Shown here in pieces: positions 1 through 44,453 of a stretch of DNA of 44,453 nt; positions within the stretch are counted from its first letter, which is position 1, and each line of letters opens with the position of its first letter. Made by a program: the position numbers and the translations under genes. This DNA comes from Methanothrix sp. (GTDB taxonomy: Archaea > Halobacteriota > Methanosarcinia > Methanotrichales > Methanotrichaceae). The notes beneath the pieces were generated by a model. The model was not told where the DNA came from. It saw only the letters and a program-made list of their open reading frames with translations, and ran no database searches. The DNA lies in NCBI GenBank assembly GCA_037128175.1, contig JBAXWY010000022.1, positions 1-44,453 on the forward strand. The letters run 5' to 3'.

Positions 1-30
1 AAACGCACTTTTCTCGGAGGTTTCTCTTAA

Positions 31-500
31 ATGCCAGTAAATAGGAATCCTCTAGTGTCAATGACGATTTAAATAATTTTTTAAAGGACGACGCCCTTCT
101 TGCACATGACAATATGACGAGCATCACATATTTGTGCTTTTGGAGAAGGGTAGTAGTTGGATTTGCTACATTGGTTGCCGCTACAATTGAAGTAAAACAG
201 GTGGATGGTCCAAGGATTGAAGGATACTCCCCCAATACATACCCTAGCATAAAGCTTGCCAGATTAGCCGTTGATAAAAACTATACTGGATGTGGAATCG
301 GTCCACACTTGTTGTTTTGGGTGATGGGCAAATTCGAGAAGATCTCTAAAGAAATAGGTTGTAGATATTTGACCGTGGATTCTAAGAGAGAATCAATGTG
401 GTTCTACGAAAAGTATGATTTTATATTAGTTGAAAAAACGAGGAACAAGACATATCCAACGTTTTACTTGGATATGTATCTTACCCGCGGGAAAAAATAA
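31..500 (+). pseudogene. GNAT-family acetyltransferase (TA-toxin-like), probably frameshifted near the N-terminus
   Basis: ORF 114-500 has PSIKLARLAVDKNYTGCGIG and YLTVDS...WFYEKYDF motifs. Its frame extends upstream as SVNDDLNNFLKDDAL to a TAG at 42-44. An ATG at 31 (GGAGG at 16-20, TAA at 28-30) is in another frame. Confidence 0.7.
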
Positions 501-560
501 TTGATCTATTTATGATAACATCTATTATTACCAGCATCGTGATACGTATTACTCACTCCC

Positions 561-836
561 TTAAAAGTCAAATAGCGACTTCTGCCGTTTCCCCTGGCTT
601 GGCCTCCGCTTTCCCCTCGCTCTCCGCTCGTCTTCGGTCTCCCCCTCTTGCTGCCCTCGGGCCTGGCCGCGCTCCCCTGCTGGCTTTCGGCAGCCGCCGC
701 AGGCTCCTCCTGCACGGGCGGCACAGCAGCCTCCGCCCTGGGCGGCTCCGCCTCCACAGCGTTTGCATTTTCAGCGCTTACTAGCACAGCCATCGTCACG
801 TCCGTGCCCATCAGTACCGCCGTACGCATCCGCTTG
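561..836 (-). pseudogene. Degenerate copy A of the rfcL 3' end, including the PIP-box tail KRQKSLFDF*
   Basis: Aligns by eye to 4197-4478; two +1 insertions split the frame (track ORFs 506..904 and 568..768 each carry part of the RfcL tail). Confidence 0.9.
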
Positions 837-924
837 TGCCTGCGCCCGACCCACAGGCGCGCGCCCGCGCAGGCCGAGTCCCAGGAGCGCGCTCCTTTTG
901 CCATGACCGCGACCCGAAATCCTG

Positions 925-1650
925 CTAAATTCTCTCTTTTTTCATCCCCTGTTCGCTTTTCTTTTTCGGCGAAATCCTTGCGGGACGCATCTGCGTTCCC
1001 ACGAGGGGCTGGAGATAATCGAAGAACGGCTTCATAGCAGCAAAGACCTGCAGGGCATGGTCGGCAAAATCTGGCTCCAGCACTCTCTCATCGCTGAGCT
1101 GATGGACGACCAGGAACTGTTTGTGGCGCAGCAGCTCGATCTGGGGTTGATCGGGGGCGTATCCCCGCGGCGCTGTTTTTAGCATCTCCCCGGAGACCTC
1201 GCCGAAATATTTCTGGAATTCAGGCGCTTCGATCACCTTCTTTATGGGGCCGGGATCCTCGACGATGGCGGCGCGAATGGCTTGCAGATCCGCAGACGTG
1301 GGCATGTGCGCGCCTCCCGCCAGAATCGATCCTCCGGGCATGATGTGGATGTAGTAAGGCAGCCGCAGAGAGTGCCTGCCGCCGGGAGCCAGCACGGCTG
1401 AGAAGTGATTCTTGTAGGGCGGCTTGTTTTTGGCGAAGCGCATGTCGTTATGGATGCGAAAGATGGCGTCTTTGGCGGCGAGATCGCCCAGGGGCTCGAC
1501 GGCATCGAAGCGGAAGATGAGGCCCTGGATGAAGTCTTCGAAGAGCGCTTTTGCATGGTCGTACTCGGGGCGGTGGGCCGCAAACCATTCGTGGTTGTTG
1601 TTCTCGCGAAGGTCTCGCAGGAAAGCGAAGATGGGCGTGAATTGGGTCAT
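925..1650 (-). CDS. DUF2461 family protein
   Basis: FLRDLRENNNHEWF, IFRIHNDMRFAKNKPPYK and LKTAPRGY motifs typical of DUF2461. Confidence 0.85.
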   Translation of the reverse strand: MTQFTPIFAFLRDLRENNNHEWFAAHRPEYDHAKALFEDFIQGLIFRFDAVEPLGDLAAKDAIFRIHNDMRFAKNKPPYKNHFSAVLAPGGRHSLRLPYYIHIMPGGSILAGGAHMPTSADLQAIRAAIVEDPGPIKKVIEAPEFQKYFGEVSGEMLKTAPRGYAPDQPQIELLRHKQFLVVHQLSDERVLEPDFADHALQVFAAMKPFFDYLQPLVGTQMRPARISPKKKSEQGMKKERI

Positions 1651-1926
1651 GGGAATGAATAGGCCGGCAAGCTTTACATATTTTTCACTTCATGTGCAAA
1701 TGTCGTCCAAGAGTGTATTGCTTCATTTAAGCTACAACTTCTGCTTCATCTTGATCCGGCCTGATGACTTCAGATATGATTACATCCTTAAAGAGGGATT
1801 ATATATAATACAAAAATTTTTAAAACATTGGGAGGTTTCAAAGGATGCTTGGAATATTTAATTAAACAAAGGTAACATGGTCCACAAGGTAGCACTTATT
1901 AATACTCGGCGTACAAATTTTTTGTC

Positions 1927-2358
1927 ATGTCAGGTAACGAGGATTCCATAACCGAAGAATTCATAAAAGCATATAAAGCAGATCGATAAAAACTCATCTC
2001 GAATCGGGATGAATTGGTTAAGTTAGTGAAGGAAATAATTCAAAAGGATGAACTAATTGCTAATATTAATCGAAAAATCGAAAGAGACTTGCGTATTCCA
2101 ATTAGACCATCTTCATTCGACCTCACGGAACAGAATAATTCTGCCTGGGATGAATATTTTAGAGAATCCGACTGGCAAATTCAGAAAAAGAAAGAACAAG
2201 ATGCAATTGGAAGACAATTAGAGGATTTAGAAAAAGCAAAGGATGGGATCAAATCAAAGATTGCCCCGCTTATTCCGTCCTGTTTCCACGGCATACGGAT
2301 AGTAGTTATTAACAACCGAGGAATAACCGTCAATGACGAAAACGTGATTATCCATTGA
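1927..2358 (+). pseudogene. Hypothetical protein interrupted by an in-frame TAA at 1987-1989
   Basis: ATG 1927 reads MSGNEDSITEEFIKAYKADR*KLISNRDELVKLV, in frame with track ORF 2014..2358. Confidence 0.6.
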
Positions 2359-2369
2359 GGTAACAACAA

Positions 2370-3008
2370 ATGAAATGCCCTCACTGCTTTGTTAACTTCT
2401 CTAGTGCGGTAAGTAGTTTCACACCAATAGGTGATGATGATGGAGGATGGCGCATCAAATATCAAACATGTCCTGCCTGTAATAAGTTGATTATATTCTT
2501 AGATAATGTTAAAATGTCTTTAGGTTACCCACTCATTAGTACAACGCTTATTAGGCCGAAAGGCATTTCTCGGACACCAGTACCCTCAGAAGTGCCTGAT
2601 AATATCGTAGAAGATTACAAAGAAGCATGCTTAGTTTTGGCGGATAGCCCAAAGGCTTCTGCTGCTTTGGGCAGAAGATGCCTACAGAATCTCTTGAGAA
2701 CTGCTGCAAAGGTGAAACCCGGTAACCTTGCAAATGAGATCCAACAAGTATTAGATAGTCATGCTTTGCCAACATATCTCGCGGAGTCGATAGATAGCAT
2801 TCGCAACATAGGGAACTTCGCTGCCCACCCTATGAAGAGTCAGCAAAGCGGAGATATTATCCCTGTTGAACCAGGTGAAGCCGAATGGAATCTGGATGTC
2901 TTGGAAGGGCTGTTTGACTTCTATTATGTGCAGCCAGCCATCATAGCAAAGAAACGGGCAGATTTGAATGCAAAACTGGCAGTTGCTGGAAAGCCATCAA
3001 TGAAGTAG
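2370..3008 (+). CDS. DUF4145 (HEPN-like) domain protein with N-terminal Zn-ribbon
   Basis: CPHC and CPAC pairs; DYKEACLVLADSPKASAALGRRCLQ and IRNIGNFAAH motifs; RBS GAGGT upstream. Confidence 0.85.
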   Translation: MKCPHCFVNFSSAVSSFTPIGDDDGGWRIKYQTCPACNKLIIFLDNVKMSLGYPLISTTLIRPKGISRTPVPSEVPDNIVEDYKEACLVLADSPKASAALGRRCLQNLLRTAAKVKPGNLANEIQQVLDSHALPTYLAESIDSIRNIGNFAAHPMKSQQSGDIIPVEPGEAEWNLDVLEGLFDFYYVQPAIIAKKRADLNAKLAVAGKPSMK

Positions 3009-3102
3009 CTCTATTGCTTGCGGATCTAGAGGTAAATATGACCGGAGGTAGCACACGTACACCATCCGCTGGTGAGGGGGATATTTTGGAGATGGCAAAG
3101 GT

Positions 3103-3385
3103 GGCCCTTGGCTTGGCCGCGCTCCCCTCCGGCAGGGGCCCGACCGCCGGTGCAACCGGCTCCGCCTTGGGCGGCTCCACTACCACTGCGCTTGACTTTT
3201 CAGCGCTGGCTACCATCGCTTCAGTCACGCCCGCGTCCGCCTGCGCGGCCTGCGTCTGCGCCGAAGCAGATCGTGCCAGCGGCGCCCCCCAGCGGCTGCT
3301 GCGCCCTGTCCGTCCAGCCCAGTTCGATCTCCTCTAACTCATAAGCTGCTCGCATCTTCATCGCCTCCTCGAAGATGCTTTGCAC
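3103..3385 (-). pseudogene. Degenerate copy B of the rfcL 3' region, lacking the final PIP-box
   Basis: Aligns to about 4286-4592; translates VQSIFEEAMKMRAAYELEEIELGWTDRAQQPL and EPPKAEPVAPAVGP; has a frameshift and an internal deletion of about 30 nt. Confidence 0.9.
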
Positions 3386-3502
3386 ATATTTGTGGCGGGA
3401 ATGCTACCTAAGTGTGAGTCTTTTTCCTCGGCCCCATCTCTCAGGTAGGCAGCAAGGAATGCGTTGAGAAAATTCCACGTATACTATTATCCGGATTCGA
3501 GA

Positions 3503-3979
3503 CTATCGAATGAGAGTGCGCAGCATATCTGGGTGGATCACTTTGAGCTTAGATCCTTCCGGCAGCTTATACTGCAAAAGGAGACGATCGGTGGAGACAA
3601 AGTAATCCATATCATAGGCCAATGCGTAACCGATATGAAAAACGTCTGTAGGCATCATCCTACTATCCTTATATTTATTAATTAATAAGTCGCACATGTA
3701 TGCTACAACATCATTTGGATGAAGAAATTTAATGTTTAAGCCGCCCCAGAAGGTGATCATCTCATGAAGCTCATCAATATCATGTTTTTTGCTTTCCAAA
3801 CATACCATCACGCTCTCGGCGAGAACGGTACTGGATACACATAATTCAAATTTATCCGTATGTGTGCTTATGTGTTGCAAGAGATTCTTAACGCCAGCTG
3901 GTGACCCTTTCTTTGAGGCCTTACTGCTATTGGCAATCGAAAAGAAAAATAGGTCTGAATCTATTGCTACCTGAATCAT
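3503..3979 (-). CDS. PIN-domain (VapC-like) ribonuclease
   Basis: VAIDSD, STVLAE, TDVFHIGYA and FVSTD acidic PIN motifs; ATG overlaps the upstream stop (TGATG). Confidence 0.8.
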   Translation of the reverse strand: MIQVAIDSDLFFFSIANSSKASKKGSPAGVKNLLQHISTHTDKFELCVSSTVLAESVMVCLESKKHDIDELHEMITFWGGLNIKFLHPNDVVAYMCDLLINKYKDSRMMPTDVFHIGYALAYDMDYFVSTDRLLLQYKLPEGSKLKVIHPDMLRTLIR

Positions 3980-4140
3980 CACTCGGGAAATAGTCGCTTG
4001 AGACGATCGAAAATCTCGTCATGCCTTTCTTTGGTTATGACCCAGGCAATTTTGCCGTGGATATCAGTAGCTCCCCCATACGGCATCTGGTTCTTGTTTG
4101 GATCGTAGTATTGGCCAACTACATCTTCTTCCATTTCCAT
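3979..4140 (-). CDS. 53-aa protein, candidate antitoxin for the PIN gene (not in ORF track)
   Basis: MEMEEDVVGQYYDPNKNQMPYGGATDIHGKIAWVITKERHDEIFDRLKRLFPE*; stop overlaps the PIN start. Confidence 0.65.
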   Translation of the reverse strand: MEMEEDVVGQYYDPNKNQMPYGGATDIHGKIAWVITKERHDEIFDRLKRLFPE

Positions 4141-4196
4141 TGTTCACATCCGGTATATGATTATTATTTCGTCGAGGTATTAAGGATTATCGATCT

Positions 4197-5822
4197 CTAA
4201 AAGTCAAACAACGACTTCTGCCTTTTCCCAGGCTTGGCCTCCGCCTTCCCCTCGCTCTCCGCCTTCTTCGGCCTGCCCCTCTTGCGGCCCTCAGGCTTGG
4301 CCAAGCTTCCCGGCTGGCTTTCGGCAGTCATCTCAGGCACCTCCGGCTTGGGCCCGACCGCCGGTGCAACAGGCTCCGCCCTGGGCGGCTCTGCCACCAC
4401 GGCGCTTGCATTTTCGGCGCTGACTTGCACAGCTTCAGTCACGCCCGCGCTCACGCGCACCGCGCCCGCATCCGCCTGCGGGGCTCGCGCCAGCGCGAGC
4501 GGCTGCTGCGCCCTGTCCGTCCAGCCCAGTTCGATCTCCTCGAACTCCTCTGCGGCCCGCATCTTTGTCGCTTCGTCGAAGATGCTCTGCACCTTCTTGG
4601 TGGTGGAGGTGCTGCTCAAAAGAAGCGCGATCTCTTCTGCATCCAGCTCCAGCTCCGCTGCCAGGGGGACGGCCCTCTTTTTGTCGGCTAAAAGCAGACC
4701 CACAAAGCCCATCAGCTCCGCCCGCACAAAAGCCGCAGAGACGTGGCAATGGCGGCCTATCTTCTTGGCAGCCGAGTCTCGAACATTGCGCGCTTTCTTG
4801 GTCTGGCCCATGCGCCGCCAGCGGCTGGGGGGCCGGAAGGCCACGTAGCCGTGCCGGGCTGTGGCTTTTGCCGCCTGCACCCCGCCCGTCATGAGAAAAC
4901 TGGCATAACGCCAGAGGCCATAGTTCTGCCTGATGCGAACGCGCCCCAAAAACACATCCGCCCGCGCCAATCGCTCATAACCCTGCCAGAGATCCGCGCC
5001 GTCGTAAGCCAATGGCAGGTTCTCGTCCACCCAGTTGATGAGATCCTCCGGGCTTTCATCCAGAGCGTAAGAGGCTTGCAGGGCTTCCTTTGCGCTATTG
5101 CCTTTGAAGATGACCTCCAAAACCTTGAAGATGGACGACTTGACGTCGCGCTCTGCGGTGGCCACGTCCTCCTGCGCCAGAGAGGTCTGGCCCTGGGCAG
5201 CGGCCTGCAGATCGTTCACGCCGGAGCGCATGTCGCCGCCGGCCCGCTCGGCAATCATCATCAGGGCATCAGGATCGCATTCCACGTCCTCTGCCCGGCA
5301 GATATCGCGCAGAGCCTGGGCGATGGTGGTGGAGCGCATCGACCGGAACTGTATGCCCTTGGCCGCATCCCGCAGGGGCTTTTCCATATCATAGTACTCG
5401 TTAGCGATTAAAAGGACGGGCTGGCTGGTCTCTCTGACCAGACGCAGCATGGCCGCCGCTCCGCCCCGGTCGGCAGTGCCGTGCAAATTGTCCGCCTCAT
5501 CTAAAATAACCAGCCGCGGCTTGCCTGAGAAGGTCATGGAGCGCGAGGCCGGCCCGGCAATCTTCTGAATCATGCCTGCTGTTCGCGCATCGCTGGCATT
5601 CATCTCGATGTAATCCCAGTCAAATTCTCGCGCCAAAGCCAGAGCAGCGGAAGTCTTGCCCGTCCCCGCCGGGCCATAAAGGATGACGGCTCCCGTGATG
5701 GGCGACTTCCTCTCCCAGGACGCCGCCCAAGCCCGTAGCTCCTCTACGGCCTTTCCATTGCCTAAAACCTTTTTGAGGGTATCAGGCCGGTACTTCTCAG
5801 TCCACTTTACAGCCGGGGGCAT
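4197..5822 (-). CDS. rfcL: Replication factor C large subunit
   Basis: WTEKYRP, Walker A GPAGTGKTS, EMNASDAR, ILDEAD; C-terminal PIP box QKSLFDF. Confidence 0.97.
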   Translation of the reverse strand: MPPAVKWTEKYRPDTLKKVLGNGKAVEELRAWAASWERKSPITGAVILYGPAGTGKTSAALALAREFDWDYIEMNASDARTAGMIQKIAGPASRSMTFSGKPRLVILDEADNLHGTADRGGAAAMLRLVRETSQPVLLIANEYYDMEKPLRDAAKGIQFRSMRSTTIAQALRDICRAEDVECDPDALMMIAERAGGDMRSGVNDLQAAAQGQTSLAQEDVATAERDVKSSIFKVLEVIFKGNSAKEALQASYALDESPEDLINWVDENLPLAYDGADLWQGYERLARADVFLGRVRIRQNYGLWRYASFLMTGGVQAAKATARHGYVAFRPPSRWRRMGQTKKARNVRDSAAKKIGRHCHVSAAFVRAELMGFVGLLLADKKRAVPLAAELELDAEEIALLLSSTSTTKKVQSIFDEATKMRAAEEFEEIELGWTDRAQQPLALARAPQADAGAVRVSAGVTEAVQVSAENASAVVAEPPRAEPVAPAVGPKPEVPEMTAESQPGSLAKPEGRKRGRPKKAESEGKAEAKPGKRQKSLFDF

Positions 5823-5843
5823 TCTACCTCAAACCGGCTGCTG

Positions 5844-6272
5844 CTACCAGATGCCTTCTCTGCCGGTCATTTCCAGAATTTCGATCTCCCAGATGGTCAT
5901 GGGCATCTTCTCCAGCCCCTCGCGGGTGAACTTCTTGCCGGCATGCCCGCCCTGGCCATTTTTGGTGAAGGCATCAAACATCTTCTGCTTGGCCTCTACA
6001 CTATCGGACAGATGGCTGATGCCAAAGACGACGACGCTCGACCAGTGTTCTTTTTCTAAAACATCTATCTGAAAACACACTCTGGGATTGTTTGTGGCAT
6101 ATTCGACCTTCTTTCCCATGCCGCGGGAGTGAAGGTAGAGTTTTCCGTCTTGATAGACATAGGACATGGGAACGACATAAGGCTGATTGTCTTTAGAAAG
6201 TGCCAGCCGGCCGTATCTGGCCGCAGAAAGAAGACTTGTGCACTCTTCTTGAGATAGATCCCTTGGCTTCAT
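5844..6272 (-). CDS. Pyridoxamine 5'-phosphate oxidase-like (NimA-type) flavin-binding protein
   Basis: YGRLAL, PYVVPMSY, LYLHS..G.K, NPRVCFQID, WSSVVVFG. Confidence 0.88.
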   Translation of the reverse strand: MKPRDLSQEECTSLLSAARYGRLALSKDNQPYVVPMSYVYQDGKLYLHSRGMGKKVEYATNNPRVCFQIDVLEKEHWSSVVVFGISHLSDSVEAKQKMFDAFTKNGQGGHAGKKFTREGLEKMPMTIWEIEILEMTGREGIW

Positions 6273-6325
6273 GCCGTAGATTTAGGGTCTCATGCATTTT
6301 TAGCTTTTGCTTTCAGGACTTGCAT

Positions 6326-6568
6326 TCATGACCGGCCCGATAAAAAAGCACCCGCAATTAGCAGGATCATGCCCAGAGCAATCATAGGTACGCCCGGAAA
6401 GGCCGTCTCTACCTGAAACTTGGTGGCCCCCGCCTCTGCTCCTATGAGCTTGAAACTTTCGCTCTGCATATCTTTGCCCTGGCTCTCTATGACCTGTACC
6501 CCCACCAGAGCGATTCCGGTAAGAATCACAAGCACCCCCATTGCCACAGTTAAGTTCACGTGAACCAT
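6326..6568 (-). CDS. Small hypothetical membrane protein with two TM helices
   Basis: Hydrophobic N- and C-terminal segments; fills the gap between core genes. Confidence 0.6.
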   Translation of the reverse strand: MVHVNLTVAMGVLVILTGIALVGVQVIESQGKDMQSESFKLIGAEAGATKFQVETAFPGVPMIALGMILLIAGAFLSGRS

Positions 6569-6709
6569 TTTTCATTATCCCCTTTTCACTAAATATTTGG
6601 CGCTATAGATATAATGCTTTGCCTACTATTATCACGTTAGATCACACAAGCCGGAACATCCCGGTCCCGCCCAAAAAGGTTTTACCCTGGCCGCGCTTAA
6701 CACCCTGGA

Positions 6710-8194
6710 ATGTTCAACAAGATCCTGATCGCCAACCGGGGAGAGATCGCCATCCGGGTGATGCGCGCCTGCCGGGAGCTGGGCATCTCGACTGTGGCCG
6801 TCTACTCCGAAGCGGACAAAAATGCCCTTTTCGCCAAATACGCAGACGAGGCCGTCTTCATCGGGCCAGCACCCTCCCGCCAGAGCTACCTGAGGATAGA
6901 TAATATCATCAAAGCCGCTCTTGAGACAGGAGCCCAGGCCATCCATCCAGGCTACGGCTTTCTCTCCGAGAATACCCTCTTTGCCTCGACCTGCGAGGAG
7001 AACGGCATCGTCTTCATAGGTCCGCCCTCATCGGCCATCGATGCTATGGGCTCTAAGATCACTGCCCGCCAGACCATGAAAGATGCGGGCGTCCCAATTG
7101 TGCCCGGCATCGAAGAGGGCATCACCGATCCAGATATCGCAGCCGAGATCGCCGAGAGCATAGGCTACCCCATAATCCTCAAGCCGGCGGCAGGAGGCGG
7201 GGGAATAGGAATGAAGATTGTGCAGAGTCGCGAGGAGCTCTTTCCCGCCTTAATCTCATCTCAGTCCGTGGCCAGGAGCGCCTTTGGCGACGACACCATC
7301 TACATCGAAAAATACCTGACCGAGCCCCGGCACATCGAGTTTCAGATCCTGGCCGACAATCACGGAAAGACCATCTATGTCTCTGACCGGGAGTGCTCCA
7401 TCCAGCGCCGCCACCAGAAGCTGATAGAAGAGTCCCCTTCCCCCGTCATGACTGAGGAGCTGCGCGAGAGGATGGGCTCCATCGCCGTCAAAGCCGCGAA
7501 AGCAATAGGCTATTCCAGCGCCGGAACTGTGGAGTTCATGTACTCGCGCGGCGACTTCTACTTCCTGGAAATGAATACCCGCTTGCAGGTAGAGCACCCC
7601 ATCACAGAGATGGTAACAGGCGTTGATCTCGCCAAAGAGCAGATCATGGTGGCAGCAGGCTACCCTCTGGGATATGACCAGAGCGACATGAAGATTAACG
7701 GCTGGGCCATCGAGTGCCGCATCAATGCCGAGGACCCGCTAAACGATTTTGCCCCCTGTCCTGGAAAGATCAAGCGTTACAGAAGCCCGGGCGGTCCGGG
7801 CATAAGAGTGGACAGCGGAGTTTACACAGGCTACGTCATCCCGCCTTACTACGACTCTTTGATCTCCAAGCTGGTAGCCCACGGCAAAGATCGTAAAGAG
7901 GCCATTGCCAGAATGGAGCGCGCCCTTTATGAGTACATCATTGTGGGAGTTAAAACCAATCTGATATTCCACAAAGCAGTTCTCCGAAATAAGAGGTTCC
8001 GCAGCGGGGATATAAACACTCACTTCATCAAGGATGAGAACATCGTCGAGGCCGTAAAGGTTGTGGCTGTTGAGGATTATGAGAAAGGCATGTCGCTGGC
8101 TTCGGCTCTTGGCGCGGACAACCGCCAGATTGCCGCCATCTCCGCGGCCGTGGGGTCTTACCTCAGCCAGAACCGGGCCGAGGAGAAGAGCTGA
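6710..8194 (+). CDS. pycA: Biotin carboxylase (pyruvate carboxylase subunit A)
   Basis: [56 protein letters not shown]. Confidence 0.93.
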
Positions 8195-8196
8195 AG

Positions 8197-9162
8197 GTGG
8201 CAGCACTTGATATCCTCTCATTCCTGAACTCTGGAGAGTGGGTATCGGGCGAGGAGATGGCCAAAAGGCTCGCCATCTCCCGCGCCGCTGTCTGGAAGCA
8301 GATCCAGGTCCTTCGACAGAGGGGATACGAAGTCTCCGCCTCTACCGGGAAGGGCTACAAATTGGTCAAAAAGCCCGACCTTCTGGATGCAGACCGCATC
8401 TCCTGCGGCCTCAAAACAAAGTGGCTGGGAAGAGATATGCGCATCTTTGACGAGGTTGGCTCCACCAATGCCGTTGCCCTCTCTCTGGCTCGCGATTGCC
8501 CGAACGGCACCGTCATCCTGGCCGAGACCCAGAAAGAAGGCCGGGGCAGACTCTCCCGGCCCTGGGCTTCGCCTCCCGGTGGAATCTGGATGAGCCTCAT
8601 CTTAAAGCCAAAAATGCCGCTCAATCTTGTCTACCAGATAAACATGGCCGCGAGCGTAGCTCTCTGTCGTGCGTTCTCATCCATGTTCTGCCTGGATGCC
8701 GGCATCAAGTGGCCCAACGACCTCTTGATCCGGGAGCTAAAGATCTGCGGCATACTCATGGAGGTGAGCGCGCAGGTGGACCGGCTGGATTATGCCGTGG
8801 TGGGACTGGGCCTCAATGCCAATAATAACCTATCCGGCTTTCCTGCCGAGTGGAGAACGACCTCTCTGGCGGCAGAGCTTGGCCACGACATCGATAGGTG
8901 CGAGCTGATCTGCAGGATTCTTGAGGAGATAGAAGTGGCCTACGAAAATATGGGAAGCAAAGATATTTATGAAGAATGGCGCAGCCGATCGCTCACCTTG
9001 AATCGGCAGGTGCGCATTACCTCCGCGGCAGGCGACCTGGTAGGCGAAGCCGTGGATCTGGCAGAGGACGGTGCCCTTCTCCTTCGGACCGGAGATGAGC
9101 TGAAACGGGTATTAGCGGGAGACTGCATTCATCTGCGCCCTTGCCAAGCGGAGGCGCTGTGA
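8197..9162 (+). CDS. birA: Biotin-protein ligase with N-terminal HTH
   Basis: SGEEMA..LAISRAAVWK HTH; STN, Q..GRGR, KWPND, KICGIL. Confidence 0.95.
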   Translation: MAALDILSFLNSGEWVSGEEMAKRLAISRAAVWKQIQVLRQRGYEVSASTGKGYKLVKKPDLLDADRISCGLKTKWLGRDMRIFDEVGSTNAVALSLARDCPNGTVILAETQKEGRGRLSRPWASPPGGIWMSLILKPKMPLNLVYQINMAASVALCRAFSSMFCLDAGIKWPNDLLIRELKICGILMEVSAQVDRLDYAVVGLGLNANNNLSGFPAEWRTTSLAAELGHDIDRCELICRILEEIEVAYENMGSKDIYEEWRSRSLTLNRQVRITSAAGDLVGEAVDLAEDGALLLRTGDELKRVLAGDCIHLRPCQAEAL

Positions 9163-9207
9163 GCCGGAAGTTAGCTATGGACCGAGGGACAGAAAGATGA
9201 GGGAAAG

Positions 9208-9654
9208 ATGAGGACGAGAAAGGTGCGCGGCATTGCTCGGGATACGTTGCATTTCATCTTAGAGGCGTCCCGTTCCTCTCTGCCGGTGGAGTTCGCAGGG
9301 CTGCTTCAGGTTGATAAAGAGATCATCACTGAGGTTCTCATCCTGCCCGGCACGGAAAGCTCCCGCATGAGCGCCCTGGTTCGCCTCTACATGCTGCCCA
9401 ACATGGCAGTGGCGGGCTCAGTGCATAGCCATCCTTCCGGCGATCTCAGGCCATCTGAGCCGGACCTCATCTTTTTCTCTCGTACCGGGGACTACAACAT
9501 CATTGTCGGCCCGCCTTTCGACGAGCAAAGCTTCGCCTGCTATGACGGCGCGGGAAGGCGGCGCGATCTGGCCATTTTGGATGTGGAGTTCAAGGACGAT
9601 GGCTTTGATGACGATTTCGATGATGATGACGAATTCAAAGAGGACAGGCCTTGA
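9208..9654 (+). CDS. JAMM/MPN+ (Mov34) metalloprotease
   Basis: EFAGLL and GSVHSHPSGDLRPSEPDL (HxHx7Sx2D); acidic tail. Confidence 0.9.
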   Translation: MRTRKVRGIARDTLHFILEASRSSLPVEFAGLLQVDKEIITEVLILPGTESSRMSALVRLYMLPNMAVAGSVHSHPSGDLRPSEPDLIFFSRTGDYNIIVGPPFDEQSFACYDGAGRRRDLAILDVEFKDDGFDDDFDDDDEFKEDRP

Positions 9655-10082
9655 CGCTGGTAGTCGCCACGGGCACCTTTGACCTTCTTCATCCCGGTCA
9701 CGTCCTCTACCTGGAGCACTCCAGATCGTTAGGTGACGAGCTGGTGGTAATTGTTGCCAGGGATGTGAATGTGCGCCACAAGCCCAAACCCATCCTGCCT
9801 GAGGAGCAAAGACTGAGAATGGTAGAGTCCCTCAAGGTCGTGGACAGAGCCGTGCTGGGCGAGGAGAAGGATATCTTCCGGACGGTTGAGCAGCTCAACC
9901 CGGACATAATCACGCTGGGCTATGATCAGCATTTTGATGAGGCGGCTTTGCAGGCGGAGCTATTTCGCCGCGGCCTCTATCCCCGGATTGTGCGCATCGA
10001 GGAGCATGAGCCCTGCCTTCTTTGCAGTTCCAGCCGCATTGTGACCAAGATCCTGGAGCGCTTCCGGGGACGGCGAATCTAA
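9651..10082 (+). CDS. ribL: FAD synthase (archaeal FMN adenylyltransferase)
   Basis: ATGTFDLLHPGH, VIVARD, PDIITLGYDQ, SSSRI. Confidence 0.9.
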   Translation: MTLVVATGTFDLLHPGHVLYLEHSRSLGDELVVIVARDVNVRHKPKPILPEEQRLRMVESLKVVDRAVLGEEKDIFRTVEQLNPDIITLGYDQHFDEAALQAELFRRGLYPRIVRIEEHEPCLLCSSSRIVTKILERFRGRRI

Positions 10083-10134
10083 GAGCGCGGTAAGGCCGTC
10101 AAGTTCTTATACGGCTCTCTCTTTAGCGGGCTTG

Positions 10135-10599
10135 ATGGCCAGAGTTGCAGTAGGAGGAACCTTCGATCCCATTCATGACGGGCATATCTCCTTGTTGAGG
10201 CGTGCCTATGATCTGGGGGGAGAGGGCGAGGTAGTAATTGGTCTCACCTCCGACGAGATGGCCAGAGAGAGCCGAACCCGATCCGTGCGCGATTTTGATG
10301 TCAGGGAGAAGAATTTGCGGGCGGTCGTGCAAAGGTGCTTTGGCATCAAGCATGCCAACATCATTAAGATCGACGATCAATGCGGCTCCTCAATCTATGA
10401 AGACTTTGATTTTATTGTCGTCTCTCCGGAGACCTTGCCCATGGCCGAGAAGATCAACCGGCTAAGAGCAAAGAAAAACCTGAAGCCGCTGCGGATATCC
10501 GTGGTTGAGTATCAACTGGCTCAGGATCTTGTCCGCATAAGCTCTACAAGGATCTATGAAGGAAAGATCGACAAGCATGGCAAAATTTTGGTTGGGTAG
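10135..10599 (+). CDS. coaD: Phosphopantetheine adenylyltransferase
   Basis: VAVGGTFDPIHDGH, GLTSD, IVVSPET, RISSTRI. Confidence 0.92.
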   Translation: MARVAVGGTFDPIHDGHISLLRRAYDLGGEGEVVIGLTSDEMARESRTRSVRDFDVREKNLRAVVQRCFGIKHANIIKIDDQCGSSIYEDFDFIVVSPETLPMAEKINRLRAKKNLKPLRISVVEYQLAQDLVRISSTRIYEGKIDKHGKILVG

Positions 10600-10872
10600 C
10601 CCTTGATTGAATTTTGAGCCAGATAAAACTCCTCTAACTCCTTTCTATTCGATATATCTTTGCAGGCCAGCACGCTAGATATAGAACTCGAAAATTATCG
10701 ATTCTCGGATAAAGTTTATTTATATGTTGTCTTACCTACATGATGGTATTATGGTGGGTGTAACATGTTGACAACATCTGATGACTATTGGGGGCCGAAG
10801 GCGGTATACGACCACTTTATGGAGATAACAAAATAATTCCATCCTTCTCGTGATAAAATTTAGAGGACTACT

Positions 10873-12369
10873 ATGTACATGTCAGATAAAGATTACAGTC
10901 CGGAACAAATGGATGTCGCGTTTGCTGAATTCAGGCGGATTCATCCCACGTTTGAAACTACGCACATCCTTGATGAACTGCGGGCACTTGAGTATGGGCG
11001 GCTGGACTGGCAAGATCAAATCTATCTGGATTATACAGGCGGTGGACTGTACGCCGACAGCCAGCTCCAAAAGCACGTGAATTTGCTGAAATGCAACGTT
11101 TTCGGCAACCCTCACTCCCAAAATCCTACTTCATCGGCGATGACCCATCTGGTGGAGCTGGCACGAAAGTACGTATTTCAGTTTTTCAGGGCATCATCAG
11201 ATGAATATGCAGTTATCTTCACGCCCAATGCTACTGGTGGACTCAAGCTTGTGGGTGAAGCCTATCCCTTTACACCCGGCGATAACTTCTTGCTGACCGT
11301 CGATAACCACAATTCGGTCAATGGCATCAGAGTATTTGCCAGGGAGAAGGGTGCCAAGGTAACCTACTTTCCTGTAAGAGATCGTGACCTAAGAGTTGAC
11401 GAGAACGAACTGGAGAATTGCCTTCATAGACTACCACGACCCGGTGGCCATAATTTGTTTGCGTATCCCGCACAGTCGAACTTCTCTGGAGTGCAGCATT
11501 CATTGGATTGGATAGACAAAGCCCAAAATAAAGGCTGGGATGTCTTATTGGACTGCGCGGCATTCGTTCCCACCAACCGCCTGGATCTGAGCAAGTGGCA
11601 CCCTGATTTCGTCCCTATTTCATTCTACAAGATCTTCGGTTATCCTACCGGGATAGGCTGCCTGCTGGCTCGAAAAGATGCACTCAAGAAGTTACGGCGC
11701 CCATGGTTTGCCGGTGGGACGATTACTATGGTGTCTACTCAAGATGAAAAATGGTACTGTCTCCATAAGGGAAAAGATGTTTTTGAGGCTTTTGAAGATG
11801 GTACCGTCAATTATCTCAACATACCCGCAGTTGAAATCGGATTAAGATATATCGACGGTATCGGCGTTCAGACTATTCATGAAAGAGTAAGATGTCTTAC
11901 TGGCTGGTTGCTGGGCAACATGCATGTTCTGAAGCACAGTAATGGGCGGCTTCTCGTCAAGATTTATGGCCCTCATGGCTGCGAAGAACGTGGCGGTACA
12001 ATCGCCTTCAATCTCTGCGATGCTAACGGGAAAAACTTTGATTGCGCTTGGATTCAAGACCTGGCCAGCAAGGCTAGAATCTCCCTGCGGACGGGCTGCT
12101 TTTGTAACCCGGGAGATGGTGAAGTGACCCATAATATAACCCGGGATAGGATGGCAGAATGCTTTGAGGGCAACAGTCCCGAAAGAGAAGTCACCTGCAA
12201 ATTGATACGAGATAAGGAGATGGCCAGTATACGCATTTCCGTGGGTCTGGTCTCAAACTTTCCCGATGTTTATCGCTTCATGAGCTTTGTAAGCGGTTTC
12301 AGGGACAAAGAGGCAAATGAAATCCATAACATTGGAATAAGCAGGATCAATCGAGACCGTGGGCCATAG
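10873..12369 (+). CDS. PLP-dependent class V aminotransferase, molybdenum-cofactor-sulfurase-like
   Basis: YLDYTGGGLY, GNPHS, DNHNSVNGIR, YPAQSNFSG, SFYKIFGYPTGIGCL (PLP Lys), LRTGCFCNPG (Cys). Confidence 0.85.
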   Translation: MYMSDKDYSPEQMDVAFAEFRRIHPTFETTHILDELRALEYGRLDWQDQIYLDYTGGGLYADSQLQKHVNLLKCNVFGNPHSQNPTSSAMTHLVELARKYVFQFFRASSDEYAVIFTPNATGGLKLVGEAYPFTPGDNFLLTVDNHNSVNGIRVFAREKGAKVTYFPVRDRDLRVDENELENCLHRLPRPGGHNLFAYPAQSNFSGVQHSLDWIDKAQNKGWDVLLDCAAFVPTNRLDLSKWHPDFVPISFYKIFGYPTGIGCLLARKDALKKLRRPWFAGGTITMVSTQDEKWYCLHKGKDVFEAFEDGTVNYLNIPAVEIGLRYIDGIGVQTIHERVRCLTGWLLGNMHVLKHSNGRLLVKIYGPHGCEERGGTIAFNLCDANGKNFDCAWIQDLASKARISLRTGCFCNPGDGEVTHNITRDRMAECFEGNSPEREVTCKLIRDKEMASIRISVGLVSNFPDVYRFMSFVSGFRDKEANEIHNIGISRINRDRGP

Positions 12370-12505
12370 GTTGGTTGATACGAAGCTTCCGTACAGGGAC
12401 GAGGCGCGAGTACATCAAGGAGCTGAGGAGCGATCGCCGGAAAGAGGCGTTTGATCTGATGGCAGATGCCAACCCTTTTTAAGGAAGGCAGCCACAGTTG
12501 ATGAT

Positions 12506-12610
12506 ATGGCTGAAAAAAACCGAGCCCAAGGCAAAAGCAAAAAAGCCATGACTAATAAGGAAAGGCAAAAAAAGAAGAAAGCTGCGAACCCGATAATAGC
12601 GAGCAAGTGA
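12506..12610 (+). CDS. 34-aa Lys-rich small protein (not in ORF track)
   Basis: MAEKNRAQGKSKKAMTNKERQKKKKAANPIIASK*, followed by the hairpin GACTTTTCC...GGAAAAGTC. Confidence 0.4.
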   Translation: MAEKNRAQGKSKKAMTNKERQKKKKAANPIIASK

Positions 12611-13177
12611 GACTTTTCCTTTTTTGTGCCGGAAAAGTCTATGTCATTTTTTTAAAGAAATGTTAGTTCTTAATCCTCCGCCTGTCCCTGCAGAAGAGTT
12701 AATGAGAGAACAAGACAAATAAAAAGCAGAACAGACCCTACTTTAAGATTGATCTTCAAGATATCTTACCTCTTTTTGGTAAGGAGTTAGAAGGGTCGGA
12801 TTTAAATATTTCGAGTAAAAATATGTAATAAATTTGATATTAATTGTTAAGCGCCATGACAAAGCTTCTCTGCCCTTCTCGCAACCCTCTGAAAGGCGGC
12901 TTCCGACCCATCTCGCCAATAAGTCCCTTGTTTATGCCAAACTGGATGCAACCTCTTCTTGCCTTCTGCGACGGCGGTCTCGCGACCAAGGCTCCTCTTT
13001 GGCTAAGGGAAGTACTTGCGCGCGTGTTTGCACGGCTTCTCTAGATGATAGGCTGCTGCCAGGCAAGAACATGTCTTCGAGCATGGCAACAAAGCCCATA
13101 AAAACATAAGAAAGGTGATAAAATAAAGAGAAAAACGAGAACCCTTGCGAGGTCCCCTCTTCTGACCTGTAAATCAA

Positions 13178-13250
13178 CGCCCGGACCGGGATTCGAACCC
13201 GGGTCGAAAGCTCGACAGGCTTTCATGATGGGCCACTACACCATCCGGAC
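13178..13250 (-). tRNA. tRNA-Asp(GTC)
   Basis: GTCCGGATGGTGTAGTGGCCCATCATGAAAGCCT-GTC-GAGCTTTCGACCCGGGTTCGAATCCCGGTCCGGGCG cloverleaf. Confidence 0.96.
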
Positions 13251-13260
13251 AATAGACAGA

Positions 13261-13368
13261 TCCCGCCTCCCAGATTCGAACCGGGGACATCGCGGTGACT
13301 GCGCGTAGCACCTCTACGGTGCGAGACATACTACAGCCGCGCACTCTACCAGGCTGAGTTAAGGCGGG
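13261..13368 (-). tRNA. tRNA-Tyr(GTA) with a 34-nt intron at 37/38 (13297-13330)
   Basis: CCCGCCTTAACTCAGCCTGGTAGAGTGCGCGGCT-GTA-G[intron]ACCGCG...GTTCGAATCTGGGAGGCGGGA; CTGT/GCAG central helix of a bulge-helix-bulge motif. Confidence 0.95.
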
Positions 13369-13490
13369 CCTCTCGCTACCAGGTAATTCCTTGTACTTAA
13401 GCCCTTCGAGCCTAATGCCCTCAAAACGCTTTTTGGTGGGGGCAGTGCTATGGCAAAATATAATTATCGGATGCAATCTGCGGGTGGTTG

Positions 13491-14021
13491 ATGCTCATAG
13501 GAATTATGTCCGATGCCCATGACAGTATCCAAGGCGTCAAGGATGCTCTGCGGGTTTTTTCTCAAAAGAAGGTGGCTCTGGTGCTCTTTGCCGGTGACAT
13601 GATCGGGTCGGGCAACTGCTACACCTTCGAAGGCTTTGCCATTCCCCTCAAGCTCGTCTACGGAAATAACGACGGCGACCGGGTAGGCTTGCAGCGCGAA
13701 TTTGCCCGCGTGGGCGGTGAGTACCTGGGCGACTTTGGCGAGATCGAGGCGGACGGCCTGAAGATCGCACTCCTGCACGGCACCGAGGAGGCGCTGGTAA
13801 AGGCAGTGGTAGCCTCACAGCTCTACGATGTCGTGGTTCGCGGCCACAACCATCGCGCTGAGGTGACTAGGCAGGGCAAGACGCTCCTGGTCAACCCTGG
13901 CGAGATCTGGGGCCACTTCACCGGCCTCTCCAGTGTGGCCATCCTCGACACCAACAGCCTTCTGGTGGAGACGATCGAACTGGGCCGCTTCAAGACCATT
14001 CAAGAGATCATCAAAGGATGA
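13491..14021 (+). CDS. YfcE/MJ0936-type metallophosphoesterase
   Basis: SDAHD, FAGD, YGNND, LLHG, GHNH, NPGE. Confidence 0.92.
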   Translation: MLIGIMSDAHDSIQGVKDALRVFSQKKVALVLFAGDMIGSGNCYTFEGFAIPLKLVYGNNDGDRVGLQREFARVGGEYLGDFGEIEADGLKIALLHGTEEALVKAVVASQLYDVVVRGHNHRAEVTRQGKTLLVNPGEIWGHFTGLSSVAILDTNSLLVETIELGRFKTIQEIIKG

Positions 14022-14464
14022 CGTCCGGTGCCTCCGTTCCATCTTTGGGATGCTATCTTTGGATAGAATGGCGCGAGGGGATGGTAACCAGGATCTATTT
14101 TTCCCAGGAAATGCCGGTCGATATTTCTGAGCTGGCTCTGGAGATCGCCGCCTACCTGGAGTGGGGCGCGCCCTGCCCCAAGGCGGAGCTGGACATGTCC
14201 GAATGTACCGATTTTCAAAAGCAGATTTATGCCCTGGTGCAGACGATCCCGCGCGGCGAGACCAGAACCTATGGCCAGGTAGCAGAGCGCGCAGGCAAGC
14301 CGGGGGCGGCGCGGGCCGTGGGCCGGGCCATGACCACGAATCCTTTTGCCATTCTCGTGCCCTGCCACCGCGTGGTCGCCAAGGGCGGCCTGGGCGGATA
14401 TCTCTGGGGTAAAGAGATGAAGGAGAAGCTGCTTCGTCTGGAAAGGGAATCGAGTTCGCAATAG
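14018..14464 (+). CDS. ogt: Methylated-DNA-protein-cysteine methyltransferase
   Basis: IPRGETRTYG, ARAVGRAM..NP, PCHRVV active site. Confidence 0.93.
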   Translation: MTSGASVPSLGCYLWIEWREGMVTRIYFSQEMPVDISELALEIAAYLEWGAPCPKAELDMSECTDFQKQIYALVQTIPRGETRTYGQVAERAGKPGAARAVGRAMTTNPFAILVPCHRVVAKGGLGGYLWGKEMKEKLLRLERESSSQ

Positions 14465-14534
14465 TCCTCGTGTGAGGCGATTGTCCTATTATGCAAGGGA
14501 AGTCTGGCAGCTTGGCGATCGTCCCCTGGTCGGG

Positions 14535-14603
14535 CCACGATCTACGCACAGCCGCATGAGGCAGCTGCCCACCCACGCGTGCGCAGGCTGGGGGGCGCTC
14601 GGA
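14535..14603. repeat. GC-rich degenerate direct repeat, copy 1 (left of TA pair)
   Basis: CCACGATCT...CCACCCACGCG...GGCTGGGGGGCGCTCGGA resembles 15530-15593. Confidence 0.55.
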
Positions 14604-14710
14604 GCCAGCTCCGGGTCTGGAGCAGGCAGCTAATGTCAGTCCAATGATTCATATCCAATCATCACTAAGATTTATATCGTTAGAGCCACATTTTTCCAGT
14701 TGGTGAGAGA

Positions 14711-15037
14711 ATGAACGACATCGTCGAGGTATCCAGGGATGTCTTTGAGCCCATCGCCATGCTCGTAAGAGAGGGCTTATTTAAAAACGAGAAGGATGCC
14801 CTGAAATGCCTCGTTCTGGATCAGGCTGCATCAAAGATCCGCCAATTTGATCTCAAGATATCGGAGATGTGCGCCAAGCATAAAATGAGCTTTGAGGATT
14901 TTAAGAGGCGCATTGAATCAAGGATTGGGGAAGAGGCCTTTGAAGAATGGGATGACTTCATAATTTGGGAGAGCTACGAATCGGCTCGAAGCTACTGGAG
15001 AAACGTCGAAGCCAGACTTAAAGGTCTCAAGGCATGA
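14711..15037 (+). CDS. Putative antitoxin / hypothetical protein paired with DUF6516
   Basis: LVREGLFKNE, KHKMSFEDF and EEWDDFIIWE pattern; TATA TTTATAT at 14671-14677; RBS GGTGA; ATGA overlap with the next gene. Confidence 0.7.
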   Translation: MNDIVEVSRDVFEPIAMLVREGLFKNEKDALKCLVLDQAASKIRQFDLKISEMCAKHKMSFEDFKRRIESRIGEEAFEEWDDFIIWESYESARSYWRNVEARLKGLKA

Positions 15038-15381
15038 AAGCGCAAGAGATCCTCGATGTCCTGTCAGACAGCGACGTCGTTTTGGAGATTGCAGTAATCG
15101 TATTAGTCCAAGAGCCAGGAAGACAAGCACTGCGTGCCATCGCCTCATTGAAGGGAGGATACGTTCTCCACATCAATGAGTCTCATGGCAGGGACTTCAG
15201 AAGCTATTCATACCATGTCCGGAAAGGCGACAAAATGGTACAAAGATGGGACAATGCACCCCACTGGCCCAATATGAAAACATACCCGCATCATCTTCAT
15301 CTCGGCAGTGAGAAGAATGTCTTTGAGTGCAGAGATGTCTTCGTTGAGGATGTTTTGGATGAGATGAAAAAGATAATATAA
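15034..15381 (+). CDS. DUF6516 family protein (TumE-like putative toxin)
   Basis: YSYH...RWDNAPHWP...TYPHHLH motif. Confidence 0.8.
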   Translation: MKAQEILDVLSDSDVVLEIAVIVLVQEPGRQALRAIASLKGGYVLHINESHGRDFRSYSYHVRKGDKMVQRWDNAPHWPNMKTYPHHLHLGSEKNVFECRDVFVEDVLDEMKKII

Positions 15382-15529
15382 ATACACAAAATCCTGATTC
15401 ATTTTAGCGAGCCAGTTCGGATGCTGATAGCAATATCTTCCATTTGGCTGAAACTGGCTAGCCGCCCCCGTTCGCCTTGCTTTCCAAGGTCTTGCGAGCC
15501 CCGCGCCCCGGCGCCCCTCCGTTGCCCTT

Positions 15530-15593
15530 CCACGACCTCCCCCTGCATATGCACCAGTCCGCCACACACGCGCACGGGCGGGGGGCGTACGGA
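15530..15593. repeat. GC-rich degenerate direct repeat, copy 2 (right of TA pair)
   Basis: CCACGACCT...CCACACACGCG...GGCGGGGGGCGTACGGA resembles 14535-14603. Confidence 0.55.
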
Positions 15594-15628
15594 CAGAGTT
15601 ATTCAAATTAACAGAAGTATATTGAGCC

Positions 15629-16630
15629 TCACGCCTTCTCAGTGGAGTGAGTAGCATGGCTGAGGTTTATGGTCAATTCGCCGATGTTCATGATGTAGTC
15701 AAGCATGCGCTCCAGACTGCTGGCCAGAACCAGCCGAACCACCATCTCCGATTTGTCTTTGCTGTCGGATGATTTGGCTATCCCCTCCGCATGCTTCTGG
15801 ACCTCTCTTATTCTGTCTATAAGCTCATTGGCCTTGTTGGAGTTAGTCTGCAGCAAATAGGATATAGAGTCGTCAAGCAGGCCGCACAGCAATGAATCCA
15901 TGCGGGAAAGCTCCGCTTTCAAATCCTCGGGCAGGTTGTAGCTTCGCAGGCTGGCGATCTCGGCAATGCGATGGGCGTGGTCCGCTATGCGCTCCAGGTT
16001 GGAAGCCGCCTGCATATAATTGAATGCCGTAATGGGATTGAGCGTTTCCTGCCGGACAGAGCCCGATCTCAGGATCTCAGTAAACTGGCGGGAGATAAGA
16101 AGGTTGAGCCGGTCCACGTCATTGTCCCTCTGGATAACATCAATCGCCAGCTCCTCGTTATTATTTAAAAGGCTGGAGAGCGAATCGGTGATCATGGATT
16201 TCACTACGGTTCTGATTCTTTTTAGTGCCCGTTCGGACTGAAGCTCCTCGGAGCTTAATAGATCCTGAATTACCACCTTGTTTATGGTCTCCTCCAGAAT
16301 CTCGGGGCCTATGAGTTTGTTGACGATCTGGTGCAGGTCCTTCTTCTGCATAGAGGACATGTGCCCTGATGTAACCTCAATGGTTCTATAGCCGCCCACG
16401 TAGCATCCGATGATATCCCTTACCAGATGCTCGCCCATTTTGTCGCCAATATCCAGGCGCACTCGCAGGTCGCGCTCGGATCGATCCGTGGACAGTGTGA
16501 GAGATCCATTATCCCCCTGATTAATGTAAATTATCGAACCGGCAGAAATGCCGTTCTTTGTCGCCCAGCTTTTGGGAAGGGAGACGATAAATGTCGACTT
16601 GCCGGTTCTCTGTACCTTTCTTGTGTCCAT
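15629..16630 (-). CDS. Phosphate uptake regulator (AbrB-like N-terminus plus PhoU domains)
   Basis: TRKVQRTGKSTFIVSLPKSW; DNDVDRL; NLERIADH. Confidence 0.92.
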   Translation of the reverse strand: MDTRKVQRTGKSTFIVSLPKSWATKNGISAGSIIYINQGDNGSLTLSTDRSERDLRVRLDIGDKMGEHLVRDIIGCYVGGYRTIEVTSGHMSSMQKKDLHQIVNKLIGPEILEETINKVVIQDLLSSEELQSERALKRIRTVVKSMITDSLSSLLNNNEELAIDVIQRDNDVDRLNLLISRQFTEILRSGSVRQETLNPITAFNYMQAASNLERIADHAHRIAEIASLRSYNLPEDLKAELSRMDSLLCGLLDDSISYLLQTNSNKANELIDRIREVQKHAEGIAKSSDSKDKSEMVVRLVLASSLERMLDYIMNIGELTINLSHATHSTEKA

Positions 16631-16638
16631 AAATAGCC

Positions 16639-17298
16639 CTAATTGAGATGTTCTCTCTTTGCTTCCACCATGTAGACGATAGTCTCACAAATATTGCAGA
16701 TATGATCGCCGGTCCTTTCCAGATGCCGGTTCACCATGAGCAGAGCTGTTCCTTCGTTGATCACATCGGGCCTTTCAATAATTATTTTCAGGAGCTTGGT
16801 TCTGGCTTTGACATAAAGCCCATCGATCTCATAATCCCATTTGGTGACCTGTCTGGCCAAATCTGCGTCGCTGTTCATGAGGGCCTCCATGGACTGCTCA
16901 AGCATCTTTTTGCTGATCTCTGCCATGCGAGGAATGTACTCGAGCTTAGTTATCTGAATCTTATTTTGTGATTGTGTGGTAACTCTGGCCACATCTACTG
17001 CCAGGTCGCCGATCCTCTCCAGATCGATGCCAATCTTTAAGATGCCGATAATGCGTCTGAGGTCCTTGGCCATCGGTTGCTGCAAAGCCAGGAGCTCCAT
17101 GCATAAATTCTCTATCTTCAGGCTCAAATCATCCATTTCTTGGTCCTGTTTGATGACCTCTCTGGCCTGATCCACATTTGCATCAACTAAGGCTAAAACA
17201 GATTTATCTATAGCTTCCCCACCCCGATCCGCCAGATCTTTTGTAAGATTCTTCAGCTCCTTCAGATCTCTGTGATACCGCTCACGATACGGGCTCAT
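16639..17298 (-). CDS. phoU: Phosphate signalling protein PhoU
   Basis: ALQQPMAKDLR, DLERIGDLA, HLERTGDHICNI; RBS GAGGAGAGGT upstream of ATG 17298. Confidence 0.95.
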   Translation of the reverse strand: MSPYRERYHRDLKELKNLTKDLADRGGEAIDKSVLALVDANVDQAREVIKQDQEMDDLSLKIENLCMELLALQQPMAKDLRRIIGILKIGIDLERIGDLAVDVARVTTQSQNKIQITKLEYIPRMAEISKKMLEQSMEALMNSDADLARQVTKWDYEIDGLYVKARTKLLKIIIERPDVINEGTALLMVNRHLERTGDHICNICETIVYMVEAKREHLN

Positions 17299-17324
17299 CT
17301 TACCTCTCCTCAAAACCTTTGCTA

Positions 17325-18071
17325 TTAGCCAAATCTTCCGGTGATATAATCTTCCGTGCTCTTTATCGTCGGCATCTCAAAGATGCGTTTTGTCTTTCCC
17401 ACCTCGATCAGCTCGCCTAGCAAGAAGAAGGCGGTGCAGTCGGATATCCTGGCCGCTTGCTGCATGTTATGGGTCACAATCACCTGGGTATAGTTGTCCT
17501 TTAAGGTCTCCATGAGGCTCTCGATCTTGCCGGTGGAGATGGGATCGAGAGCGCTGCATGGTTCGTCAAATAAGATAACATCGGGCTTCATGGCCAGCGT
17601 TCTGGCGATGCACAGCCTCTGCTGCTGGCCGCCGGATAGACCCAAGGCCGGCTGGTCCAGCCTCTCGCAAACTTCTCCCCAGAGGGCGGCATCCAATAGA
17701 CTGCGCTCTACAACTTTATCGACATTTTTCAGCCCGTGAATTCTGGGGCCATAGGCAATGTTGTCGTAAATGGACATGGGGAAGGGGTTAGGCTTTTGAA
17801 ATACCATGCCTATCCGTTTGCGCAGTTCCACGACATCGACATCTTTTCCATAAATATCGATATCATCATAGAGGACCTGGCCTTCAATGCGAATCTTGGT
17901 TACGAGATCGTTCATCCGGTTCAGACAGCGGATAAAAGTGGACTTGCCGCAGCCGGATGGCCCGATGAGCGCTGTAATCTTTTTCTCAGGAATATCCAGG
18001 CTTATGTCCTTGAGAGCTTGCTTTTCTCCATACCAGAGATTTAGATTTTTCGAGATGATCTTCGTTGTCAC
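17325..18071 (-). CDS. pstB: Phosphate ABC transporter ATP-binding subunit
   Basis: [46 protein letters not shown]. Confidence 0.96.
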
Positions 18072-18120
18072 CCTAGATCCCTTTTAATGTCATTTGTTCC
18101 AATTGGCTTGACGAAGAGAT

Positions 18121-18159
18121 GACTATATAGATCTTCCTATATAGACTATATATATCTTC
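18121..18159. promoter_or_regulatory. Candidate phosphate-regulon operator upstream of pstB
   Basis: Direct repeat GACTATATA(G/T)ATCTTC at 18121 and 18144; palindrome CTATATAG at 18123 and 18137. Confidence 0.45.
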
Positions 18160-18189
18160 TGGTACATACAAATACTGGCTAAAATCATG

Positions 18190-18214
18190 CGAATCTTTTA
18201 TATAGAACTTCAAA
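18190..18214 (+). promoter_or_regulatory. Heat-shock-type archaeal promoter of the thermosome gene
   Basis: CGAA-TC-TTTTATATA-GAACTT-CAAA about 40 nt upstream of the start codon. Confidence 0.55.
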
Positions 18215-18251
18215 CTGGTAGTATGAAAAAAAGTCGGGGAGGACTATAGGT

Positions 18252-19892
18252 TTGGCAGGTTTGAGCGGCGTACCGATAATTATATTGAAAGAAGGAAGCA
18301 AACGAGATACAGGTAAAGATGCGCAGCGCAGGAACATCTTAGCTGCAAAGGCGGTCGCAGAGGCTGTTCGGACCACCCTTGGACCCAAAGGGATGGACAA
18401 GATGCTCATCGCCGGCGAAGAGGCAACCATCACCAATGACGGTGCCACCATTCTCAGAGAGATGGATATTGAGCACCCTGTGGCCAAGATGATTGTCGAG
18501 GTGGCAAAAGCCCAGGATGATGAGATTGGAGACGGCACCACCACGGCGGTGATAATCGCGGGCAAGCTGCTGGAAAAGGCCGAAGCGTTACTGGATATGG
18601 ATGTCCACCCCACAGTTATTGTGCAGGGATATAAGCAAGCTGCAGCCAGGGCGCAAAAAGTGCTTTCCGAGATGGCTATAGACGTCTCGGGCGACGAGCG
18701 CGTGCTTTTGAAGATTGCCCAGACAGCCATGCGAGGAAAGGGCATAGAGATCGCCATGGATACGCTGGCAAAAATATCTGTGGATGCAGCACGGGCTGTG
18801 GCCGGTTTTGAGGGCAAGGACATTGAAGAGAATATCAAGATCGTCCAGATCCCAGGCGGCAGAATCGAGGACTCTGTCATAAACTACGGCATAGTAATCG
18901 AGAAAGAGAGAACAACCCTGGAGATGCCAAAAAGCGTAGCGAATGCCAAGATTATGCTCCTGGAAGGCACTCTCGAGCTGAAGAAGCTGGATACGGATGC
19001 TAAGATCACTATTACAGAGGCCAAGAATCTCGCCAGCTTCAAAGAGGGCGAAGAGCTGGTTATAAGGTCTCAGGTTGATGCCATTGTCGCAGCCGGAGCC
19101 AATGTTGTCTTCTGCGAGAAGGGCATCGGCGTTTTTGCCCAAAACTATCTGGCAAGGCTGGGAATTTTAGCTGTTCGCCGGGTTAAGAGAGAAGATCTGA
19201 AGATGCTGGCATTGGCCACGGGGGCAAGGCTGGTGGGCGATGTGATGGTCGTCACTTCCAAGGATCTGGGATCTGCGGCTCTTGTGGAAGAGCGCAAGAT
19301 CGGCAAAGATAAGCACATGATCTTCGTGGAGGGCTGCGAGAAGGCCAAGGCAGTATCCATCATTCTGCACGGCGTATCGGAGCAGTTCTTAGAGGAGATG
19401 GAGCGCGCCCTGGATGATGCCCTCAATGTGGTAATGGACGTCATTCGCTCGGGAAAGATTGTACCTGGTGGAGGCGCTCCGGAGATCGTTGTGGCTGAGA
19501 ATCTGAGACAGTATGCATCCACCCTGGAAGGGCGAGAGCAATTGGCTGTCCGGGCCTTTGCCGATGCTGTGGAGTCCATCCCCCTGACCCTGGCTGAGAA
19601 CTCAGGTTTTGATCCCGTGGACAGCTTAGCGGCTCTGAGGGCCAAGAGCGGGCAAGGCATGAAGAACTTCGGGTTGAACTTAATAACGGGAGAGCCCGCC
19701 GATATGCTGGCTCTTGGCGTTGTAGAGCCCTTAAAGGTAAAAACCCAGGCCATCAAATCAGCAACCGAAGCTGCCACCATGGTTTTGCGGGTGGATGATG
19801 TCATCGCTGCCAAGAGAGAAGAGATGGCTCCCAAGCCCGGCCAGAGCCCGCATGACTACACCAGGCCTCCCATGCAGATGCCTCACTACTAA
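18252..19892 (+). CDS. Thermosome subunit (group II chaperonin)
   Basis: RTTLGPKGMDKML, ITNDGATIL, GDGTTT, VPGGGAPE, VVEPLKVK. Confidence 0.95.
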   Translation: MAGLSGVPIIILKEGSKRDTGKDAQRRNILAAKAVAEAVRTTLGPKGMDKMLIAGEEATITNDGATILREMDIEHPVAKMIVEVAKAQDDEIGDGTTTAVIIAGKLLEKAEALLDMDVHPTVIVQGYKQAAARAQKVLSEMAIDVSGDERVLLKIAQTAMRGKGIEIAMDTLAKISVDAARAVAGFEGKDIEENIKIVQIPGGRIEDSVINYGIVIEKERTTLEMPKSVANAKIMLLEGTLELKKLDTDAKITITEAKNLASFKEGEELVIRSQVDAIVAAGANVVFCEKGIGVFAQNYLARLGILAVRRVKREDLKMLALATGARLVGDVMVVTSKDLGSAALVEERKIGKDKHMIFVEGCEKAKAVSIILHGVSEQFLEEMERALDDALNVVMDVIRSGKIVPGGGAPEIVVAENLRQYASTLEGREQLAVRAFADAVESIPLTLAENSGFDPVDSLAALRAKSGQGMKNFGLNLITGEPADMLALGVVEPLKVKTQAIKSATEAATMVLRVDDVIAAKREEMAPKPGQSPHDYTRPPMQMPHY

Positions 19893-19957
19893 AGGAACAA
19901 GGAACTGAAAGGCGCCGGCAAAGCCGGCCCAATTCATTCTTTAATAACAAATGTTGG

Positions 19958-20461
19958 GTGGAGCTTATGGCGGATGCGGATACAGATGCGAAATCTGAGA
20001 CGAAACAGGATACTTCAGGCATGAATGTCGAGGAGCTGACAGAACTGCTCACCTTTGCCCAGGCCCTGGCAGAGGAACGGCTCGACCTCTTGATGCGCTG
20101 TCGGGCGGATCTGGACAATGTCATGAAAAGATCGGCTCGCGAGAAAGAGGATAATATAAGATACGCCTCTATGAAGCTCGTCTCAAAGCTTCTTCCCGTG
20201 CTCGACAGCCTGGATGTGGCGGCAAAGCATGACGAGGGCAGCAAGGTGCTCTACATGCAGCTGCTCGATATACTGTCGGGGGAAGGGCTCATGCCCATCG
20301 AGGCCAAGGGCGTGCGGTTTGATCCCTATCGGCATGAAGCTCTCTTTCAGGTCACGACACAAGAGCTGGAAGAGGGCATCGTGGCGGAAGAGATACAGAA
20401 GGGCTATATCTTCAATTCTCATGTCATTCGCTTCTCAAAGGTTGCAGTGGCGAAAAGATGA
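19958..20461 (+). CDS. grpE: Nucleotide exchange factor GrpE
   Basis: RCRADLDN, LLPVLDSL, FDPYRHEA, QKGY...VIRFSKVAV. Confidence 0.93.
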   Translation: MELMADADTDAKSETKQDTSGMNVEELTELLTFAQALAEERLDLLMRCRADLDNVMKRSAREKEDNIRYASMKLVSKLLPVLDSLDVAAKHDEGSKVLYMQLLDILSGEGLMPIEAKGVRFDPYRHEALFQVTTQELEEGIVAEEIQKGYIFNSHVIRFSKVAVAKR

Positions 20462-20521
20462 ATGATGATATGCTTAAATATTCACAAGTTGTGATAACTT
20501 TCAATTTCAGGAGATGAGATC

Positions 20522-22387
20522 TTGTCAAAAATTATCGGCATTGACCTTGGGACCAGCAATTCGGCGGCTGCAGTTCTAATCGGCGGCCGACCCACCATAA
20601 TTCCCAGCGCAGAAGGGACAAGCATCGGCGGCAAGGCATTTCCATCCTACGTGGCCTTTACAAAAGAGGGCCAGGTTCTGGTTGGTGAGCCTGCTAAGAG
20701 ACAATCAGTCACCAATCCGGATGGCACCATCCAGGGCATCAAACGCAAGATGGGCACGGACTACAAAGTCAAGGTTTATGGAAAGGAGTACAGCCCTGAG
20801 GATGTATCCGCCCAGATCCTGCGCAAGATCAAGACGGATGCAGAGACCTATCTGGCCGACACCGTGGATAAAGCCGTAATAACCGTCCCTGCCTACTTTA
20901 ATGACAACCAGAGGCAAGCGACCAAGGATGCCGGAACCATAGCTGGCCTAGAGGTTGTTCGCATCATCAATGAGCCTACGGCTGCAGCTCTGGCCTTTGG
21001 CCTGGATAAGGTGGGCGAGCACAAGATCATGGTCTTTGATCTGGGCGGCGGCACACTGGACGTCACCATCATGGAGATTGGCGAGGGCGTCTTCGAGGTC
21101 AAGTCCACCTCTGGTGATACCCAGCTTGGTGGCAGAGATATGGACGAAAGGCTGACAAATTTTGTCCTGGGGAAGTTCAAGCAGGAGTCGGGTATCGACC
21201 TGAAGGGCGATTCCATGGCCATGCAGCGTTTGCGGGAAGCGGTAGAAGTAGCCAAGATCGAGCTATCCAGCGTGATGCAGACCAACCTTAATCTGCCTTA
21301 CATTACAGCGAACGCGAGCGGCCCCAAGCACCTTTCCATGACTCTGGACCGCTCCAAGCTCGATGAACTCATCCAGGATGTCATTGAGCGCTGTCGCGGT
21401 CCCATGACCCAGGCCTTGCGGGACAGCAAGCTGGAGAAATCAGAGATCGGCAAGATCATATTGGTGGGCGGTCCTACCAGGATGCCTATTGTGCAGGAGT
21501 TCGTAAAGGGCTTCATGGGCAAGGAAATTGAGCGTGGTGTTGACCCCATGGAATGCGTGGCTATGGGTGCAGCCATTCAGGCGGGCGTTTTGGGCGGCGA
21601 AGTCAAGGATCTGCTGCTATTGGACGTAACACCTCTCTCCCTGGGCATTGAGACTTTGGGCTCTGTCACCACCAAGCTGATTGAACGGAATACCACCATT
21701 CCCACTCGAAATAGCCAGATATTCACAACGGCTGCAGATAATCAGACAAGTGTTGAGGTCAATGTGCTGCAGGGCGAAAGGCCTCTGGCCAAAGACAATG
21801 TCTCTTTGGGAAGGTTTACATTGGTGGGCATTCCGCCCTCTTCTCGCGGCATTCCCCAGATCGAGGTCACCTTCGACATTGATGCCAACGGCATCATTCA
21901 TGTCTCGGCCAAGGATCTGGCCACCAAGAAGGAGCAGAATATGACCATTACTGCGCCTCACAAACTGAGCAAGGATGAAATCAATGCCAAGATCAAAGAC
22001 GCAGAGCGTTTCGCTGCCGATGACCTGAAGAGAAAGGAAGAGATTGAGGTCAAGAATGCGGCTGACTCTCTGGCCTACGCCTCGGAGAAGATGCTCAAAG
22101 AGGCAGGCGATGTGGCCAGCGCCGAGCAGAAGGAGAAGATCGAGAAGGCCATTGCTGACCTGAAGAATGCCCAGACGGGAGGCGAGATCTCCGAGATCAA
22201 GGCCAAGACCGAGATCCTGCAAAGCGCAGTTTACGAGCTGTCTGCTGCCATGTACCAGAAGGCGGCATCGGATCAGCAAGAAAAGCAGCAAGCATCGCAG
22301 GGTGCGGGCGCAGGTCAAGAGTCCGGTCAGGGGCAGTCGGATCAGACCGTAGATGCCGACTATGAAGTAGTAAACGATAAGAAGTGA
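20522..22387 (+). CDS. dnaK: Chaperone DnaK (Hsp70)
   Basis: [44 protein letters not shown]. Confidence 0.98.
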
Positions 22388-22464
22388 CGAAGTAAGTCAC
22401 GAAGTGGCAAGGCAAGCAAATTGGACCGCTCTAAGAAATGACGTCACAAGGGACTGAATAAAAA

Positions 22465-23634
22465 ATGTCGGAGAAGAAGGACTACTACGAGGTCTTGGGA
22501 GTACCCAAGGATTCGAGCGAGAAGGACCTCAAGGGAGCTTACCGCAAGCTCGCCATGAAGTATCATCCCGACAGATCGGAAGAGCCCGATGCTGAGGAGA
22601 AGTTCAAGGAGCTATCCGAGGCCTATGCAGTCCTCTCCGATCCGGAAAAGCGGCAGAAGTACGACCAGTTCGGCCATGTCGGAATCAACAGCCAGTACTC
22701 GCAAGAGGACCTGTTCCGCGGGGTGAACTTCGAGGATCTGCTGCGCGGTTTCGGTGGCGGAGGAAGAGGTGGCGGAGAGAGCATATTTGATATGTTCTTC
22801 GGGGGCGGTGGCCGGGGCCGCGGGCCCGCTCGTGGCCGGGATCTGCGCTACGATGTCCAACTTACTTTGGAGCGGGCGGCTACTGGTCTGGAATCGACCA
22901 TTGAGGTGCCGCGTACAGAGAGCTGCCCCACCTGCCACGGTAGCGGGGCCAAGCCCGGCACCAGCCCCACCACCTGTAGCAACTGCCGGGGCACGGGCCA
23001 GATCACCCGTGCTCAGAACACTCCCTTCGGACAGATGGTCACCTCCGCGGCCTGCCCCAAGTGCGGCGGCCGGGGGCAGATCATCGTCGCTCCCTGCGGG
23101 GATTGCTCCGGCTCGGGAAGGGTACGAAAGAATCGCAAGATCAACATCAAGATCCCGCCGGGCGTGGAGGACGGCCAGCACCTCAAGCTGCGCGGCCAAG
23201 GGGATGCCGCCGGGCCTGGAGGGGAGAGCGGAGACCTTTACGTGGGCATAAACGTCCTGCCTCACCCCATGTTCCAGCGTGTGGACAGCGATCTGCTCCT
23301 GGAGACGCCCATCAGCTTCACTCAGGCGGCGCTGGGCGCAGAGCTGGAGGTCCCCACCTTAGGAGGAAGGGCCAAGATAAAGGTGCCGACAGGGACGCAG
23401 ACGGGAACCGTCTTCCGGCTGAGGGGAAAGGGCATGCCCCGGCTGCAGGGCCTGGGCAGCGGCGATTTACATGTCAAGGTTAAGATTAAAACGCCTTCCT
23501 CGCTGACGGGGCGGCAAAAGCAGCTCTTAGAGGCGCTGGCTGCGGAGTTTGGCGAGACGAAAAAGAAGCAGACGGAGAAGGAGAAGAGCCTCATCGACAA
23601 GATCGTGGATGAGGTCAAGAGCGCAGTGCAGTAG
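22465..23634 (+). CDS. dnaJ: Chaperone DnaJ
   Basis: J-domain with HPD, G/F region, four CxxCxGxG repeats. Confidence 0.98.
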   Translation: MSEKKDYYEVLGVPKDSSEKDLKGAYRKLAMKYHPDRSEEPDAEEKFKELSEAYAVLSDPEKRQKYDQFGHVGINSQYSQEDLFRGVNFEDLLRGFGGGGRGGGESIFDMFFGGGGRGRGPARGRDLRYDVQLTLERAATGLESTIEVPRTESCPTCHGSGAKPGTSPTTCSNCRGTGQITRAQNTPFGQMVTSAACPKCGGRGQIIVAPCGDCSGSGRVRKNRKINIKIPPGVEDGQHLKLRGQGDAAGPGGESGDLYVGINVLPHPMFQRVDSDLLLETPISFTQAALGAELEVPTLGGRAKIKVPTGTQTGTVFRLRGKGMPRLQGLGSGDLHVKVKIKTPSSLTGRQKQLLEALAAEFGETKKKQTEKEKSLIDKIVDEVKSAVQ

Positions 23635-23661
23635 TTAGTTCTTTTTCTATTGGACTTTTTT

Positions 23662-23723
23662 CTTGGGTCTCGTTCAACTCGTTGCCCAAGGAGTCCCCAT
23701 CTCTTCTGGGTGGGGTAGTTGAC
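23662..23723. mobile_element. Solitary IS200/IS605-superfamily end remnant
   Basis: Hairpin CCCCATCT-CTTCT-GGGTGGGG followed by TAGTTGAC; minus strand reads GTCAACTACCCC...GGGG...GAGTTGAACGAGACCCAAG. Confidence 0.55.
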
Positions 23724-23898
23724 TCCAAATCTTAATACGCAAATAATTTAATTATTAATATAATATGTGCAATTAATAAGGCTTTCTAAAATTTTGATAA
23801 AGTATTTATCGAGGAAGGATAGCAAGTAAGGATACAGGACTAGCACGAATTTACAGTTAATAGAAAATTCGTCACACTACATGGATGTTTAAAGGAGG

Positions 23899-25632
23899 AT
23901 GTGTTTTATGAAACCATTATTTTTGGTCTTTCTAATGGGCATGCTGATTTTATCTTCATCAGGATGCTGCAAAAGCATCGACATAAATCAAAGCCTGCTC
24001 GAAGGATACCCGATTGCATCCGATGTTTTTACGACGCTCGATAAGACGATCGTGCCAGGCTCAATACCTCCGGGTTCGGAGAAGGTTCTTCCTTATGAGA
24101 TTTCAAAATTCAAGCAAAACGGCTATGGCAACTGGAGTTATGGACCTGGTATCGATTCTGTAAAGCGGCTCGACATTATGCCGGCCAATTATAGCGGTCC
24201 ATCAGTCCCCAATTCTACAAGACTTCTGAATTTCTTTACTATAACCGACATCCATATCACCGACAAAGAATCTCCTGCTCAGGCGATCTATGAGGGCTAC
24301 AAAGGTGGTTCTTCTTCGGCATATTCGCCGGTCATGCTGTATACAACTCAGGTTCTCAACGCAGCCGTCCAGACGATAAATGCCATTCACAAACAAAATC
24401 CCTTTGATTTCGGTATATCTCTGGGCGATACATGCAACAGCAATCAGTACAACGAACTAAGATGGTATATCGATGTCCTTGACGGCAAGAATATAAATCC
24501 TGATTCCGGTGCCAAAGATGATCCAATCCCCGGACCTTATAATGATTATCAGGACGAATACAAGGCGGCAGGGCTTAATAAGACGATCAATTGGTATCAG
24601 ACTCTCGGCAACCACGATCATTTCTGGATGGGCTTCCTGCCGCCCAATGATTATATCCGACAGAGTGTAACCGGTAATGACATACTCAACCTAGGTAATC
24701 CGTTCATCGACCCTCTCGGCCTAGATAGTCGTGGCTCTTACATGGGCTCAATAGATGGCCGGTCGCCTTACGGTGACATCATTGGCGTTGGGCCTGCCAA
24801 AGACTTCGCAATACCTCCGAAGGTACTTGCAGCCGATCCGAACCGCCGTTCACTATCGAGAGAGGAGTGGATAAGCGAATTTTTTAATACATCATCAAGT
24901 CCGATGGGACATGGATTCAATCAATCTAACGTAAAAACGGGATTCGCATGCTATACTTTTGAGCCGAACAAAACGAGTTTACCGATCAAGGTTATCGTGC
25001 TCGACGATACCCAAAGGAACGATGACCCCAACGATCCCGATACGCTCGGCTATGGGAATGGATCTCTCGGCTATGGGCACGGTTCTCTTGACAGTGAGCG
25101 CTATAACTGGCTCGTAAGTGAACTTGATAAGGGTCAGACTGAAGGTAAGCTTATGATCATCGCGGCGCACATACCGATAGGCGTCGAGCACACAGGTTCC
25201 ATGATGTGTTGGAACCCAACAGCCGAAGCAGAGCTGATTGCCAAACTGCATTCATATCCGAATCTAATCCTGTGGATCGCGGGACATCGTCATATCAATA
25301 CAATTACTGCATTTAAATCCCCGGATGATGAGCGTCCTGAACTCGGCTTCTGGGAGGCGGAAACCTCATCATTAAGGGATTTCCCTCAGCAGCTGCGCAC
25401 TTTCGAGATCGTCCGCAACAGCGACAATACGGTTTCAATCTTTGTAACCGACGTTGATCCTGCAGTCAAAGACGGGTCGCTTGCTGCGATATCGCGTTCT
25501 TATGCGATCGCGGCTCAGCAGATATTCAACAATCCGTTAGCGGTAAAGCCTACGGGTTCGTACAATGCCGAGCTTGTCAAACAATTAACTCCGGAAATGC
25601 AGGAGAAATTAAGGAGCAAGACCAGTCAATAG
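23899..25632 (+). CDS. Secreted calcineurin-like metallophosphoesterase (RPA4764/TIGR03768-like)
   Basis: Signal peptide; TDIHITDKESPAQ, LGDTCN, LGNHDH, AAHIP, AGHRH, ETSSLRDFPQQ. Confidence 0.82.
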   Translation: MCFMKPLFLVFLMGMLILSSSGCCKSIDINQSLLEGYPIASDVFTTLDKTIVPGSIPPGSEKVLPYEISKFKQNGYGNWSYGPGIDSVKRLDIMPANYSGPSVPNSTRLLNFFTITDIHITDKESPAQAIYEGYKGGSSSAYSPVMLYTTQVLNAAVQTINAIHKQNPFDFGISLGDTCNSNQYNELRWYIDVLDGKNINPDSGAKDDPIPGPYNDYQDEYKAAGLNKTINWYQTLGNHDHFWMGFLPPNDYIRQSVTGNDILNLGNPFIDPLGLDSRGSYMGSIDGRSPYGDIIGVGPAKDFAIPPKVLAADPNRRSLSREEWISEFFNTSSSPMGHGFNQSNVKTGFACYTFEPNKTSLPIKVIVLDDTQRNDDPNDPDTLGYGNGSLGYGHGSLDSERYNWLVSELDKGQTEGKLMIIAAHIPIGVEHTGSMMCWNPTAEAELIAKLHSYPNLILWIAGHRHINTITAFKSPDDERPELGFWEAETSSLRDFPQQLRTFEIVRNSDNTVSIFVTDVDPAVKDGSLAAISRSYAIAAQQIFNNPLAVKPTGSYNAELVKQLTPEMQEKLRSKTSQ

Positions 25633-25781
25633 GCTGCCTGGGCTCGGCAGCAGATCCCGTGATTCCCTGGGCTCCTTGAAGAACCAGGGCACAATCGATG
25701 GAGGCTACCCGAGGATGGATATCAGAGTTAGGCTCGCACAATCCGATCAGATTCTGCCATTTCCTTTCCCTGACCAAAATC

Positions 25782-26393
25782 TCACCCGAGCAGCGCTCCA
25801 CCCGCGATCCGGTGCTCGCCCTCGCTATCGTGCACGATGCACTCGCCGTCCTTTCCGGCCTCGCCCCTCTCGAAGTCCCGGTATCTTTCCAAAAGAGCGA
25901 TGGCCTCCTGGGTCTCGAAGAGATAACGCATAATGAGCTGCTCTGCCATCTTATCCGCCTCGCCGGACGTGATCTTGCCCCCCAGACCCCGGCACTCCGA
26001 GCACATCAATTCGCCGTTATCTAAATAGAACGGGTAGGTGCGACAGAGCATGGGCCGGTCACGGTAAACAGAGCACCGGCCATTTTGATAAAACCGGCAG
26101 GATTCGCCCTCTTTTTTTAGCCTCCACTCCAGGGTATGAAAGCAGCCGTCTTTGTCCCACTCACCATCCGTCGGCGGGCTCACCACATCCAGCCACTGCA
26201 GGCCCGTGGCTATCAGGATCTGTCTTATCTCCTGAGGAAATACGACCACGCTGTTGTCTTCTCCCCGGCAGCATTCCCCGCATTGCAGGCAGTGAAACCC
26301 TACTATCTGTATCCGAGTGGCCAGCTCTGCCGGGTTGAGCTTTTTCCCATCCAAGAATGCTTCATTCAGCTCAGAAATCCTATCTTCTCTCAT
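25782..26393 (-). CDS. YkgJ family Cys-cluster (putative Fe-S/Zn) protein
   Basis: FHCLQCGECC, CRFY..GRCSVY..RPMLCRTYPF, ECRG; ATGA overlap with the guaAA stop. Confidence 0.88.
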   Translation of the reverse strand: MREDRISELNEAFLDGKKLNPAELATRIQIVGFHCLQCGECCRGEDNSVVVFPQEIRQILIATGLQWLDVVSPPTDGEWDKDGCFHTLEWRLKKEGESCRFYQNGRCSVYRDRPMLCRTYPFYLDNGELMCSECRGLGGKITSGEADKMAEQLIMRYLFETQEAIALLERYRDFERGEAGKDGECIVHDSEGEHRIAGGALLG

Positions 26394-26935
26394 CTCTTGC
26401 ATAGAGCAATGAAATTGTCCAAAAGCTCCAGGCCGTGCTCGGTGTGCACGACCTCGGGATGCCACTGCACGCCGTACAGCGGCCTTGTCATGTGCTTCAT
26501 GGCCTCTATCTCGCAGACGTTCGACCTGGCCAGGATCTCAAAGCCTGGGGGAAGCTCCGACACCAGGTCCATGTGCGAGGCCCAGGTCTTGAAATTGGCC
26601 GGCAGGCCCTTCAAGATGTCGTCTTCCTTGACTACCCTCACATTCACCTCCGCATAGCCGCCCATGCTGCCTGCAACCACTTTTCCCCCAAGGGTGGTGC
26701 CCATGAGCTGCATGCCCAGGCAAATACCAAGAATGGGGATATCAAGGTCCCTCAGATAATCCGCGCAGCGCCCGGCGCGCTCAAGTGTAGGTCCTCCTCC
26801 CAGGATGAGGCCGTTGGCGTCGATCTCCTCCGGCGGCGTCTGGTTGGAGATGAGGTCCGTCTCCACCTTTTCCCGGATGGCGCGCCTGATAAGGTGATTG
26901 AACTGTCCATAGTTGTTGACTACAAGTATTCGCAT
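26390..26935 (-). CDS. guaAA: GMP synthase glutamine amidotransferase subunit A
   Basis: NNYGQFNHLI, GICLGMQ, WASHMD, GVQWHPEV. Confidence 0.93.
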   Translation of the reverse strand: MRILVVNNYGQFNHLIRRAIREKVETDLISNQTPPEEIDANGLILGGGPTLERAGRCADYLRDLDIPILGICLGMQLMGTTLGGKVVAGSMGGYAEVNVRVVKEDDILKGLPANFKTWASHMDLVSELPPGFEILARSNVCEIEAMKHMTRPLYGVQWHPEVVHTEHGLELLDNFIALCKR

Positions 26936-27025
26936 TGCCTAATCTTGCAGCGTATTATAATGATATATTTTTTGGCGAAATCTTAGCGTACAAATTTATA
27001 TGAATACAGATCTTATGTTCTACGT

Positions 27026-27532
27026 ATGATGCAACCTTTTCAAAGCGTATTGATCGGAGAAGCATTGGTGGGAGAAGGGCCGGAGATCGCACATATCGAT
27101 CTCGTAATTGGGCCCAAAGGCAGCTACGTAGAGCAGGCATTTGTCAGTGCCCTGGCCTCGCCCGCCAAGGGGCATACTCCATTGCTGGCGGTCTTAGAGC
27201 CCAACCTGCCCGCCAAGCCCTCCACCCTTATGGTAAACAAGGTCACCATCAAGGGTGCCGGACAGGCAATACTCATATTCGGCCCTGCCCAGGCGGCTGT
27301 GGCCGAGGCGGTAATGGACTGCGTGGCGGAAGGGACCCTGCCCCAGGAGCTGGCCGAGGAACTGATGATTATCGTATCCTTGTTCATAGAGTGGGATGCA
27401 AAAGACAAGAAAAAGATCTATGAATATAACTATCAGGCTACAAAGCTGGCCATCGAGCGTGCTGTAGCCAGGAACCCCAAGGTCTCGGAAATACTGGCCA
27501 AGAAAGACTCTGCAAAACATCCCTTTGCTTAG
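27026..27532 (+). CDS. fae: Formaldehyde-activating enzyme (stand-alone)
   Basis: IGEALVGEGPEIAHIDL, GHTPLLAVLEPNL, FGPAQAAVA, YNYQATKLAI, HPF. Confidence 0.93.
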   Translation: MMQPFQSVLIGEALVGEGPEIAHIDLVIGPKGSYVEQAFVSALASPAKGHTPLLAVLEPNLPAKPSTLMVNKVTIKGAGQAILIFGPAQAAVAEAVMDCVAEGTLPQELAEELMIIVSLFIEWDAKDKKKIYEYNYQATKLAIERAVARNPKVSEILAKKDSAKHPFA

Positions 27533-27676
27533 ATGGGATTCATATGAAATTGCCAATGACGGTGTAGAGCTAACAAGCCCTCAATGTGAAAAAAAGATTC
27601 ATAAATGCCAGGAATAACTTTTGGTCATGAAATTTTCAAGTTCGAGTGAGATAGTGAGAAAAAGGAGAGTGAGGAG

Positions 27677-30600
27677 ATGAAAGAACCGAATAGCAAGTGC
27701 AAGAATAATACTAGATTCAAAGGTAAGTACAGAGACGTATTTCTCGTCTTTGCAGTATTAATGATAACGGGAGTGCTATTGGCCGTATCGGCCTATGCAC
27801 AATTCGATCCGCAGCTGCCGGGAGATTCCGGACCGGTGGATTTCACGACTCCGGACATCATGGGCACAGCCAGTTCCAACCAGCCGCCCATGCTCGCCGC
27901 TCTTGAGAGTGATAAATCCAGTCCTCAGGAAGCAGGCAGCTCCATAAAATGGACGGCCAAAGCAGAAGACCCGGAAAATGATCCCATTTCCTTCATATTC
28001 CGGCTAAAAGGGCCTTCTACTGGTGACGTATGGAAGCCGGTAAACCAAGACCCTTCCGAAAAGACCTGGAAATGGGACACCAATTCTGAAGATGCTGGAA
28101 ATTACCAGATAAGCGTCTCGGTTAGGGATGAAACGCATGCTGGTCCCCAATTTACACCGGACGAGAAGATAGTTGACTTTAAATTGACTGCCCCAACGGC
28201 ACCTGCAGAAGTTCAGGTGCAGCCTGCAGTTGAGCCTTTGCCAGTTGTGACGGCCCAGGAGCAAACATATGTGCCGCCCGTGCAGGAGCAGCAGCCTTCT
28301 CAGATGCAACCCGTGGCGCAGCCACAGGAAGTAACCCCTGCCAATTTGGCACCTGTCATGACCAGCTTGACACCGGTTCCAGCCAGCCCCCAGGAAGCCG
28401 GAGCTGTGGTGAACTGGGAAGCAATAGCCAGTGACCAGGAAAGCGATAGTCTGCAGTTCCAGTTCCTGCTGGACGGTTCGCCGATGACCGATTGGCAAGA
28501 TCAGAATCAATGGACCTGGACAACCTCCGTCAATGAAATCGGTGTCCACAGTATTGAGGCAATAGTCCGGGATGGATCACATAATATGGAGGGCGATTCG
28601 TCCAAAAAGGCAAAATTTACCATAAATAAACCCAATGAAAAGCCAGTCATTTCCGAATTGGCAGCAGATAAGAACAGCCCCCAGGAGACGGGAAGCATTG
28701 TAACCTGGACGGCCAAAGCGTCTGACCCCGAGAAAAATCCAATTTTATATAGGTTCTTTTTAAACCAACTTCCTACTACCGATTGGCAGTCCAGCAACAA
28801 GTGGGCCTGGACAGCAGCCGAGGGCGACGCCCAGATAGAGGTCCAGGTTAGAGACGGAAAGCATGCCGAGCAAGATGGGTTTGATGACAGCAAGAGCGCG
28901 ACGTTCGTCATATTGTCCCCCAACCAGAAACCTGCCATCATCAATTTCAGTCCTGACAAGCAGAGCCCCCAGGAGACCGGTTCTATTATCTCCTGGACTG
29001 TCGAATTCATGGACGCAGAGAGCGATCCTCTGCAATTCCAGTTCTCCTTAGATGGAACGGTAGTGCAGGATTGGTCGGAAAGCCCCGTCTGGATCTGGAC
29101 TGCGACCAAAGAGCAGATCGGGCAGCATATAATCGAGGCCAAGGTCAAGGACAATAAGCACAATCCTGATGGAGACAGCTCTAAGACAACCGATTTCGTC
29201 ATAAGTGCTCCGCCAAACAATCCACCTGTTGTTACCGATCTGGTCTCAGACCTGGCCAGCCCGCAGGTAGCCGGAGCCGCAGTAACCTTTACTGCAACGG
29301 CTTCAGACACCGAGACCGATCCCGTGCAGTACATGTTCTTACTGGATGGCCAGCCCAAGACCAGCTGGACGGAAAATCCGAGCTGGACCTGGACTACATC
29401 CGCAGAGGACATCGGATCTCACAGTATCGAGGCGAAGTCCAAGGACAATAAGCACAATCCTGACGGAGACAGCTCTAAGGCGATCGATTTTGCCATAAGT
29501 GCTCCGCCAAACAATCCACCCGTGCTTATCGATCTGGCCTCAGACCTGGCCAGCCCGCAGGTAGCCGGAGCCGCAGTAACCTTTACTGCAACGGCTTCAG
29601 ACACCGAGACCGATCCCGTGCAGTACATGTTCTTACTGGATGGCCAGCCCAAGACCAGCTGGACGGAAAATCCGAGCTGGACCTGGACTACATCCGCAGA
29701 GGACATCGGATCTCACAGTATCGAGGCGAAGTCCAAGGACAATAAGCACAATCCTGACGGAGACAGCTCTAAGGCGATCGATTTCGCCATAAGTGCTCCG
29801 CCAAACAATCCACCCGTGCTTACCGATCTGGCCTCAGACCTGGTCAGCCCACAACTATTGGGAACGACAGTCACCTGGACGGCCCAGGCCAGCGATCCGG
29901 AATCCAATCCAATCAGTTATCGCTTCCTGGTCAACGGCACGCCTGCCACCGACTGGCAACTAGAGAATATATTGACCTGGACAGCCATAGAGCCCGGCAC
30001 CAGCCAGATCTCTGTGCAGGTTAAAGACAGCCTGCATGAGGGAGCGCAAGGCGTTGCCGGCAATATTAGCCGCGAGTTTTCCATAATTGCTCCTGCGCCT
30101 GAAACCAAGCCCGTGCAAGAGCCTGTGCAAACCGAGGTTGTGCCGGCAGAAGTCGTACCGGCCAAGCTCAATGAATCGCCGGTGATTAGTGGCTTGACCA
30201 CGGAAAGCGTCAGCCCACAACTATTGGGAACAACAGTCACCTGGACGGCCCAGGCCAGCGATCCGGAATCCGATCCAATCAGCTATCGCTTCCTGGTCAA
30301 CGGCACGCCTGCCACCGACTGGCAACCAGAAAACCTGTGGACCTGGACGGCCATGCTGCCAGGCACCAGCCAGATCTCTGTGCAGGTTAAGGACAGCCTG
30401 CATGAGGGAGCGCAAGGCGTTGCCGGCAATATTAGCCGCGAGTTTTCCATAATTGCTCCTGCGCCTGAAACCAAGCCCGTGCAAGAGCCTGTGCAAACCG
30501 AGGTTGTGCCGGCAGAAGTCGTACCGGCCAAGCTCAATGAATCGCCGGTGATTAGTGGCTTGACCACGGAAAGCGTCAGCCCACAACTATTGGGAACAAC

Positions 30601-33600
30601 AGTCACCTGGACGGCCCAGGCCAGCGATCCGGAATCCGATCCAATCAGCTATCGCTTCCTGGTCAACGGCACGCCTGCCACCGACTGGCAACCAGAAAAC
30701 CTGTGGACCTGGACGGCCATGCTGCCAGGCACCAGCCAGATCTCTGTGCAGGTTAAGGACAGCCTGCACGAGGGAGCAGAGGGTGAAGCCGGCAACATGA
30801 GCGCAGAGTTCACCATAAATGCTCCTGCGCCTGAAACCAAGCCCGTGCAAGAGCCTGTCACGGGCGAGAATGTACCTCCAGTGACTGAGAACATAACCAT
30901 ACCAGTAGCACCGGAAAATGTGACGCCGCAGCAGCCCGTCAATGAGACGGAAGCTGTGACGATTGCCCCGGAGACCGTTGTACCTCCTCTGGATGAGAAC
31001 ATAACCACACCCCTGGTACTGGAAAATGTGACGCCACAGCAGCCCGTCAATGAAACGAAGTCCACTGAGCCTGCGATTCCACCGGCAGAAAACCGGACAC
31101 CCGTCTTGAATTCTCTGAGCGCGGATGTCACCAGCCCCCAGATTCCGGGCACCACCATAACCTGGACTGCCAATGCCACTGATGTAGACCAAGATCCGTT
31201 GCTCTTCCGCTTCTTCAGAAGTGGACCGGCAACCAGCGGAGTCTGGCAGCCTGTGACGGAGTGGAGCGGTGCCAACACCTGGACCCAAACGACATCTTCC
31301 TCGGATGCAGGCGAAAATCAGGTCAAGGCCCAGGTTAGGGATGGAAAGCACGCATCTCCGGATAGCTTTGACAGCGAGCTGTCCGCATTCATGACTCTTC
31401 GTGAGCCTGCTCGGAACATATCCGGCACAGCTTATGATGATAAGGACGGCAACTCTCTCATAGATAGCGGCGAGGCCCTGTCCGGCTGGACAATCCGTCT
31501 TGCCGGGCCAGACGGCGAGATCAGCGCCTTAACTCGTGAGGACGGATCCTATCGTTTCGAGCAACTTAAGAAGGGAAGCTACACTGTTAGCGAGACACTG
31601 CCCTCCGGTTGGAAGGCTACCAATCCCGAGAGCGGATCATATAGCGTGGATCTGTCGGAGGGCGACGCCGCCGACAAGAACTTCGCCAATAAGCTGACAT
31701 CTTACAGCATATCCGGCATGAAGTATAACGACCTTAACGGCAATGGGGCCAACGACGGCGAGCCTGGAATGGAAGGTTGGACGATCCAGCTCTCCAAAGA
31801 GGGCAGCACTGTCAATAGCACCACGACCGGGAAGGATGGTTCCTATAAATTCGCGGACCTGATGCCAGGCAGCTACTCGGTAAAGGAAGTCGAGCAGTCC
31901 GGCTGGGCCAGGACAGCACCTCTTGAGGGATCATATTCGGTTATGCTTGCAGATGCCGATGTGACCGGTAAAGACTTTGGCAACCACGGATCGTGGTCTA
32001 TCTTTGGAGCCAATTTCAACGACCTGAATGGAAACGGAGTCAAGGATGGAAATGAGACCGCTCTTGTCGGCTGGAACATTCAGCTCGCCAAAGACGGCAA
32101 TATCATCAATGCCACTACCACTGGCCAGGACGGATCCTATGCCTTCAAGAACCTCGCTCCAGGCAAATACACTGTAAGCGAAGTCGCCCAGGAAGGCTGG
32201 ACTCAGACTCTGCCTCAGGGACCATATAGCATCGATCTATTGGATGCGGATGTCTCAGGAAAGGATTTCGGCAACAAGGGCAACCTATCCATCACGGGCA
32301 AAAAGTTCTATGATGCCAACGGCAATGGAGTGCAAGACGGGGACGAGCCTGGCCTTCCAGGACAGGAAGTCAAGCTGGTAGAGAACGGCAAAGAGCTCGC
32401 CAGCGTGACCACGGGCCAGGACGGCACCTATACCTTCAGCAACCTGGTGCCGGGAACCTACGAGGTGGATGACCCCATACTGGTTACCGTAACAACGCAG
32501 ATTCATGTAGTGGTGAACGTTCCGGCATTCAGCCCCAACATAATCTCTGGAATGAAATTCAACGATCTGAACGGCAATGGAATTAAGGACGCTGGAGAAC
32601 TGGGCGTTCCCAATTGGGGAATCGATCTGGTATATGTGGTGCCTGGCCCCGATATCTTGCTGGCACAGGTCAATACAGATGCCAACGGAGCCTACAAGTT
32701 CATCAACATCCCGCCTGGCAACTACGAGATCAAGGAGCTGGCCAGACAGGGCTGGACTGCAACCACACCAACGGTACGCGCCGTTCATATCCCGGGCAGC
32801 TCCAGCAACCAAAACTTCGGCAACAAGCTGGCTACCTTGCCAACTTTGGGCTCGATCTTTGGCATGAAGTTCAATGACCTCAACGGAAATGGTGTTAAGG
32901 ATGGCGGCGACGCTGGGCTTCCTGGCTGGACCATCCAGTTAAAGAATGCCACAAGCCTGACCGTGATCAGTACCACAAACACCGGATCGGACGGCACCTA
33001 TGCCTTCCTGAACATCACTCCTGCAAACTACGTTGTGAGCGAGGTATCCCAATCCGGCTGGACGCAGACCAAGCCACCTGCGCCTGGTGCACAGGTTTAC
33101 TCCTTTGCTCTGGCCGCGGGAGAGAATAAGCAGGGAATCGACTTTGGCAACCGCAACAATAACCTGCTGCCTACCAATCCCACGCTGGTCCCGAATCTGG
33201 CCGGCCCACGGATGGTGGGCACGCCTGTAATCTGGACCGCTGGGGCCACTGATCCAGAAGGAGATACCCTGCAGTTCAGATTCTTCGTGCGCGGACCGGC
33301 GCCATCCCCTGCTGTGAGGGCCGACACCGGATACTCTACGAACAACGTTTGGACATGGAGCACCGTTGGGTATGCTCCTGGACCCTACCAGATTGAGGTC
33401 TGGATCAGAGACGGCAATCACGCCGGATCGGCAGGCTTCGACATCAAGAAGACGGTTTCCTTCACACTTACCAGCGCCAACCTGCCGCCACGAGTCAACA
33501 TGCTGTTCTCCGATCGGCCGGCACCCCAGTTTATGGGAAGCTGGATCAAGTGGACCGCAGTTGCATCCGATCCGGAAGGTGCTCCCCTGCAGTACAAGTT

Positions 33601-35098
33601 CTATCTGCGCGGTCCTTCAACTAACGGATTTTGGATGGACCAGACCGGCTGGGGAAATAACAACCGCTGGATCTGGAGAACCACTCCCTTTGATGTCGGC
33701 TACAGCGAGGTGCTGGTGGCAGTTAGAGACGGCAGTCATGCCGGGCCGGGTGGATCAGACGACTATGAAATAGCCGCCTTCTCTATCATCAACCAGAACC
33801 TTCCGCCGGTTATCACTGGTCTGGTCAGCAATGTGTTTAGCCCGCAGCCCATAGGAGCCACAGTGATGTGGAGGGCATCCGCCATGGATCCGGAAGGAAA
33901 TCCTGTGTTCTACAGGTACTGGCTAAAGGGAGCCGCTACCGGAGGATCCTGGAGGATTGCGCGGGATTGGTCGACCGACCCGACCTTCGTATGGCCCACC
34001 TCGCCCGCGGACGCAGGAACAAGCGAGATTCAATTGCAAGTGCGCGATGGCCTGCACTCCAGCCCGTCTGGATGGGATGACGATGCAGGGGCCCTGTTCA
34101 CCGTGCTGCGGCAAAACCTGCCGCCCACTCTCGTCTCCCTGAAGCCGGACAAGCCCAGCTCACAAGTTGCCGGCACACCCATAAAGTGGATGGCAATAGC
34201 CTCAGATCCAGATAGAGAGCCGGTATTCTACAAATTCTGGCTGAAGGGCCCATCGACCGGAGAAGCCTGGAAGGTCGTACAGGATTGGTCGACAAAGAAC
34301 CTGTGGACCTGGGCCAGTTTTGGCAGCGATCGCGGGGCTTATACCGTCTACGTCTACGCCCGGGACGGAAAGCACAATCCAGCAACCGGTTATGATAGCG
34401 CACTGGGTGCATCGTATCTGCTTACACCCAATCAGCTGCCCAAGCTGACGGCTTTGCTGCCCGACAAGCTCGGCCCACTGAGCGCAGGAAACCCAGTGAA
34501 ATGGACAGCAAAAGCGTCCGATGCCAACAAAGAACCTATCCTTTATCGGTTTTGGTTGAAGGGCCCCTCCACAGGCAACGCCTGGAAGGTGGTGGCGGAT
34601 TGGTCAATAAACAACCAGTGGACCTGGACCAATTCCGGCAGCGATAGCGGAGAATATACCGTCTATGTCTATGTTCGGGACGGAAAGCATAGTCCAGCAA
34701 CCGGTTACGATAGCGCACTGGGTGCATCGTATCTGCTTACGCCCAATGAGCCGCCCAAGCTGACGGCTCTTCTGCCCAACAAGAAAAATCCGCAGAGCGC
34801 AGGAACGATCGTGAAATGGACGGCAACCGCCACTGATATCAATAAAGATCCGATACTCTACCGGTTCTGGCTGAATGGCCCATCCACAGGCAATGCCTGG
34901 AAGATGGTATCGGATTGGTCGATAAAGAACCAGTGGACCTGGACCAATGCACCAACCGATGGCGGCAACTACAGAATTTTTGTCTATGCCAGGGATGGCA
35001 AGCACGCCCCGGCAACCGGCTATGACAGCGCGGTAGGTCAGGACTATGCACTGCTAAATCGGGTAGTGAGCCAAAAGGTGGTTGTTGTAAAAAGATAG
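27677..35098 (+). CDS. Giant secreted/surface protein with tandem Ig-like repeats and SdrD-B/CnaB-like domains
   Basis: Signal peptide; repeated N.PP...SPQ..G..V.WTA.A.DPE...Y.F...DW....WTW...V.V.DG.H modules; central DxNGNGxxD...GW.I.L...DGSY.F..L.PG.Y.V.E modules. Confidence 0.9.
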   Translation: MKEPNSKCKNNTRFKGKYRDVFLVFAVLMITGVLLAVSAYAQFDPQLPGDSGPVDFTTPDIMGTASSNQPPMLAALESDKSSPQEAGSSIKWTAKAEDPENDPISFIFRLKGPSTGDVWKPVNQDPSEKTWKWDTNSEDAGNYQISVSVRDETHAGPQFTPDEKIVDFKLTAPTAPAEVQVQPAVEPLPVVTAQEQTYVPPVQEQQPSQMQPVAQPQEVTPANLAPVMTSLTPVPASPQEAGAVVNWEAIASDQESDSLQFQFLLDGSPMTDWQDQNQWTWTTSVNEIGVHSIEAIVRDGSHNMEGDSSKKAKFTINKPNEKPVISELAADKNSPQETGSIVTWTAKASDPEKNPILYRFFLNQLPTTDWQSSNKWAWTAAEGDAQIEVQVRDGKHAEQDGFDDSKSATFVILSPNQKPAIINFSPDKQSPQETGSIISWTVEFMDAESDPLQFQFSLDGTVVQDWSESPVWIWTATKEQIGQHIIEAKVKDNKHNPDGDSSKTTDFVISAPPNNPPVVTDLVSDLASPQVAGAAVTFTATASDTETDPVQYMFLLDGQPKTSWTENPSWTWTTSAEDIGSHSIEAKSKDNKHNPDGDSSKAIDFAISAPPNNPPVLIDLASDLASPQVAGAAVTFTATASDTETDPVQYMFLLDGQPKTSWTENPSWTWTTSAEDIGSHSIEAKSKDNKHNPDGDSSKAIDFAISAPPNNPPVLTDLASDLVSPQLLGTTVTWTAQASDPESNPISYRFLVNGTPATDWQLENILTWTAIEPGTSQISVQVKDSLHEGAQGVAGNISREFSIIAPAPETKPVQEPVQTEVVPAEVVPAKLNESPVISGLTTESVSPQLLGTTVTWTAQASDPESDPISYRFLVNGTPATDWQPENLWTWTAMLPGTSQISVQVKDSLHEGAQGVAGNISREFSIIAPAPETKPVQEPVQTEVVPAEVVPAKLNESPVISGLTTESVSPQLLGTTVTWTAQASDPESDPISYRFLVNGTPATDWQPENLWTWTAMLPGTSQISVQVKDSLHEGAEGEAGNMSAEFTINAPAPETKPVQEPVTGENVPPVTENITIPVAPENVTPQQPVNETEAVTIAPETVVPPLDENITTPLVLENVTPQQPVNETKSTEPAIPPAENRTPVLNSLSADVTSPQIPGTTITWTANATDVDQDPLLFRFFRSGPATSGVWQPVTEWSGANTWTQTTSSSDAGENQVKAQVRDGKHASPDSFDSELSAFMTLREPARNISGTAYDDKDGNSLIDSGEALSGWTIRLAGPDGEISALTREDGSYRFEQLKKGSYTVSETLPSGWKATNPESGSYSVDLSEGDAADKNFANKLTSYSISGMKYNDLNGNGANDGEPGMEGWTIQLSKEGSTVNSTTTGKDGSYKFADLMPGSYSVKEVEQSGWARTAPLEGSYSVMLADADVTGKDFGNHGSWSIFGANFNDLNGNGVKDGNETALVGWNIQLAKDGNIINATTTGQDGSYAFKNLAPGKYTVSEVAQEGWTQTLPQGPYSIDLLDADVSGKDFGNKGNLSITGKKFYDANGNGVQDGDEPGLPGQEVKLVENGKELASVTTGQDGTYTFSNLVPGTYEVDDPILVTVTTQIHVVVNVPAFSPNIISGMKFNDLNGNGIKDAGELGVPNWGIDLVYVVPGPDILLAQVNTDANGAYKFINIPPGNYEIKELARQGWTATTPTVRAVHIPGSSSNQNFGNKLATLPTLGSIFGMKFNDLNGNGVKDGGDAGLPGWTIQLKNATSLTVISTTNTGSDGTYAFLNITPANYVVSEVSQSGWTQTKPPAPGAQVYSFALAAGENKQGIDFGNRNNNLLPTNPTLVPNLAGPRMVGTPVIWTAGATDPEGDTLQFRFFVRGPAPSPAVRADTGYSTNNVWTWSTVGYAPGPYQIEVWIRDGNHAGSAGFDIKKTVSFTLTSANLPPRVNMLFSDRPAPQFMGSWIKWTAVASDPEGAPLQYKFYLRGPSTNGFWMDQTGWGNNNRWIWRTTPFDVGYSEVLVAVRDGSHAGPGGSDDYEIAAFSIINQNLPPVITGLVSNVFSPQPIGATVMWRASAMDPEGNPVFYRYWLKGAATGGSWRIARDWSTDPTFVWPTSPADAGTSEIQLQVRDGLHSSPSGWDDDAGALFTVLRQNLPPTLVSLKPDKPSSQVAGTPIKWMAIASDPDREPVFYKFWLKGPSTGEAWKVVQDWSTKNLWTWASFGSDRGAYTVYVYARDGKHNPATGYDSALGASYLLTPNQLPKLTALLPDKLGPLSAGNPVKWTAKASDANKEPILYRFWLKGPSTGNAWKVVADWSINNQWTWTNSGSDSGEYTVYVYVRDGKHSPATGYDSALGASYLLTPNEPPKLTALLPNKKNPQSAGTIVKWTATATDINKDPILYRFWLNGPSTGNAWKMVSDWSIKNQWTWTNAPTDGGNYRIFVYARDGKHAPATGYDSAVGQDYALLNRVVSQKVVVVKR
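29147..29842 (+). repeat. Intragenic tandem repeat, 294-bp unit, about 2.4 copies, near-identical
   Basis: AAGGACAATAAGCACAATCCTGA at 29147, 29441 and 29735. Confidence 0.9.
29843..30858 (+). repeat. Intragenic tandem repeat, 366-bp unit, about 2.8 copies, near-identical
   Basis: GTCAGCCCACAACTATTGGG at 29843, 30209 and 30575. Confidence 0.9.
34116..35050 (+). repeat. Intragenic tandem repeat, 315-bp unit, about 3 diverged copies
   Basis: GCACTGGGTGCATCGTATCTGCTTAC recurs 315 bp apart; FWLKGPSTG.AWK.V.DWS...YARDGKH.PATGYDSA occurs three times. Confidence 0.8.
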
Positions 35099-35229
35099 TG
35101 AGATAAACCATGATGAGTGCAACATAGAGCATCGCTTTGAAAAACATGGATGAGGTAGGAAAAAAGGTCCTGCCCATCTCATCTCTTTTTCCAATAGGTT
35201 TAAATCCAACAGATGTCTGGGGAGAAACT

Positions 35230-35628
35230 ATGATGAAATATACGATTGCTTTGGCTGTGCTATTAATGCTGGCCGGCACCGGTCTGGCAACGATGTGGCT
35301 TTACGATGATCCCATGTTCTTCCAGATGAACTACCCTGCAAAGGCAGCATCCTTTACTGCTGCGGATATGTCTATTCTGGAAATCATAGATGCTCCCTAT
35401 TTCCCTCTCCTGGGCCAGAGCTTCTACTACAATGCCATTCCCTTTAAGCTTAGCAATAATACCAATGCCATTCAGATCGGCAGCAAGGCTCCCACATCCA
35501 TGTCTCCCATCTCGGTCACCTTTGGCGGACACCTGGAAAATAACATGAAGTACGCGCAGAGCAAGTCCTCGCTGAGGATCGGTTCGCAAGGTTCCTGGAA
35601 CGCCTTAAACGCTCCTGGAGTGCTATAG
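35230..35628 (+). CDS. Hypothetical secreted protein
   Basis: MMKYTIALAVLLMLAGTGLA signal peptide; GGAG upstream of ATG 35230. Confidence 0.75.
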   Translation: MMKYTIALAVLLMLAGTGLATMWLYDDPMFFQMNYPAKAASFTAADMSILEIIDAPYFPLLGQSFYYNAIPFKLSNNTNAIQIGSKAPTSMSPISVTFGGHLENNMKYAQSKSSLRIGSQGSWNALNAPGVL

Positions 35629-35677
35629 GAGAAGAGGGCGGACAGAACCGTTCCGACCATTTGAAATTTTTTTTATT

Positions 35678-36862
35678 TTATTCACAATTCATTATATTTG
35701 ACTCTCGGACGGATAGAGTTACAAGAGTTATGGAAATCGCCAATAGTGTGAAGACATAGATGCAACCGCCAACCCCATGCAGATCCGCGGTCAGTCCTGC
35801 AATAAGCGGCCCGATAACCACACCGCTCATGCGAGCTGTATTGAAGATGCCATAAACCTCCCCGCGTCGCGCGTTGCTGGTGGTATCAGCGATTAGCGCC
35901 GCGGCTGCCGGGCTTGCCATGCCAAGCCCCATGCCGAGGCCCGCGAAAAGGAATGTGACGGGGATCAATGCATCCGCCTGGGAAAGAAAAGCAAAACTGA
36001 CGGCTCCCACCAGGCAGCCGGTGAAGATGAGTTTTTTTCTTGTACCTTTGTCGGCCTGGCGGCCAAAGTGGATATTAAAAAGAGCTGTGCTGCCTCCATA
36101 AACCAGGTAGATTATCCCCACATCCGTAGCATTAAAGCCCAGGCCGGCGGCAAAGCCTGGCAGCATGGTGAAGTTGAAGCCGCCTACCACTCCTGCCCAG
36201 AGGACGACAGAGGAGCAGGCTAGAAATGTGAGCCGATAGCCGGGAGCGATGAGTGCTTCCTTTCCCCGGGACGGAAGAAGGCCCATCTTTACTCTTATTT
36301 TCTCAGGCTCTTTTACCCGGAAATAGACAACAAAAAACGAAGCTCCACCCAGAATAGCCCACAAATAAAAAGGGGCATTCAGGCCGAGAAAATCGTAGAG
36401 CATTCCTCCGATGAGTGGCCCTAAGGCTAACGCAAAGAAGAACGCGGCGTTGTACCGACCCATGGCCGCCCCTCTATTTTTCGCTTCTGCCTGATCGATA
36501 ATCAGTGCCATGGCAATAGGCCAGACGGCTGCGGCACCAAGTCCCCCCAAAGCTCTGATGAACAGAAGAGAATTTGCATTCTTCGCATAGATGTAAAAGA
36601 GCGGTAGGAAGCAAAATGTGGCCAGGCCCAGGAGCAAGATCTTTTTGCGCCCCATCTGATCGGAGAGGCGGCCTATGGGTATCTGTGTTAGAAGCTGCAC
36701 CGCTCCGTAGACTGAGACAATAAATCCGAGCATGGTGTAAGATGCGCCCATATCCATGACATAGCGAGGAAAAAACGGCGCTATCAGGGAGAATCCCAGG
36801 ACAGCGACGAAGACAGCCAGATAAAGGGGCGCAAGTGAGCCGGTATCTTTGAGCGTGGGCAT
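35678..36862 (-). CDS. MFS transporter
   Basis: About 12 hydrophobic segments; motif A GRLSDQMGRK. Confidence 0.92.
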   Translation of the reverse strand: MPTLKDTGSLAPLYLAVFVAVLGFSLIAPFFPRYVMDMGASYTMLGFIVSVYGAVQLLTQIPIGRLSDQMGRKKILLLGLATFCFLPLFYIYAKNANSLLFIRALGGLGAAAVWPIAMALIIDQAEAKNRGAAMGRYNAAFFFALALGPLIGGMLYDFLGLNAPFYLWAILGGASFFVVYFRVKEPEKIRVKMGLLPSRGKEALIAPGYRLTFLACSSVVLWAGVVGGFNFTMLPGFAAGLGFNATDVGIIYLVYGGSTALFNIHFGRQADKGTRKKLIFTGCLVGAVSFAFLSQADALIPVTFLFAGLGMGLGMASPAAAALIADTTSNARRGEVYGIFNTARMSGVVIGPLIAGLTADLHGVGGCIYVFTLLAISITLVTLSVRESNIMNCE

Positions 36863-36868
36863 TAATCT

Positions 36869-37102
36869 CTAGAACTTCAGCTCCATGCCAAGAATCGTCT
36901 GAGTATAAGTCACTCCATTGATCTCTCTTACGCTCAGAACAGCCCGGTTTAGGTCGGATATGCTCTCCACATCGGCAATAGCGATGAAGTCTCTCTCTCC
37001 GTAGACCGGCACAACCTCCCTAATACCTTTGATGCCCTCCAGGCAATCGTGGACTGCCTTTTCCGTTCCCGGCTCAACGTTTATCATTATGAAGCCTTTC
37101 AA
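36869..37102 (-). CDS. Lrp/AsnC ligand-binding (RAM) domain protein
   Basis: FIMINVEPG, VYGERDFIA, GVTYTQT. Confidence 0.85.
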   Translation of the reverse strand: MKGFIMINVEPGTEKAVHDCLEGIKGIREVVPVYGERDFIAIADVESISDLNRAVLSVREINGVTYTQTILGMELKF

Positions 37103-37149
37103 TGTCTATCCCCCAAAAATTATGCTTTAAGGTTCTCTTTTTGATAATA

Positions 37150-37710
37150 TCACTCTTTCCCCTGAAGGTCTCTCTGAATATCTCTTTGAAGGGCTCTCTG
37201 ATGGGCTATTTCCGGGGGGGCTCTCTCCTCTGGAACGGGAATGCCTTTCTGTTCCATCAGGCCTTTTACCATCTCAATCTCGTCTTCCAGGCGCTTCAAA
37301 GGCATTGCCTCCCTGGCCAGGTACAGGCAACTCAATGCCTCTTCCAATCGTCCTAATGCCGTCAGTACTGCGGCCGTGGATTCCTGGTCATAGGCATCGC
37401 CTCCTTTCTGGAGCACGCAGTCGTAAACCAGAAGCGCTTCTTCAAGTCTTTTTTGGTTTCTCAGCAAAAAGCCCTTGTTCCTCAGGGCATCCAGATTTTC
37501 GGGGTCGATGGCCAGGCATCGATCGTAGCTTTGCATGGCCTCATCGAAGCGGCCCAGGCCATAGAGGGCCACGCCCTGGTTGTTCCAGACTTCAGGTATC
37601 TCCTGGTTCATGGCCAGCACTCTCTCGAAGATCTCCGAAGCCTCCTCAAACTTATTCTGCTTGACCTTGTCCATGCCTCTGTTCAGCAGCACCTTCTCTT
37701 TGTTGTTCAT
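37150..37710 (-). CDS. Tetratricopeptide repeat protein
   Basis: WNNQGVALYGLGRFDEAMQSYDRCLAIDP and related TPR motifs. Confidence 0.88.
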   Translation of the reverse strand: MNNKEKVLLNRGMDKVKQNKFEEASEIFERVLAMNQEIPEVWNNQGVALYGLGRFDEAMQSYDRCLAIDPENLDALRNKGFLLRNQKRLEEALLVYDCVLQKGGDAYDQESTAAVLTALGRLEEALSCLYLAREAMPLKRLEDEIEMVKGLMEQKGIPVPEERAPPEIAHQRALQRDIQRDLQGKE

Positions 37711-37717
37711 AGCCGCC

Positions 37718-38062
37718 TCACATATATCCCTGGATAGCTGCCGACTCGCTGCCCTTCTCCGCAATGGCAGGATTCTGGGGTACCGATCCCGGCCTCTTGA
37801 TCTCTCCGAAGACCTTCTCGTAGTCCTTGATGTGCTCTACCAGCCAGTTGGCCAGTTCCTTGGCCGCCAGGGGTGAGAGAATGATCTCCGTATCGATCTT
37901 TCTCTCCATGACCGTCATGCTCTTGCCGTCCTCGACCATCGTCTTTGGCGAGTCGTTGTAAAAGGCAATGCGAAAGTCGTAGGGGCTGTGTCCTCCGATC
38001 GCGCCTATGGCATAGACCTGGCTAAAATCGGAGCTTTTTGAGATTTCCACTTTAACTTCCAT
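37718..38062 (-). CDS. DUF3467-like hypothetical protein
   Basis: VYAIGAIGG.SPYDFRIAF and IILSPLAAKELANWL..HIKDYEKVFGEI. Confidence 0.75.
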   Translation of the reverse strand: MEVKVEISKSSDFSQVYAIGAIGGHSPYDFRIAFYNDSPKTMVEDGKSMTVMERKIDTEIILSPLAAKELANWLVEHIKDYEKVFGEIKRPGSVPQNPAIAEKGSESAAIQGYM

Positions 38063-38146
38063 GCATGCGGGATAGGGCTCCAGCTTAAAAAAGATGATGA
38101 TATCGAAATGTATTTAGATGACTTAGCTTCTTGTGTTGCCGATACT

Positions 38147-39253
38147 ATGATTGGGGTCTTAGGGTTAGAAGACGGTACAAGGGTGGAAGGTACCGGTTTT
38201 GGTGCGCCTGGCTTGGTTTCGGGTGAACTGGTCTTTACTACCGTTATGTCCGGATATGAGGAGGCATTAACAGACCCCTCTTACCACGGACAGATGCTCA
38301 TGTTCACATATCCTCTGCAAGGAAATTACGGCATAAGCGGCGATGATTTCCAATCCGACAGGATGTGGCCGCGCGCCATGGTTAGCCGGGAATACTGGGA
38401 TCGTCCAACACATCATCGTCACGCAAAAACGCTCAACCGGTTCCTTATTGATGAGGGCAAGCCCGGACTATGTGACGTGGATACTCGCATGCTCACTTTG
38501 AAGGTAAGAGAGCTTGGTGTGATGAAAGCCGCGCTTGCCGTTGGCGAAAGGAGAGACGTGCAAGACATGGATGTGGTGGCAATGGCAAGGTCCCAGGCCG
38601 ATATCTCTCTCCAAAATCTGCTGGGAGATGTGACCTGCAAATCACCTTACCGCATGAAAGGCAATGGCCCTCGCATGGCGGTGCTGGATTTAGGCATTAA
38701 GAGGAATATTCTTAAAAGTCTCTCCTGCCGTGGATTCGATATAACTGTGCTTCCTGCACATGCCGACATATCTCTGATCGAGGCTACAGCGCCGCAGGCA
38801 CTCTTCGTCTCCAATGGACCTGGCGATCCCGAAATGGCCAAGGAGGCCATATCTGCCGTCCGACACTATGCGGGACAAATCCCCATCTTTGGAATATGCC
38901 TGGGACATCAGGTCATATCCCTGGGACTGGGTGCCCAGACCTTCAAGCTCAAGTTCGGCCACCATGGTGGCAATCAGCCCGTCAAAGACCTGGAAAAAAG
39001 GATCGTCTACATCACCTCTCAGAATCACAACTTTGCCGTTCGGCCCGGCTCTGTGGAGGGCACGGACCTGGAGATCACCCAGCTAAATGCCAACGACGGC
39101 ACAGTCGAAGGCGTAAAGAGCGACAAGCTCAATGTTCTGGCGGTCCAGTACCACCCCGAGGCCCATCCCGGACCGCTCTGCACGGAAGATCCATTCTTTG
39201 GATCGGTCTTGAGAATAATGAATGGCCGGACAGGCGTTGCCGGGAGGCGATAG
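38147..39253 (+). CDS. carA: Carbamoyl-phosphate synthase small subunit
   Basis: LEDGT, GELVFTT, LTDPSY, SNGPGDP, GICLGHQ, TSQNHNF, QYHPEA. Confidence 0.97.
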   Translation: MIGVLGLEDGTRVEGTGFGAPGLVSGELVFTTVMSGYEEALTDPSYHGQMLMFTYPLQGNYGISGDDFQSDRMWPRAMVSREYWDRPTHHRHAKTLNRFLIDEGKPGLCDVDTRMLTLKVRELGVMKAALAVGERRDVQDMDVVAMARSQADISLQNLLGDVTCKSPYRMKGNGPRMAVLDLGIKRNILKSLSCRGFDITVLPAHADISLIEATAPQALFVSNGPGDPEMAKEAISAVRHYAGQIPIFGICLGHQVISLGLGAQTFKLKFGHHGGNQPVKDLEKRIVYITSQNHNFAVRPGSVEGTDLEITQLNANDGTVEGVKSDKLNVLAVQYHPEAHPGPLCTEDPFFGSVLRIMNGRTGVAGRR

Positions 39254-39255
39254 AG

Positions 39256-42200
39256 ATGCCCAAAAGAAATGATATTCATAAGGTCCTTCTTATCGGCTCG
39301 GGGCCCATTCAGATTGGTCAGGCCGCAGAATTTGATTTCTCCGGCTCTCAGGCCTGCAAATCCCTGCGCGAAGAGGGAATCGAGGTCGTCTTGGTCAACT
39401 CCAATCCGGCCACCATCATGACTGATCCAGACACCGCCGATAAGGTCTACATTGAGCCTCTGGTGCCGGAGATTTTGGCCAAGATCATCGAGAAGGAGAG
39501 GCCGGATGGAATTATCGCAGGCATCGGCGGCCAGACGGGTCTGAACATCACATCTGAGCTCGCGGATATGGGCGTTTTCGAGAAATTCAATGTAGAGGTT
39601 TTGGGAACGTCCGTCAAGTCCATTCGGGAGGCTGAAGACCGCGACCTATTCAAGAAGGCCATGCAGCGTGTGGGCGAGCCCGTGCCGAAGAGCAAAGCCG
39701 TCAACACCCTTGCTGAGGCCTTGGCGGTCATGGAGGAGCTGGGACTGCCGTTGGTAGTCCGGCCCGCATACACATTGGGTGGCTCAGGGGGAGGCATTGC
39801 CAGGACTCGCGAGGAGCTGCTCTCCATCTGCGAACTGGGGCTGAAGAGGTCTCGCATCAGCCAGGTCCTGCTGGAGGAGAGCCTGGGGGGCTGGACTGAG
39901 CTGGAGTACGAGGTGATGAGGGACTCGAACAATACCTGTATCACCATTTGCAACATGGAGAACATGGATCCCATGGGCATTCACACCGGCGAGTCTATCG
40001 TCGTCACTCCCATCCAGACCCTGTCCGATAAGGAGATCCAGATGCTGCGTAGCTCCGCCATCAACATCATCCGCGCTTTAGAAATTGAGGGCGGCTGCAA
40101 CATCCAGTTTGCATTCAAGAACGGGGAGTACCGGGTCATCGAGGTCAACCCTCGCGTCTCCCGCTCCTCGGCTCTGGCCTCCAAGGCCACCGGCTACCCC
40201 ATTGCCCGGGTCACCGCCAAAATCGCCATCGGCATGACTCTCGATGAGATCCGAAACGATGTCACCAAAGAGACGCCCGCTTCCTTCGAGCCCGCCGTGG
40301 ATTATGTGGTTATCAAGATTCCCCGCTGGCCGTTCGACAAGTTCGTCAAGGCCAACAAGACCCTCACCACGGCCATGAAATCCACAGGAGAGGTCATGGC
40401 CATAGGAAGGAGCTACGAGGAGGCTCTCATGAAGGCCATTCGTTCCCTGGATATCGATAAAGATCTGGGGTACGCGGGAAAGTACACCATCTGGACGGAT
40501 GAGGAGATAAAAAACCTCCTGGAAAATCCCACTGACGAGCGGCTCTTTGCCATCTACCAGGCCTTGAAGAGAGGCATGTCTTCGGAGGAGATCTCGAAGA
40601 TTACAGGCATTGAGCCTTACTTCCTCTACAGGATGGAGAACATCATCGCCATGGAAGTGGAGATAAGAGCCGGGCTCGATGCAAAGGTTCTGAGGAAGGC
40701 CAAACGCACCGGCTTTACTGATAAGCAGATCGCCGGCATCGTGGGCAAAAGCCGGGAAGAGATAACCGATATGCGTATCTTGCAAGGCATCATTCCAACT
40801 TACAAGATGGTGGATACCTGTGCCGCCGAGTTTGAGGCCAAGACCCCCTACTACTACTCCACCTATGACACCCAGTGCGAACTCTTGCCCTCAGACAAAA
40901 AGAAGGTGCTGATTTTGGGCTCAGGCCCCATCAGGATCGGTCAAGGCATCGAGTTTGACTATTGCACAGTTCATGCTGTGATGGCACTACGCGAGCAGGG
41001 CATCGAGACCCATATCGTCAACAACAATCCTGAGACCGTTTCCACCGATTACGATACCTCGGACAAGCTCTTCTTTGAGCCGGTTACTTTAGAGGACGTC
41101 ATGAACATCCTGGAAAAGGAGCAGCCCTACGGTGTACTGGTGCAGTTCGGCGGCCAGACGGCCATAAACCTGGCCTTCCCCCTGGAAAAGGAGATCGCAC
41201 GTCGTGGCCTGAAGACAAAGATTCTGGGCACCAGCCCGGACAGCATTGATCTGGCGGAGGACCGGGAGAGGTTCAATGCTCTCATGGACCAGTTGAACAT
41301 ACCTCAGCCTCGTGCCGGCATCGCCTTCACTCCAACCGAGGCCAAGGCGGTTGCCACCAGGATCGGCTATCCCGTACTGGTGCGGCCCAGCTACGTTCTG
41401 GGAGGCAGGGCCATGGAGATCGTTTACGACGAGGCGGGTCTGGAGGTCTACATGCGCGAAGCGGTGCGCGTCTCCCATGATCATCCCGTTCTTATCGATG
41501 ATTTCCTGCAAAACGCTGTGGAGATCGATGTGGACGCTGTTTGCGACGGCACCGATGTTCTGATTGGCGCCATCATGGAGCACATCGAGGAGGCAGGCAT
41601 TCATTCGGGTGACAGCGCCTGCATGATTCCACCCCAGACCTTGCCTGGTGTGGTTTTAGAGGTGGTGAGGGACTACGTGCGCAAGATCGCGCTTGGGCTT
41701 AAGGTCGTAGGAATTGTGAACCTGCAGATGGCTTACAAAGACGGCACGGTTTATGTTCTGGAGGCAAACCCTCGGTCGAGTCGCACCATACCATTTGTCT
41801 CCAAAGCCGTAGGCCTGCCCCTGGCCAAGATTGCCGCCAATGTCATGATTGGGAAATCCTTGCGGGAGCAGGGCACCCTTTTAGAGCCCAAGACGCCTTA
41901 CGTCTCAGTCAAGGAGGTGCTCCTGCCCTTTGACAAGCTGCCTGGGGCAGACGTGCTGCTGGGGCCGGAGATGAGGTCTACGGGCGAGGTCATGGGCATA
42001 GACTACAAGCTGGGCCTGGCCTTCTTCAAGGCGGAGCTGTCTGCGGACAATCCGCTGCCTCTGGAGGGCATGGTCTTCATCTCCGTCAAGGATGAGGACA
42101 AGGCAGCCGTTGCTGTGGCCGCCAAGAAGCTGCATGAGGTGGGGCTCTCCATCATTGCCACAGATAGCACAGCCGAGTACCTGCGCCGCTCGGGCCTGCC

Positions 42201-42474
42201 GGTGGTGAGGGTGAATAAGATCTACAACGGCAGCCCCAATATCATGGACTACATCAAGATTGGTGAGGTGAAGCTGATCATCAATACGCCCACCACCAAA
42301 GAGTCGGTCAAGGACGGCTTCCAGATTAGGAGAAGCGCCGTGGACTACCACATCCCTTACATCACCACCATTCAGGCGGCTGTGGCTGCGGCAGATGCCA
42401 TTCTGATGGCCAAGAAGGATCAGATAACCATCAAGGCGCTGGATGAGTATCACAAAGAGGTCTACTACAATTAA
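39256..42474 (+). CDS. carB: Carbamoyl-phosphate synthase large subunit
   Basis: MPKRNDIHKVLLIGSGPIQIGQAAEFDFSG, EVNPRVSRSSALASKATG, second GSGPIRIGQGIEFDY half. Confidence 0.98.
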   Translation: MPKRNDIHKVLLIGSGPIQIGQAAEFDFSGSQACKSLREEGIEVVLVNSNPATIMTDPDTADKVYIEPLVPEILAKIIEKERPDGIIAGIGGQTGLNITSELADMGVFEKFNVEVLGTSVKSIREAEDRDLFKKAMQRVGEPVPKSKAVNTLAEALAVMEELGLPLVVRPAYTLGGSGGGIARTREELLSICELGLKRSRISQVLLEESLGGWTELEYEVMRDSNNTCITICNMENMDPMGIHTGESIVVTPIQTLSDKEIQMLRSSAINIIRALEIEGGCNIQFAFKNGEYRVIEVNPRVSRSSALASKATGYPIARVTAKIAIGMTLDEIRNDVTKETPASFEPAVDYVVIKIPRWPFDKFVKANKTLTTAMKSTGEVMAIGRSYEEALMKAIRSLDIDKDLGYAGKYTIWTDEEIKNLLENPTDERLFAIYQALKRGMSSEEISKITGIEPYFLYRMENIIAMEVEIRAGLDAKVLRKAKRTGFTDKQIAGIVGKSREEITDMRILQGIIPTYKMVDTCAAEFEAKTPYYYSTYDTQCELLPSDKKKVLILGSGPIRIGQGIEFDYCTVHAVMALREQGIETHIVNNNPETVSTDYDTSDKLFFEPVTLEDVMNILEKEQPYGVLVQFGGQTAINLAFPLEKEIARRGLKTKILGTSPDSIDLAEDRERFNALMDQLNIPQPRAGIAFTPTEAKAVATRIGYPVLVRPSYVLGGRAMEIVYDEAGLEVYMREAVRVSHDHPVLIDDFLQNAVEIDVDAVCDGTDVLIGAIMEHIEEAGIHSGDSACMIPPQTLPGVVLEVVRDYVRKIALGLKVVGIVNLQMAYKDGTVYVLEANPRSSRTIPFVSKAVGLPLAKIAANVMIGKSLREQGTLLEPKTPYVSVKEVLLPFDKLPGADVLLGPEMRSTGEVMGIDYKLGLAFFKAELSADNPLPLEGMVFISVKDEDKAAVAVAAKKLHEVGLSIIATDSTAEYLRRSGLPVVRVNKIYNGSPNIMDYIKIGEVKLIINTPTTKESVKDGFQIRRSAVDYHIPYITTIQAAVAAADAILMAKKDQITIKALDEYHKEVYYN

Positions 42475-42583
42475 TTGGTGGGCGGGCCGGGCACGATGCT
42501 GGCCCTATCCAAATTTCATTTTAGCTATTCCCAAGTCGGACCGAAGCCTTTATCTGCGAGAAGGCGATAGGGAAGGTGCTCGC

Positions 42584-42657
42584 GGGCCCGTGGTCTAGCT
42601 GGTTATGACGTCGCCTTGACATGGCGGAGGTCATGCGTTCGAATCGCGTCGGGCCCA
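42584..42657 (+). tRNA. tRNA-Val(GAC)
   Basis: GGGCCCGTGGTCTAGCTGGTTATGACGTCGCCTT-GAC-ATGGCGGAGGTCATGCGTTCGAATCGCGTCGGGCCCA. Confidence 0.96.
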
Positions 42658-42662
42658 CTTGA

Positions 42663-42735
<73 letters not shown>

Positions 42736-43249
42736 TATAATTACTAAGTAATTCGCCCCATTGATATCGATTTTTAGCGATTTTAGATCTTGTCTTGCAT
42801 CATCTCTCACAGGGTTATATATTTGCCTTTGCATCAAAGTTCATCGCGAAATTTCCCGATGGCGATCTTATCCAAGCCACGTGGGAATGATGAACGGTGG
42901 CGATCAGGGGACTGATGTGGATGGCCTCTATTCTCCCAAGGCCATTATCAGAGGCACTTACATGGAGATTAGAGCTTTTGAACTAGCGTATCATAGGGCG
43001 GCTAGAAGCTCTCCCTTGATGTTGGATAGTAGGATCGCGATGGAAGCTTAGAACTGCTTCCATTTAAATTCGCGAAGTGCTTTGCTTGCTCGATTTGCGG
43101 TTTCGTTTCTATTATAATAGCAGATAAATATTATTTCTCTGGCTGGATAGTTGTTCTCTCCAGACCGTTGCCAAAAGAAACGATCAGTTATATGGTATTT
43201 ACAAATGCCTTTATAGTAATATTGAGCAGAGCAAATATGGTGGAATAAG

Positions 43250-43426
43250 ATGAAAACAGAATGGAATAAACCACAGTTGGTTGTTGTGGCGCGCGGTTCC
43301 AGAGAAGAAAACGTGTTATACGTCTGTAAGGTGAATAATTCTAATGGCCCGTCTTATTACGACACTTTATGTATGTTCCGTTACGGAAGCGGTTGTATAG
43401 AATGTTATTTCGATATGCCCAGTTAG
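43250..43426 (+). CDS. 58-aa Cys-rich peptide P1, putative RiPP precursor (not in ORF track)
   Basis: MKTEWNKPQLVVVARGSREENVLYVCKVNNSNGPSYYDTLCMFRYGSGCIECYFDMPS*; TATA TTTATAG at 43210-43216; RBS GGTGGA at 43239-43244; paralog at 43689-43862. Confidence 0.85.
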   Translation: MKTEWNKPQLVVVARGSREENVLYVCKVNNSNGPSYYDTLCMFRYGSGCIECYFDMPS

Positions 43427-43562
43427 CCGGAGGCGTAGGAGAAATTTGCCTATTTTTGGAGCCCTGGTCTCCAGCTCAAATAAAATGCATTGGAGCCGAT
43501 AGCTGCCCATTTTCCTACTAATAAGAAACTTTTATAAGTATGTAAGATACTGATCTGAGTAT

Positions 43563-43652
43563 ATGCAAGAAAAGAGAAACAGAGATCAGATCAGGGCTCA
43601 AATTCTTGCCTTATGTGAAAGCGAACTTTCGTTATGCTTCCAAAAAAGTTAA
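43563..43652 (+). pseudogene. Truncated remnant resembling the N-terminus of an archaeal winged-helix regulator
   Basis: MQEKRNRDQIRAQILALCES resembles the KRxRxxIxxxILxxC start of archaeal wHTH proteins; TATA TTTTATAA at 43530-43537. Confidence 0.4.
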
Positions 43653-43667
43653 AATTTAACTATTTTT
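43642..43667. terminator. Candidate bidirectional terminator
   Basis: AGTTAAA/TTTAACT inverted repeat flanked by an A-run and a T-run, between convergent units. Confidence 0.45.
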
Positions 43668-43688
43668 AGAGGCCTGGTCTTGGCGGGG

Positions 43689-43862
43689 CTAGGAGAGAAT
43701 AAATGCAGCACATTGATGACAGGCCCCATTATCATATTGATCGCATATTCCAAAATAAGGATATGGGCCTGTGGGCTTGTCATACTTGCACGCGCTAAGC
43801 ACTCTTTCCTCGGTCGAACCTCTCACAAGTACGATCAATTCAGGTTTTGTCCATGATTTCAT
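43689..43862 (-). CDS. 57-aa Cys-rich peptide P2, putative RiPP precursor (not in ORF track)
   Basis: MKSWTKPELIVLVRGSTEERVLSACKYDKPTGPYPYFGICDQYDNGACHQCAAFILS*; RBS GAGGT upstream; paralog of P1. Confidence 0.85.
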   Translation of the reverse strand: MKSWTKPELIVLVRGSTEERVLSACKYDKPTGPYPYFGICDQYDNGACHQCAAFILS

Positions 43863-43925
43863 AATATACTACCTCTTATGAAAGATCTCATGCGATTCCT
43901 CCTATAATGAGTTGTTTATCGTTGG

Positions 43926-44006
43926 TTATGGCTCGGAGGTAGCGCCAGCTACCAGGGCAATCAGGAGCATCATGGTCAGCATTAAGAAGGCTTTAGTCAG
44001 TCTCAT
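43926..44006 (-). pseudogene. Signal-peptide-only ORF (truncated secreted-protein gene?)
   Basis: MRLTKAFLMLTMMLLIALVAGATSEP*: basic n-region, hydrophobic h-region, AGA cleavage motif, then stop. Confidence 0.45.
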
Positions 44007-44109
44007 GGTTTCATTCCTATCATTGTATGTTATTCAAGATTTCCATTTATGGAAAAATGGTCTATTGATATTGTTTTCCGGCCAAACTACTTAACCTTAC
44101 ATGTAGAAT

Positions 44110-44337
44110 ATGTTCTTCATGGCAGGAGTCCTTGAGCAGCTAATCAGGCCACAGAAGAAGGCAATGAGTCAGAAGGCTATGGAGCTGGAAGCCGCGAGAG
44201 AGATCCTGGCCGAGGTCTTCAGGGTCAGGATCTCAGAGGTTGATGAAATGATACGGAACCGTTTTGAAGCTGCAGGGAAAGACGATATGGACCCTAAAGA
44301 AAGCGGTCCATGGCCACAGGAGTTCTGGCTGGAATAG
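44110..44337 (+). CDS. Hypothetical protein
   Basis: 75-aa ORF with protein-like composition (ELEAAREILAEVF...VDEMIRNR). Confidence 0.65.
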   Translation: MFFMAGVLEQLIRPQKKAMSQKAMELEAAREILAEVFRVRISEVDEMIRNRFEAAGKDDMDPKESGPWPQEFWLE

Positions 44338-44453
44338 AGCCTATTTCCAGAATTGCCACCATCCTTTTTTCTTGGCCTCTTCCTGACTTGGTGGTAGGGC
44401 TAGTACAGCTGGGCTTAAATAAGCCTAATTTTAGGCTGTAAGTGCCCTCCCTC

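Follow-up and report, generated by a model that had tools for sequence, protein, structure and literature searches.

The DNA analysed here (the window, 44,453 nt from Methanothrix sp.) is an entire assembly contig, C22, so position 44453 is the contig end. Close to that end, past a pair of tRNA genes, lie two intact genes for short peptide precursors, P1 and P2, within a 1.66-kb patch of low GC content. The features of this region are as follows.

42584-42658, + strand: tRNA-Val(GAC), called by ARAGORN
42663-42735, + strand: tRNA-Phe(GAA), called by ARAGORN
42736..44399, no strand: low-GC patch between tRNA-Phe and the insertion sequence (IS) boundary, GC 0.424 against 0.508 for the genome
43026..43184, no strand: short dispersed repeat upstream of P1, with copies on contigs C23, C83, C28 and C25 at 76-93% identity (blastn against the genome)
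43250..43426, + strand: P1, a 58-aa precursor; intact ORF with leader MKTEWNKPQLVVVARGSREENVL, a core starting at CK, four conserved Cys and a terminal Ser
43442-43470 and 43652-43680, + strand: 29-nt direct repeat flanking the wHTH remnant, copies 86% alike (repeat search)
43563..43652, + strand: truncated 29-aa remnant of a small, putatively winged-helix gene (full length about 83 aa)
43689..43862, - strand: P2, a 57-aa precursor; intact ORF whose core type is kept in metagenomic protein P0011 and in congener G032
43885..43906, - strand: promoter-like motif TATAGGAGGAATCGCATGAGAT, 23 nt ahead of the P2 start
43926..44006, - strand: 26-aa hydrophobic mini-ORF upstream of P2 on the same strand
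44023..44337, + strand: member of a multi-copy 75-aa ORF family (ORF 44110/44119-44337) with its conserved upstream segment
44341..44403, - strand: 3' part of a small ORF (C-terminus ...GWWQFWK) that has lost its 5' part at the IS boundary (blastx against paralogs)
44400..44453, no strand: last 54 nt of an IS630-family element, abutting a CTAG target and identical in seven contig ends

A low-GC patch beside tRNA-Phe

The two tRNA genes (42584..42735) are the final DNA in common with congeners. The order carB-tRNA-Val-tRNA-Phe is common to four congeners, homology to them stops at about 42740-42771, and the DNA downstream is different in each. GC drops from about 0.55 to about 0.40 immediately past tRNA-Phe, and the patch is species-specific among the genomes searched. 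A first-pass annotation made from the letters alone had described AT-richer DNA directly after tRNA-Phe as an islet next to that tRNA. The composition is borne out, and together with absence from relatives at the same tRNA it is a feature of genomic islands. The idea of an integrated island found no support: a repeat of tRNA-Phe of at least 15 nt that could mark an att site, 3' end included, is absent throughout the assembly, the patch's far border being past the contig end, and no integrase-family match was obtained among the window ORFs scanned. In the four congeners the flank of tRNA-Phe simply varies from one to the next. Independent public assemblies from two other studies span tRNA-Phe, P1 and P2 with 0 differences within 42764-44189, therefore this layout is real and not an assembly artefact.

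Apart from the precursors, the patch holds gene fragments and repeats. In a genus-wide six-frame search, the 29-aa remnant aligned at 57-67% identity with residues 1-21/23 of ORFs of 83-87 aa in congeners G051 and G011, and the similarity goes no further. By sequence type these ORFs are probably small wHTH proteins, and the earlier 'wHTH start' is real as a truncated neighbour gene. What had been called a signal-peptide stub is indeed present as the 26-aa mini-ORF, for which a search of its own genome found no homolog. The 75-aa ORF family has paralogs on contigs C23, C53, C28, C10, C24, C49 and C29 and matched no Pfam family. Its member here lies just beyond position 44109, where the piece covered by the first-pass annotation ended.

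The precursor family and the C4 enzyme set

P1 and P2 belong to a precursor family that was defined in this analysis by a W-x-K/R-P-x-L...R-G...E-E-x-V-L leader, a Cys-Lys pair where leader and core meet, three more conserved Cys and Ser as the last residue. The consensus is MKKxWxKPxLVVLVRGxxEExVL for the leader and CK..C..CxxC..S for the core, and the family comprises 3342 representative clusters at E<=1e-3 (641 at E<=1e-10). No Pfam or NCBIfam model matches the precursors, their leader gave no Nif11/NHLP match, and the ESM Atlas holds only unnamed 'hypothetical protein' clusters for them. The literature searched yielded nothing on the family, its leader strings or radical SAM RiPPs in Methanothrix. 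The analysis defines a large precursor family, absent from curated libraries, together with its conserved enzyme set.

Against the family profile, P1 and P2 score E-values of 2.3e-23 and 9.6e-21 among 5.8 billion proteins, values so low that these are not chance ORFs. Both keep 9/9 invariant and 7/7 near-invariant columns of a 32-sequence alignment. In the leader these include W5, P8, L10, R15, E20 and L23 with near-invariant V12, G16 and V22, and in the core C26, K27, C41, C49, C52 and S58. Purine-rich, ribosome-binding-like motifs stand 7-9 nt before the start codons (GGTGGA for P1, AGAGGT for P2). The 22-nt pattern of TATAGGAGGAATCGCATGAGAT occurs at three sites in the 2.96 Mb genome, the other two upstream of precursors on contig C4, although the pattern was built from the same three sites that it finds.

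In 6/6 bacterial genome loci, the C4 PqqD, the S24-type peptidase and at least two of the three radical SAM (rSAM) types have orthologs (44-65% identity) no more than 10 kb from family precursors. All three rSAM types are present in 5/6 of these loci, and an ABC exporter is usually present too. The gene set was seen in several phyla of anaerobic bacteria and also in a representative of the Methanotrichaceae, a family of methanogens of environmental importance. Very few ribosomal peptide natural products are known from methanogens.

The genome encodes eight precursors, six of them inside a cluster on C4 and the other two, P1 and P2, together in the one patch. Besides its six precursors, the C4 cluster encodes a free-standing PqqD, three rSAM paralogs, an ABC exporter and an S24-type peptidase, which in this genome carries a fused GNAT acetyltransferase. 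These six are thus co-located with the enzymes and exporter, whereas P1 and P2 have no such neighbours in the 44.4-kb window. When 39 non-overlapping ORFs of the window, each at least 80 aa long, were scanned with Pfam, there were 0 radical SAM, 0 PqqD and 0 peptidase matches, leaving 43 kb on one side clear, and the sole ABC ATPase (17325-18071) adjoins PhoU genes. In these respects the first-pass annotation was right: P1 and P2 are true precursors with neither a maturase nor an ABC exporter in the window, and a cognate locus with RRE and rSAM/SPASM enzymes lies elsewhere in the genome, on C4, as the only copy in the assembly. Its picture of a dispersed substrate library served by one promiscuous maturase has to be redrawn, because six of the eight substrates sit in the cluster with a single patch outside and the conserved set is a PqqD, three rSAMs, an S24-type peptidase and an ABC exporter. 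A possible ninth, decayed precursor at C55:15244-15318 (E 0.28) was rejected; it is without the W-KP-L leader and lies off-frame within a longer open frame.

The enzymes rSAM400, rSAM663, rSAM388, PqqD1 and S24-GNAT are each single-copy in the 99.8%-complete assembly, with next-best matches 24-40% identical. PqqD domains occur at four places in the genome, three on C4 and one on C57. The C4 set has the hallmarks of the rSAM/SPASM plus RRE class: CxxxCxxC at residues 39, 28 and 37 of the three rSAMs, C-terminal auxiliary-cluster cysteines in a Cx2Cx5Cx2C arrangement, and a PqqD-like RRE scoring 53 bits against PF05402. The SPASM model PF13186 scores above cut-off in one rSAM and just below in a second. 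Scores against NCBIfam models all fall below the cut-offs (AlbA 38-65/850, StsB 72-85/625, PapB 41.8/340, SkfB 42/300).

Among known systems, the nearest in kind are the thioether RiPPs made by rSAM/SPASM enzymes, both sactipeptides (subtilosin/AlbA) and ranthipeptides (PapB, SCIFF). Shared features are short precursors in which a conserved leader is joined to a core containing Cys, rSAM enzymes with CxxxCxxC and C-terminal auxiliary Cys clusters, and gene clusters that also encode a PqqD-type RRE, a peptidase and an ABC exporter. In contrast to these, the RRE here is a separate protein, each cluster has three paralogous rSAMs, the S24-type peptidase is GNAT-fused in this genome, the precursors fall outside Pfam/NCBIfam models, and the enzymes score 38-92 bits where the AlbA/PapB/StsB/ScmE cut-offs are 340-850. 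In the SynChlorMet cassette (ScmD/ScmE/ScmF), a name under which we found no paper, ScmE is the top NCBIfam match for one rSAM and ScmD for two neighbouring PqqD proteins, but at 91.6 against a cut-off of 400 and 28-51 against 100, respectively. Prochlorosins combine many hypervariable ProcA cores and one conserved leader with a single lanthipeptide synthetase, ProcM, and some of their precursor genes are distant from the enzyme gene and processed in trans. Our family resembles them in its hypervariable cores behind one leader and in having some precursors away from the enzyme genes; it differs in using rSAMs and an RRE rather than a LanM, in its leader, and in having just 2/8 precursors outside the cluster. 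CrpA/CrpC of Methanococcus voltae reportedly pairs a methanogen SPASM rSAM that installs thioether (ranthionine) links with a nearby-encoded Cys-rich substrate (PMC13692751). There the substrate is a protein and the RRE lies within the enzyme (PMC13692751).

In the proposed pathway, the conserved leader would serve as the handle for the discrete PqqD-type RRE, and up to three rSAM/SPASM paralogs would act on the core, most probably forming Cys-derived thioether cross-links. The leader would then be cut off by the S24/S26-type peptidase, and the finished peptide exported by the ABC transporter. For P1 and P2 these steps would need the C4 enzymes acting in trans.

Structure prediction weakly suggests that C4 PqqD1 may bind P1. 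The predicted complex scored 0.41 against 0.01 for the best of three controls, passing a mark that was cleared by 116/157 solved complexes and 2/215 mismatched pairs, and it lies in the range up to 0.60 where 18/157 solved complexes passed, as did both passing mismatches. At least 80% of the contacts recur from run to run, and the partner pLDDT is 44 or more. Structures of PqqD-type RREs bound to leader peptides have already been solved, therefore the pass may reflect likeness only.

The contig end and its IS630-type repeat

The lack of maturase genes in the window said little here, because the window is the full contig and breaks off within an insertion sequence. The IS630 family follows a CTAG/TA target rule, and the contig-end repeat belongs to this family: 13/13 of the contig ends that carry it abut CTAG, both end types begin CTAGTACAGCTGGGCT, and the copy in congener G005 encodes HTH_32 (1.1e-10) and DDE_3 (8.9e-22) ORFs. 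The same IS splits an rSAM gene of another RiPP cluster, between C57 and C58, indicating that IS activity damages RiPP loci in this genome.

Since the window stops at the contig end within a repeat, P1 and P2 could belong to an ordinary cluster, with maturase genes just past 44453 and parted from the precursors only by the assembly-breaking IS630-type insertion. The assembly has seven 'A' and six 'B' IS ends, one B flank missing, and in another sample a public contig of 4116 nt extends 2384 nt past 44334, both of which leave room for such an arrangement. We nevertheless regard it as highly unlikely. The seven A flanks were each joined to each of the six B flanks minus the IS, and open frames across the junction were sought. 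Only C57_L+C58_L (116/257 codons) and C36_L+C5_L (356/981 codons) gave convincing junctions; C58_L supplies the rest of the split C57 rSAM, and C5_L that of a BREX ORF. The other four B ends carry core or unrelated genes, among them the B12-rSAM of C27_L, which is 85-93% identical in 5/5 congeners without the cluster. For C22_R, the end of our contig, the best junction frame among the six B flanks was 35 codons, and the cut small ORF (...WWQFWK) had no match in the B flanks. The DNA next to the IS is the multi-copy small-ORF module and not cluster genes, and the family enzyme set is single-copy in the nearly complete assembly. A metagenome scan recovered a 44253-nt contig with a protein-identical P2 that ends 491 bases beyond P2, and none that passes the window end.

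Selection, orphan precursors and processing in trans

Across the leaders of the eight paralogs, mean pS is 0.78 (saturated synonymous sites) and mean pN is 0.24. P1 and P2 differ from the C4 precursors with pS of 0.57-1.0 and are therefore not recent copies of them. Purifying selection acts on the P2 coding sequence, with dN/dS of about 0.34 against the ortholog in congener G032 (14 synonymous changes in 35.5 sites, 23 non-synonymous in 135.5), although the flanks of the two genes are unrelated. Relative to P0011, P2 shows 4 changes in 31 core residues and 5 in 26 leader residues, as counted by eye, so the core is about as conserved as the leader.

Orphan precursors, as the first-pass annotation had described P1 and P2, recur in three related genomes. 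Two of these, G057 (on C33) and G096 (on C232), also have the cluster elsewhere. The third, G032, is a closed genome of the same genus with one intact P2 ortholog 90 bp from tRNA-Asp; there, searches for PqqD1-family proteins (E<=1e-5) and for rSAM388-family proteins (E<=1e-30) gave no match. An orphan can thus persist without the machinery, which weakens the argument that such genes are retained because they are matured in trans. The G032 ortholog has also lost the near-invariant Gly of the RG motif.

These observations bear on the possibility that P1 and P2 are relics, now silent and unprocessed and as yet undecayed. They would be all that survives intact of another, foreign cluster or of a mobile element, fragmented by IS activity and recombination beside tRNA-Phe. 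The low GC of 0.42, the truncated neighbour gene, the dispersed repeats and the IS630-type insertion at the patch edge are in keeping with this reading, as are the split C57/C58 rSAM gene, the lone P2 ortholog in G032 and the near-saturated synonymous divergence from the C4 precursors. We consider it unlikely, as both ORFs are intact with ribosome-binding-like motifs and all family-invariant residues, the P2/G032 dN/dS is low despite dissimilar flanks, core and leader of P2 are conserved to about the same degree in P0011, and P2 keeps the upstream motif common to C4 precursors.

A P2-type peptide might instead work without a dedicated rSAM set, either unmodified or with other enzymes, its gene moving alone and tending to land by tRNA genes. 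The gene adjoins tRNA-Phe here and tRNA-Asp in G032, with unrelated flanks around a coding sequence under purifying selection and no cognate enzymes found in G032. This explanation appears improbable: there are only two genomic examples, the full RRE-family leader is kept and would be pointless without machinery, the loss of the RG Gly in G032 is what early decay would give, and no mobility gene or repeat flanks the ORF. Equally improbable in our estimate, P2-type genes would be self-contained cassettes of conserved leader and core that insert by tRNA genes and are served by any resident maturase set that recognises the leader. If so, a RiPP repertoire would be widened, or would outlive its cluster, through horizontally moving orphan substrates and not whole clusters.

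The reading that we favour, and to which we give about an even chance, is that P1 and P2 are selectively maintained and matured in trans by the C4 enzymes, the processing itself being inferred. Since the assembled genome has one copy of the machinery, on another contig, P1 and P2 must use it in trans if they are matured at all. With them it can be asked in a simple way whether a single enzyme set acts on substrates from other loci, and genome mining limited to enzyme neighbourhoods would miss substrates like them. This reading presumes that both genes are expressed; two metatranscriptome runs gave one 208-nt contig on the patch (43808-44015, 5 differences), possibly DNA carry-over, and the other contigs cover the tRNAs only. 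P1 and P2 may have come with another cluster, since lost, and their GC contents of 0.41 and 0.44 are below those of most C4 precursors.

P1 and P2 are members of an uncharacterised precursor family

A family profile was built from look-alike ORFs and then run against the genome (G000), where it found exactly eight members, namely P1, P2 and six on contig C4 (18-29 kb). The family leader reads MKKxWxKPxLVVLVRGxxEExVL. The core opens with Cys-Lys and closes with Ser, and the variable stretch between them holds another three conserved Cys. All invariant positions are kept in P1 and P2, and both are genuine members of an uncharacterised radical SAM (rSAM)-RiPP family. No Pfam or NCBIfam model matches the family, every named source labels its members hypothetical, the ESM Atlas holds them in unnamed clusters only, and literature searches found no description of it. 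The family comprises 3342 representative clusters at E<=1e-3 and 641 at E<=1e-10, and in metagenome contigs its precursors occur in arrays of up to seven. RiPPs that depend on rSAM enzymes and an RRE and have some precursors outside the cluster are already known, and the P1/P2 system is a further member. It is of note mainly because the family is large, nameless and present in a methanogen, and because the question of orphan substrates can be tested.

The distribution within the archaeal family is patchy: of 104 other species genomes, 6 carry precursors. The 58 genomes of the genus account for 2 of these, and an earlier sample of the genus gave 0 of 18. The homolog P0035, with the source label Methanotrichaceae, is identical to the precursor of the same-family genome G054, which assigns G000 to this family as well. 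Two related genomes have a lone precursor in addition to clusters: in G057, which has two clusters, it lies on a third contig, and in G096 it lies on a 9.7-kb contig, the cluster of this genome being 82-90% identical to that of C4.

The flank of tRNA-Phe

The carbamoyl-phosphate synthase large-subunit gene (carB) precedes tRNA-Val and tRNA-Phe. Directly past tRNA-Phe the GC content drops from ~0.55 to ~0.40, and the patch 42736-44399 has a GC content of 0.424 compared with 0.508 genome-wide.

Features of the tRNA-Phe flank
42584-42658, tRNA-Val (ARAGORN)
42663-42735, tRNA-Phe (ARAGORN)
upstream of P1, dispersed repeat of 159 nt
43250-43426, plus strand, P1, intact ORF of 58 aa
43442-43470 and 43652-43680, direct repeat of 29 nt (86% alike) flanking the truncated wHTH gene
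43563-43652, truncated gene, 29-aa ORF with matches in two congeners
43689-43862, minus strand, P2, intact ORF of 57 aa
upstream of P2, hydrophobic mini-ORF of 26 aa
immediately beyond 44109, where the first-pass annotation had ended its interval, member of a multi-copy 75-aa ORF family

The starts of P1 and P2 are each preceded, at a distance of 7-9 nt, by a purine-rich motif. The 29-aa ORF aligns solely to the initial 21-23 residues of 83-87-aa ORFs in two congeners, which we take to be wHTH proteins, and is therefore a truncated gene, as the earlier reading of a "wHTH start" scrap had it. This gene and the 29-nt repeat around it, which may be a recombination scar, sit between the 3' ends of P1 and P2. 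The stretch from tRNA-Phe through P1 and P2 is also spanned by public assemblies that two other studies produced independently, with 0 differences in 42764-44189, indicating that the arrangement is real. The order carB-tRNA-Val-tRNA-Phe is common to the 4 congeners compared and the sequence past tRNA-Phe differs in each; a search of the whole assembly for a repeat of tRNA-Phe found none. The flank is a plastic region and not a demonstrable integrated island.

The module at 44023-44403 consists of a 72-75-aa ORF (MAGVLEQLIRPQK...EFWLE) without a Pfam match and a conserved upstream segment, with paralogs on C23, C53, C28, C10, C24, C49 and C29. The ORF is often convergent with a small ORF whose end reads WWQFWK, and its C23 copies lie at most ~2 kb from a 403-aa ORF that is transposase-like by eye.

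The first-pass annotation had described P1 and P2 as orphans with no maturase in the window, and this observation stands: none of the 39 window ORFs of at least 80 aa is a radical SAM, PqqD or peptidase protein, and the sole ABC ATPase is of the phosphate-transport type and adjoins PhoU genes. A probable surface protein is encoded by the 2473-aa ORF at 27677-35098, which is built from many SdrD_B, Big_9 and carboxypeptidase-regulatory-like repeats.

The enzyme set on C4 and a second RiPP system

Six precursors are interleaved with enzyme genes on the minus strand of C4.

Enzyme genes on C4
minus strand, three paralogous rSAM enzymes (400, 663 and 388 aa)
minus strand, PqqD protein (100 aa)
minus strand, S24-type peptidase fused to GNAT
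minus strand, FAD-dependent oxidoreductase, geranylgeranyl-reductase-like
minus strand, unknown protein (361 aa)
facing the minus-strand operon, ABC exporter gene

The rSAM enzymes carry CxxxCxxC and C-terminal Cys clusters with detected SPASM domains, and all score far under every cut-off of the curated maturase families. Six bacterial precursor loci (three Desulfobacterota MAGs, Saganbacteria, WOR-1 and Aminicenantes) all contain orthologs of the PqqD protein, the S24 peptidase and at least two rSAM types within 10 kb, and five contain all three rSAM types. This co-location identifies the C4-type set as the cognate machinery of the family. It is single-copy in G000, in which PqqD domains occur on C4 and C57 only.

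A system different from that of the P1/P2 family is made up of the C57/C58 cluster together with the plus-strand half of the C4 region. It has NTP_transf_5, two PqqD proteins and other rSAMs, and its C57 part holds a distinct candidate precursor that begins MNYEKPELLDL.... The cluster (C57:1-6000 and C58:1-2000; loci L030 and L031) encodes a 294-aa unknown protein, an S24/S26-like protein, PqqD, rSAMs, an ABC exporter and NTP_transf_5. The plus-strand module at C4:29275-36852 (L001 16312-19914, L002 1-3853) is separate and paralogous to it (ABC 60%, rSAM 41% identity), with an ABC exporter, NTP_transf_5, two PqqD proteins and three rSAM/SPASM enzymes. Between two C4 precursors, C4:18619-19098 (L001 5620-6099) holds a 159-aa HTH_32/HTH_29 transposase-like ORF, which matches the first ORF of the congener G005's IS630-type element in both size and domain type.

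Maturation in trans and the contig end

The first-pass annotation had proposed a dispersed substrate library served by one promiscuous maturase elsewhere in the genome. This is partly borne out, since the precursors are genuine and the only maturase locus lies elsewhere, on C4; the library is not dispersed, with 6 of the 8 precursors clustered on C4, and the machinery comprises several enzymes. P1 and P2 would thus be processed in trans by the sole cognate enzyme set, on another contig.

Such a function is supported by five observations. Strong purifying selection acts on the leaders (mean pN 0.24, synonymous sites saturated). P2 and its ortholog in G032, a closed genome of the same genus, show a dN/dS of ~0.34 with unrelated flanks, and the P2 core is nearly unchanged in the metagenomic protein P0011. 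A 22-nt motif, its pattern derived from the three sites themselves, lies upstream of P2 and two C4 precursors and nowhere else in the genome. Finally, the predicted complex of the 100-aa C4 PqqD protein (PqqD1) and P1 scored 0.41, compared with 0.01 for the best of 3 controls, with contact agreement of at least 80% and partner pLDDT of at least 44. Of 157 solved complexes 116 pass the mark used, as do 2 of 215 mismatches; passes at 0.60 or below comprise just 18 of the 157 solved complexes and both passing mismatches, and the prediction lends weak support. RRE-leader complexes have been solved, which may explain the pass.

The main rival explanation is that P1 and P2 are relics. G032 has a single P2 ortholog, 68% identical and 90 bp from tRNA-Asp, and a search of this genome for matches to the families of PqqD1 and the 388-aa rSAM found none, so an orphan can persist once the machinery is lost, or in its absence. 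Mainly for this reason, maturation of P1 and P2 in trans by the C4 set, the best reading but an unproven one, is rated at about an even chance at most. The G032 ortholog (G032:C1:1126648-1126815; L076 1498-1671) occupies a 420-bp gap between a 440-aa gene, peptidase-like by eye, and tRNA-Asp, and RQ replaces the near-invariant RG in its leader.

An ordinary cluster with its enzyme genes just beyond 44453 is improbable. The window is contig C22 of an assembly of 98 contigs (99.8% complete). Seven contig ends (A ends) share its final 54 bases without a difference. Six further ends (B ends) open with the same 16 bases, and CTAG adjoins all 13. In one congener, copies of this repeat carry HTH_32 and DDE_3 ORFs, identifying it as an IS630-type insertion sequence, the body of which is absent from the assembly. 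No contig continuing C22 was identified among the IS flanks. One B flank is missing (7 A versus 6 B ends). Against an adjoining cluster, the cognate set is already present as a single copy on C4, 2 of the 6 available B flanks complete other split genes, the remaining four hold core or unrelated genes, and the B12-rSAM on one of these, C27_L, has conserved counterparts in 5 of 5 congeners without the cluster.

The same element splits the first rSAM gene of the C57/C58 cluster, leaving the N-terminal part on C57 (residues 19-133 of a paralog) and the SPASM part on C58 (residues 133-377). It also cuts a large ORF of a BREX defence locus (PglZ, BrxL; C5:1-7000 and the left end of C36) into 356 codons on C36 and 981 on C5. 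The left end of C22 (1-55) is a repeat common to 11 contig ends and belongs to a different element from that at the right end.
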